DNA from: an uncultured Methanosarcinaceae archaeon
GTDB lineage: Archaea; Halobacteriota; Methanosarcinia; Methanosarcinales; Methanosarcinaceae
Reading direction: 5' to 3'
Length of the DNA: 64,000 nucleotides
Assembly (NCBI GenBank): GCA_963727895.1
Contig: CAVSHT010000011.1
Span: 96,001 to 160,000 of the forward strand
Shown: positions 1 through 64,000 of the stretch, piece by piece
Layout of the letters: the number at the start of each line of letters is the position of its first letter
How positions within the stretch are numbered: position 1 is the stretch's first letter
Program-made: the position numbers and the translations under genes
The notes under the pieces: model-generated
Databases searched by the model: none
The model's input: the letters and a program-made list of their open reading frames with translations, nothing else
Told to the model about the DNA's origin: nothing

Positions 1-1
1 A

Positions 2-166
2 GATGAACTTTTGAAATTCTCAAAAAACGCAGGAATAGACCTTATAATCATGGGAACACTTGGAAAAACAGGGCTTGAAAGATTTTTACTGGGAAGCGTA
101 GCAGAAAAAGTGATAAGACATTCAAAAACACCGGTAATGATCGTAAAAGGCGAAATCAAAAAATAA
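2..166 (+). CDS. Universal stress protein (UspA family), 3' end only
   Basis: Frame 2 reads [49 protein letters not shown], the USP C-terminal motif; stop at 164-166. Confidence 0.9.
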
Positions 167-286
167 AAGACTATTACCTTTATTATATAAGAGCTATTAT
201 TTTGCTAAAAATAGAATCGATAATTGAAGAACTGCTATTTATTAAGAAAGAACTTTTTAAAAAGAAAAGGTGCTCTTTAAGAGCCC

Positions 287-1597
287 TTAACCTATAATAC
301 TCATGTCCGAAACTCGGATGGAGGGAGTGATTATTCCTCCTACTTTCCTAACATCAAATCCTGCCCCTGTGATCTGTTTCAAAAGTTCAAAGGCATTTCC
401 TGAAATCATAAGGGATTTAATAGGCTTATCAAGAGCCCCATCTTTAATTGTGAAAGCATTTCTTGCTTCTATGGAAAAGTCTCCTGAAATTGAATTTGCC
501 GTGTGAGCACCGATTACTGTATTTACGAAAACCCCAGATTTCGTATCAGCAATAACATCCATCTGAGGATAATCAATGATAAAGTTCCTGAGCCCTACAG
601 AAGGGGCGCTTGTATAAAAAGACCTTGAACCATTTCCTGTACTCTTTATGCCTTCTTTTCCTGCAGTATAACTGTCATAAAGGTAAGTTTCAAGAACACC
701 TTTCTCAATTACGGTAGTACGTTGTGAAGGAACACCTTCGTCATCCGATGCTGAAGTATCAATTCCTGCTTCAATAAGTCCGTCATCGTAGATATTGAGT
801 TCCGGAACTGCCAGCTCTTCCCCGAGTTTTCCGATCAAACCAGATCTTCCTTTCTGGATATTATCCGCATCGATGGAAGGAGCAAAAGCTTCCTCAATAA
901 TATCTGATAAAGCAAAGGGATGAAAAATTACATCAGTCTTTTGGGGTTCGACCTTTATTCCACCATTAGACTTAAGGGCAAGCTCAGATGCGTTCTTTCC
1001 TATTGAAAAGAAATCAATATCAAGAGAACGGGAAACTGCGAAGTCATAGGCCGTAGAAGTCTGTCCATTTACCGTAATTACATCTACAAAACCGGAAACT
1101 GCTGTGGATTCTTCCTCAATTTCTACACCATTGGTGTTCAGGATAAGTTGCTTACCTTTTGCTCTGGTAAAGCCACCAGACGTTGGGAGAGTGCCTGGAA
1201 CTTCTTTTGTGCCTTCTACAAGTGCAAGAGCGTACTCAATACAGGCTTCAAGTTCCAAAGACTCGACTTTTTTATCGAAAATACCTGAGACAGCTGGATA
1301 TTTCTCATTAGAAGGAAGACTTACCCAATCAGGGTCATTTTCCCTTACCTTTGCTTCAGAAACAGCAACTTCAACAGCGTTTTCTATTTGTGCTGCCGAA
1401 TTCGTACTTGCAAAACCAATAGCTCCGTTTACTACAGCTCGAATTCCGATACCTTCCGAAAAACGGTCTTTAGCGTTTTCTATGGCATCTTTTTTAAAGT
1501 TCACACCTGTAGAATGATTTGAAGCATAATAGATTTCGGCTTCTTCGGCCCCTGCTTTCTCTGCAAGCTTAAGGGCTTTCCTTGCAAGCTCATACAT
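287..1597 (-). CDS. pmbA: PmbA/TldE family protein
   Basis: 436 aa; TldD/PmbA motifs (DDEGVP, SGDFS) without HExxH; directly downstream of tldD. Confidence 0.9.
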   Translation of the reverse strand: MYELARKALKLAEKAGAEEAEIYYASNHSTGVNFKKDAIENAKDRFSEGIGIRAVVNGAIGFASTNSAAQIENAVEVAVSEAKVRENDPDWVSLPSNEKYPAVSGIFDKKVESLELEACIEYALALVEGTKEVPGTLPTSGGFTRAKGKQLILNTNGVEIEEESTAVSGFVDVITVNGQTSTAYDFAVSRSLDIDFFSIGKNASELALKSNGGIKVEPQKTDVIFHPFALSDIIEEAFAPSIDADNIQKGRSGLIGKLGEELAVPELNIYDDGLIEAGIDTSASDDEGVPSQRTTVIEKGVLETYLYDSYTAGKEGIKSTGNGSRSFYTSAPSVGLRNFIIDYPQMDVIADTKSGVFVNTVIGAHTANSISGDFSIEARNAFTIKDGALDKPIKSLMISGNAFELLKQITGAGFDVRKVGGIITPSIRVSDMSIIG

Positions 1598-1599
1598 AT

Positions 1600-2955
1600 T
1601 CAGGCACCTCCAACAAGAGCTTTTGATACAGCGAGGTGAGGAGAACCATCAGATACAGAAACAAGTTGTCCTGCTTTTCCACATCTGCCTGCAGTCATTT
1701 TCAGGTCTTTACCCACAAGAGCCACATGATTGAGAATCTCAAGAGTTTTGCCAGAGAGAGAAACATCCCTTATAAGTTCGGTGAGTTCTCCATTCCTTAT
1801 CAGATACCCTTTTTCGGCATTGAACTGGAAAATCCCTTCTCCGGTATTCACCTGTCCTCCTCTGGACCCTATGAGATACATCCCATCTTTTACTTCTTCA
1901 AGCATTTCTTCAAACTTAGCATCCCCATTATCTATGAAAGTATTGCTCATCCTGACAACGGGCATGGAATATCCCTGAGCCCTGCAGTTTCCGGGAGTTC
2001 CTCCAAGTTTCGCTGCAGTTTCCCTTGAGTGCAGATAAGAATTAAAGACTCCGTTTTTGATTATTTCTGTCTTTCTTGATTGCGACCCTTCAGCATCAAA
2101 AGGATAGTATCCGAATTCATGTAGAGTAGGATCATCAATAATAGTAACGAGGGGTGATGCAATCTGTTCTCCTATCCTGTTCTCAAGAATAGAATCTCCT
2201 TCGAGAACGAGATCAGCTTCCGAAGCATGTCCAACAGCTTCATGGGCAAAGACACCAGCCAGTTCTTGATCAAGAATCACAGGCATTTCTCCACCCTTTG
2301 GAGTTTTCGCATTAAGGAGTTCAACTGCGGAATTTCCTGCCTTATTTCCGAGTTCCAGAACATTTTCTTTCTCAAAAAGCTCGTATCCGTACCCAAAACG
2401 ACTTTCTCTTCCTGCCTGATATATATCATTCTCCGAAGCGACTGCAGAGACTGCAAAACCGACGTTCAGAAGTTCATAAGCACATTCAATACCATCGGAA
2501 CTCCTGTATTCAACTTTAAACTCAGATTCCAGGTACATTACTCTGGTACTGCTGACACCTTTTACTTTTGCATTGGTTTCGATACTCTTTAAAAGGTCGA
2601 CTTTTTCCTCAATAGGCACATCTCTTGGGTCAATTTTGATTTCAGGAAGATTCTTTACTTCTGGATTATTTATAATCGCAATTTCTACGTCTTCCTTGGG
2701 GGTATTGGCATTCATAGAAAAAGCAAGTTTTGAAGCAGCCTCAACACCTTTTTTGAGATCTATATCTCCTTCTACAGAAGTATAGCCCCAGGAACCTCCA
2801 CAAAGAGCCCTTAAACCAGCTCCCTTTGTAAAGTTTCTGGATATTTCTTCAATCTTTCCGTTATCCAGGATAATAGAGGATGAACTACCCTCAATTACCC
2901 TGCAGTCATAAAATTTAATATCCTGCATAATGCCTGTCATGATTAATTCCTGCAC
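1600..2955 (-). CDS. tldD: TldD metalloprotease (true start may be a few codons downstream)
   Basis: HEAVGH zinc motif, RMSNTF, CGKAGQ..VSDGSPH. Confidence 0.92.
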   Translation of the reverse strand: MQELIMTGIMQDIKFYDCRVIEGSSSSIILDNGKIEEISRNFTKGAGLRALCGGSWGYTSVEGDIDLKKGVEAASKLAFSMNANTPKEDVEIAIINNPEVKNLPEIKIDPRDVPIEEKVDLLKSIETNAKVKGVSSTRVMYLESEFKVEYRSSDGIECAYELLNVGFAVSAVASENDIYQAGRESRFGYGYELFEKENVLELGNKAGNSAVELLNAKTPKGGEMPVILDQELAGVFAHEAVGHASEADLVLEGDSILENRIGEQIASPLVTIIDDPTLHEFGYYPFDAEGSQSRKTEIIKNGVFNSYLHSRETAAKLGGTPGNCRAQGYSMPVVRMSNTFIDNGDAKFEEMLEEVKDGMYLIGSRGGQVNTGEGIFQFNAEKGYLIRNGELTELIRDVSLSGKTLEILNHVALVGKDLKMTAGRCGKAGQLVSVSDGSPHLAVSKALVGGA

Positions 2956-5039
2956 CCAAAAAGATTCTTAGCCTGTACGGAATTGGGTGAAACCTCAGGA
3001 ATATCGAAGTTGAGCTTTGCAAGGTTTCGGAGTTTTTCAATAATAGAGTTCTTTCTTGGACCCACAAGGCTGTGTTCCATTACTTCCGCAATAGAGGAGA
3101 CAGGAATGATCTGAATTTTTTCCCTATATGCCTTTTCGATAAGGACATCTGCCTCGTTTGCCTTCGGGATAATGACTTTCTTAATTCCGGCCCGAGCTGC
3201 AGCCTCGATTTTATAGGTAACTCCGCCTACAGGCAGAACATCTCCCCGGACTGAAAGGGACCCTGTCATTGCCACGGTCTGATCCACAGGAATCTTTTCG
3301 ATGGCAGATATGACAGCTGTTGCAATGGAAACCGATGCACTGTCTCCTTCGACACCTTCATAGGTCCCCACAAACTGGATATGGACGTCATGTCTGGATA
3401 TGTCCGTACCTGTCATGTTCTTAATTACTGCAGAGACATTTAGCACTGCTTCCTTTGCAATCGTTTTAAGCTTACCTGTTGCTATAATACGCCCTTCGGA
3501 TCCGGAAAGTGCCGGGGTGACTTCGGATACTATAGGAAGTACAATTCCGGAATCTCCACCCATGACTGCAAGCCCGTTGACCCTACCCACAGCAGAACCA
3601 TCTTTTATGAAGGATTCATATTCCTTACGATGATCCAGGTAATTGTCTGCGAGCTGCTGTTCGATAGACCTTGCAATCTTCTTTGCTGCAAGTACATGTT
3701 CTGCAGTTGTGACTGAAGCGCCTTCGGAATGGGCAACGTCTCCTGCCACGCGTACAAGTCCACCAAGGTCACGAAGCTTCAGGGTAAGGTGTCCTTTTCT
3801 ACCTGCCCTTCTTCTGGCTTCCCTGATAACTTCTTCTACTGCGTTTTCATCAAAGTGAGGAATATGTCCATCTCTAACAACTTCCTGGGCAACAAAACGA
3901 ACCATTTTCTTACGGTTTTCAGGAGTATCTTCCATGGAATCCTGCATGTAGACTTCGTAACCATAACCCTTTATTCTGGACCTGAGTGCAGGATGCATTT
4001 TCTGCACAGCATCAAGGTTTCCTGCAGAAACCATAATAAAGTCACAAGGTACTGGCTCAGTTTTTACAAGTGCACCTGAACTTCTCTCAGACTGTCCAGT
4101 AATTGGATATTCCTTTTCCTGGAGAGCGGTCAGAAGACTCTGCTGAGACTCCAATCTGAGGGTATTGATTTCGTCAATAAAGAGCACACCTTTGTGGGCC
4201 TTGTGAATGTCTCCAGCTTCTACTCTGTCATGAGCAGGAGTCTCAAGTCCACCTGACTGGAATGGGTCGTGCCTTACATCCCCAAGCAGAGCTCCGGCAT
4301 GAGCTCCAGTTGCATCGATGTAGGGTGCGTGTTCTTTGTCATAATTTGAAACCGCCAATTTTGGAATCATCATTTCTTCTTTCGGCAAGAACTGGCGCGT
4401 TAACATGAGAATCATAATGCCTGCGATAATACCCCAGAGCAATTGACCAACAAAATAAGAGTAGATGACAATAGCCACAACAAAAAGCATCATGAGCATA
4501 TTTCTGGCCTGGGCTTTCTTCCTGGCCTCCATCTTGTGAGCCATGACGATTTCTCTACCCTTTCCTGCAGGAACCTCCCTTATTTTAGGGTTGTTCAGGT
4601 CTTCCATATTAGGATAGACGAGAATATCTTTAAGCTCTTCTTTAGGAAGAAGTTCTGCCATTGCTTTTGCAAGTAGAGATTTTCCTGTTCCGGGAGTTCC
4701 TATCATCATGATGTGCCGTCTCTGGCCAGCCGCTTTTTTTACTACTTCTACGGCATGCTCCTGACCCAGCACCTGGTCAATAAGAAGTTTGGGTACATCT
4801 ATATTAGAAGTATCTTCAAAAGAGAAGCCGATGTCAACATCATCGTCATCCGTGTCGCGATTGGACTCAGACTCGGCCATTTGATTGGATTCAGGCCCAG
4901 TCATACCCCTACTGGACTCGTCCTTCTCCTGATCGGCCGTAGACTTGTCTACTTCTTGGATTGACTCATCTGTATTTTGAACAGGTTCGTCTATCTTCCC
5001 AGCAGACACGTCTATGTTCTGATTATTATTATATACCAT
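2943..5039 (-). CDS. lonB: Membrane-anchored ATP-dependent protease LonB
   Basis: Walker A GTPGTGKS, two-TM insertion, LFIDEI Walker B, GDSAS catalytic Ser, PVGGVTYK catalytic Lys. Confidence 0.96.
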   Translation of the reverse strand: MVYNNNQNIDVSAGKIDEPVQNTDESIQEVDKSTADQEKDESSRGMTGPESNQMAESESNRDTDDDDVDIGFSFEDTSNIDVPKLLIDQVLGQEHAVEVVKKAAGQRRHIMMIGTPGTGKSLLAKAMAELLPKEELKDILVYPNMEDLNNPKIREVPAGKGREIVMAHKMEARKKAQARNMLMMLFVVAIVIYSYFVGQLLWGIIAGIMILMLTRQFLPKEEMMIPKLAVSNYDKEHAPYIDATGAHAGALLGDVRHDPFQSGGLETPAHDRVEAGDIHKAHKGVLFIDEINTLRLESQQSLLTALQEKEYPITGQSERSSGALVKTEPVPCDFIMVSAGNLDAVQKMHPALRSRIKGYGYEVYMQDSMEDTPENRKKMVRFVAQEVVRDGHIPHFDENAVEEVIREARRRAGRKGHLTLKLRDLGGLVRVAGDVAHSEGASVTTAEHVLAAKKIARSIEQQLADNYLDHRKEYESFIKDGSAVGRVNGLAVMGGDSGIVLPIVSEVTPALSGSEGRIIATGKLKTIAKEAVLNVSAVIKNMTGTDISRHDVHIQFVGTYEGVEGDSASVSIATAVISAIEKIPVDQTVAMTGSLSVRGDVLPVGGVTYKIEAAARAGIKKVIIPKANEADVLIEKAYREKIQIIPVSSIAEVMEHSLVGPRKNSIIEKLRNLAKLNFDIPEVSPNSVQAKNLFGCRN

Positions 5040-5564
5040 AGTTAGCTCACATATTAGGACGTTATTGAATAGACGTTACTGATCGATATATATACTTGAC
5101 GTTTTAGAAAAAATAACCAGATTAGTGATAAAGTGATTGGCAAAAGTTGGTGTCACAATAAAGAGTTTTTCAATATACTGTAACCCCTTCCATACTTTGG
5201 CTAATTATATAAACTTACAGTATATAAAATTAACCTACGCCACATATACAATATATAGAAACCTTTCGTTATATAGAAACTTTTCGTTATATACGATTTA
5301 ACTAAAATTCAATTTGATTTGGAAATGAAATAGAAAATAATTCAAAATCAATGTTCAATAAATAAATGTTTAATTATAGATTTGGCTATATTATGATATT
5401 TCTCCTATATATAAATTGAGCATTATTTACTGATTCAAAGTTAATTCAAAACCAACTAAAACCTGGATAGGAAAGTTCAAAACTGGTTTAGAGAGAATTT
5501 AAAGATGATTCCGGGCGGATACAGAGATGATTTAGAGATGCCTCTGAGAGGATACAAATATGGT

Positions 5565-5759
5565 TTAGAAATTACTTAGAAATTACTTAGAAATTATTTA
5601 GAAATTATTTAGAAATTACTTAGAAATTACTTAGAAATTACTTAGAAATTATTTAGAAATTACTTAGAAATTACTTAGAAATTACTTAGAAATTATTTAG
5701 AAATTACTTAGAAATTACTTAGAAATTACTTAGAAATTATTTAGAAATTATTTAGAAAT
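5565..5759. repeat. 11-bp tandem repeat TTAGAAATTAY, about 17-18 copies
   Basis: Directly visible; only the last base varies (C/T). Confidence 0.97.
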
Positions 5760-5909
5760 AATTATGATTGATAAGAAGATCGTTCAGACTGGTCAGAGAG
5801 AACATAGAGAAAAGTAAAATAGATTTTAAAGAAATGCCAAAACTTAATATTTGATACCCATAAACCGACATCGATAGCTATTTAAAAAAATAAGAGGCTT
5901 TTTTCTCTT

Positions 5910-6791
5910 ATGGCCAGAAGTAAGGTAAGAAATATTCTCCTTTTGAAGCAAATACACAGCGCAGTGTCCCAGATCAAGAAAGGTAACCTGGATAAAGCTC
6001 TTGAAACCTTAAAAAAAGCTGAAGATTCAGCAAGGAAAGCAAAAGCTACTGATGCCGTATATTATATTCTTTTTATGCGCGGAGGCATCTATTATACTGA
6101 GGCAAAATATGATGAAGCCCTCGAAACCTACGAAAAAGCGCTTGATGCAGGTTCAGAACTCCTTAAAACCAACCCTGAAAATACCGATTACCATCACTAC
6201 ATGGGCACAACCCTGAGTAATACAGGAAATCTTCTCAAAAGTAAAGGCAAAAAGCCGGAAGCTGTCGAATACTATATCCGTGCCCGTGAAATCTATGTAA
6301 ACCTCCTGGCAAAGGAACCTGAAAATGTAGTTTTCCGATCCGCTGCCGGCGAGAACCTGAATAACTATGCAGCTTTCCTTATGGACATGGGATCTTTTGA
6401 AGAAGCATGTGAAGTTCTCAAACAGGCGATTGAGCTTTATGAAAAGCTTCTCGAGGAAAAACCCGACAACCCCGGCTATCAGGCTGAACTCTCAGAGACA
6501 CTCAGCCAGCTCGGAAACTGCCTCATAAAACAGGGCTCAGAAAACTATGATACCGCAAAACAGAGCCTTGAAAGAGCCCTCAATATGCAGGAAAATATTA
6601 TCTCCCAGCAGCCAAACGATAAGAATATTAAAGAATCCATTGCTTTAACCCGAGAAAGACTCGAAAAATTGGAAGAGCTAGAAAAGTCGAAAAAGCTGGA
6701 AGAACATGAAGAATCAGAAAAACTGGAAGAGCTGGAAGAAATAGAAAAATCAGAAAAACTAGAAAAAACAGAAAAGCTGGAAAAACTTTGA
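5910..6791 (+). CDS. Tetratricopeptide repeat protein with low-complexity E/K tail
   Basis: Repeated TPR motifs (TLSNTGNLL, NLNNYAAFL, TLSQLGNCL); tail of EKLEE repeats. Confidence 0.88.
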   Translation: MARSKVRNILLLKQIHSAVSQIKKGNLDKALETLKKAEDSARKAKATDAVYYILFMRGGIYYTEAKYDEALETYEKALDAGSELLKTNPENTDYHHYMGTTLSNTGNLLKSKGKKPEAVEYYIRAREIYVNLLAKEPENVVFRSAAGENLNNYAAFLMDMGSFEEACEVLKQAIELYEKLLEEKPDNPGYQAELSETLSQLGNCLIKQGSENYDTAKQSLERALNMQENIISQQPNDKNIKESIALTRERLEKLEELEKSKKLEEHEESEKLEELEEIEKSEKLEKTEKLEKL

Positions 6792-6807
6792 GTTAGAGGT
6801 TATTAAG

Positions 6808-7229
6808 TTAGAGATTATCTTTTGAAAAGAGCAGCATGTGTAGATAAAGTAAAATCAGCAGACCTGCAACGATCCCAGAGACGAACTGGAAAGTAAAGTA
6901 TGAATAAATGACCAGCACAAGCACAAAGAGGGTAATAAGAATGTTTGCAAGCCTTACTTTCCTTTTTATTTCAGGATCTTGCGGAGTCCCAGCTTCTTCT
7001 TCATCAAGATTACATTCCCTGAAGTAACTTCTTTCTCTTTTCATTAGGAAATAAAGCCTCAGAATAAGAATATCAATAACTATACCCCAAAAAAGCTGAC
7101 CTATATAAAAGGTATAAAAGAGGACGGCTGCAAGAAAGATACCAACAAGTATGAGATATAGTTTCTCTCGATTTCTAATTTCAGGAATCTCGATTTTATC
7201 CTTCCCCTGAGTCTCTATTTATTATTCAT
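6808..7229 (-). CDS. Small 4-TM membrane protein made of two copies of a LonB-like membrane hairpin; 1-nt frameshift just after the likely ATG at 7229
   Basis: Frame of the 78-aa ORF stays open to 7218. It contains FYTFYIGQLFWGIV and VIYSYFTFQFVSGIVAG, versus LonB VIYSYFVGQLLWGIIAG. Confidence 0.7.
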
Positions 7230-7530
7230 ATTTTATTTTCCTATTTACATTATTTACCTTTTCCTAAATACTCTTTTTAGAAGTCAACAAACATCAAATT
7301 ATTCAAAAATATCTGTTTCAAGCGGTGAATAAATAAAATAATCTAATATCTAATTCCTAAATGCTGTAATCAGCCATCTGAGTCCGAATTTGCCCACGCG
7401 CCTGCAGCGCGGCTTTTCCCAGAATGTAAAGAAAGAAAAGCAAATCATCTCTTATTCGCACACTTTTTATTACCATCTTTATCGTAAAAGATCGCAATAT
7501 TTAAGCCATCCTAAATTTATTCTTTTATTT

Positions 7531-10328
7531 ATGTCCGAGAGTTTGAGAGATTCAGCAATAAATTACTTCAATGAAGCTTTAGAGCTAATGGTAAAAAATC
7601 AGAACAAGGAAGCCTTAGAAGTACTTGAAAAAGCTGAAGAAGCTGCATACCAGACAAAAGCAAATGACATTTTTCGTTATGTTCAGAGTTTAAAAGGACA
7701 TCTACTACAAACATTAGGAGAATATGAAGAAGCCCTGAATCTCCATTCTCTTGCCATAAAAGCTGCTGAAGAGCTTTTTGTAACAGATCCTGATAACGAA
7801 TTTTATCAGTCAATTATTCAAATGAACCTTGACGAAATTATTACTCTTGGAAACTTATTCTATAACACAGGACGTTTTCTTCAAGCAAAAAATTGCTATG
7901 AACTACATCTTTTAATCTCTCAAAAACTTCTTGAAAACGACCCCGAAAACGTAGCTTACCAATCATCTGTAGCAATGACACTAAACAATTTAGGAATTTT
8001 GCTTAAAAATATGGGGCGCATTGAAGAAGCGAAACAAAGGTACGAAAAAGCACTTGAAATTTACACCGAACCTATGCAATACCTGACAATAGGTAGAAAG
8101 TCTCATTCGATAATGAAACTTGTTGAGTTAAATACAGAACAGGCAAAAAAAGGCAATCAATATGATCAAATGAAATGCCTGAAAGAAGCAATCGAGCTAT
8201 GTAAAAGAAATCAGGATTTTTTTATAAAATATGAGCTGAAGCACGAAAGAGAGCTGGTTATTGGGTCAGAATTGAGTGCATATATTAGTTTTTTGCTCAA
8301 AAACATCAGAGCTGAGCCCGATACAGGAAAACGTGCAGATGAATATGAAAAAGCTATAAAAACAGTTGAAAAGCTAAAATCTGTTGAAGAAGATGAGGCT
8401 ATTTCAAAACTCTGTGATTCTATCTCATATTACCTTTCGGGAAGAAAACTTGTAAACGAAGCGCTTTCTTCAAAGCAGCCTGACTTGGAACGACTTAAAC
8501 AGGCAATGGAACAGTTCAAGAAAGCAACTGAAACGTATGAAAAAGCAAATGTTTGCTACTGCGTCTATACCGGTCTATTTGAAGTTATGAAGGAAATTGA
8601 AAAATCTGAAGAAGTAGATATACCAAAGTTGAAAAAGGTTGTAGAAGAAGTTACCCAAACTCTATCTGATGATGTCAACCCAAACATCTGCAATTCGTTT
8701 AAGGATCTCCCGCAGATCTTTGAAGAAAAAGACTATAAAACCAGAGATAAACTTCTTTTTGATTTTTTAGAAAAAATTAACTCAATTGAATATCGACCTC
8801 TTGAAAACCTTTTTGAGTATATCCACAAAAGAACAAAGGACTATATTGAGGAACCTTTCAGCCCTAATCTTTTTTACAACAACTGGAAGCTCAGAATTAG
8901 ATTTGATGCTGAAAAAATAAAAGGTAAATTGACCATAAAAACAGCAAATACCATTCTTTTCAACCGCGCACTGAGCAAAGAAGAAATCAAAGACAATGAA
9001 ATTGAAATTGATTATCTGGAAATAAGGTATATTCCCAGCGGTGAAGATACAATTATCTTTGAAACTCAACTCAGAAACCAGTGATAAGAGATCTTGATTA
9101 CTCAGAAACAATAAGCAAAAATAAAAAAGCTCGAATCTTTTTGCACGATTGCTGTAACGGTGTCTGTACTGCAGGGGAATTGAAAGTTGCAGCTGTGCAG
9201 TTAAGATACGATGTTTATGGTGAAGACTCAGCAGTAAAAATCCTGGAAAATGAAGCATATAAAAGAAAAGTAATGGCAATTCTTGAAGCTGTGAAAGGAG
9301 AAGCTTATATTGTCGTATTCCCTGAGTTTTCTATACCATTTGACTAATACCATTTGACTATCTTGAAGATGTACAGAAATATGCAAATGAAACTGGAATA
9401 ATTGTTTTTGCTGGTACACACTACGTTACAGACGAAAATCTTGAGAAATACGAAAAACTCTTCGCTTCTGAATTTACAGAAGAAGATTTCCGAAAGAACA
9501 TCTGTCCAATTGTAATTCCAAATTCAAAAATAATACACAGTGAAAAGATGTTTGGAGCAAAAGAAGAACGCGATCTATTTTTTCACAAAGGTATGAAAGC
9601 AGGGAAAAGTTAACCATATTTTCAAACTGCGGGATAACCTTAACCTTGGAGTTCTTATCTGCTTTGAATACATTACTAACGAACTTAGACACCGCCTGAT
9701 TTCGACCTGTGATGTAATTATTGTACCTCAGACAAATCCCCGTCCTGAAAGATTCTATGGTGTTGCAAAGAACGATCTGAATAGCCCTCTTTGTGCTGGA
9801 AATAAAACGTGCATAATGGCTAATGGTATTTTCAGAATAGGAAAAATGAAAAATGGTCAGTTTGAACCGAATAAAGATAAAATTGAGGGAGGATCATCCG
9901 GAGTTCTACTAACTCTCGACAAAGATACATATAAAATGCAGGATGAAGGAATAATTTCCCATGTTAAAGATCAAAAAGAGCAGTTTATTTTGCTGGCTAC
10001 CATAGATACCCAATTTTCCGCTTCAAAAGACTTGCAAACAGGACCAGAACCAATAAAAACATAGTTCATACATATCTTTGAAGAGAATGAAATACGTCTA
10101 ATTAAGGCTGAAAACATTAAAACAGAAGATGCAGAAGAATTTTTGACTTTAATAAGGAATATCAATGATTGTAAAGATCGAAAAGAAATTAAAAATTTAA
10201 TAGAAAAAAATAGCTCCCTGATTGAGAAATACTCACCGCTTATGCATGAAAATACTGAGAACCTGAATAATCTGGATTTTGAGGAAATAAAGGAAAAATG
10301 TCGATACATCTTTATTCCGATCAGCTAA
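7531..10328 (+). pseudogene. TPR plus carbon-nitrogen hydrolase (nitrilase-like) fusion, disrupted
   Basis: N-terminal TPRs, then KVAAVQL, VVFPEFS (Glu), SEKMF (Lys) and VLICFEY (Cys) across frames. Frameshifts near 9075, 9333-9360 (14-bp duplication) and 9610; in-frame TAG at 10062. Confidence 0.8.
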
Positions 10329-10529
10329 AGAATACAAAAATTTTTTTGGTTCATTTCCATTCCCATCCTGTAATTTTAAAAATTCACTTTCTTATAGGCC
10401 GCTCTCTTTCGTCGAGCGTGAAAAGCTCCATTAAAGACGCTACTATCCAGTTCCAGTTAATAAGCAATCAAAATACTGAAAAAAGGTAGAAAAATATTAT
10501 GTTAGCTAAAAAGTCCCGGCCTTGCCTTA

Positions 10530-10739
10530 TTATGTAAACAGGTCAAAAATATTTCCAAGCATGCTGCTGTCGGCTCGGTAGAATTCGGTATATTTGCAGC
10601 GCGTACAGGTAACATGGGTGAATTTTTTGTTCTGGACATCGAAAAGTTTGCTGAGAAAGCCGCCTATGGTGCGGATCTCGCCGATTTCATAGGTAGTGTT
10701 TCCGCATTTGGGGCAGATGAAATTAATATCTTTACTCAT
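10530..10739 (-). CDS. Small zinc-ribbon protein (DUF2082-like)
   Basis: CPKC...SKLFDVQNKKF..VTCTRCKYTEFY pattern; GAGG RBS upstream. Confidence 0.85.
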   Translation of the reverse strand: MSKDINFICPKCGNTTYEIGEIRTIGGFLSKLFDVQNKKFTHVTCTRCKYTEFYRADSSMLGNIFDLFT

Positions 10740-10952
10740 TTTGTTGCCTCTTAATTCTGTAATTCTGTATTAGATTATATAAAAGTTGAGATACCTTTAC
10801 TATTGCGATAGTTAATAGTGTTGCACGAAATTAAAAAATTGACATGGTTGGAGAAAAAGACCGAATTTTCAGTTTGGAAGGGAAAAACTGGACAGAAAAA
10901 ATATTTGCAGGAAAGAGATATTAGAAAAGAGGATAATTACTGAGTAAGAACC

Positions 10953-11429
10953 ATGAAAACAAAACCAATAATTGTAATTGCCCTTCTCATTTCGGCTGCT
11001 TTACTGGCTGCTAGAATGGTTCCTGGAAACAGCGCCGACCAATTTCAAGAAGGAAAATACATTCACGTTGACAGTATAGAGATCCAGTTTGAAAAGACTG
11101 ATGCAGCTGTCAGTATAAACTATCACCTCAACCCCTTCGCTCAGGCATATGTACTCATGTTTGGCAGCAAGAATCTGGAGCCTAAGATCAAGGAGATTTT
11201 TTCGGGATTTCGTGAAGTAAAGATTCAACAAATCGGAAGATCAAGTGCTTCACTCCAGGTACTAAATATTTCTAGGGAAGAAGCCGGAAACTACCTGTGT
11301 GATTCCTATGAATTAGGAGTGCAGTCTGACGTCGTTACCTTTGTTTATCCTCCTAAAGGCAAGACAAGGAGTTATGAACATGTAAAAGTCACTCCGCCAG
11401 TTTTTTATGATTTAAATGATGGTATGTGA
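10953..11429 (+). CDS. Hypothetical exported or membrane-anchored protein
   Basis: 158 aa, N-terminal basic plus hydrophobic signal-like segment. Confidence 0.75.
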   Translation: MKTKPIIVIALLISAALLAARMVPGNSADQFQEGKYIHVDSIEIQFEKTDAAVSINYHLNPFAQAYVLMFGSKNLEPKIKEIFSGFREVKIQQIGRSSASLQVLNISREEAGNYLCDSYELGVQSDVVTFVYPPKGKTRSYEHVKVTPPVFYDLNDGM

Positions 11430-11760
11430 ATGTAAATGAAAATGTAATATAAACTATAAGTGATATATACTAACTTCTTGCATTTATTATTCATTTATTT
11501 GTGTTTTTTTACTTTTTTATAAATTCAATAACCTCATTTTCGTATTTCGATCCTTTCTCTTTCCTCTTTCTATCCGAACTGTTTTATTCAATGTATTAAT
11601 AAAATAAGAGATTTTCTTCCCATAAAAGAGTGAAATTCTCATAAAGAAAGTAAAATATCCTAATATGATAAATTAATTAAAAAGAATAACACAAAAAGAG
11701 AATCAAATTCGCACAGAAGGAATATATATTTAACTAGAAGCCTAATTTTCCTTGATAGCA

Positions 11761-13011
11761 ATGGGAAGATTCAAACTTAAATGTCTTAAGTGCGGAAAAG
11801 AATACGGACAAGAATACAGACTCACCTGTGAGAACGATGACTCCTTTTTGCGAGCGGACTACTTTGAAAAGAAGCTCGAACTAAGAAACCAGCCAGGTAT
11901 TGGCAAATTTCACTCATGGCTCCCAATACAGGAAGAGCTTACTACAGATTCAGGACCCATAACTTATAAAAGTGAAGCCTTTGCAAGAGAACTTGGACTT
12001 TCAAACCTTTATATAGGGTTCAGCGGATACTGGCCCAAAATGGGGGCTTTTGTTAAAACTTGCAGTTTCAAAGAACTTGAAGCCTACCCGACCATGCAAC
12101 TTTTGAAAGACACCGGAGGAAAAGCCATAGTTCTGGCTTCTGCCGGAAATACTGGTAGGGCTTTTGCACACGTTTCGGCTTTGACAAGAATTGATGTATA
12201 TATAGTGGTACCGGATTCTGGAGTTTCAACTTTATGGCTGCCTGAAGAGCCTACTGATTCCATTCATCTTATAAGCATGAGCCCCGGAAATGATTACACT
12301 GATGCTATTAATCTCGCAGGCAGGATTGCAAAAATGCCTGGAATGGTTTCCGAGGGAGGAGCAAGAAACGTTGCCAGAAGAGATGGCATGGGCACTGTAA
12401 TGCTGGACGCCGCAGTAACCATAGGAAAAATACCTGATCACTATTTCCAGGCAGTCGGAAGCGGCACAGGAGGAATTTCAGCATGGGAAGCCGCATTACG
12501 CCTCAAAGTAGATGGTCGATTTGGACAAAAACTTCCGAAACTTCAGCTTGCTCAGAACCTTCCGTTTGTTCCCATGTCCAATGCCTGGAAAGATAGACGA
12601 AGAGAAATTATTCCAGAGCTTGATATGAAGGATGCAAAGAAACAGATAGAAGAAACTTATGCACAGGTCCTTACCAATCGGGCTCCCCCATATGGAGTTA
12701 CAGGTGGTCTCTACGATGCACTTACAGATACTGACGGAATAATGTATGCAATTACCAGAGAAGAAGCTCTTGAAGCTAAAGCCCTTTTCGAGTCCCTTGA
12801 AGGAATAGACATCCTGCCACCTTCTGCAGTTGCAACAGCTTCCTTATTAAAAGCAGTGGAAGCAGGAAATGTTAAGAAAGATGAAACTATTCTCCTGAAT
12901 CTTGCAGGCGGGGGATACGAACGCTTGAAAAAAGATTTTACACTCCACCAAATTGAACCGGTAGCTATTGCCAAAAACCCGGATATACCCCTTGAAGAAC
13001 TGAATATATGA
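11761..13011 (+). CDS. Cysteate synthase (coenzyme M biosynthesis)
   Basis: Threonine-synthase-like PLP fold (TCSFKELEA, ASAGNTG, VGSGTGG); adjacent to comDE. Confidence 0.93.
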   Translation: MGRFKLKCLKCGKEYGQEYRLTCENDDSFLRADYFEKKLELRNQPGIGKFHSWLPIQEELTTDSGPITYKSEAFARELGLSNLYIGFSGYWPKMGAFVKTCSFKELEAYPTMQLLKDTGGKAIVLASAGNTGRAFAHVSALTRIDVYIVVPDSGVSTLWLPEEPTDSIHLISMSPGNDYTDAINLAGRIAKMPGMVSEGGARNVARRDGMGTVMLDAAVTIGKIPDHYFQAVGSGTGGISAWEAALRLKVDGRFGQKLPKLQLAQNLPFVPMSNAWKDRRREIIPELDMKDAKKQIEETYAQVLTNRAPPYGVTGGLYDALTDTDGIMYAITREEALEAKALFESLEGIDILPPSAVATASLLKAVEAGNVKKDETILLNLAGGGYERLKKDFTLHQIEPVAIAKNPDIPLEELNI

Positions 13012-13088
13012 TTTGAAAAAGTATTAGTCCAAAAAGAGTTTGGAAAGAATTACATAAGAAATAAGAAAAGGAAAAATGAGGTATTTCC

Positions 13089-14237
13089 ATGGCAAATCCG
13101 GAAGAAGAAGTAATAGCTATAATGAAAAAAACAGGTATTGACCTTGCCGCAACTCTGCCATGTGACAGAATAAAGAACTTGCTTCCCTTGATCCCAGAAA
13201 ACTTTCCTGAAATCCGATTAACAAGAGAAGAGAATGGGGTAGGAATCTGTGCAGGCGCTTACCTTGCAGGGGGGAAACCGATGATGCTTATCCAGAGCAC
13301 AGGGCTTGGAAATATGATTAATGCTCTGGAGTCCCTGAACATAATATGCAAGATTCCATTACCTGTTTTAGCAAGCTGGAGAGGGGTTTATGGTGAAGGC
13401 ATAGAAGCGCAGGTTCCTCTTGGCGTCCATCTTCCGGCAATCCTTGAAGGAGCAGAGTTGAAGTATACAATAATTGATGAAGCAGAAAAGCTTCCTTTAC
13501 TTGAAAACGTTATTAAAGATGCTTTTGAGAACTTAAGGCCGCATATAGCCCTGGTCTCCCCAAAAGTTTGGGAAAGCTCGGAGTGCTGCGCCTGGGAAAC
13601 TGCGGGGTTGCCAGTAAAGCCGGAACTTATGGAAAAAACATGCAGTTTTAATTTTACCAGGGAAACTCTCAAGCCATTAATGCTCAGGAATGACGCAATT
13701 TGCGCAATTGCTTCTCAGCTTGATGACGAAATTACAGTAACGAATCTAGGAGTTCCCTGTAAGGAACTTTATGCCTGTAGAGACAGAGATCTCAATTTTT
13801 ATATGTTTGGCTCAATGGGATTAGTTTCGTCAATAGGTCTTGGCCTTGCTCTTCTAACCGAGAAGACTGTCGTAGCCTTTGATGGGGACGGCAGCCTGCT
13901 TATGAACCCTAATGCCCTTCTTGAAATTGCCAAAGAAGCCCAAAAGAATCTGATAATTATCTGCCTTGATAACGGTGCCTACGGCTCCACAGGTTCGCAG
14001 GAAACCTGTGCCCTCCGCTATATAGATCTGGAAATTCTTGCAACCGCCTGCGGAATACAAAATACAGCTAAAGTAAACAGCACAGAAGGGTTAATAGAAG
14101 TTTTCAGGAAATTTAAGGCCATGAAGGAACTTTCTTTTATCCATGTAATTCTAAAACCCGGAAATACAAAAGCTCCAAATATTCCTTTAAATCCTGAAGA
14201 AGTTACAAAACGCTTTAAAGAAGCCCTGAAAAATTAA
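13089..14237 (+). CDS. comDE: Fused sulfopyruvate decarboxylase alpha/beta
   Basis: TREENGVGICAG and TPP-binding GDGS...DNGAYGSTG motifs. Confidence 0.93.
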   Translation: MANPEEEVIAIMKKTGIDLAATLPCDRIKNLLPLIPENFPEIRLTREENGVGICAGAYLAGGKPMMLIQSTGLGNMINALESLNIICKIPLPVLASWRGVYGEGIEAQVPLGVHLPAILEGAELKYTIIDEAEKLPLLENVIKDAFENLRPHIALVSPKVWESSECCAWETAGLPVKPELMEKTCSFNFTRETLKPLMLRNDAICAIASQLDDEITVTNLGVPCKELYACRDRDLNFYMFGSMGLVSSIGLGLALLTEKTVVAFDGDGSLLMNPNALLEIAKEAQKNLIIICLDNGAYGSTGSQETCALRYIDLEILATACGIQNTAKVNSTEGLIEVFRKFKAMKELSFIHVILKPGNTKAPNIPLNPEEVTKRFKEALKN

Positions 14238-14326
14238 AGGTAAGAGGCTAAAATTAAAGAAAAGTTTAAAGTGCCTCAATAAGAACCACAAGCTACAGAA
14301 GCATTAAAGGAGAGAAGAATGTTGTT

Positions 14327-15655
14327 TTATTCTCTCCAGCTTATTTTTTCTACAGGTTCAGTAAGCCTGAATCTTCCGGTGAGAATTTTTTCTTTGAGTT
14401 CTTCTGCCGCTATAATTGCCTTTGCACGGTCAGACTGACGAAGGGTTATTTTAATGTCCCTGAGACAGCCTTCTGTTGTGCATTTGACTGAACCCAAATT
14501 TGCGCTGAAAGCTTGTCCCCTGCATCTTGATATGCAGAGTCCACAATTAAAGCAAAATTCCGGACTATGTACTGCTCCGGTTTCTCCTCGGCTTACAGCA
14601 CCCATTGGACAGGATTCAATCACAAGGCAATCTTTGCAGTTAATGCATTTCTCTGGATCGTATTTAACACTCAGGTCCACGTTATCCCAAACATCTCCAT
14701 AGGTGATCTCACAAAGAGGGATTCGTCCTGCAAGGTCTACCAGTTGAAGTAGGATTTCTTTATCCAGTTTCAGGATATTTTTCAGCATTCCTTCATGAAG
14801 AATTGGAATCGGAACAGCCCAGGTATTGATGATTTCAGGACCAGCAGAAGTTAAGAACCCTCCCATATATTCGGGAGTCATGTCATGCATGTCTGCAAAG
14901 CCTGTCAGGTTGGGATTGTCCGGAACGCTTCGGGTGCCAGCTCCTGTAACAAATCCGTCTGCTCCATTGAAAAGCACTTTTGTTCCGATTCCTATTGTCT
15001 CAAGCTTGGGATCGTTTTCAATTGGATTTAACTCACCGCAGCCGCAAAAAGTCATTTCCTTAAATTCGCCTTCAAACGGCAGGGCATGGAATATGGTTTT
15101 GATAGGTTCTTTTCCTGGATTTACAAATGCTCGATAATTTTTAAAAGCGTGTCTTGTTGCATGGAGTTTTGCGTGAGGGATCTCAGATAACCGTGTCTCT
15201 ACTGAAAAGCGATTTCCTTCAACGGTAGTTACATCAACTTTAATGGCTTTTCCTTTTACCATTTCCCTAAAAAGGTGCCCTCCCCCGTAATTGGGATCGG
15301 ATTTACTATGAGCTGTTCCAAGTACTATCAGGTCTAAGATTCCAAGTCTTTCATTAGGGCAGGGGCCTACAATTGCAGGAACACCGTTCAAAAAGACCTC
15401 TGATGCTTTAATAAAGGAATCAGGCTCTGAAACTTTGAATGAAAGCACAGCATAAGTTCCACTCATAATACCACGCGTCGCGGTAGTTACAACGTCTACA
15501 TCTTCAAGCCTTATCTCCTCCCCAGCCAGAACTTTCGCACTTATTTCTGTAGCAGTTAAAACAATAGCGTCTCCAGCGTCAATTTTATCCTGAATTTCCG
15601 GAATTGTACGGCATACATCTGTATTATTAAGTTCTCTGTTCATTATGATTCTCAA
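14327..15655 (-). CDS. comF: Methanogenesis marker 16 metalloprotein / coenzyme M synthase (DUF39-like plus ferredoxin domain)
   Basis: VDVVTTATRGIMSGT, GPCPNERLG, two Cys clusters (CINCKDC, CFNCGLC); convergent on the CoM genes. Confidence 0.85.
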   Translation of the reverse strand: MRIIMNRELNNTDVCRTIPEIQDKIDAGDAIVLTATEISAKVLAGEEIRLEDVDVVTTATRGIMSGTYAVLSFKVSEPDSFIKASEVFLNGVPAIVGPCPNERLGILDLIVLGTAHSKSDPNYGGGHLFREMVKGKAIKVDVTTVEGNRFSVETRLSEIPHAKLHATRHAFKNYRAFVNPGKEPIKTIFHALPFEGEFKEMTFCGCGELNPIENDPKLETIGIGTKVLFNGADGFVTGAGTRSVPDNPNLTGFADMHDMTPEYMGGFLTSAGPEIINTWAVPIPILHEGMLKNILKLDKEILLQLVDLAGRIPLCEITYGDVWDNVDLSVKYDPEKCINCKDCLVIESCPMGAVSRGETGAVHSPEFCFNCGLCISRCRGQAFSANLGSVKCTTEGCLRDIKITLRQSDRAKAIIAAEELKEKILTGRFRLTEPVEKISWRE

Positions 15656-15679
15656 TCAAGGTATTGAGTTCATTCTATT

Positions 15680-17150
15680 TAGCATGAAAGTACATGAGGA
15701 GATTATCCTCACGTGCTCTCTTGATCCTTTTTCCCCATAATCGCAAATATTCCACTAATTATTTTAATCCGTTCATCAACCTAAAAAATCTCAGTTTCAA
15801 TAATCTTTCTCTTTTGGATTTCTCCCTTTTGATATCCGGTTTCATCTTCGTCCATCTCATCGTTTGTAATAAGATGCCATAGTATCGTTGCAATTTTCCT
15901 TGCTAAGACAATAATTGCTTTTGCATGTCCAATCGACTTCTTTTTTCTGTTAAAAAACTCTTTTAACCTGCTATTCTTCTTTCTTGCTGCTGCTTGAGCA
16001 ATCTGTGTCAGAATCCACCTTGCTACTTTTGATCCCCTCTTTGTGATTCTGCCGTTATAGTATTTATCTGTAGATTGATACACATTAGGAACTAGACCAA
16101 GCCAAGAAGCAAGCTTATTTCCAGAAGAAAAATCCTTAAAGTTGCCTATTTCAGCAAGTAAAATTGCCGCACCAAGTTCCCCTATACCTGGAACTGACAT
16201 TAAAATCTCCATTTCTCGCTTATGATTTCGAGAAGCATAATTGAAAATTTCTGTTTCTAAAGCTTCGAGTTCATCATCAAGACTTTTTATGAGTTTCAGA
16301 CAGATCTGAAGTCTGAATGCAGCACTTTGAGAAATTTCTCGATCAAGAATTTCTCTTATCTGAGCAGCTTTTTTCCGAACATTTGGAGAGAGGCTTGCAA
16401 TAATCTGATCAACACTCTTACCTGAAGAGATTCCTAATAAGATCATTCTGCCATTCTTGCCAAAAACGTCTGTCAGCACATTATTCAGGTGTAGCATTTC
16501 AGATGCAAAAATTGAATTTCAGATGCAAGAATTGAGTGAGCTTTATTTTTTAAATCTGTTCTTTTTTGTACAAGTGTTAACCGAAGTCGAACATATGATC
16601 TAAAATCTATATGATCCTTTGGAAAAACTCTTGATGGCTGAATCATATTATTAAGTGCAAGTTGTGCAATGACTTCTGAGTCAATCTTATCTGTTTTTTT
16701 ATGGGTAAATACCTTTATATCTCGCGCATTTCCAACTATCACAGTTAGATGCTTTACCAATGAATCATGAATCGGAACCCAAAAGTAGCTGGTTGATTCA
16801 CATGCAACAACATCACATTTTTCTGATATTACCCAATTTTTAAGGGCTAAAATTCCTTCATCATCTCTGTTGAAACGTTGCTGTTGTTTTTCACCAGATC
16901 TACTGAAAATTGTAGCAATGAAAAAGAGTTTGTGAATGTCTAAACCACAAGCTTTGTTTATGACTTCAATCAAATTAGATCACCAAATTTATTTGGGCAG
17001 TGGAATTGCCTAAAAGGCCAATTTAGCATCCGTGATCAAAGTCACACTTGAGCCTTCGATGGCAATTCACTGATTAGTTTTAGGACGGTTTTGAAAAACC
17101 AAAATCGAGACAACCTTACTGCCCAAGGTAATGAGGACTTAATAGTCAAA
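15680..17150 (-). mobile_element. IS110-family element; transposase 16973 to 15709 disrupted (element ends approximate)
   Basis: DEDD motifs GLDIHK, ACESTS, KTDKIDS and C-terminal SVPGIG/GLVP..YQS. A 20-bp tandem duplication at 16496-16535 frameshifts it; in-frame TAG at 15781. Confidence 0.9.
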
Positions 17151-17543
17151 AAAAAGAACGGAGAGTACTGTCATTAGTTGTGCTTGTTATTCGAAGAAAA
17201 GCATGTGCGTTTTAGAAGCGTGTCTGTTTTTAATAGACAGCAAGATTCTTGAAAACAAGAATTTTAAAACAAATTAAAGAAAGATCTTAATGGAAAGAGA
17301 AATATAAGAAAAGAATGGAGAAATAAAGAGTGAACGTTTTAAGTATAGAGTAGAGAATAAATATAAGTTAAATTGCAAAGTATATGGTTCAATAATGAAA
17401 ACTCGTTCACAAAAAAGGTAAAATTCTTTGTTTTTTTGAGTGGATTCACATAGAAATGGGGCATACCACCCAAAACTTATATAAATAATGATGCGTACTA
17501 TGGAGTTGCACTTTGGTGCGAAAAACGGAAGCAACAAACTAAT

Positions 17544-17617
17544 GGGCTCGTGGTCTAGACGGTTATGACGTCGCCTTGACATGGCGGAGGTCCTGAGTTC
17601 GAATCTCAGCGGGCCCA
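17544..17617 (+). tRNA. tRNA-Val(GAC)
   Basis: GGGCTCG/CGGGCCC acceptor stem, anticodon loop TTGACAT, GTTCGAATC T-loop. Confidence 0.96.
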
Positions 17618-17670
17618 CTAAAAAAGTTTTGTTACAAACACCAAACACATATAAAGGATTATCTACCTGT

Positions 17671-17745
17671 GCCCAGGTAGCTCAGTGGGAGAGCGCTGCC
17701 CTGAAGAGGCAGTTGTCCCCGGTTCGAATCCGGGTCTGGGCACCA
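17671..17745 (+). tRNA. tRNA-Phe(GAA)
   Basis: CTGCC-CTGAAGA-GGCAG anticodon arm, T-loop, ends ACCA. Confidence 0.96.
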
Positions 17746-17749
17746 CAAT

Positions 17750-17821
17750 ACATCAGTAGTGTAGCGGTTATCACCGGGCGTTGCCAACGCTCGAACCCGG
17801 GTTCGAATCCCGGCTGGTGTA
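17750..17821 (+). tRNA. tRNA-Gly(GCC)
   Basis: GGGCG-TTGCCAA-CGCTC anticodon arm, T-loop GTTCGAATC. Confidence 0.95.
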
Positions 17822-17883
17822 TAACTTTTTTATAAGAGTACATTAAATAAATGTATTTAATATGAAAATAAGTAAAGCACAAT

Positions 17884-17957
17884 GGGCTCGTGGTCTAGAC
17901 GGTTATGACGTCGCCTTGACATGGCGGAGGTCCTGAGTTCGAATCTCAGCGGGCCCA
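17884..17957 (+). tRNA. tRNA-Val(GAC), second copy
   Basis: Identical to 17544-17617 (offset 340). Confidence 0.96.
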
Positions 17958-18010
17958 CTAAAAAAGTTTTGTTACAAACACCAAACACATATAAAGGATT
18001 ATCTACCTGT

Positions 18011-18085
18011 GCCCAGGTAGCTCAGTGGGAGAGCGCTGCCCTGAAGAGGCAGTTGTCCCCGGTTCGAATCCGGGTCTGGGCACCA
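18011..18085 (+). tRNA. tRNA-Phe(GAA), second copy
   Basis: Identical to 17671-17745. Confidence 0.96.
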
Positions 18086-18089
18086 CAAT

Positions 18090-18161
18090 ACATCAGTAGT
18101 GTAGCGGTTATCACCGGGCGTTGCCAACGCTCGAACCCGGGTTCGAATCCCGGCTGGTGTA
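18090..18161 (+). tRNA. tRNA-Gly(GCC), second copy
   Basis: Identical to 17750-17821. Confidence 0.95.
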
Positions 18162-18172
18162 TAATAATTTTT

Positions 18173-18401
18173 GGCATTGTTACTTAACTATATCTAGTTT
18201 TTAATTTCTTTATTTCATCAATAGAATAACCGAGTACTTTAGCATTTCAAGACTCTTCGTATAACACTTTGTCTTTCTTCTCAACCTTGCCAGGAAATGC
18301 CTCAATATGCTGTTATATCCTTCAACAGTATACGTTTCTGCTTTTGATTGAGTATGGATCTTTTCTGGAAGAAACTCTGCATATGCTCTCCAGTGATCGG
18401 T
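18173..18401 (-). mobile_element. Partial IS1-family element (transposase 3' end and one IR)
   Basis: TDHWRAY..TYTVEGYNSILRHFLARLRRKTKCY; end GGCATTGTTACTTAAC. Confidence 0.9.
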
Positions 18402-18420
18402 CTGGTGTATAATAATTTTT

Positions 18421-19159
18421 GGCATTGTTACTTAACTATATCTAGTTTTTAATTTCTTTATTTCATCAATAGAATAACCGAGTACTTTAGCATTTCAAGA
18501 CTTTTTGTATAACACTTTGTCTTTCTTCTCAACCTTGCCAAAAAGTGCCTCAATATGCTGTTATATCCTTCAACAGTATACGTTTTTGCTTTTGATTGAG
18601 TATGAATCGTTTCAGGACGAAACTCTGCATATGCCCTCCAGTGATCTGTCATCACTTCTCCAATCTCTTTTTTCTTCAATTTTTCCCAGAGTAGTTTTCC
18701 AGTTTCCGTTCCTCTGCTATCAAAAGAGCAGTTGATAAACTTTTTCCCAACTCTATCAACAGCAATCCAGATCCAGCAATATTTTTTTTGTTACCGATGT
18801 AAGTGTGCATCTCATCCATTTCAACAATAGATATCTCATTTTCGCTTTTTAGGTCCTCTAACTCCTTACCAAATTTCTTGATCCATTTTTGGACAGAAAC
18901 ATGACTCACCCCTAAAACTCTTCCTATTTAGCGAAAGCCCAATCCTTCAAGGTAAAGTTGTAAAGCCTGTTTTTTAACAGAGACGGAAAAAGCAGTTGAT
19001 TTTAGCTCTACTGTATAGTTATATCCACAATCATGGCATTTGTAGCGTTGACGCCCACCAACTATACCGTTTTTTTGTGACTGGAACTATTGCATCTGGG
19101 GCAGTTAATGAAGAAATATACTTTCTAATAGTATATAACTATGTTTAAGTATCAATGCC
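18421..19159 (-). mobile_element. IS1-family element, inactivated (start ATT, internal stop)
   Basis: IRs GGCATTGTTACTTAA / TTAAGTATCAATGCC; InsA zinc ribbon-HTH plus InsB DDE with an A-run frameshift site. Confidence 0.92.
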
Positions 19160-20034
19160 TAATTTATAATTATAAATCAATACATAATATTGATTAATTT
19201 AAGAGATAAAAAAGGTTAAAAATCAAATTTAGCGATTTTTATTACTACAAATAATTGTCGGACAGCCTCCAAGCAATGGGGTATGTTCGCGCCACCGCTC
19301 GAAATTCCGTTAAAGAAAATAATAACCCTAAATAATTTAGTTTAAGCAGAAGTTAGTAACCGAAAAATGGAAATTGGAAATTATATTATTTCAACGGTTA
19401 CCGGGGAAGTTTCCATCCCCGCAGCAAACTAGCGGGGTATTCGACTGAAATAAAAAAACCTTTTTAGTTTTTTCTGTTTTTTCTTCACCTTGGCAATATA
19501 GTAAAAGAAGGGGCTTATTCAAATCAAAGATTCATAAAACTATTTGAATTTTAGTTTGAAAAATATATTTTAAAATACATAGTTTCAATATATAAAGTGA
19601 TGTTTGACAACTGATATTTAAAGTTGATATATAGAACTAAAAAGTAATAATAAATTGTCAAGTTTTTAACTGAAATCAAGTTTAATGTTAACCTACAATT
19701 TAAGAATGAAGTTCGAATATATGGTAGTTGTTAATAAGTAAAAAAAGATATGTTAACCTGAGCCAATTGTCAACCAAAAACTTAATTAAAATAGAAAATC
19801 ATTAAGTTATTGGATATATATCTCGAGAAGACAAAGAAACGAGTCTGCTTGAAGAGATCTATACCAACTATGTTGCAAACCTGAAAAATCGTAAGGAGAT
19901 CTAAAGATGACAGGAAAGTTCCAGAAAAGAAATGCAGAAAGGAAAGGTATCAGAAAAGAATACGAACTGGAGCAGAAGTTAATAAAGGAAATCGTAGGCG
20001 AAATTCAGGTAAGCGGCGGTGGAGCAACAATAGA

Positions 20035-20247
20035 GTGAGTAAAAAAGTACACATCACAATCCAGGCTGGAGAGATTTCTGAGCAGACCGTAGAAATAGAC
20101 GATTGTACTACCTACGAAGACCTGCTTAATAACTTGAATATAAATCAGGAAACAGTACTTGTATTAAATGGAGGGACAGCTGTTCCCCTTGATGGAGCCA
20201 TCAGTTCTGATAGACTCACAATCCTCAGAGTTGTCACAGGGGGCTGA
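20035..20247 (+). CDS. Ubiquitin-like sulfur carrier (ThiS/MoaD/SAMP)
   Basis: 70 aa beta-grasp pattern ending ILRVVTGG. Confidence 0.9.
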   Translation: MSKKVHITIQAGEISEQTVEIDDCTTYEDLLNNLNINQETVLVLNGGTAVPLDGAISSDRLTILRVVTGG

Positions 20248-20447
20248 TCTGCTAATAAAAGCAGAGCCCTCCTTTATTACAATTCTTTTTTCCACCTTTT
20301 TTAAAGTATCTGTATGGAGTTTTATTGCTGAAAGCATTTTTGTTAGTTAAAGTGTTTTTGCAGTCAGAGTAACATCTAGATAAAGTCCATAATTTTGAAA
20401 CATATTTTAAATTTCGCATTGTGTACTTTGCACTTATACTTTTACTA

Positions 20448-21187
20448 GGCATTGTTACTTAACTATATCTAGTTCTTTATTTCTGTATTTCATCAATAGA
20501 ATAACCGAGTACTTTAGCATTTCAAGACTCTTCGTATAACACTTTGTCTTTCTTCTCAACCTTGCCAGAAAATACCTCAATATGCTGTTATATCCCTCAA
20601 CTGTAAATGTTTCTGCTTTTGATTGAGTATGAATCGTTTAAGGAATAAACTCTGCATATGCTCTCCAGTGATCTGTCATCATTTCTCCAATTTATTTTTT
20701 CTTCAATTTTTCCCAGAGTAGTTTTCCAGTTTCCGTTCCTCTGCTGCCAAAAGAGCAGTTGATGAACTTTTTCCCAACTCTATCAACAGCAATCCAGATC
20801 CAGCAATATTTTTTTTGTTACCAATGTAAGTGTTCATTTCATCCATTTCAACAATAGATATCTCATTTTCACTTTTTAGATCCTCTAACTCCTGACCAAA
20901 TTTCGTTATCCATTTTTGGACAGAAACATGACTCACCCCTAAAACTCTTCCTATTGAGCGAAAGCCCAATCCTTCAAGATAGAGTTGTAAAGCCTGTTTT
21001 TTGACATAAGTGAAAAAAGCAGTTGATTTTAGCTCTACTGTATAGTTATATCCACAATCATGGCATTTGTACCGTTGACGACCACCAACTATACCATTCT
21101 TTTTGTGACTGGAACTATTGCATCTGGGGCAGTTAATGAAGAAATAGAGGTTCTCATAATAAATAACTATAGTTAATTAGCAAAGCC
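20448..21187 (-). mobile_element. IS1-family element, inactivated; truncates the upstream gene
   Basis: Same ~740-bp element with GGCATTG.../...CAAAGCC ends; internal stop; no matching TSD. Confidence 0.9.
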
Positions 21188-21832
21188 CTCACGGGATTTG
21201 AGAGTTACTGGCAAAACTTCTTTGGCTGAAAGTTCGGTATAAACTTCACTGATTCCGTTTTTTCCATCTTCGTTTATTATTTTGTTCAGATATTTTTCTA
21301 ATGATTCTTCAAAGTCTACGCCAGAATCTTTTTTATCTGGATTTACTCTACCGACGTTGATTGCTTCTTTTATTTCTTTGACGTCTTTAGATAACTCTTG
21401 AACTCCTTGATTTGTCTCTTGGGTTGTTTTATCTATTCTTTTTGTTAAGTAGTGGTCAAGATATTTTATAAGTTCAGGTTCTTTTTCTATTTCGACATCG
21501 AGAATTTCAAAAAAAGAGTTTAAAATTAAATCTGCATTGTCGCGAGAGAAATCTTCCTCACTGAATAAGTCAAAAAACTCGTTGATCAAAATTTTTGAGC
21601 AATCAAGCTTATCCGGGTTTTTTAGATATTTTTCGATTGCTTTTTTCACGTTATCCTGATGAAAAAATGTCTCAATTTGTATTTCAGTCAAGTTAGACTT
21701 TTTATTAGAGAACTCTTTGATTGCTTTATTATAAACTTTTGAATAAGTATTGAAAATGTACCCAGGGATCTTCTTGGAAGAATCACATAAGAAATTAGTA
21801 AGAAAACCTAAAGCTAATTCTGAAATAACCAT
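21188..21832 (-). pseudogene. N-terminal part of a NACHT-associated protein, cut by IS1
   Basis: LEKYLNKII...YTELSAKEVLPVT parallels LERYLKNLI...YIELSAREILPIT, which precedes the NACHT P-loop at 25.9 kb; the ORF runs into the IS1 end. Confidence 0.7.
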
Positions 21833-22023
21833 TTTATCCCTGTTGAATGAAAATCTCTTCTTTACTTCTCAATTAACTTCTTTATAAAATCCTCTATATT
21901 AATTCTTCCGATTTTATTCATGAAAAGTTGTTTTTCTGCGTCAAACGTGGCAAATAATCTCAAATTTTTTTAGCTTAAATTCAAAGTTTTGTAGTAATTA
22001 GTGATTATATCAACAGTCTTGAT

Positions 22024-36163: not shown

Positions 36164-36268
36164 TTAGCACCAGCCGCCGCAGCCGCCCCAGCCGCCACAG
36201 CCGCCCCAGCGACGCCAGCCGCCACCCCAGCCGCCACAGCCGCCCCAGCCACAATTTCCAAACCACAT
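36164..36268 (-). CDS. Gly/Cys/Trp micropeptide 3 (34 aa, MWFGNCGWGGCGGWGGGWRRWGGCGGWGGCGGWC); below the ORF-track cutoff
   Basis: GGAGG RBS, ATG..TAA, same upstream motifs as paralogs 1 and 2. Confidence 0.78.
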   Translation of the reverse strand: MWFGNCGWGGCGGWGGGWRRWGGCGGWGGCGGWC

Positions 36269-36935
36269 TATATTGTGCCTCCAAGGTTTTGCTATGTTAT
36301 TTTATTATCTGCTGTATAGGTGAGCTTTTTAGATTAGGATCATATCCTCTAATAAACCTCTAATCGAACTTTCACCCACCCTCAATCATACCTTCATGAC
36401 AACTTTTTTTGAATTATTAGAGTTACTTACTTCCGTTTAGAGAGGAATAGTTCTGTCATGAAAGTACAATTAAACATAGAATTATGAATTATATAAAAGA
36501 TCTAGAATAACTGTTTCTTAATATAAATAGTCTCTATAAAAACGAACAAACCTTCTGTCAATAATATAAGCTTACTTTTAACTTTATTTTGCAATTTATA
36601 ATTCTATTGAAACTCTCAACTAATCAGGAATAATAATCTGAAATTGAATATTTAGCCAGAAAATATTGGATTAATATTCATTATATGCTTTAATTTCCAG
36701 CTAAATTTAATTTAAAGCCTTAAAAAATGTTTATTTTGATGATAAAGTCCTTTTACTCTTAATGATTTTATACTTTACAACTTTAGTAATTTATAGTATT
36801 AATTAAATATCTATATAAAGGGCTACAACTCAATAGACCAAGTTTTTCAAATCAGAGTGGGAAGAAAAAGAACAAAACATGTCAATTAATTACAGCTACA
36901 TCACTTTTAATTCAAGTTCTTAATATTAGATGATC

Positions 36936-37577
36936 TTAAATCCCCATTAATTTCTTTGCCCATTTCAATTTCTTTTTCTTTATCGGGTTTACATCGCGAT
37001 CTTCAAAATCAAAACCCGCCAGCTTAATTTTTTTAGCTCCAAATTCCCGGGCTACAAAAAAGCATCGATCTCCATCACTGAAGCCTCCAAAATTATAGAC
37101 CTTATCAAAAGGTCTTGCCTGGGTAGTTGCAATAAATCGTTTAAAGCGAGATACATATCTTTCAAGCTTATCGATATTATCCCCATGTGCGTGAATCAGA
37201 ACTATTGAGCCATTTTCGCAGGCAAGAATTTCTTTCTCGATATCAGATTCCAAATTGCCGTCAAGGTCTGTACATATGACACCAGGAACAATTTCTGCAT
37301 CCATAAGTACAGCAGCTGCTCCATCGGCTGCAATTACCGTAAAGGCAGAGAAATCAATTTCTGAAAGGTCACTCCTGAGTCCTGGAGCATTTCCACAGAT
37401 CAGGACAGCTTTTCCAGAAATTACGTTTTTGAGTTCAGAAAGACTGACACTATTTTTTTCTGTCAGCATATTGGAAAGGAATAAAGCTGCCTTTTCGTCA
37501 CCTGTACGATCGAATCCAAAATCTTCAAGGATTCGTTTGTAAATCGGTTCCCAGACAGCAAAATCCATATGAATCAA
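36936..37577 (-). CDS. mptE: 6-hydroxymethyl-7,8-dihydropterin diphosphokinase MptE-like
   Basis: IAADGA, CTDLDG, HAHGDN, NFGGFSDGDR motifs. Confidence 0.88.
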   Translation of the reverse strand: MIHMDFAVWEPIYKRILEDFGFDRTGDEKAALFLSNMLTEKNSVSLSELKNVISGKAVLICGNAPGLRSDLSEIDFSAFTVIAADGAAAVLMDAEIVPGVICTDLDGNLESDIEKEILACENGSIVLIHAHGDNIDKLERYVSRFKRFIATTQARPFDKVYNFGGFSDGDRCFFVAREFGAKKIKLAGFDFEDRDVNPIKKKKLKWAKKLMGI

Positions 37578-37790
37578 TTCCTTTCAATGCTTTAATTTGA
37601 ATTCTAAATTTCGCTTCATTTGTATTCGGTTAAGATATGATCTATAAAAAATGTGTTATATTTGTTGCCATTTCTGTAAACCTATAAATGTAAATCGAGA
37701 TGCATAGATTATTGCAGTAGTCATTATAACGTTAACAGATTCCTTAACCGAATACAAATGAATTTCGCTTAAACTCAATTTTCTCAGAGT

Positions 37791-40700
37791 TTATTTCTTT
37801 GCAATTCCCATCTTCATGGCAATTCCTTCGACATCCCAATCCTTTACAAGGGATCCTGAAACATCGATATCACTACCAAGGTCAAAGACATCGGCTCTTA
37901 CCTCGTCTGCTATCAGGTCTTTGAGGGTTTCAACAAGCTTCAAGATCCTATCATCTTTAATCTGGACAGAAGCACATATGTTTTCATCCACTATGAGGTC
38001 AAGTTCCTTCCTCATGTCCTGAAGCCTGCGAATTACTTCCCTTGCATATCCTTCAGCTTCAAGTTCAGGAGTCAGGTTTGCATCCACATAAACAAGACCA
38101 GCCTCGGATTCTGCACTTGCTGTTCCTTCTGGCAATGTTTCTTTGAAATTAGCCATTTCAGGAGTTACTGTAACCTTTGTTCCATCTGCAAGGGAGATTT
38201 CAAATTCACCAGCTTCGGAAAAGGCTTTTTTCAGAACAAAACCGTCAACATTTTTCAGGGCAGAGATGACTTTTCCTGCATCCTTCTTGAAAACAGGACC
38301 TATTTTGCCCGGATCAGGAATTACTTCAAGCCCTAGCTCATCCCAGCTCTCAGAGATACGCTGTCAAGACAATTGCTTTGGAATTGGTCTGGTCCATAAG
38401 GACTGAACGCAATCTCTCTACAGCCTTTGACTGCATCCTCACTTTCAGGGGAGACAATTATTCGTGATACAGGCCATCTGAGCTTTCTTCCTGCTTTCTG
38501 ACGGGCGTTTGAGGCAGCTTCCACGATAGAACGTGCAGTATTCATGGCTGCTTCGAGATCGGGATCAAGGTAGGCTTCATTTACCTTTGGCCAGTCACAC
38601 ATATGGACCGATTCTTTTGCATTCGAGTCTACGTTTCGAATCAGGTTCTGGTACATTTCTTCAGCCAGGTAAGGCATGAAAGGAGAGATCAATTTTGTAA
38701 GAGTTACGTAAACCTCATAAAGCACGCAGTAAGCTGCAAGTTTGTCAGGATCGTCGGCTTCGGTCCAGGTTCTTGGACGAATGAGCTGAATATACCAGCG
38801 AGAGAGGTCTTCAAGCGTAAATTCCAGAATTTCACGCACGGCTTTATGCAGGAAGTATCCTTTCATTGCTTCGTCTACGGTTCTTGACAACAGACTGAAC
38901 TCTTGAGAGAATCCATTTGTCTTCTTCCCTAAGCGCGTCTTTTACGGAATCAAGACTAACCTTCAGAGGATCAAACTTATCAAGCGCCATGTAGGGAAGC
39001 GGGAACCTGAAAACGTTCCACAAGATATTAATTGAACGATGAACGGTTTCCACTTCTTCCTGGTTATACTTAAGGTCATCCCAGGGTGCACTTGAGGAGA
39101 GCACATAGGCACGAAGTGTGTCAGCTCCATATTTATTGATAATATCAATTGGAGAAACAACGTTTCCAAGGCTCTTGGACATTTTCTTTCCGCCAGCATC
39201 AAGAGTAAAGCCGTGCATGAGTACATTCTTATACGGAGCTCGTCCAAAGCCCACCATGCTTGCTCCAAGCTGTGAATAAAACCAGCCACGTGTCTGGTCA
39301 TGTCCTTCAGTGATAAAATCAGCAGGCCACCATTCATCGAATTGTTCCTTAGTCTGTGGGAATTTGAGGGTAGCCCAGGAAGCTACAGCCGAATCAAACC
39401 AGACATCAAAAACGTCTTCAACACGCTTTTTCTCTCCACCACATTCACAGGGAATAGTTATTTTGTCTACATAGGGTCTGTGAAGCTCTACATCGCAATC
39501 CACTCCGGCTTTTTCTAGGAGTTCGGCTTTAGTTCCTATTACCTCAAGCTTTCCACACTTCTTACACTTCCAGACAGGAATTGGCATTCCCCAATAACGC
39601 TGCCTGGAAATACACCAGTCTCTGGCGCCTTCGACCCATGTTCTAAATCTAGCTGAACCTGCCCAGTCAGGGTACCAGTTCACGGCATCGATTGCCTCAA
39701 GCATTTTGTCTTTTATCTCGGTAACCTTGAGGAACCATTGTTCAGTTGCCAGATAGATTATAGGAGTTTTGCAGCGCCAGCAGTGTCCATACCTGTGAGT
39801 TACAGTTCCTTCTGCAAGCAACCTATCGCGTTTCTTCAGGTCTTCTATTACAATCGGATTTGCCTCTCTGACGTTTTTGCCTGCATATTCCCCAGCTTCT
39901 TCAGAATAGGAACCATTAGGACCAACAGGACAGAGAATCGGAAGCTTATACTTCACTCCAACATTAAAGTCATCCATACCATGACCTGGGGCAATGTGTA
40001 CACAACCTGTGTTTTCTGCAGTTACGTAATCGGCAAGATAAACTCCATGCTTTATCTCGTTCTGCACAGGCACAAGATCCCCTACAGGACTTTCGTACTC
40101 CAGTTTTGTGAGCTCTTCTCCGGGCATTGTCTCAAGCACTTCATAGTCAACATACCTGCCCTGTTTAAGGACATTCTTGATCAGACCTGTAGCAGCAATT
40201 AATATTTCTTCAGATCCATCCTTCCTGATTGCCCTGAATTTTGAGTACTCAAAACTTTGATGTACGGCTACAGCCACGTTTGCGGGAATTGTCCAGGGTG
40301 TTGTTGTCCATATGACTATGAAAGTATTTTCCTCACCTTTAATCTTGAATTTCACATAGATTGAAGGATCGGTACGCTCGGCATATTCAACCTCAGAATC
40401 TGCAATTGCAGTCTCACAGCGGGGGCACCAGTTGACTGAGCGTTTCCCAACTTCCAGAAGATTTTTTTCACTGGCTTGTTTGAGAGTCCACCAGGCAGCT
40501 TCAATGTAGTCATCTTTTAAGGTCATGTAGGGGTCTTCCCATTGCATCCAGACCCCAAGCTTTTGGAACTGTTCAGTCATGTCCTGCTTTTGGTTAATGG
40601 CAAATTCTTTACATTTTTCAATAAAATTCTCTACCCCAAAGCTCTCAATATCTTTTTTGTTCTTGAAACCAAGAACACCTTCAACTTTTACTTCTATTGG

Positions 40701-40970
40701 CAAACCATGCATATCCCAGCCAGGACGCTCTAGAATATTGCGATTATTCATGGAGTAATAGCGGAGAATGGAATCTTTGATTACCTTGTTCCAGGCAGTC
40801 CCCAGATGAATATGTCCAGTGGTATAAGGAGGTCCATCAACAAAAAAAAGCCTTTTTCCGGTCTTGCGGTTCTCCCGGGTTTTTCGATAAGCATCGTTAT
40901 CTTCCCAGAGCTGCGTTACTTTTTTTTCAATTTGCTCTGCGTTATATTTGGCAGTGATTTCTTTTATCAT
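37791..40970 (-). CDS. ileS: Isoleucyl-tRNA synthetase (three apparent +1 frameshifts, near 38882, 38425 and 38359)
   Basis: DGPPY..HLGT (HIGH), [21 protein letters not shown]; anticodon-binding domain continues across frames. Confidence 0.96.
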
Positions 40971-41023
40971 AGAAGATCCTCAAATGTGACATCTTTTATA
41001 GGCGTTAGTTTATATATTAGAAT

Positions 41024-42112
41024 ATGGGGAATGAATTAATCTTTGATGAATATTTGCAACGGTTAGAGGATGATGGATTAAGTAAACGAACATTGGATAA
41101 TAATATCTTCATATTAAAACCTTTTATCAAATGGCTTGATGGACAAGATATTACAGACAAGACTGTTTTGGCTTACCTCAGATCACTAAAGCCCAAAAAT
41201 TATAGTGACAGTACTATGTATCAATACAAAGCTGTATTAAAAAAGTTTCTGTCTACTATGTCTCCTGAGCAGGCAAGAAATATAAAGTTGAAAGTTAAAC
41301 GCAAGGAACCACCTATCATTTTAACACAAGCAGAAATTGAACAATTAATAGAAGCCAGCAGGAATCCTAGAGACAGAGCTTTAATTTCGTTTCTTTATGA
41401 GTCAGGATGCAGGAAAGGGGAACTTGTATCAATAAGACTTGAAAATGTCACATTTACCGAGTACGGTGCAACTGTTACTATTCCGAAAGGTAAGACAGGC
41501 CCTCGGACTATTCCTATAGTGTACTCAGCATCCTATCTGAGACAGTGGGTTGAAAGTCATCCAACTAAAGGACAGAGTGACCCCTTGTTTTGTTCTTTAC
41601 AAGCTCCATTTGGACAATTCTCTTTTTCAGGACTAAAACACTTAATGCAGGCACTGCATGAAAGAACAGGTATTAAAAAGAAAATATACCCACACCTATT
41701 TAGACATAGCCGAGCCTCTCACTTAGCGAATAAATTTACAGAGCAGCAGTTGAAACAGTTTTTAGGCTGGACAGCTGGGTCTAATATGGCAGCAACATAT
41801 GTACATCTATCCCAGCGCGACATTCAAGATGCTGTATTTAAACTCCATGGGATTGAAAGTCCTGCAAGAATTAATGATACTTTTAAAGTTGGACGTTGCC
41901 CAAGATGTAAAGAAATTAACCCTGAAAATAGTTTATACTGTGGCAAATGTGGGTTACCTTTAAAAGATGGTGTTAAAGAAAAAATTGAAAAAGAACTGTC
42001 AGAAATGGATTTAATGTTGCTCCGCGCGGCTGTACTTGATCCGAGCATCGTTGAGGCCCTTGCTGAAGAATTTAATAAAATTCAAAACAATAATAAAAAT
42101 ACAGGGCTTTAA
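41024..42112 (+). CDS. Tyrosine recombinase/integrase with C-terminal zinc ribbon
   Basis: SGCRKGE (Arg), KGKTG (Lys), HLFRH, LGW, YVH catalytic Tyr; CPRC/CGKC. Confidence 0.93.
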   Translation: MGNELIFDEYLQRLEDDGLSKRTLDNNIFILKPFIKWLDGQDITDKTVLAYLRSLKPKNYSDSTMYQYKAVLKKFLSTMSPEQARNIKLKVKRKEPPIILTQAEIEQLIEASRNPRDRALISFLYESGCRKGELVSIRLENVTFTEYGATVTIPKGKTGPRTIPIVYSASYLRQWVESHPTKGQSDPLFCSLQAPFGQFSFSGLKHLMQALHERTGIKKKIYPHLFRHSRASHLANKFTEQQLKQFLGWTAGSNMAATYVHLSQRDIQDAVFKLHGIESPARINDTFKVGRCPRCKEINPENSLYCGKCGLPLKDGVKEKIEKELSEMDLMLLRAAVLDPSIVEALAEEFNKIQNNNKNTGL

Positions 42113-42640
42113 ATAGTTTGAAAATTAATTACTAAGTGATGCTTCACAGCGGATATGTTGCATAGTGCATATCGAAAATAAACAAAGCGTTGGTGAATCT
42201 CTGTGCTTTGGCACATGTATACAAAACAGTCGTTACATGGCGCATATCAAAAATCAAAGCGTTGGTGAAGCTCAGTGCCTCGGCACTGTTATACAACACA
42301 GTTCTGTAAACACTTACAGGACAACGATTGAGTATATTGAAAATTTTGGTTCTCCAATGGAGAGGGCCAAGATTAAGATATTTAAAAAGTTGCTTGAGGG
42401 GGGTGGCTAATGCGGCCACTCTTCAACAAGCTTTCCGAAAAAACGACAAGAAGGAACAACGAAAGATATTTAAGTTAATACGTGGTATAAGGTAGTACAA
42501 AAAATAGTTTACGAAATTCATGTGCTCTTTTTTATAATAGACGAAGTTATGAAACTTCGAAAAGTTTTTATAGTGAAACATACATATATACCTATAAGGC
42601 TTGTCAAAATTTTGACCGACCATGTAGGTGTGATATATAC

Positions 42641-42796
42641 ATGCCAGATATGTCTTCACGAAATAAAATTAGGATCGCTCTTTACATAGACCCTGACACA
42701 TTTCAACAAATTGATTCTTTCAGAAATCCCGAGATGTCAAGGTCTATGTTTTGTACAACTGTAATAGAAGCTGCATTAGGAATTAATGAAAAATGA
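42641..42796 (+). CDS. Ribbon-helix-helix (CopG-like) regulator, 51 aa; not in the ORF track
   Basis: AGGTG RBS; KIRIALYIDPDTFQQIDSFR..MSRSMFCTTVIEAAL fits the RHH pattern. Confidence 0.7.
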   Translation: MPDMSSRNKIRIALYIDPDTFQQIDSFRNPEMSRSMFCTTVIEAALGINEK

Positions 42797-43062
42797 GTAG
42801 GATAAGAACAAGAAAGATATAACAAAAAAGTGCGGATTGAACTCCACAGAGCCCCGAGTCACCAACTGAAAGGCCCTGCAGAGATTTGTTTGCACGCAGA
42901 GGTGCTAATAATGTGTATACATAATGTTTTTGAATATACAGTATATGCTTTTAGAGTAAATAAAGCTTTCTATAACTTTAGTTTAGCTACTGCTACTGTT
43001 TTTAACAACTGCATAAATAAATGTAAAGGAAACTTTACACAAGTTGCGGCAGGGTGGTTTTG

Positions 43063-44178
43063 ATGGAAGAGTTTATTAAAACCAACCCGACTGAGCTTGC
43101 ATACTTCCTGAAGCTTCTAACAAAGGATAGAAAGGGCTATCAGCCATTTTTATTTCCCCTTGAAAGGCAGGGGAAAGATCCTCTTGCAGGAGTAAGTTGG
43201 AAGAATAACCGCAAGACCTACAATGAAGCTATGCACCTGATGAGACGAGGCTTCAATATTGGTATTGCTGCCAAACCCGACGACCCTTTAGTCATAATTG
43301 ACGTTGACGATATGGAGCAAGTACCAGAAATAAAGTCGACACTTCAATGTGTTTCAAGAAAAAGAATAGGTAGACACAATTTTTTCTTTGCAGCAGATGA
43401 GACGGCTAAACGAAATATTCCAGCTGATACTGCAGGTGAAATTAGAAGCTGTTGGCAATATGTGGTTGCACCGGGTTCTTATGTCACATGCAGTGACAAG
43501 GACATAGCTAGAATGCCAGACGATGAAAAAGTGAATGCTGGGCACTACAGCGTATTCAAAGAATTGCCTGTTAGCACAATTTCATATGAAGAGTTCCCGG
43601 AAGTCTATAAACAGGCCAACAATTCAAGGAAGATTGCTGACTCTAAAGCAGCTATCAGTACAGTAATAAAAAAATCTACTGCAACCACACAAACAGCATT
43701 CAAGGGAAAGAAAAGCGCCCTTTGGGATTTAACCATAGAGGATGTTTCAGGGCTTTCTGATACCCATGGAAAGCGTGTTCCTATCCCTTCGGAAATTCAC
43801 GAGTCAGGAACTTATAAAAATTGTTCCGTGTCTGAGGGGTTATTACATTGCTGGCGACATGAAGTGACGCACAATGCTTTCAGCTACCTCTGTGTGCTCG
43901 CTGGGGTCATGAACTGTGAGGATGCGGGTAAACAACACTGTGGAAGATTTTTTGGCGCCGATGCCAAAAATCCTGAAACTGTACTCAAAGTGTGGCAATA
44001 TGCTAAAAATAGAGGATTAATACCATACGATGACCCCTTTCCTTCTAGAGAGGTTATGATGGCGTTTGCGAAAGAAATGAAGATCGTTAACATAAGTGCC
44101 ACAAAGGAAACAAAATTAAGTGAGCTACAGTACAACTTAGTAAAAACTTGTGCAAAACTGGGAAGGAGGCATTGCTAA
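43063..44178 (+). CDS. Bifunctional DNA primase/polymerase (prim-pol)
   Basis: KDP, NIGIA, LVIIDVD, GRHNFF, YVVAPGS motifs; C-terminal H..C..C.RH metal-binding domain. Confidence 0.85.
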   Translation: MEEFIKTNPTELAYFLKLLTKDRKGYQPFLFPLERQGKDPLAGVSWKNNRKTYNEAMHLMRRGFNIGIAAKPDDPLVIIDVDDMEQVPEIKSTLQCVSRKRIGRHNFFFAADETAKRNIPADTAGEIRSCWQYVVAPGSYVTCSDKDIARMPDDEKVNAGHYSVFKELPVSTISYEEFPEVYKQANNSRKIADSKAAISTVIKKSTATTQTAFKGKKSALWDLTIEDVSGLSDTHGKRVPIPSEIHESGTYKNCSVSEGLLHCWRHEVTHNAFSYLCVLAGVMNCEDAGKQHCGRFFGADAKNPETVLKVWQYAKNRGLIPYDDPFPSREVMMAFAKEMKIVNISATKETKLSELQYNLVKTCAKLGRRHC

Positions 44179-45917
44179 TGGAAACCCCTGAATTAAAAGA
44201 TATTGTTGAAATTGTCACGTATGCTGTTGAAAATTTATCTTCTAACCAAATTTCAGAATTCATTGAAAATGTAAATAATAAACTGACAGTAGATAAAAAA
44301 GTTCCTGAAAATGAGCTGCGTAAAATTATTGTAGAGGCTGTGAAAGCTGCAGATGAAAAAACCGACAGTATAGAGAGATATACAAAGCTATTACATGAAC
44401 AGGTTCACACAACCTCTACACAAAAAATAACTGATACTAAAAATTTCATCAAACAGTACATGTTAAACGAGGAAGAGGACTTCGTTGAAGCTTTCATACT
44501 GGAAAATATAAAAGAGTACCTTCAATTAACGGTAGTAGAAATCAGAAATGTCTGCAAGGGTTTTAGGGCTGCAAAAAAAGAACTTAAGAAAAAATCAGCT
44601 GAATCAGGTAGTCAAGACGCTGAAACAAGCGGAGATAAAGAAAAATTAGACTTTTTCGAAGATATAGACTTCGATGAGAAAACTTTTGACGAGGAAACTA
44701 TAAAAAAGGCTGACGTTGAGGCTGAACGTATTATGAGGGAAGGCGACCCTATAGCATACATTAAGAACAGTATTGCCACAGTACACGTAGGTGACGAAAA
44801 CACAATTGAGGGACTATGTGTTTCTGTTGCAGGCCAGTCAGTCCTTAATACTGCAGGTATCCAAATAGCTGTGAATGGTGAGAGCGGAAGTGGAAAAAGC
44901 CACGGTGCAAAGGCGTTTTTGCACAGAATGCCTAAAAGATTCAAAAGAGCCACTAGTCTTTCGTCAAAGGCTCTCTATTACATGAACTTGAGAGAGGGGA
45001 TGATAATATACTCAGACGATACAGACATGGATGAAGACCTTGCTACACTGTTCAAACAGTCCACAACTAACTATCAGGAAAAAACCTTCAGAACAACTGT
45101 TAAGGATGGGGAAACAAACGTTTTGTCAATCCCAGCAAGAACGAACCTCTTGTTAACCTGTGTTGAATCACATGTCTCTGATCAAGTTCTTAACAGGCAG
45201 CTTGTATTTGAAACTGATGCAAGTATTGAACAAAAGTTACGAATATACAATAAACAAAAAGAATTAGAAAAAAATAAAATGACAGATTTAACTGTTACAT
45301 TTGAAGTACTTGTCTGTCGACGAATATTTACAAAAATTAAAAGTAAAACATTCAATGTAGGAATACCATTTGCAGAAAGAATCAACTTGCAGGACTATTC
45401 AAATAGTAGAATTCAGCCTCTTCTGTTTGATATGATAAGAGGGTTTGCAGTGATGAATTTCATGCAAAGAGAAGTTGATTCTGACGGTTGGATAATGGCA
45501 ACTCAGGATGATTTCAATGCAGCAAAAAAGCTGTTCAAAACTAGAGAACAAAATACGATTACAAAGATGACTGGGAGAGAAACGGACATAATAAAATATA
45601 TTAAAAATCACCAAGGGCCGCAGGGTTGTTCTATCAATGAAATCGCAACTGGCACTAAAATGAGCGTCATCACAGTTCGAAGATTGCTGAATGGTAGAAC
45701 AGATCGACCTGACGAGGATGGGGGGTTACTGTCTAAAGTGAAGGGCCTTACGAAAGAACAATTGAACGATACAAATACTGTAAAAAGTGCTGACGGTAGC
45801 TCGAAAAGTAGGGGCAGACGCACTGAATACTATAAGTTGCATGACAGTTTCGACCCATGGCAGCTTTTTGAAAGCAACAGAGACTTCGTAACAATTGCAG
45901 GAGAGGTAGGGGTATAA
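44178..45917 (+). CDS. P-loop ATPase/replicative helicase with C-terminal wHTH
   Basis: GESGSGKS, IIYSDD, SINEIATGTKMSVITVRR; TAATG-coupled to prim-pol with AGGAGG RBS. Confidence 0.78.
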   Translation: METPELKDIVEIVTYAVENLSSNQISEFIENVNNKLTVDKKVPENELRKIIVEAVKAADEKTDSIERYTKLLHEQVHTTSTQKITDTKNFIKQYMLNEEEDFVEAFILENIKEYLQLTVVEIRNVCKGFRAAKKELKKKSAESGSQDAETSGDKEKLDFFEDIDFDEKTFDEETIKKADVEAERIMREGDPIAYIKNSIATVHVGDENTIEGLCVSVAGQSVLNTAGIQIAVNGESGSGKSHGAKAFLHRMPKRFKRATSLSSKALYYMNLREGMIIYSDDTDMDEDLATLFKQSTTNYQEKTFRTTVKDGETNVLSIPARTNLLLTCVESHVSDQVLNRQLVFETDASIEQKLRIYNKQKELEKNKMTDLTVTFEVLVCRRIFTKIKSKTFNVGIPFAERINLQDYSNSRIQPLLFDMIRGFAVMNFMQREVDSDGWIMATQDDFNAAKKLFKTREQNTITKMTGRETDIIKYIKNHQGPQGCSINEIATGTKMSVITVRRLLNGRTDRPDEDGGLLSKVKGLTKEQLNDTNTVKSADGSSKSRGRRTEYYKLHDSFDPWQLFESNRDFVTIAGEVGV

Positions 45918-45943
45918 CTCCCCTGCAGTTTCATTAGTAAATG

Positions 45944-46445
45944 TCATAGAAAACTTACTTGTTGTCTGCAATGCAGGCAACAAAACATTTCTTCCCAATC
46001 CACACCTCTCTTTGCTGCTACTATGTTGTAGTTGCGCTCAAGAATTTGTGCTATTACTTTTCTCTGATAGTCAGCGTCATGTGCTGCTAAGGCTTTTTTG
46101 TCAAGTTGTGTGCCATATATCTGTTTAGTGAGTATTGCAGATCTTGAAATTCCGGTGTTGGCTGTGATTTTGTCCAGTGCTTCGGAATATTCAGCTGCCC
46201 TTCGTACGGTTTTTTCTTCTATGTTAAACTGATCAGCTATTACTTTGGATGTTCTTATGGGTGGGACATTTTGTCCCACCCTATCTAGACTGTTATTTGT
46301 GAACTGATTTTCACCCAGAGCTTTCTTTTCTGCTAGATACCTTCTTCCAATCAAATCAGTCTTGGTGACATCGTTAATATTCCTTCTACCAAGCTGGTTT
46401 TCAATAATCCAAATGTAAGCCGCCGATCTTGAAGGGAAATCTTGT
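45944..46445 (-). pseudogene. ParB-like C-terminal/HTH fragment 1
   Basis: WIIENQLGRRNI..LIGRRY..IADQFNIEEKTVRRA. Confidence 0.65.
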
Positions 46446-46705
46446 TTAATTGTAACAAAGTGCTGTAATAGTGTCTATTGCTTCTGTTAATTCGGTTGCT
46501 CTTGATACTGTACCTGTACCAACTTTTAACTGGGCTGCAATTTTTTCTCTAGTTGATTTACTTTCGCTAACTTGCCCATTTTGGGCAAGTTTGTCTCTAG
46601 GTAATCCTGTTTTATTGCCTTCTTCCTTCTTTTCTACTTTGTATCTTCTTCCTATCAAATCATTTCTAGTGATACTGTTTATGTTTCTGCGTGCAAGTTG
46701 ATTTT
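46446..46705 (-). pseudogene. ParB-like C-terminal/HTH fragment 2
   Basis: NQLARRNI..LIGRRY..KIAAQLKVGTGTVSRA. Confidence 0.62.
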
Positions 46706-46853
46706 AAATTAGTACTGCTGCTTACCTAGATTGCTTAGTATACACAGACACACCATAGGTGTGTTTATCAATGCAGTAAAAAACAATATCCTTTTTATAC
46801 TGGATTAAAGACGTTTTAGACCTTTATTTTTAAAAACAAAATTAAATACCCAA

Positions 46854-47160
46854 AAGTCCCAAAAATCCCCAAATAATCCCATTTATTTCCAAAAGAATCA
46901 GTAGCGGTAGAATTGTTCTCCCAAAAATGCCCAAAAATGCGAGAACAAAAAAATACGCACACATTTTTCTTATGTATATAAGAAATATAACTTCTTCAAT
47001 TTTTTAAATGCACACACATTTTTTTTCTCTCCCTTTTTCCCATTTTTGGGTAAATAATTAGTTTGTATTTTTTTTAATGCCTCTAGTAGATTAATATGAG
47101 AATTTATGAATGGGTAAATAATGGGAAATAAATGGGATTATTTGGGGATTTTTGGGACTT
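46854..47160. repeat. Perfect 37-bp inverted repeat enclosing an AT-rich, iteron-like core (candidate origin)
   Basis: 46854-46890 is the exact reverse complement of 47124-47160; internal CCCAAAAAT and GCACACA..TTTTT repeats. Confidence 0.9.
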
Positions 47161-47988
47161 AATTTTTTTAAGGCTTGTTTTTTAAAATAGAGTTCTAATC
47201 TCCCTCGGAATAATTAGTAGACATTTCTGCAATTGATCTAATTTTAAAACATATTCGTGAACAGGTAAGTCAGAAATTATTGCAGATAAGTTAAAAGTAG
47301 GCTCTAGAACAGTAGAGTGAGCAGCCGAATTACCCCTCGTAACAGATAAAATCGTAGCCACCACAGGCATAACCTGTAATGATATTCTCTCAGGGAAAAT
47401 AGACGGCATGCAAGACGAAATTAAAGACCTTGCTGAAAAGGATGAAAGATCACAAAAAAGAATAATTGATCTCATACTTAACGAAGGAGAAGTAAGTCTA
47501 GCAGTTGCTTTTGACAGGTTGTGGGATGAACAGCAGGAAGAAAGACGAAAAGAAACAGAAGAAAAAGAAAGAACTGAACAGAAACGGCTGCATACCGTGT
47601 TGGAGAAGGGATTTATTCCCCTCTCTTCGGCTAAATATATTTTTAATTTTCGTGTCCGTGTAGTAAATAATATATTTTACTGTGATATATACCTTATTAC
47701 ATTTAATTCATTTTTATATTAATTTGTGTTTATTTTAAACAGTTACACATTTTTCGGGCATTTAAGCTGTTTTTCGCTACAACGTAGAATTTTCGTCTCT
47801 TTTTGCAGGCATGGGCAAATATTCCAATCACACGAGAACTCCTCCGAGTTTGACGTGGTGGTATGTGGTTAATTGGAATCCAGCTGTTCTGAGAGCAAAA
47901 CTCTGTGTGCACAGAATAAAAATAGAGTAAAGGGTACTAGGGGTAAGAAATCTTCTCCTACCCCTTTTAGCCGTGTATTACCACTAAT

Positions 47989-48237
47989 TCATGGCATTAG
48001 TATTGTTGGTATACTGGCTTCTTCTTCACTACTTAACAGTGTGTGGCATGTTACCCGTGTGTTCACCAATTGGCTCACTGGGATTACATTTCTTCCCCTA
48101 CTATGCCACCAGTGAGGTATATTTGGGCAGTCGTGTAACTCTGGTAATCTGTGCTCTACGCAAAAATTTTCACCACATCGTTTGCATTTAAACGGCAATG
48201 ACTGGATCCTTTCACCACATGTTTCACATTTTGTCAT
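47989..48237 (-). CDS. AN1-type zinc finger protein (short or truncated)
   Basis: CETC...LPFKCKRCGENFCVEHRLPELHDC; GGAGG RBS. Confidence 0.8.
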   Translation of the reverse strand: MTKCETCGERIQSLPFKCKRCGENFCVEHRLPELHDCPNIPHWWHSRGRNVIPVSQLVNTRVTCHTLLSSEEEASIPTILMP

Positions 48238-48517
48238 ATTGATCCTCCCTTGAACTTCACAAGATTCTGTGATTACAAGTGGTATTAATAATCTAACTAG
48301 ACTATATATATTTTCAGATTATTATTCGCGGAGACGTTTGAATATATAGGAGGCATATATGCAAAAGCAAACCTTTAACTTGTGCTGCTATGATAAGAAA
48401 AAGAATTAGAAGACTAGATAAGATAAAACTCTATGAGAATGAGTTTTAAAACACGTTCTTAGAAAATGCGCCAATTAATGAAAATAGGTGTATAAGGAAG
48501 CAAAGAGGGTTTAGAAA

Positions 48518-48775
48518 ATGGGCATATTGAGAAAGATTTTAGGCAAAGAAGAAGAAACTGAAATCAAAAAGAAGTCTAAAAAAGCTAGAGATGATGCAAA
48601 TAGAGAAAAAATGAGAACCCCTTCACCGGAAAAGACATCAATTTTTGATAAAGTTAGATCACAGAAAGAACAAGGTGCAAAGAAGGCACCAAAGGTAAAA
48701 GCTGAGCGCGCAGCACAAAAAGCCGCTCAAAAATCAGCACAAAAATCAGCACAGAAAACAGTAAAGCGCAGATAA
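48518..48775 (+). CDS. Small basic Lys/Ala-rich protein
   Basis: 85 aa, AQKS/AQKA repeats, GAGG RBS. Confidence 0.65.
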   Translation: MGILRKILGKEEETEIKKKSKKARDDANREKMRTPSPEKTSIFDKVRSQKEQGAKKAPKVKAERAAQKAAQKSAQKSAQKTVKRR

Positions 48776-48979
48776 TTTTGACCCATTCTTTATTTCAATC
48801 TTTTCCTTTTCATTTTTTTAAAGAGTATACGTTTATTTTAAGTATTTCATTCATAAGATGGACAAATATCAACCTTTTTACCGAGAAGTTTTTGAAATAA
48901 GCGTGGTCACGAGGAAAATTTCAGGCTGAATGGATGAACCTCATCCTTTGTTTAAATCGCTGCCTGATGATTTAAAGAT

Positions 48980-50697
48980 TCACATTTCTACTCTGGATTT
49001 AAAGAAATTTTCGGTATCCTTGTCCATAAAGTAAACGTAACAACCTTTCATTCCTCTTGATAATAAAACCCTATAAGTATTTTTTACTAAATCAGTAAAT
49101 TTATCTTTTGACTTTTTTACGACAGTATCTTCTGAATACTCGGGATGCCCTTCCCATCTTTGAGTCTCAAAATTATATACCAAATCTTTCCCAAATATAA
49201 CCCCAACATAATCAAACTCAAATCCTTGTATAGTGTATACACATCCAACTTGGTTCACACCGCGTGGATCATAAGCCCAAAGAGAAGCTTTTGGGATATC
49301 TTTTGCAAGCTTTTTGGCATCTTGTTTTGCATTCCAAGGTCTCTCAAAATTTCCTATGACCACATCATCCATTAATGTTCCATTTTTATTTGGTTGAGAC
49401 CAAGACCAGCAGAACCCAGCAGTCAATCTTCCAGTAAATCCTTCTTCAATTTTTCCAACTATTTCAGCTTCAAGTTCTTCCGGACTGCTCAGAATCCTGA
49501 AATCAAACTCTTCCTGCTGAGTCCATATAACATTAGCAGTTTTTTTTATTCCCAGTGTATTATTTATCCAATTTACGAATCCATCTGATCCACTACATCT
49601 GAATTGAGCTTCCAATTCGTACTCGAAAACCTGACAATTATTTTTAATTGCATATTCCTTTATAAACTCAACAGATCCTATTTCATCAGGTCTTACAACT
49701 TGATCATCGTCTATAAATAAAACCAAAACTTTTGCAACATTAATTAATTCTTCGATTTGTGGTATTTTTGACTTTCTCTCACGAGAAGTATACCGATTAT
49801 TGCTGGTTTTTCTTATTCTGTGTGCTTCATCAGCGATCAATACATCTATTGAATTCTCGTCTGCACCCATATAACTGTTGAAATACTTAAACTGAGCAGA
49901 ACCACGCATTCCAACTATTTTTCTTAAAGTTTCAGTAAACGCACGTGAGCCGGTAGCGTAATGTGCATTATAACCATCTAAGAGAAGATTAGCCATCAAG
50001 TTAATTGCAATAACAGACTTTCCAGTTCCTGGCCCACCCTTTACAATGATCACGTTCTTTTGATCATCAAAGAAACCGTTTTTGACACAAGAAAGCACTT
50101 TATCAAATACCACCAGCTGTTCATCAAGGAGGGTGTATTCTGGCTTTCCTTTAATCAACTTTCCAACGTGATCCATCAATTTCTTACTTGGCTTATATTT
50201 TCCATTCTCTATTTTCGTAAGGACTTCTAACCCTTTTCCGCTATCTAATTTATTTAGCAAGAACCTTTCAAGTCCACTCACATTATCAGCTGTGAATAAA
50301 GGATAATCTTTGATTACCTCTGAGAATTTATCAGAAAATATAACATCGTGAGAGTCATAACTGTAATTGTGCAGGAAAGTGCAAGAGTTCAGACAAACCG
50401 GATTATCGCCTTCATAGAAAGATGTATGGGTATCTTGTAAATACATTGTGTACTGAGCAACTTGTACAGATGGATGGAGTACTTCTCTTTCATTCCCCCC
50501 AACCCATGTAAGTACTTCATTATCTCCAGAGGCTTCCCTGCATTTGCTCCACTGCTTCAACTCAATAATTACTGCATTATCGACGTTATTTTTATCTCTA
50601 CCAGTTATTAAGCAATCCAATCTCTTAGAAGTAAGTGGTAACTGATACTCAAGAATTACTCCGTGATCTATAAGATTTGCTTCTTCAAACACACTAG
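48980..50697 (-). pseudogene. DUF2075 (Schlafen-group/SF1-like helicase with N-terminal nuclease-like domain), 5' end lost at MITEs
   Basis: IIELKQW, GGPGTGKS, IADEAH, QFRC, VGCVYTIQGFEFDY, YRVLLSRG. Confidence 0.85.
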
Positions 50698-50882
50698 TGT
50701 CTTGGCAATTTAATTGTTGAGCATAATATTGGTAGCTTCTAGTCAGCATATAACGATTTTGAGCTCATTAGATTACTAATAAATAAATTTTCATGACACT
50801 AGTGTCGAGTCAACAGTAAAATGTCGTATAAAATCGATTTTATTTATTCGTAATCGTTGAATTCTTGAGAATTGACGCGACA
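50698..50882. mobile_element. Two tandem MITEs (101 bp and 80 bp), each bounded by CTAG
   Basis: CTAG at 50694, 50799 and 50883; TIRs TGTCTTGGCAATTT/AAATTTTCATGACA and TGTCGAGTCAA/TTGACGCGACA. Confidence 0.75.
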
Positions 50883-51473
50883 CTAGATGGATAAAATAGA
50901 ATTTAGGACTTTTCCAAAAGCCTGAATATTGTAAATAAGGTTGAATCCCCTATTTTCTCAGTTTGCCAAATTGTGATGGTTGCATTCAAAGGCGCCAGAT
51001 TCAGAGTCTAACATAGTAGGATATATTTTACTAAGAACTAGATAAGTCAAGACTTCATAATTAAGATACATACTTTGGGGAGTTGACAGCTTAATTATAC
51101 CGCATTAGTCATCGGTTAAGAAATTTTCTTGCCTGAAAGCTATTGATTTTACATTAGAAGCTGGCCTTAAATTTTAGCTTATTTACATGAAATCGATACC
51201 CTATTACAGCTCAGGATCTATTAACATATTTAACAAATGTTAAATAAATTGATGCAATTTGTCACGATTCCTCACTTAACCTAAAACGCATGAATTATAC
51301 CGTTTTTCTGTTCAAATTCATAACTTCGGTCTCAATTGTATGATTGGTTTGAATTTTAAGACACGCTCTCAGGTTATTAATCTTATAAAAAATTATATTT
51401 TTAAAAGTCGCATATTAATTTTTACTTGAAACACTGGGCACGAGTTTCAGTAAGAACTGAGGTAGAAGAGAAC

Positions 51474-52265
51474 TCATCTCTTTCTGGAGCTGTTAAGTTC
51501 AATCAATTCAGGTTCTTCACCCTGTTTTGTATACTCCATGGTATAATCATTCATCTTACATTCAATTATTATTGCCCCACTCATAGGAGTTGTTCCACCT
51601 GTAACGTCCCAAATAACTTCTTCTTTATTTAATTCATTAACTTTAAATTCGGTTGGATATCTTTCGCTAATTTCGTCACGTATTTTTATGAAATCTGTAG
51701 GGTCTTGTATAAAAATATCTATCGGATTAACAATCGGAACAAATTTCTTGATAAAATGTTTAACAATTTTCATCTCTTCTTTTGACTGATCAGTATATAG
51801 CAACCAACATACTTCAAGATGGTCACGATGATAATAGATAGCTCTAAATGTTTGACCTATTCCCCATACATTTTTGAAAAACTCATGTAATAATTTTTCA
51901 GGGTTTTCATGTGCTTTTATTTTATCGAGTAAAGAATCGATTTCTTGAATTAGATTTTCTTTTTTCGATGCTTTGCTAATGGAAACTATGAGACCTTTGT
52001 AAATTTTACTTGGTTTTGGAGCATTAAGTACTTCAATTTTATTTTTCTCCAAGAAACTAAAATGAAGGTTACCTATGATATGGATCAAAATAACAATTAC
52101 GAGAATAATTAATCCCCATTTAAAGATAATATTAAAATTAATATCTGATGTTAAGAAACTACAGAGTAAGCCTCCAAATACACCACCTACTAAAAAATCA
52201 CTGATAGTGTTGTAAATTGGATACATTCTGGATATCCTCTTATATCGATTGTGAATTCCTTTCAT
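51474..52265 (-). CDS. Two-TM plus CARF effector (Cam1/Cam2-like)
   Basis: Two N-terminal hydrophobic helices; KGLIVSIS, CWLLYT and WDVTGGTTPMS CARF motifs; last gene of the cas cluster. Confidence 0.75.
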   Translation of the reverse strand: MKGIHNRYKRISRMYPIYNTISDFLVGGVFGGLLCSFLTSDINFNIIFKWGLIILVIVILIHIIGNLHFSFLEKNKIEVLNAPKPSKIYKGLIVSISKASKKENLIQEIDSLLDKIKAHENPEKLLHEFFKNVWGIGQTFRAIYYHRDHLEVCWLLYTDQSKEEMKIVKHFIKKFVPIVNPIDIFIQDPTDFIKIRDEISERYPTEFKVNELNKEEVIWDVTGGTTPMSGAIIIECKMNDYTMEYTKQGEEPELIELNSSRKR

Positions 52266-52521
52266 TTTAATACCTCATTAGAAGTCAGCATTTAAAAACT
52301 GAGCCAATTTGGTAAGTTAAATATGTGACTCTATGACTACAGCCCCTTCCAGCTTTGAACCATCTGTAGCTATGAACTTTGTTGGGTGTTGAAGTATTAA
52401 AATACAAAACTCGGGGTTACATAAGGTAACCATTTACTAAAAATCTAATTTCCAAGCCTTAAAGGAACGATATATTAGAAGATCAAGCTATGACAAAATT
52501 TTTGGATCTAATTTGCATCTT

Positions 52522-54537
52522 TTAAGGTGGGCTGATATTAAATGGATCAGGTAACACTGGACGTTCTTTATATTCATTATCGGGATTGATCTGAAGATAC
52601 CTGGTTAAATCAGTGTTAGGTCCCATCCATTCCATCATCTTAAGAAGCATTTTTATCCTCTCAACTTCATATAGCTGGTCTTTTTTTTCACCAATTTTTT
52701 CTAATATGTGCTTTTCAAAACTATTAATTAACTTAGTTTTAGATTCATAAGGCAGCTTGTGCACAGCTTCATACCATGAATCACCTTCAAACAACTTGTG
52801 ATATCTCTCGTCCCTTTTAGATTCATAAAGTTCAGGTTTCATCTTAATTGCACCCATCCCAAAGGGTTTTCCCATTCCTAGCGAATGGCGATATTCTTTA
52901 CCTTCTTCCCCAGGAAGTGTCAAAACCCACAATAAAGCGCCCAATTCAAAATCTCTTAAGTTTTCAAAATAGATGCGGAATGAAAAAGTAACTCCTGATT
53001 TTATCGGTTTAATTCTCGTATACTGTGTAGGCGACTTTTCAATATTTCTCATATCTAGTTCTTTTATATCTTCTAATTTAACTTCGCCTTTATGCCAATA
53101 CATCTTATGCCCACGAATTACAGTATCATATGGTGAAGGAGTGGCATAGTGAGCTAAATTTACCTTTTGATCAGGATCATGGGATTTATGTAGATCCTGA
53201 ACTAGATAATGTTGAAATGTTGTAGGCTTGGGGGATGCAAGGATTTTCGGAATAATCGTTTTCTGCTTTTCGATTAGCCATATGTCTTCAAATGGAGACT
53301 CAAGTTTTGCATCAGTGAAGAATACACGTCCTGCGCATGAAGTTTTGTGACTATTTTTTGATTCATAGCCAAAAATAGCTTCAGAAATGTCAATTTCATC
53401 TTTCTCTCTCAATTTTTCAGGAACAAAGTGAATTACCGATTCATCATAAGGCAATCGAAACATCATTGTTGGGCCCAAAAAAACAAGTTCTTCCTTGTCA
53501 TCCACAAGATAAAACAATGGATCTCCATCTTCACAGAGAGGACGGCTTGAAATTCCACGAGAGATACCCCGGTCATCTGAATAAAGTGACCATATGTGAT
53601 TAGGGATCAAAATTGGTTTTTCCTTAGTATCTGGCTCATAAATGGCACAATGCATGTGCTTTTCTGTTCTCCCACCCATATGCCCACTACGTACAATAAC
53701 AGCCTTTTCAAACCCATCTTCTTTTCCTTCAGAAATTTGTCTTATATCTGATTTGTTTTGAACAACAGCAAGATTTAATGCCAAATCACGACTTGATCTT
53801 TGTGGAATCGTTCTTTCTTTTGGAGGACGAATATAAACCTCAATTATATCTTTTGCAGTATAATCTTCCTTTGGATAATGTTTATCACATTTAACCGCTT
53901 GTGCTGCATTGTATTCAATATGAACAAATGTTTCCCCATATATTTCACGAGCTGGCTGTATAGACCAATGTGATCCCTCTTTTTTTAAATACCCTCCACG
54001 AACATTTGATGAAGGATATTCAAAAAAATACTTTTGATTCATATTATTTTGCTGATTATTACCTAACAACTTGTTCCGATAAGATGCGCCCAAACTGCTT
54101 GAATCACCAACAGCACGATAAACAAGTTTTTTGTCTGTTACCCATTGTATTTTTCCATAACTTGCAATCTCCACCAAAGATCTAATCATTCCTCGTAGAG
54201 TGCTACCTGGAATTACTGGAATATCTACATTATCTCTATAAAAAAACTGGGCACATTTGTATTTCTGATCTGGATTCAGTTCATGAAATTTTTTATCCCC
54301 ATGTTCACTAAAAAAAGAAGGAGTCATTGAGCAACGGACGTACAATGTGGATTCGGTTTTCATGGTGCATTCTATATAGCCGGTGTTATTAGTGTAAGTG
54401 TCTTGGTCCGGTACTTTATCGATAACAGTTACCAATTTATCTGGCAAGGGTATAAAGTTGTAAGGAGCATATGCCCAAAAAGACTTATTTCTTCTGTCAA
54501 AGCGTTTCCTTGTAGGATTTGAATGCTTTGGTAACAT
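52522..54537 (-). CDS. Type III-D large Cas7 with insertion (TIGR03986-like)
   Basis: APYNFIPL, IPGSTLRGMIRS, AGRVFF, RGHKMYWH, LGMGKPFGMG. Confidence 0.9.
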   Translation of the reverse strand: MLPKHSNPTRKRFDRRNKSFWAYAPYNFIPLPDKLVTVIDKVPDQDTYTNNTGYIECTMKTESTLYVRCSMTPSFFSEHGDKKFHELNPDQKYKCAQFFYRDNVDIPVIPGSTLRGMIRSLVEIASYGKIQWVTDKKLVYRAVGDSSSLGASYRNKLLGNNQQNNMNQKYFFEYPSSNVRGGYLKKEGSHWSIQPAREIYGETFVHIEYNAAQAVKCDKHYPKEDYTAKDIIEVYIRPPKERTIPQRSSRDLALNLAVVQNKSDIRQISEGKEDGFEKAVIVRSGHMGGRTEKHMHCAIYEPDTKEKPILIPNHIWSLYSDDRGISRGISSRPLCEDGDPLFYLVDDKEELVFLGPTMMFRLPYDESVIHFVPEKLREKDEIDISEAIFGYESKNSHKTSCAGRVFFTDAKLESPFEDIWLIEKQKTIIPKILASPKPTTFQHYLVQDLHKSHDPDQKVNLAHYATPSPYDTVIRGHKMYWHKGEVKLEDIKELDMRNIEKSPTQYTRIKPIKSGVTFSFRIYFENLRDFELGALLWVLTLPGEEGKEYRHSLGMGKPFGMGAIKMKPELYESKRDERYHKLFEGDSWYEAVHKLPYESKTKLINSFEKHILEKIGEKKDQLYEVERIKMLLKMMEWMGPNTDLTRYLQINPDNEYKERPVLPDPFNISPP

Positions 54538-55103
54538 TAAACCACCCCTTTTATAATATCCGCTCTAATAAATACCAGTCGACTGAATTTTATATATGCC
54601 TGGCCATCTTTGTCATAATCTAGATAGTGTCGTACCTTAAGTTTCAAGTCCCTGTTTGAATCAACCGGTGGAGCATGTCGTAATCCTTCAGATCCATGTT
54701 CCCACAGAAAAAAACCATTATTGCTATTTTCCTGTCTGGTACCCCATAAAAGCATAGTTTCATCAAAATATTCTATATCTTGTCCTTGATTATCAATCAC
54801 CAAGCGGGCTTGCCAGCTACAAGAATCAGTTCTCCAAATGAATAACTCACCATTAGTACCAAATAACCTTGCCATCTGAAGAGTTTTTGATCTCAATGAA
54901 GGTCCAAATAAGTTAGACGACAGGTGAATCCTATCATCTCTCAATTCACCCCATATTACTCCATCGTCAGCATGAACTAATAACCACTTGAGATCATAAG
55001 CTTTAGCCTGTTCCTCAAACCATACTGCTATATTGCCTCCAAAATCGGCTGGAACACTTAGCGGGAGGATTTTATACTTCAGATTCAGGACCTTTGGTTT
55101 CAT
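54537..55103 (-). CDS. csx19: Csx19 (type III-D)
   Basis: HADDGVIWG, ARLFG..GELFIWR, LWGT, VRHYL..SRL. Confidence 0.85.
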   Translation of the reverse strand: MKPKVLNLKYKILPLSVPADFGGNIAVWFEEQAKAYDLKWLLVHADDGVIWGELRDDRIHLSSNLFGPSLRSKTLQMARLFGTNGELFIWRTDSCSWQARLVIDNQGQDIEYFDETMLLWGTRQENSNNGFFLWEHGSEGLRHAPPVDSNRDLKLKVRHYLDYDKDGQAYIKFSRLVFIRADIIKGVV

Positions 55104-56527
55104 GCTACAATACCTCCAATAAAATCACTTACATAATTTTCAAGCCTATCCCTGTCACCTACAATTTCTATCTTTCCGTTATTTTTTTTATTGATTTCCC
55201 ATACATGTTGTGTGTCAAAACTTTCTTTATATGTTATTTTTGCATTTAGTCCACGCAAACGTCCTCTTCCCACACTTGCTTCACCACCTAATGGTAAATC
55301 ACCGGTCCATAAATCTTTCAGCAGGAGTAGTAAGAGTCCTATTTGGGCACTTTCTGGTTTTTGGATCTGTACTTTAAATTTAACGTTTGTTCCCTTCTGC
55401 TCAAAAATTGGTTGTTCATTAAAAAGTGCTGTAGGGAGAGAGCTACCAGTGAAACGGTCAATCTTGATACGTTGTTGCACAAGGTTCAAGGGATTTGTGA
55501 TTTCGTTTTCAGTTGTTATTAGCTGACTTGCAGAAGCTTTATCTGAAGGAGATTTGATTTCTGGACCAAATAATCTGTTTATCATTTCGCTGGCTTTTTC
55601 TTCGCTCCCAATAGTTTTTGCAATACGAAATGCTCTTGCTCTTAATGAACCCGCCAAGCTGGTACCACTTAAAACAGGAATTGACTCTCCGTTTCGGTTT
55701 GAATGAAGATGAACCATATCTGGAGCATCGGCTTTATCATACCCTGACCTAATGATCATGGAACCATCAAGAGAAAAAGTGGCATTCATTGTGAAAAGGT
55801 GTCTTTTATCAATTAGGTTACTTTCATTAATGCCTAATAAAGTAAAAATGTTCTGACCACGCTTTTCCTCCTTCAGATCCTCATCCAGCCAATTAATTAG
55901 CCCTTTAGGAGTTGTTAAGTTGTAGCGGCAGACATTCCATTCTTTTATCTTACAGCTACCAAATCCTCTCCTCTTACGAAAACCTAAAGATATTTCTCCT
56001 TTTTCCAATCCTTTTAAAGCAATAGCCAGACCAAGAAGTAGTTTTTCTTTTCTTGTATCTTCTTTCGGGGTCAATAATTCCATTTCGATGGAGAAACAAG
56101 TACCTGCTTCAATCAGTTCAAAATCAAATTTGTGTTTATCTTCTGCTGTTCGAGTCTTGTTATCGATTTTTACTCCGTCTCTCAATTCTACCTTTGGTTT
56201 TTCACCCAATGAATCGTTAACAATAAGCAGACTTTGTTCACCTTCATCGTCTTCCTGGTTACCAAATAGATTCATATATAGTGATTTTTTGTCACCTTGT
56301 TGTCCGTAACCGTGTTCATATTCCCTCAAATAACTTCGCAAAGCACCAGCTAAAGACGCGCCAGTCAAAAGAGTCTTACCTTCTAATGGATCTAATGCTA
56401 ATGGGATATCCACCAGCTCATCGTGGTCACCTGCGCCAAAATATGTTGGTGTTTCCAAAACAAGGCTTCCAAGGATAGTGATTCTCTCTACAATCTCTCG
56501 ACTTTTCAACCAATGAGAATTATCCAT
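55100..56527 (-). CDS. Cas7-Cas7 fusion RAMP (Csm3 group)
   Basis: Two RAMP units (GASLAGALRS/RDGVKID and GTSLAGSLRA/IDRFTG), each with a G-rich loop. Confidence 0.88.
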   Translation of the reverse strand: MDNSHWLKSREIVERITILGSLVLETPTYFGAGDHDELVDIPLALDPLEGKTLLTGASLAGALRSYLREYEHGYGQQGDKKSLYMNLFGNQEDDEGEQSLLIVNDSLGEKPKVELRDGVKIDNKTRTAEDKHKFDFELIEAGTCFSIEMELLTPKEDTRKEKLLLGLAIALKGLEKGEISLGFRKRRGFGSCKIKEWNVCRYNLTTPKGLINWLDEDLKEEKRGQNIFTLLGINESNLIDKRHLFTMNATFSLDGSMIIRSGYDKADAPDMVHLHSNRNGESIPVLSGTSLAGSLRARAFRIAKTIGSEEKASEMINRLFGPEIKSPSDKASASQLITTENEITNPLNLVQQRIKIDRFTGSSLPTALFNEQPIFEQKGTNVKFKVQIQKPESAQIGLLLLLLKDLWTGDLPLGGEASVGRGRLRGLNAKITYKESFDTQHVWEINKKNNGKIEIVGDRDRLENYVSDFIGGIVA

Positions 56528-58082
56528 TGTTTACCTCCTTGGATGCTTTGTGAAGAACTGCATCAATCAGACGAGCAGTGTATTCACGAGCCAGATTATC
56601 ATTTAAATCTGATTTTATATTTCCTAACGAGGGTAAGTTATTTTTATTAACTTGAAGTATATCCCAAACACTTTGTGGATTTGCTGCAAATTCCTTAATC
56701 CACTGTTCCAGTGATTTTCCTTCAATCTGGGCATTTTGAAACTGATCACTTGCAGTTTTTTTCATTTTATCCAGGTGACTTGTAACTATGGACAAATCAT
56801 CCTCACTCAAAGATCGACGAACTATCACGCGCATGCGGGACAGCTGAGATTTCTTTGGAATGGATTCTTTTGTTATTTCCAATTTGTTAACTGCCTTGAT
56901 TAAATCTCGATCCAGCTTTTCTTTAGTCATCCTGCTAACAATTCTTTTAGCCAAGCACAAGCTATCCGGATCTTTTATTTCGTAAGGTAAAGTAGATTCT
57001 TTAAACTCCCACTTTTCTGCTTTAATTCCATTTACTTGGTGCCAGTTGACAGCAATTCGTCCATAACCTTCTTCTCTTTTTTCTCCAATCCCAGTGATCT
57101 TGAGTGTTTCTAACCGATCAAGCAATTCTGAACTTTTTTCGTAAACAAATACGCTGCCTGCTCGAATAGCTAAAACCTGAGGAAGGGGAAGATTCCAGGT
57201 ATTATTGAAGCCTCCTCTTATCCGCGTGCTTACAAAGGCTTTTTTAAGAGACTTTGACTCCACACCTAAAACGGAATTGATGTTTGTGCTGTAAGCGCCA
57301 GTATTCTTGTCGCAGATAAGAGTATCACTTAAAAGAGTAACTACTATTGTGTTGTCTTCTTCATCGCCAACAGTAAAATATTCTTCCCAATTATCACAAA
57401 TGTTTATGTTATTGATCTTTACATGTCCGTAGCCTGCAAGATGTGATTTCCCTAAATTAAAGATCGCTCCGTCTGTTAATAAATCTTTAATCTTTTTAAA
57501 GCATAATTCATTCTCAGCTAATATAACACCGGAGAAATCTTGACCTGCTTCCAATGCTTGATAACGAAAAATTGTACTTTCTCCAGCAGTCTCTCTTTGT
57601 CTATTCGCACGAAAGATATGTATTTGGACTTGATTAGAAGGTTGATATAAAATGATTCCTTCTCCCTCATCGTTTTCAAACAAATAACAAAAAGGTTCAG
57701 AAACTTTTTTCCAATTTCTTTCAGGGTCATTCTCTCCGTTGTCTGAAAAATCCCCTGTCGCAAAGTCATATATTATGTTATCAGGATCACCTTTTTCTAC
57801 ATGCCATGAAAGAGGAGTAGGTAAAGACCGGCTATAATCTTTATTTGAAGGATATGCATTTAAGAAGCGTACAGCTCCATCAAAAAAAAGCTCTCTAAAT
57901 TCAGCGTCTTCCGCATCGATTGAGCTCTTCGGTTTTCCTTGGAGATACTTGCCTATCAATGCCCCTCTAATTACACTGCTAGGAATAAATTCAAATCCAA
58001 TCGCACTGTTTGGATCCCCTCCACTTATATCGTTTACCAATAAGGGTTCTAATAAATGTATATTGAAAGTCAATGCTTTCAT
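56520..58082 (-). CDS. csx10: Csx10-like Cas5 RAMP, probably fused to the small subunit (Cas11)
   Basis: IPSSVIRGAL, PTPLSW, LGKSHLAGYG, AGSVF, GIGEKREEGYG; helical C-terminal KSQLSR domain. Confidence 0.8.
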   Translation of the reverse strand: MKALTFNIHLLEPLLVNDISGGDPNSAIGFEFIPSSVIRGALIGKYLQGKPKSSIDAEDAEFRELFFDGAVRFLNAYPSNKDYSRSLPTPLSWHVEKGDPDNIIYDFATGDFSDNGENDPERNWKKVSEPFCYLFENDEGEGIILYQPSNQVQIHIFRANRQRETAGESTIFRYQALEAGQDFSGVILAENELCFKKIKDLLTDGAIFNLGKSHLAGYGHVKINNINICDNWEEYFTVGDEEDNTIVVTLLSDTLICDKNTGAYSTNINSVLGVESKSLKKAFVSTRIRGGFNNTWNLPLPQVLAIRAGSVFVYEKSSELLDRLETLKITGIGEKREEGYGRIAVNWHQVNGIKAEKWEFKESTLPYEIKDPDSLCLAKRIVSRMTKEKLDRDLIKAVNKLEITKESIPKKSQLSRMRVIVRRSLSEDDLSIVTSHLDKMKKTASDQFQNAQIEGKSLEQWIKEFAANPQSVWDILQVNKNNLPSLGNIKSDLNDNLAREYTARLIDAVLHKASKEVNNG

Positions 58083-58768
58083 GGCATCACCTTTTCACAA
58101 AATACAGTAAAATAATTTTCAGTAACGTTTATTCCGTTTTCATCACAAAGAACAGCAACAAGTTTACCCCTCCCACGATTACGACCCGTACCAGCTCTCC
58201 TGAAAGCTTTTATGCAAGCTGCTAACAAAGGTAGATCCAAACCAGATGGATCTTTTGTAAACGATAATTTCGCCTCAAATGATGTTTCCCTAAGCACTAC
58301 CCTCATTGAACGTAGAGATCTTTTTTTAGGTGCTCCTGATTTTTCGTCAATCGAAGTTTGACGACGAATAGAAGTCAGAGAATTCAGTATATCTTCACTA
58401 CTTAATCTCATTGAGCTGCGAGATTTTTCAAGCTCGTATGCGACAGTTTTTCTCAAATCCGCTGGCAAAGTGGCATTACTTATGTGAAGTATAGCTTTAT
58501 CTGAATCACTGCTTCCGGGATTTCCAAAAAGGTGTTGGGAAGATTCATAGAATTCTTCTTGGAATTTCACGTCATGATTTTGTTCATTTAAGGAAAAAAG
58601 GATGTTTGCACACTCTTCTTCAAGCAAGCCTTTCAGAGTTCTCCCGTTCAAAAAAGGTAATCCACATTTGTCATGCATTACTTCTACATCGACCAGACCC
58701 GCTAAACCGTCTCCCCTACCAAAAGTTGAGTCACTTTTTATAGTAAATTTTAACCAGAATGTTTTCAT
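58079..58768 (-). CDS. Cas7-group RAMP (Csm3-like)
   Basis: GLPFLNGRTLKGLL, LFG.PG, RQTSID, GTGRNRGRG. Confidence 0.85.
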   Translation of the reverse strand: MKTFWLKFTIKSDSTFGRGDGLAGLVDVEVMHDKCGLPFLNGRTLKGLLEEECANILFSLNEQNHDVKFQEEFYESSQHLFGNPGSSDSDKAILHISNATLPADLRKTVAYELEKSRSSMRLSSEDILNSLTSIRRQTSIDEKSGAPKKRSLRSMRVVLRETSFEAKLSFTKDPSGLDLPLLAACIKAFRRAGTGRNRGRGKLVAVLCDENGINVTENYFTVFCEKVMP

Positions 58769-60454
58769 TTTCTGCCCCCTTCAAGCTGAACAAAAAAATC
58801 GAGAGCTTCAATTGCATCAAAGCAAGTACAAGTATTATCAACCCAGCCTGTTTTGTCAGATTCTTCGTTGTTTTTTATTTTAGGGAGTGGCTGTTCTTTT
58901 GGAAGCGAGTCATTATATATTTTTATGAATTTTTCAACTTCATGGGGTCCATTACGTAAAACCTCTCTAAGGCGCATGATTTTGTTATGTTTACCCTCCC
59001 ATTCTTCACCCTTGAATTTTGAAATAATTTCTTCAAAAGTGTTCCAGGAGCACCAGTCTGTTCCTACGGATTCTCCAAGGCGTAATGGACGCATGTTTAA
59101 ATTGCCACATATTTCTGATGAGCCTTCTTTCCATTTGATTGTATATTCACGCTTTCTAATGTTCTCAATACTTTCAATTACTCCACTAGAAGCAAAGTGC
59201 CAATCTATGGCAGAAATTTTTCCTTCTTCAGAAGGAGATGCTTTTTCAATTCCTTTTATACGTGATTTCGCGGATTCTGCCAAGTTGTTTGCCAGTTTTA
59301 AAGCTTGGTAAAATGGATAATGAGTTTTTACAATAGCTATTCCAGCTCTAGCAGAGATCGGATGTCCATCGCTCAACTTCTTGTCCTTGGATGTCAATTG
59401 GCGTAACAGTAATTCAGAAAGAGTTAATCCCAATCGTCCGTCGCAAACAAAAGTTATATCATCGCCACCGAAGACAATTGGTCGGAAAGGTAATTTATTT
59501 TGGAATTCTACTAACCCCCCCAATTTTGCATATTCCTTCTTCGTCTTTTTGAGATTCAAGCAACCTAACTATGGCATTTCTGATTGCCTTACTACTTGCT
59601 TCTTCAATTGAATCCGAAAGAGCACGAATAGAATTTATGTATTCACGGTTGTCTTTCCAATGTCTTTTTGAATATTCTGAAATTCTTTTTCCCATTCCAT
59701 TTCCATCGATATGAACAACAGCAATGTAACTAGACTCATTTTTGGAACCGATTTCATTGAAATCATATACAAAATCTATACCACGATCTTTTTCATCCTT
59801 ATTTAGAAATTTGTTGCAAAGTCTGTCATTAGATGAACGGAAAAAATCCAATTTTGTAGATATCTCTCTCGAAACCCTAATTTCTGTTCCATCATCTTTT
59901 CTAGTCTCATCTTTTCTAGTCTCGGAAGCTGGAAGACCCGTATACTGACAAGAAGCATTCACCCCAATTCCAAGAAGAGGGGATGAGTGAATATAGTTGT
60001 ATTTTTTTTGTGTTATTTTTTTATGGAGAGTTTCCCTTACTGTTTTTTCAAGGGTATCTAGGTTATCTTTATCCCATATGAAGTTGTTATGAGCGATAAT
60101 TAACTGTAAGCCTGGTGCTTTTAAAAGAACTTTTTTAGTATATTCTCGTGTAAATTTTTTGGCAAGATCCTGGTTCTTGAATAAAATTACATTGTTTCCT
60201 CCCCCAGAATAAACAAGCTCGGAATCCAAATCATCTTTCTCAATCTTTTTATTGTTTAATGTTCTAGAGTTTAAATCCAGATTAGTTTTTTCTATATTAG
60301 TCGTTCCAATTTTTTTCAATTCCTCATAGACCATTTCATGGGTTACAAAATTAACCAGTCCAGAGGCCCCAACGTTCTGTTTCAGGTTGTTGCTTCCAAA
60401 AATATAATCTTGGATCCCAACAGTATCTATGACTGTGACTGTGAATTCTGTCAT
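58765..60454 (-). CDS. cas10: Cas10 lacking the HD domain, split by a +1 frameshift in a G7 tract
   Basis: IDTVGIQDYIF, YSGGGN, HIDGNGMG, FGGDD cyclase motif, HYPF; C7 run at 59515-59521. Confidence 0.9.
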
Positions 60455-60470
60455 AAAAAACCTTCTTATA

Positions 60471-61676
60471 TCAAGATGTCAACCATTCCTTCAGATAAAT
60501 GGAAAGATTTTGGATCTGTTCCGCACCAAATACTCTAAACTTGTTTTCTAAATGCCACTCTTCCTTAATTTCTTTTTTAATTATTTCAGGGCTAGCGTCA
60601 GAACTTCTGTCTGATGCAAAACATACTACTCCTATTTTTGCTTCATCCCCACCTAACTGCTGACCGCGGACATAAGCTTCAAATAACTTTTGCTTTACAA
60701 TACTTTTTTTACTTGCAGTTGTACAAGAAACTACGAATAATTCATATCCTCTTAAAATAGCCACATCTAACTCAAATTTGTTATAGTTGAATTTTGCTCC
60801 TAAAACATGATCATGGATTTTACATTCCTCAGCTACCTCTTGAAACATTAATAGTGTATAGTCTTCCAACCAATTACCATCAAACCAACTAGCCAAATTC
60901 TCAACTTTTATTCCCCATTTTTTTGCTAGATCCTCTAAGGTGCTGCAATCTTCCCAAAAATTAGCCAAATTTTCAAATGGCGGATCAATAGGCAAAATTA
61001 CATTTTTCAGTTCAGGTTTGTTCAATATTTTACCCAAGTTTTCGGACCTTAATTTTTTGTCACACCATTTCCGAAATTCTGTAAACAGATCATTTGCCAA
61101 AACTTCACAAATTTCGGGTATAAATACTTCTCTTTTATTATCTATTTCGTATCCATGCAAAGAAAAAAGTTCTTCAATTGATGGTTTGACAGATAAGCTT
61201 ACAGGAATTCTTTTTGATGATGAATCCCTCGTATCTATTACTAATTCCAGGCTACGAGCATCGAGATAACTAAAAACAGAATCTTGATCTGCATCTAGAA
61301 CGGCCTTATATGCATTTACTGCCATAGCCTTTGTTCCACCAGTATAGTTTAGCCCAAGTTTTTGTTTCCCTTTTGAGTATTCAGTTATTTTTTTGTATAT
61401 ATCTCTGGAGTCTGATTCATTCACAAGAATTTTAGTCCACCTTTCTGAAGGAATATTAAGTACTGTGATAAGATCATTTGCGATTTTGTTTGTTTTAGAA
61501 GTATGGATAAAGATAATATGGGAAGATGGCTTTGCGAGTAAGTGATAAACAACATAATTTGGTAAAGGATTTGTACCGATCAGCAGAAACAGGTAGTCAC
61601 TTCTATACTCAGCAAATTTGTCAGACTCATTTTTTGTTGCAATTTTTTCACCCAAAGTTTGAATCCTCCTTTTCAA
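60471..61676 (-). CDS. Card1/Can2-like CARF plus PD-(D/E)xK nuclease
   Basis: LIGTNPLPN, NYTGGTKAM, GNWLEDY, ELDV...SCTT, LGG. Confidence 0.85.
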   Translation of the reverse strand: MKRRIQTLGEKIATKNESDKFAEYRSDYLFLLIGTNPLPNYVVYHLLAKPSSHIIFIHTSKTNKIANDLITVLNIPSERWTKILVNESDSRDIYKKITEYSKGKQKLGLNYTGGTKAMAVNAYKAVLDADQDSVFSYLDARSLELVIDTRDSSSKRIPVSLSVKPSIEELFSLHGYEIDNKREVFIPEICEVLANDLFTEFRKWCDKKLRSENLGKILNKPELKNVILPIDPPFENLANFWEDCSTLEDLAKKWGIKVENLASWFDGNWLEDYTLLMFQEVAEECKIHDHVLGAKFNYNKFELDVAILRGYELFVVSCTTASKKSIVKQKLFEAYVRGQQLGGDEAKIGVVCFASDRSSDASPEIIKKEIKEEWHLENKFRVFGAEQIQNLSIYLKEWLTS

Positions 61677-61686
61677 AGCTATGTAT

Positions 61687-62370
61687 TTAAATAATCAGAA
61701 TCGTATTTTCTTCACAGTTCCAAACCCCTTCGCAACCCCTTTCCCCATCTCCCATAAAATCCGGAATCAAAAAATTGGCTATAAAACCGCCTGTAAAAGA
61801 AGTAAAATCCATTTGTTTGTACTTTGAACATCTGAGTTCCACATCAACATCGCATTTTATGGTATCAGGAACAGTATATCCAAAAGCTTTTGACATGGAA
61901 AGCAGGTTTCCTATGAGCGTTTTCCTGAGGATTTCCTTTTTTTCTTCAGGGTTTCTGGTCTCAAAGAATTTCTCTTCGTTTTCTTTATTAAGGGCAAGCC
62001 AGGGAGTGAGAAATTCGTAAAAGTAGAGGTTTTTTGTAAGGCCAAAATCATGTTTTTTAAGCCTCAGAGACCTTTCAGTGATTTCAAAGTCCTCATAAGG
62101 AAGAGTAACCGTATCAAATTTATCAAATATATCTTTTAATATTTCTGCTCCTTCATTTATACCAACCACTAAAGGTATCCTATCAAGAACTTTGTATTGC
62201 ACCAGAGGGTACCGGTAATAAAACCTGTCAGTATTATGATTGTGGAGCTGGTCGTATTCATTGAATTTTGACGCAAAGAACCCACGGATCTGATTTGCAT
62301 CCCCTCTGAACTCTTCTGAGCCTTCAAAAGTCATTTCAAGAGTTTTGAGTTTAATATTTTCAGGAATCAT
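61687..62370 (-). CDS. cas6: Cas6 (Cas6b type); +1 frameshift just before the Gly-rich loop
   Basis: LHNH..YRYPLVQYK, FLTPWLALN, LIGNLLSMSK; the shifted frame gives GKGVAKGFGTV. Confidence 0.88.
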   Translation of the reverse strand: MIPENIKLKTLEMTFEGSEEFRGDANQIRGFFASKFNEYDQLHNHNTDRFYYRYPLVQYKVLDRIPLVVGINEGAEILKDIFDKFDTVTLPYEDFEITERSLRLKKHDFGLTKNLYFYEFLTPWLALNKENEEKFFETRNPEEKKEILRKTLIGNLLSMSKAFGYTVPDTIKCDVDVELRCSKYKQMDFTSFTGGFIANFLIPDFMGDGERGCEGVWNCEENTILII

Positions 62371-62491
62371 GAGAAATACAACAAATTTTTTAACAATAGT
62401 TTTTCTAATTTTGTCTAAATTGGTTTTAGCATAAATAACTTTTGATATTTATCGATAAATATTTCTCCAAAGATAAAAAATTTAAATATAT

Positions 62492-63682
62492 TTAAATGAA
62501 CGCTTTGATCTTTTTATTAAAACTTTGCTCAATTATTTCAAGCCCAGCCGCACAATCCGTATGTTTGTAATAGTTTACCCACGGGTCAACAACTTGGTAG
62601 ATATTTTTAATTACACTATTAATAGACTTAATTTTATTTATATCGTCGTTTCTTACTTTTTCTGTGCGTCTTATACTCTCTATGCTCTTTATTACATTTT
62701 CAATAGACCCTTCAGTGGGTACAACTTTTATGCCATTCCCTGTCCCGTTGTTCTGTTCAATTTCCTGAAAATAGAAGCCTACGAACTCAAAACCATTTGT
62801 GACAGTCCCAACATAGGTCTTTTCTTTGTTTAATTTGAGCCCCAGTACAGCCAGTACAGCCCTAACTCTGTTAGGATTGATCCATTCTTTTGAAAGGATC
62901 ACAAAATCATCTGAAAAACGCACAAGATGCTCAACTGAGTCCCCTTCAACATTCTTCAACCCTATTTCAGTCCACTGATTGTCAAACTGGTCAAGATAGA
63001 AGTTTAAAAGAAGAGGCGAGATAATTCCGCCCTGAAGCAATCCTTTTCCTGAATCTTTTCCGGAACTGTTTCCAACTGAACCTTTTTTAAGCCAGGACTT
63101 GATCAGAGAAAGTATCAATTTATCTTCGATTCTTATTTTAAGAGCCTTCATGAGCTTATCATGAGGAATGCTATCAAAACAGTCCTCAATATCCCCTTTC
63201 AAATAATGGATGCTCCCGGTTTCAAGCCATTTGTAAACTTCAAGGCTGGCGAGTTTTGCAGACCTGTAAGCACGGTAGCCATAGGAACAGTTTTCAAAAT
63301 CAGCTTCAAAAATCGGCTCAAGAATAAGTTTTACAGCTCCTTGGACAAGCCGGTCTTTTAAGGTAAGAATTCCGAGCTGCCTTGTTTCCCCATTCTTTTT
63401 TGGGACTTTGACTCTTTTTACTTCGCCAGCCTCGTACTTTTCACTTTTAAGCTCCTTCTTTACTGAGCGAATGAAGTTTTCAACCCCTGAAGTCTCTACC
63501 TGCTGGATAGTCAGAAAATCAAAACCAGTTCCTTTTGTATTTCGGTTCAGCTTCTTCCAGGCAGTGTAAAGGACTTCGTCTTTCAAAAGCAGCTTTTTAA
63601 GATTTTTAAACCGTTTTTTAGGATTGCTCTTAGCGTTATTGTACAGTTTCAGTTGAATTTTGGCTATTTTTTGCTTCTGGAT
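62492..63682 (-). CDS. Stand-alone group II intron-like reverse transcriptase in the cas locus
   Basis: PKKNGETRQLGI..DRLVQ, SYGYR, GDIEDCFD, QGGIISPLL, RFSDD, FEFVGF, WVNYY. Frame open to 63682, where GGAGGT precedes ATC rather than ATG. Confidence 0.9.
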   Translation of the reverse strand: MQKQKIAKIQLKLYNNAKSNPKKRFKNLKKLLLKDEVLYTAWKKLNRNTKGTGFDFLTIQQVETSGVENFIRSVKKELKSEKYEAGEVKRVKVPKKNGETRQLGILTLKDRLVQGAVKLILEPIFEADFENCSYGYRAYRSAKLASLEVYKWLETGSIHYLKGDIEDCFDSIPHDKLMKALKIRIEDKLILSLIKSWLKKGSVGNSSGKDSGKGLLQGGIISPLLLNFYLDQFDNQWTEIGLKNVEGDSVEHLVRFSDDFVILSKEWINPNRVRAVLAVLGLKLNKEKTYVGTVTNGFEFVGFYFQEIEQNNGTGNGIKVVPTEGSIENVIKSIESIRRTEKVRNDDINKIKSINSVIKNIYQVVDPWVNYYKHTDCAAGLEIIEQSFNKKIKAFI

Positions 63683-63845
63683 TTCAGATACCTCCGTAAA
63701 TGATTCTTAATTTTCAATCATCTACGGAACCTGATATATTTAGCCACGAAGAATTCGGATTTTTTCCGAATTAAAGGTCTTGACAATTGTTTTCTTGGAA
63801 CTGTTTCTCAATAAAAATGGAAGTATTAGATAAACAAAAAGAGGA

Positions 63846-64000
63846 ATTTCAATCCTTGTTTTAGTGGAAACTACTTCTTGACAACAAAATCAGACGGGAG
63901 CTTGATTTTGCCGGGGGAGCAAGTTTCAATCTTTGTTTTAGTGGAAACTACTTCTTGACCCGCTAACGACCCCATGATAATATTCGATCTCGCAGTTTCA
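63846..64000 (-). CRISPR. CRISPR array end: 37-bp repeats at 63846-63882, 63923-63959 and 63995 onward; spacers of 40 and 35 bp
   Basis: Repeat GTTTCAATCCTTGTTTTAGTGGAAACTACTTCTTGAC; minus strand ends ATTGAAAC; variant bases in these repeats suggest the trailer end. Confidence 0.93.

Follow-up and report, generated by a model that had tools for sequence, protein, structure and literature searches.

A CRISPR-associated, group II intron-like reverse transcriptase in a Methanosarcinaceae archaeon appears orphaned from its array leader and partner cas1-cas2 genes

An uncultured Methanosarcinaceae archaeon carries a stand-alone reverse transcriptase (RT) gene between a CRISPR array and a run of cas6 and type III-D genes. 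This RT can be assigned securely to the CRISPR-associated lineage of the Methanosarcinaceae that was described as RT-CRISPR clade 1 or branch 11: it is a new member of that lineage and not a new kind of RT. The best overall explanation, to which we give a probability of about 0.6, is that the RT derives from a group II intron, that its lineage acts as the partner of a separately encoded Cas1-Cas2, and that it has been orphaned in this genome. The window that we analysed is a stretch of 64,000 nucleotides (C11:96001-160000, where C11 is the contig holding it). The genome itself is called G000 below; other G labels denote genomes of relatives, L labels denote loci or contig pieces, and L009 is the G000 locus. 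Since the G000 assembly (3.67 Mb, 19 contigs) is 84% complete, the absence of a gene from it is not proof that the gene is absent.

The RT lies on the minus strand, in a frame that is open from stop to stop over 404 codons (62492-63706, from the ORF listing). With the ATC start proposed below (63682-63680), the coding sequence spans 62492-63682 (396 codons); the first ATG, GTG or TTG in the frame is a TTG at 63586, which would yield 364 residues (62492-63586). An earlier note on this DNA had estimated about 397 codons, which fits the ATC start. The same note had described a stand-alone RT with an FSDD motif, on the minus strand between the array and a cas6/type III-D run, and the coordinates, the Pfam and NCBIfam matches and the motif, which reads LVRFSDDFVIL, all agree with it. 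Pfam RVT_1 matched residues 101-312 (E=3.7e-29), whereas the match to the maturase domain GIIM was weak; the NCBIfam model group_II_RT_mat (TIGR04416) matched residues 44-402 with 293.4 bits (E=2.3e-87; cut-off 300). RT motifs 0-7 and the thumb/X region are present, and D172, D266 and D267 are unchanged in 20 of 20 aligned sequences (the RT and 19 homologues), as are most RT motif residues. As also claimed earlier, the gene is separate and fused to neither Cas1 nor Cas6: stops close its frame at both ends, and cas6b is a distinct ORF 121 nt downstream. The gene thus encodes an intact, stand-alone protein with all RT motifs and the catalytic aspartates.

The earlier note had pointed out FSDD in place of YADD. 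The motif is indeed there, but it is not peculiar to this gene: F replaces Y in all seven RTs of the Methanosarcina subclade, followed by either S or A, so that the F is a lineage trait and the S/A alternation a polymorphism. Across the 20-sequence alignment, FSDD occurs in 5 sequences, FADD in 10 and YADD in the 5 more distant ones; the 15 genome-derived RTs comprise two with FSDD (G000 and G116), six with FADD, six with YADD and one with YGDD. The RT evolves under purifying selection, the pairwise dN/dS values among six orthologues being 0.12-0.20.

The best family and PDB matches of the RT are group II intron RT/maturases (7uim, E=3.9e-36; LtrA, 5g2x; GsI-IIC, 6ar1), as would be expected of the protein of a mobile group II intron inserted beside the array. 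The absent ribozyme refutes this reading, which we consider extremely improbable. In L009 1-3000, around the RT, an Rfam search at E<=1 returned CRISPR-DR7 only and neither D1-D4 nor D5-D6 intron RNA, and in 15 of 15 related archaeal loci (RT ±1.5 kb, E<=0.1) no intron RNA was detected, all 118 matches being CRISPR repeats. Rfam recovered D1-D4 and/or D5-D6 RNA on the RT strand in 18 of 19 control intron loci (19 of 72 non-Methanosarcinaceae RT loci, picked for short length), the one missed being L038, a 1.5-kb contig. An intron domain V/VI around the ORF, which the earlier note had named as a refuting finding, was thus looked for and not detected, with a working positive control, and the note's remark that there is no room for a flanking intron RNA also holds: only 163 nt are free between the last repeat and the ATC of the RT, and 121 nt between the RT stop and cas6b. 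Moreover, Pfam matched no endonuclease (D/En) domain in the RT, and the gene sits in the same place, beside an array and type III genes, in all six Methanosarcina-subclade loci, with cas6b next to it in five. The RT therefore shares with the mobile intron proteins motifs 0-7, the thumb/X region and a TIGR04416 match of 293 bits, but it scores just below the 300-bit cut-off, lacks both ribozyme and D/En domain, is shorter (396-404 aa, compared with 430-690 aa in the control loci) and has F for the Y of YADD. The G2L4 RTs (9d5x, 9d4s) are likewise domesticated RTs without an intron; they match only distantly, however (E about 5e-6), and have no CRISPR link.

Homologues with 72-83% identity to the RT are named in their source records as proteins of Methanosarcina siciliae, M. 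vacuolata, M. horonobensis and others. At E<=1e-60 the RT was found in 23 of 177 Methanosarcinaceae genomes (G000 counted). Within the genus, 16 of the 58 other genomes had it, seven of them as fragments only (L106, L108-L113), three of these with internal stop codons, so the gene has been lost repeatedly within the genus. An RT phylogeny had been suggested as a check. In a quick IQ-TREE search with midpoint rooting only (39 rows, leaving out the eight fragmentary or cut matches L098, L106 and L108-L113), a branch with SH-aLRT 100 split 15 Methanosarcinaceae RTs, the window RT among them, from 24 intron RTs, one row of the tree that was labelled 'bact' (L036) coming from a Bathyarchaeia MAG. 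Within its group, the window RT is sister to those of G111 and G166.

Silas et al. (2017, mBio) describe a 'branch 11', mostly from Methanosarcina, in which the RT adjoins cas6 with no cas1 in the locus; they regard these RTs, which fall among those of group II introns, as recruited independently. In Toro, Martinez-Abarca and Gonzalez-Delgado (2017, Sci Rep), RT-CRISPR-1 is confined to the Methanosarcinaceae, with the RT separate from Cas1, two Cmr- and three Csm-linked records, and a position near class F introns; Toro et al. (2018, Front Microbiol) have it as a recent archaeal lineage 4. A role of this RT lineage in RNA spacer acquisition is still called hypothetical in a 2020 review, and we found no experimental study of the Methanosarcinaceae CRISPR-RT lineage in the literature. 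We identify the window RT with this clade on the basis of taxon, architecture and the published descriptions: a Methanosarcinaceae host, a stand-alone RT near the group II intron RTs, no intron RNA, no Cas1 fusion, and a position adjoining an array, cas6 and type III genes. With the RT-Cas1 and Cas6-RT-Cas1 fusions (Marinomonas mediterranea; Thiomicrospira, 7kft), the RT has in common a group-II-like RT domain and the type III link; unlike them, it is unfused, and it matches 7kft (E=1.9e-27) less well than the intron protein 7uim (E=3.9e-36). In the literature, RNA spacer acquisition has been demonstrated for these fusions alone among the CRISPR-linked RT classes, and the Methanosarcinaceae RT is treated as a recruitment independent of them.

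We compared twelve loci with a full-length RT (G000, G111, G166, G116, G119, G122, G010, G173, G001, G095, G137 and G106). The effector beside the RT varies: it is of type III-D in G000, G111 and G116, of type III-C with csx11 in G166 and G119, and of type III-B (cmr1-6) in G122. In 7 of the 12 loci the RT has a cas1-cas2 pair at a distance of 0.8-3 kb, and in 6 a csa3-like gene is present: in G116, G119, G122, G010, G173 and G001 the cas1-cas2 pair is divergent and followed by the csa3-like gene, and in G095 it is upstream of the RT on the same strand, together with cas4. In G137 and G106, no cas1-cas2 was found among the ORFs scanned, which covered the flanks partly. Since cas1-cas2 stands next to the RT or the RT-linked array in 7 of the 12, the family as a whole shows a known module of RT plus adaptation genes, and G000 is a case in which the partner genes are missing. 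In G111 and G166, which are 99% complete, the RT is intact and both the leader and the palindrome described below are still there; their only full-length cas1 is more than 400 kb away (whole-genome Pfam search) and a search for a csa3-like gene found none, which means that the RT has been kept there with no dedicated module. In G001, a DDE transposase (DUF4277 and DDE_Tnp_1; L127 10974-12602) is located between the RT and the cas1-cas2-csa3 module.

About 160 nt upstream of the RT are conserved across six genomes and contain, in this order, a palindrome AATTCGG-N7-CCGAATT, TTCTTCGCG, a TATA-like box, a TAA (in five of the six), GGAGG and an ATH codon. In the window, alignment and genome search define a promoter-like module at 63733-63772 on the minus strand, composed of the palindrome (63752-63772), TTCTTCG and the TATA-like TAAATATATC (63733-63742). 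The N7 palindrome occurs once in the 3.67 Mb of G000, once in G111 and once in G166, each time at the RT. G116 and G119 have two copies each, one at the RT and one ahead of cas1, and the same pair was found in G122, of which the loci only were searched. In the five genomes searched throughout, it is restricted to RT/cas1 promoter sites. The cas1 copies of G116, G119 and G122 continue into the same TTCTTCGCG and TATA-like box as the RT promoter (second module copies upstream of cas1 at L119 2071, L121 2441 and L123 2919, respectively). With the palindrome (ATTCGG-N7-CCGAAT), TTCTTCGCG and a TATA-like box at both promoters, the comparison speaks for co-regulation of the RT with the dedicated cas1 operon. 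This putative shared promoter module is the best evidence found here for a role of the RT in adaptation, a role that is likely for the lineage. In the RNA-seq data of a relative (~91%; one run, 25.3 million letters), one 11.4-kb contig with a depth of 131.5 extends from cas10 through the RT to the array edge; uniform genomic DNA in a run of this size would reach at most about 6x by arithmetic. The contig is a hint of transcription, RNA-seq contigs showing neither its strand nor its level.

The RT could instead act independently of Cas1, in concert with cas6b and the type III effector. It might, for instance, copy crRNA or target RNA into cDNA in interference or signalling, and the neighbourhood of cas1-cas2 would on this reading be secondary. 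This is an unlikely explanation in our judgement. It would account for the intact RTs of G000, G111 and G166, which are retained under purifying selection with no dedicated cas1-cas2 nearby, and for the position of cas6b directly after the RT in 7 of 12 loci, across III-B, III-C and III-D sets; the absence of cas1 from the locus was also remarked by Silas et al. (2017). However, cas1-cas2 adjoins the RT or its array in just as many loci, the RT and cas1 have a common promoter/operator module in three genomes, and cas6b is not adjacent to the RT in G116, G173, G001, G106 and G095. Moreover, we know of no type III mechanism that requires an RT.

The 5' end of the RT gene is unusual. The first canonical start differs from genome to genome (364-404 aa), and the window RT has none until residue 41 of the protein as conserved. 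The stretch of 32 codons that precedes the TTG shows a dN/dS of about 0.15, which indicates that it is translated. A Shine-Dalgarno-like GGAGG (63691-63695, minus strand) stands 8 nt upstream of the in-frame ATC, and this arrangement, GGAGG followed after 8 nt by an in-frame ATC, ATT or ATA (ATH), is kept in six of six orthologous loci. AUH is the sole start candidate common to all six orthologues, and a non-AUG start is therefore probable, judging from the alignment. Further upstream, a mini-frame ATG ATT GAA AAT TAA (63707-63721, minus strand) ends in a TAA that is in frame with the RT; since this TAA is conserved in five of six orthologues, it belongs to the 5' region and is not a recent nonsense mutation. 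Two other candidates were rejected: an ATG at 'MEV' was found in G119 only and is not a conserved start, and a hairpin ATGATT..AATCAT ahead of the gene is not conserved in G116 and G119. The cas1 frame of G116, G119 and G122 also has no conserved canonical start; it opens with an ATT, itself conserved, behind a motif resembling GGAGG.

On the other side of this 5' region lies the RT-proximal (trailer) end of the array (63846-64000, repeat GTCAAGAAGTAGTTTCCACTAAAACAAGGATTGAAAC read on the minus strand). The 37-nt repeats occupy 63846-63882 and 63923-63959, a third starts at 63995, and Rfam recognizes them as CRISPR-DR7 on the minus strand. The RT-linked array has 10 repeats and runs past the window end into 122 repeats of the I-B type, forming one cluster of 132. 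As assembled, it joins the trailer end of the I-B array through an ordinary 39-nt spacer with no leader between them, the I-B leader being at the far end of the fused array, next to cas4. In five relatives, a conserved leader of ~260 nt precedes the RT-linked array and 3-6 kb separate the two arrays; this leader had no blastn match in G000. The two repeat types are identical over their last (3') 22 nt, including ATTGAAAC, and thus have the same 8-nt crRNA tag. The 131 spacers gave only partial matches of 17-21 nt to their own genome (blastn-short), and the 10-repeat array had no match among 50,697 phage records (distant mode). Within the 122-repeat I-B array, four spacers are present two to three times (L009 3699-3958 and elsewhere), and one block consists of 3.5 perfect 74-nt units, the spacer repeats there being internal duplications.

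The earlier note had reported no cas1 or cas2 in view. A whole-genome Pfam search found neither within the 64-kb window and none immediately beyond the RT-linked array, where the note had proposed to look, but both genes exist farther on, past the window end at C11:160000: one cas1 (C11:170861-171685) and one cas2 (C11:170518-170670), ~11 kb from the RT and part of a type I-B locus. This locus, on the minus strand at L009 11637-19988 (C11:169636-177987), comprises cas8b, cas7, cas5, cas3, cas6b, cas1, cas2 and cas4. Its cas1 has 68% identity to an I-B cas1 and 38% to the RT-linked cas1 of G116; as assembled, cas1 is frameshifted near codon 15-19 and cas2 near codon 50, and cas7, cas8b and cas5 appear as fragments. 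By its coverage with long ORFs, the I-B locus could not be told apart from the remainder of G000 in a genome-wide comparison. The assembly yielded neither a csa3-like gene nor a cas1 or cas2 of the RT type, and an adaptation module of the RT-Cas1 type, with an RT fused or adjacent to Cas1 and accompanied by Cas2, is not present. The G000 RT appears orphaned from its array leader and partner genes. G000 thereby differs from the published clade in having neither an array leader nor a dedicated cas1-cas2-csa3 set, and in the fusion of its RT-linked array to the I-B array.

The type III-D genes follow the RT on the minus strand. Directly downstream, cas6b (61687-62370, 227 aa, Pfam) is 46% identical to the I-B cas6b of G000. 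Next come a Card1-like effector with CARF and nuclease domains (60471-61676, 401 aa, Pfam), whose G111 orthologue has the same length, and a cas10 in two frames (58765-60454), split at a run of seven G (59515-59521). The break is a +1 frameshift near codon 310, with the GGDD motif after it, and the G111 orthologue is a single ORF of 557 aa. RNA-run contigs of two relatives have one letter fewer at this G run (at 59514). Among the sequencing runs searched for source-like reads, none matched more than 0.26 of the sampled words; over the break (bins 59170-59559) the cover in the two best DNA runs was 0 (X1) and 0.43 and 1.22 (X2), with no indel listed. The frameshifts in cas10, cas1 and cas2 may be assembly errors, two of them lying at or near homopolymer runs. 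The remaining effector genes (52522-58768, Pfam/NCBIfam) encode a RAMP protein (58079-58768), Csx10 (56520-58082), a Csx7-like double RAMP protein (55100-56527), Csx19 (54537-55103) and a TIGR03986 RAMP protein (52522-54537). The signature genes of type III-D are thus present, namely csx10, csx19 and multi-RAMP Cas7 proteins, with a GGDD cas10 that is split as assembled.

With its leader and cas1-cas2-csa3 module missing, cas10, cas1 and cas2 frameshifted and other I-B genes fragmentary, the locus could be disabled and its RT a decaying, functionless leftover; the lack of a canonical start codon at the conserved RT N-terminus and the RT fragments in seven other genomes of the genus, three with internal stops, would fit. 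We find this even less probable than a function independent of Cas1. The RT frame is open over 404 codons, and the codon changes specific to the G000 branch are 23 synonymous and 10 non-synonymous. The start region, with its Shine-Dalgarno motif, ATH codon and upstream TAA, is the same in five relatives with intact loci, and the RT promoter module is intact. In addition, DNA contigs from two other sequencing runs, 97-99% identical over the RT, carry no indels there, and the frameshifts elsewhere are those that may stem from assembly.

We thus favour an RT whose lineage works in adaptation. In such a mechanism, the lineage RT would convert RNA to DNA for a partner Cas1-Cas2 that is encoded separately and in most cases accompanied by a Csa3-like protein. 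The Cas1-Cas2 module would belong on the far side of the RT-linked array, in Methanosarcina with a copy of the palindrome and promoter module of the RT, and the RT and Cas1-Cas2 would together load RNA-derived spacers into the type III array. With the module and leader missing and only the frameshifted I-B cas1 and cas2 at hand, the G000 RT would be either idle or reliant on the I-B Cas1-Cas2 acting at the I-B leader. Counting against this explanation are the RTs of G111 and G166, which have no dedicated module, the want of a canonical start before residue 41, and the possibility that the frameshifts are assembly errors. A more specific and quite tentative proposal, which we think improbable as a whole, is a single regulon made up of the RT and the dedicated cas1 in Methanosarcina, in which the duplicated palindrome-plus-TATA module and AUH starts behind a strong Shine-Dalgarno motif would keep the adaptation proteins scarce; after loss of the module (G000, G111, G166), the RT would remain under selection either by working in trans with the I-B Cas1-Cas2 and feeding a shared array, or through a second role, with Cas6b and type III, that does not need Cas1.

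Among CRISPR-linked RTs, those of archaeal type III loci are the one lineage known to have an origin separate from the bacterial RT-Cas1 fusions. If they do capture RNA spacers with a separate Cas1-Cas2, they would represent a second, modular route to RNA recording and a way to look for archaeal RNA viruses. The earlier note had left two options, a domesticated RT working with Cas1-Cas2 encoded elsewhere and a non-adaptation role; both are live and match the literature on this lineage, but the arrangement itself was already published, and the window adds little to the existence of the lineage. New here are the cas1-cas2(-csa3) link in 7 of 12 loci, the copy of the RT promoter at cas1, the loss of module and leader in G000, and the array fusion. 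The comparison also offers handles for experiments: the putative operator shared by RT and cas1, the conserved leader, the probable non-AUG start, and naturally occurring genomes that have kept the RT but not its partner module.

Two further ORFs were seen on the minus strand past the type III-D genes. At the end of the run, a 263-aa ORF (51474-52265) had no Pfam or NCBIfam match. Just beyond, a 589-aa ORF (48980-50749) matched the Schlafen group 3 DNA/RNA helicase domain (E=3.1e-89) and, weakly, nSTAND3, and may be another defence gene.
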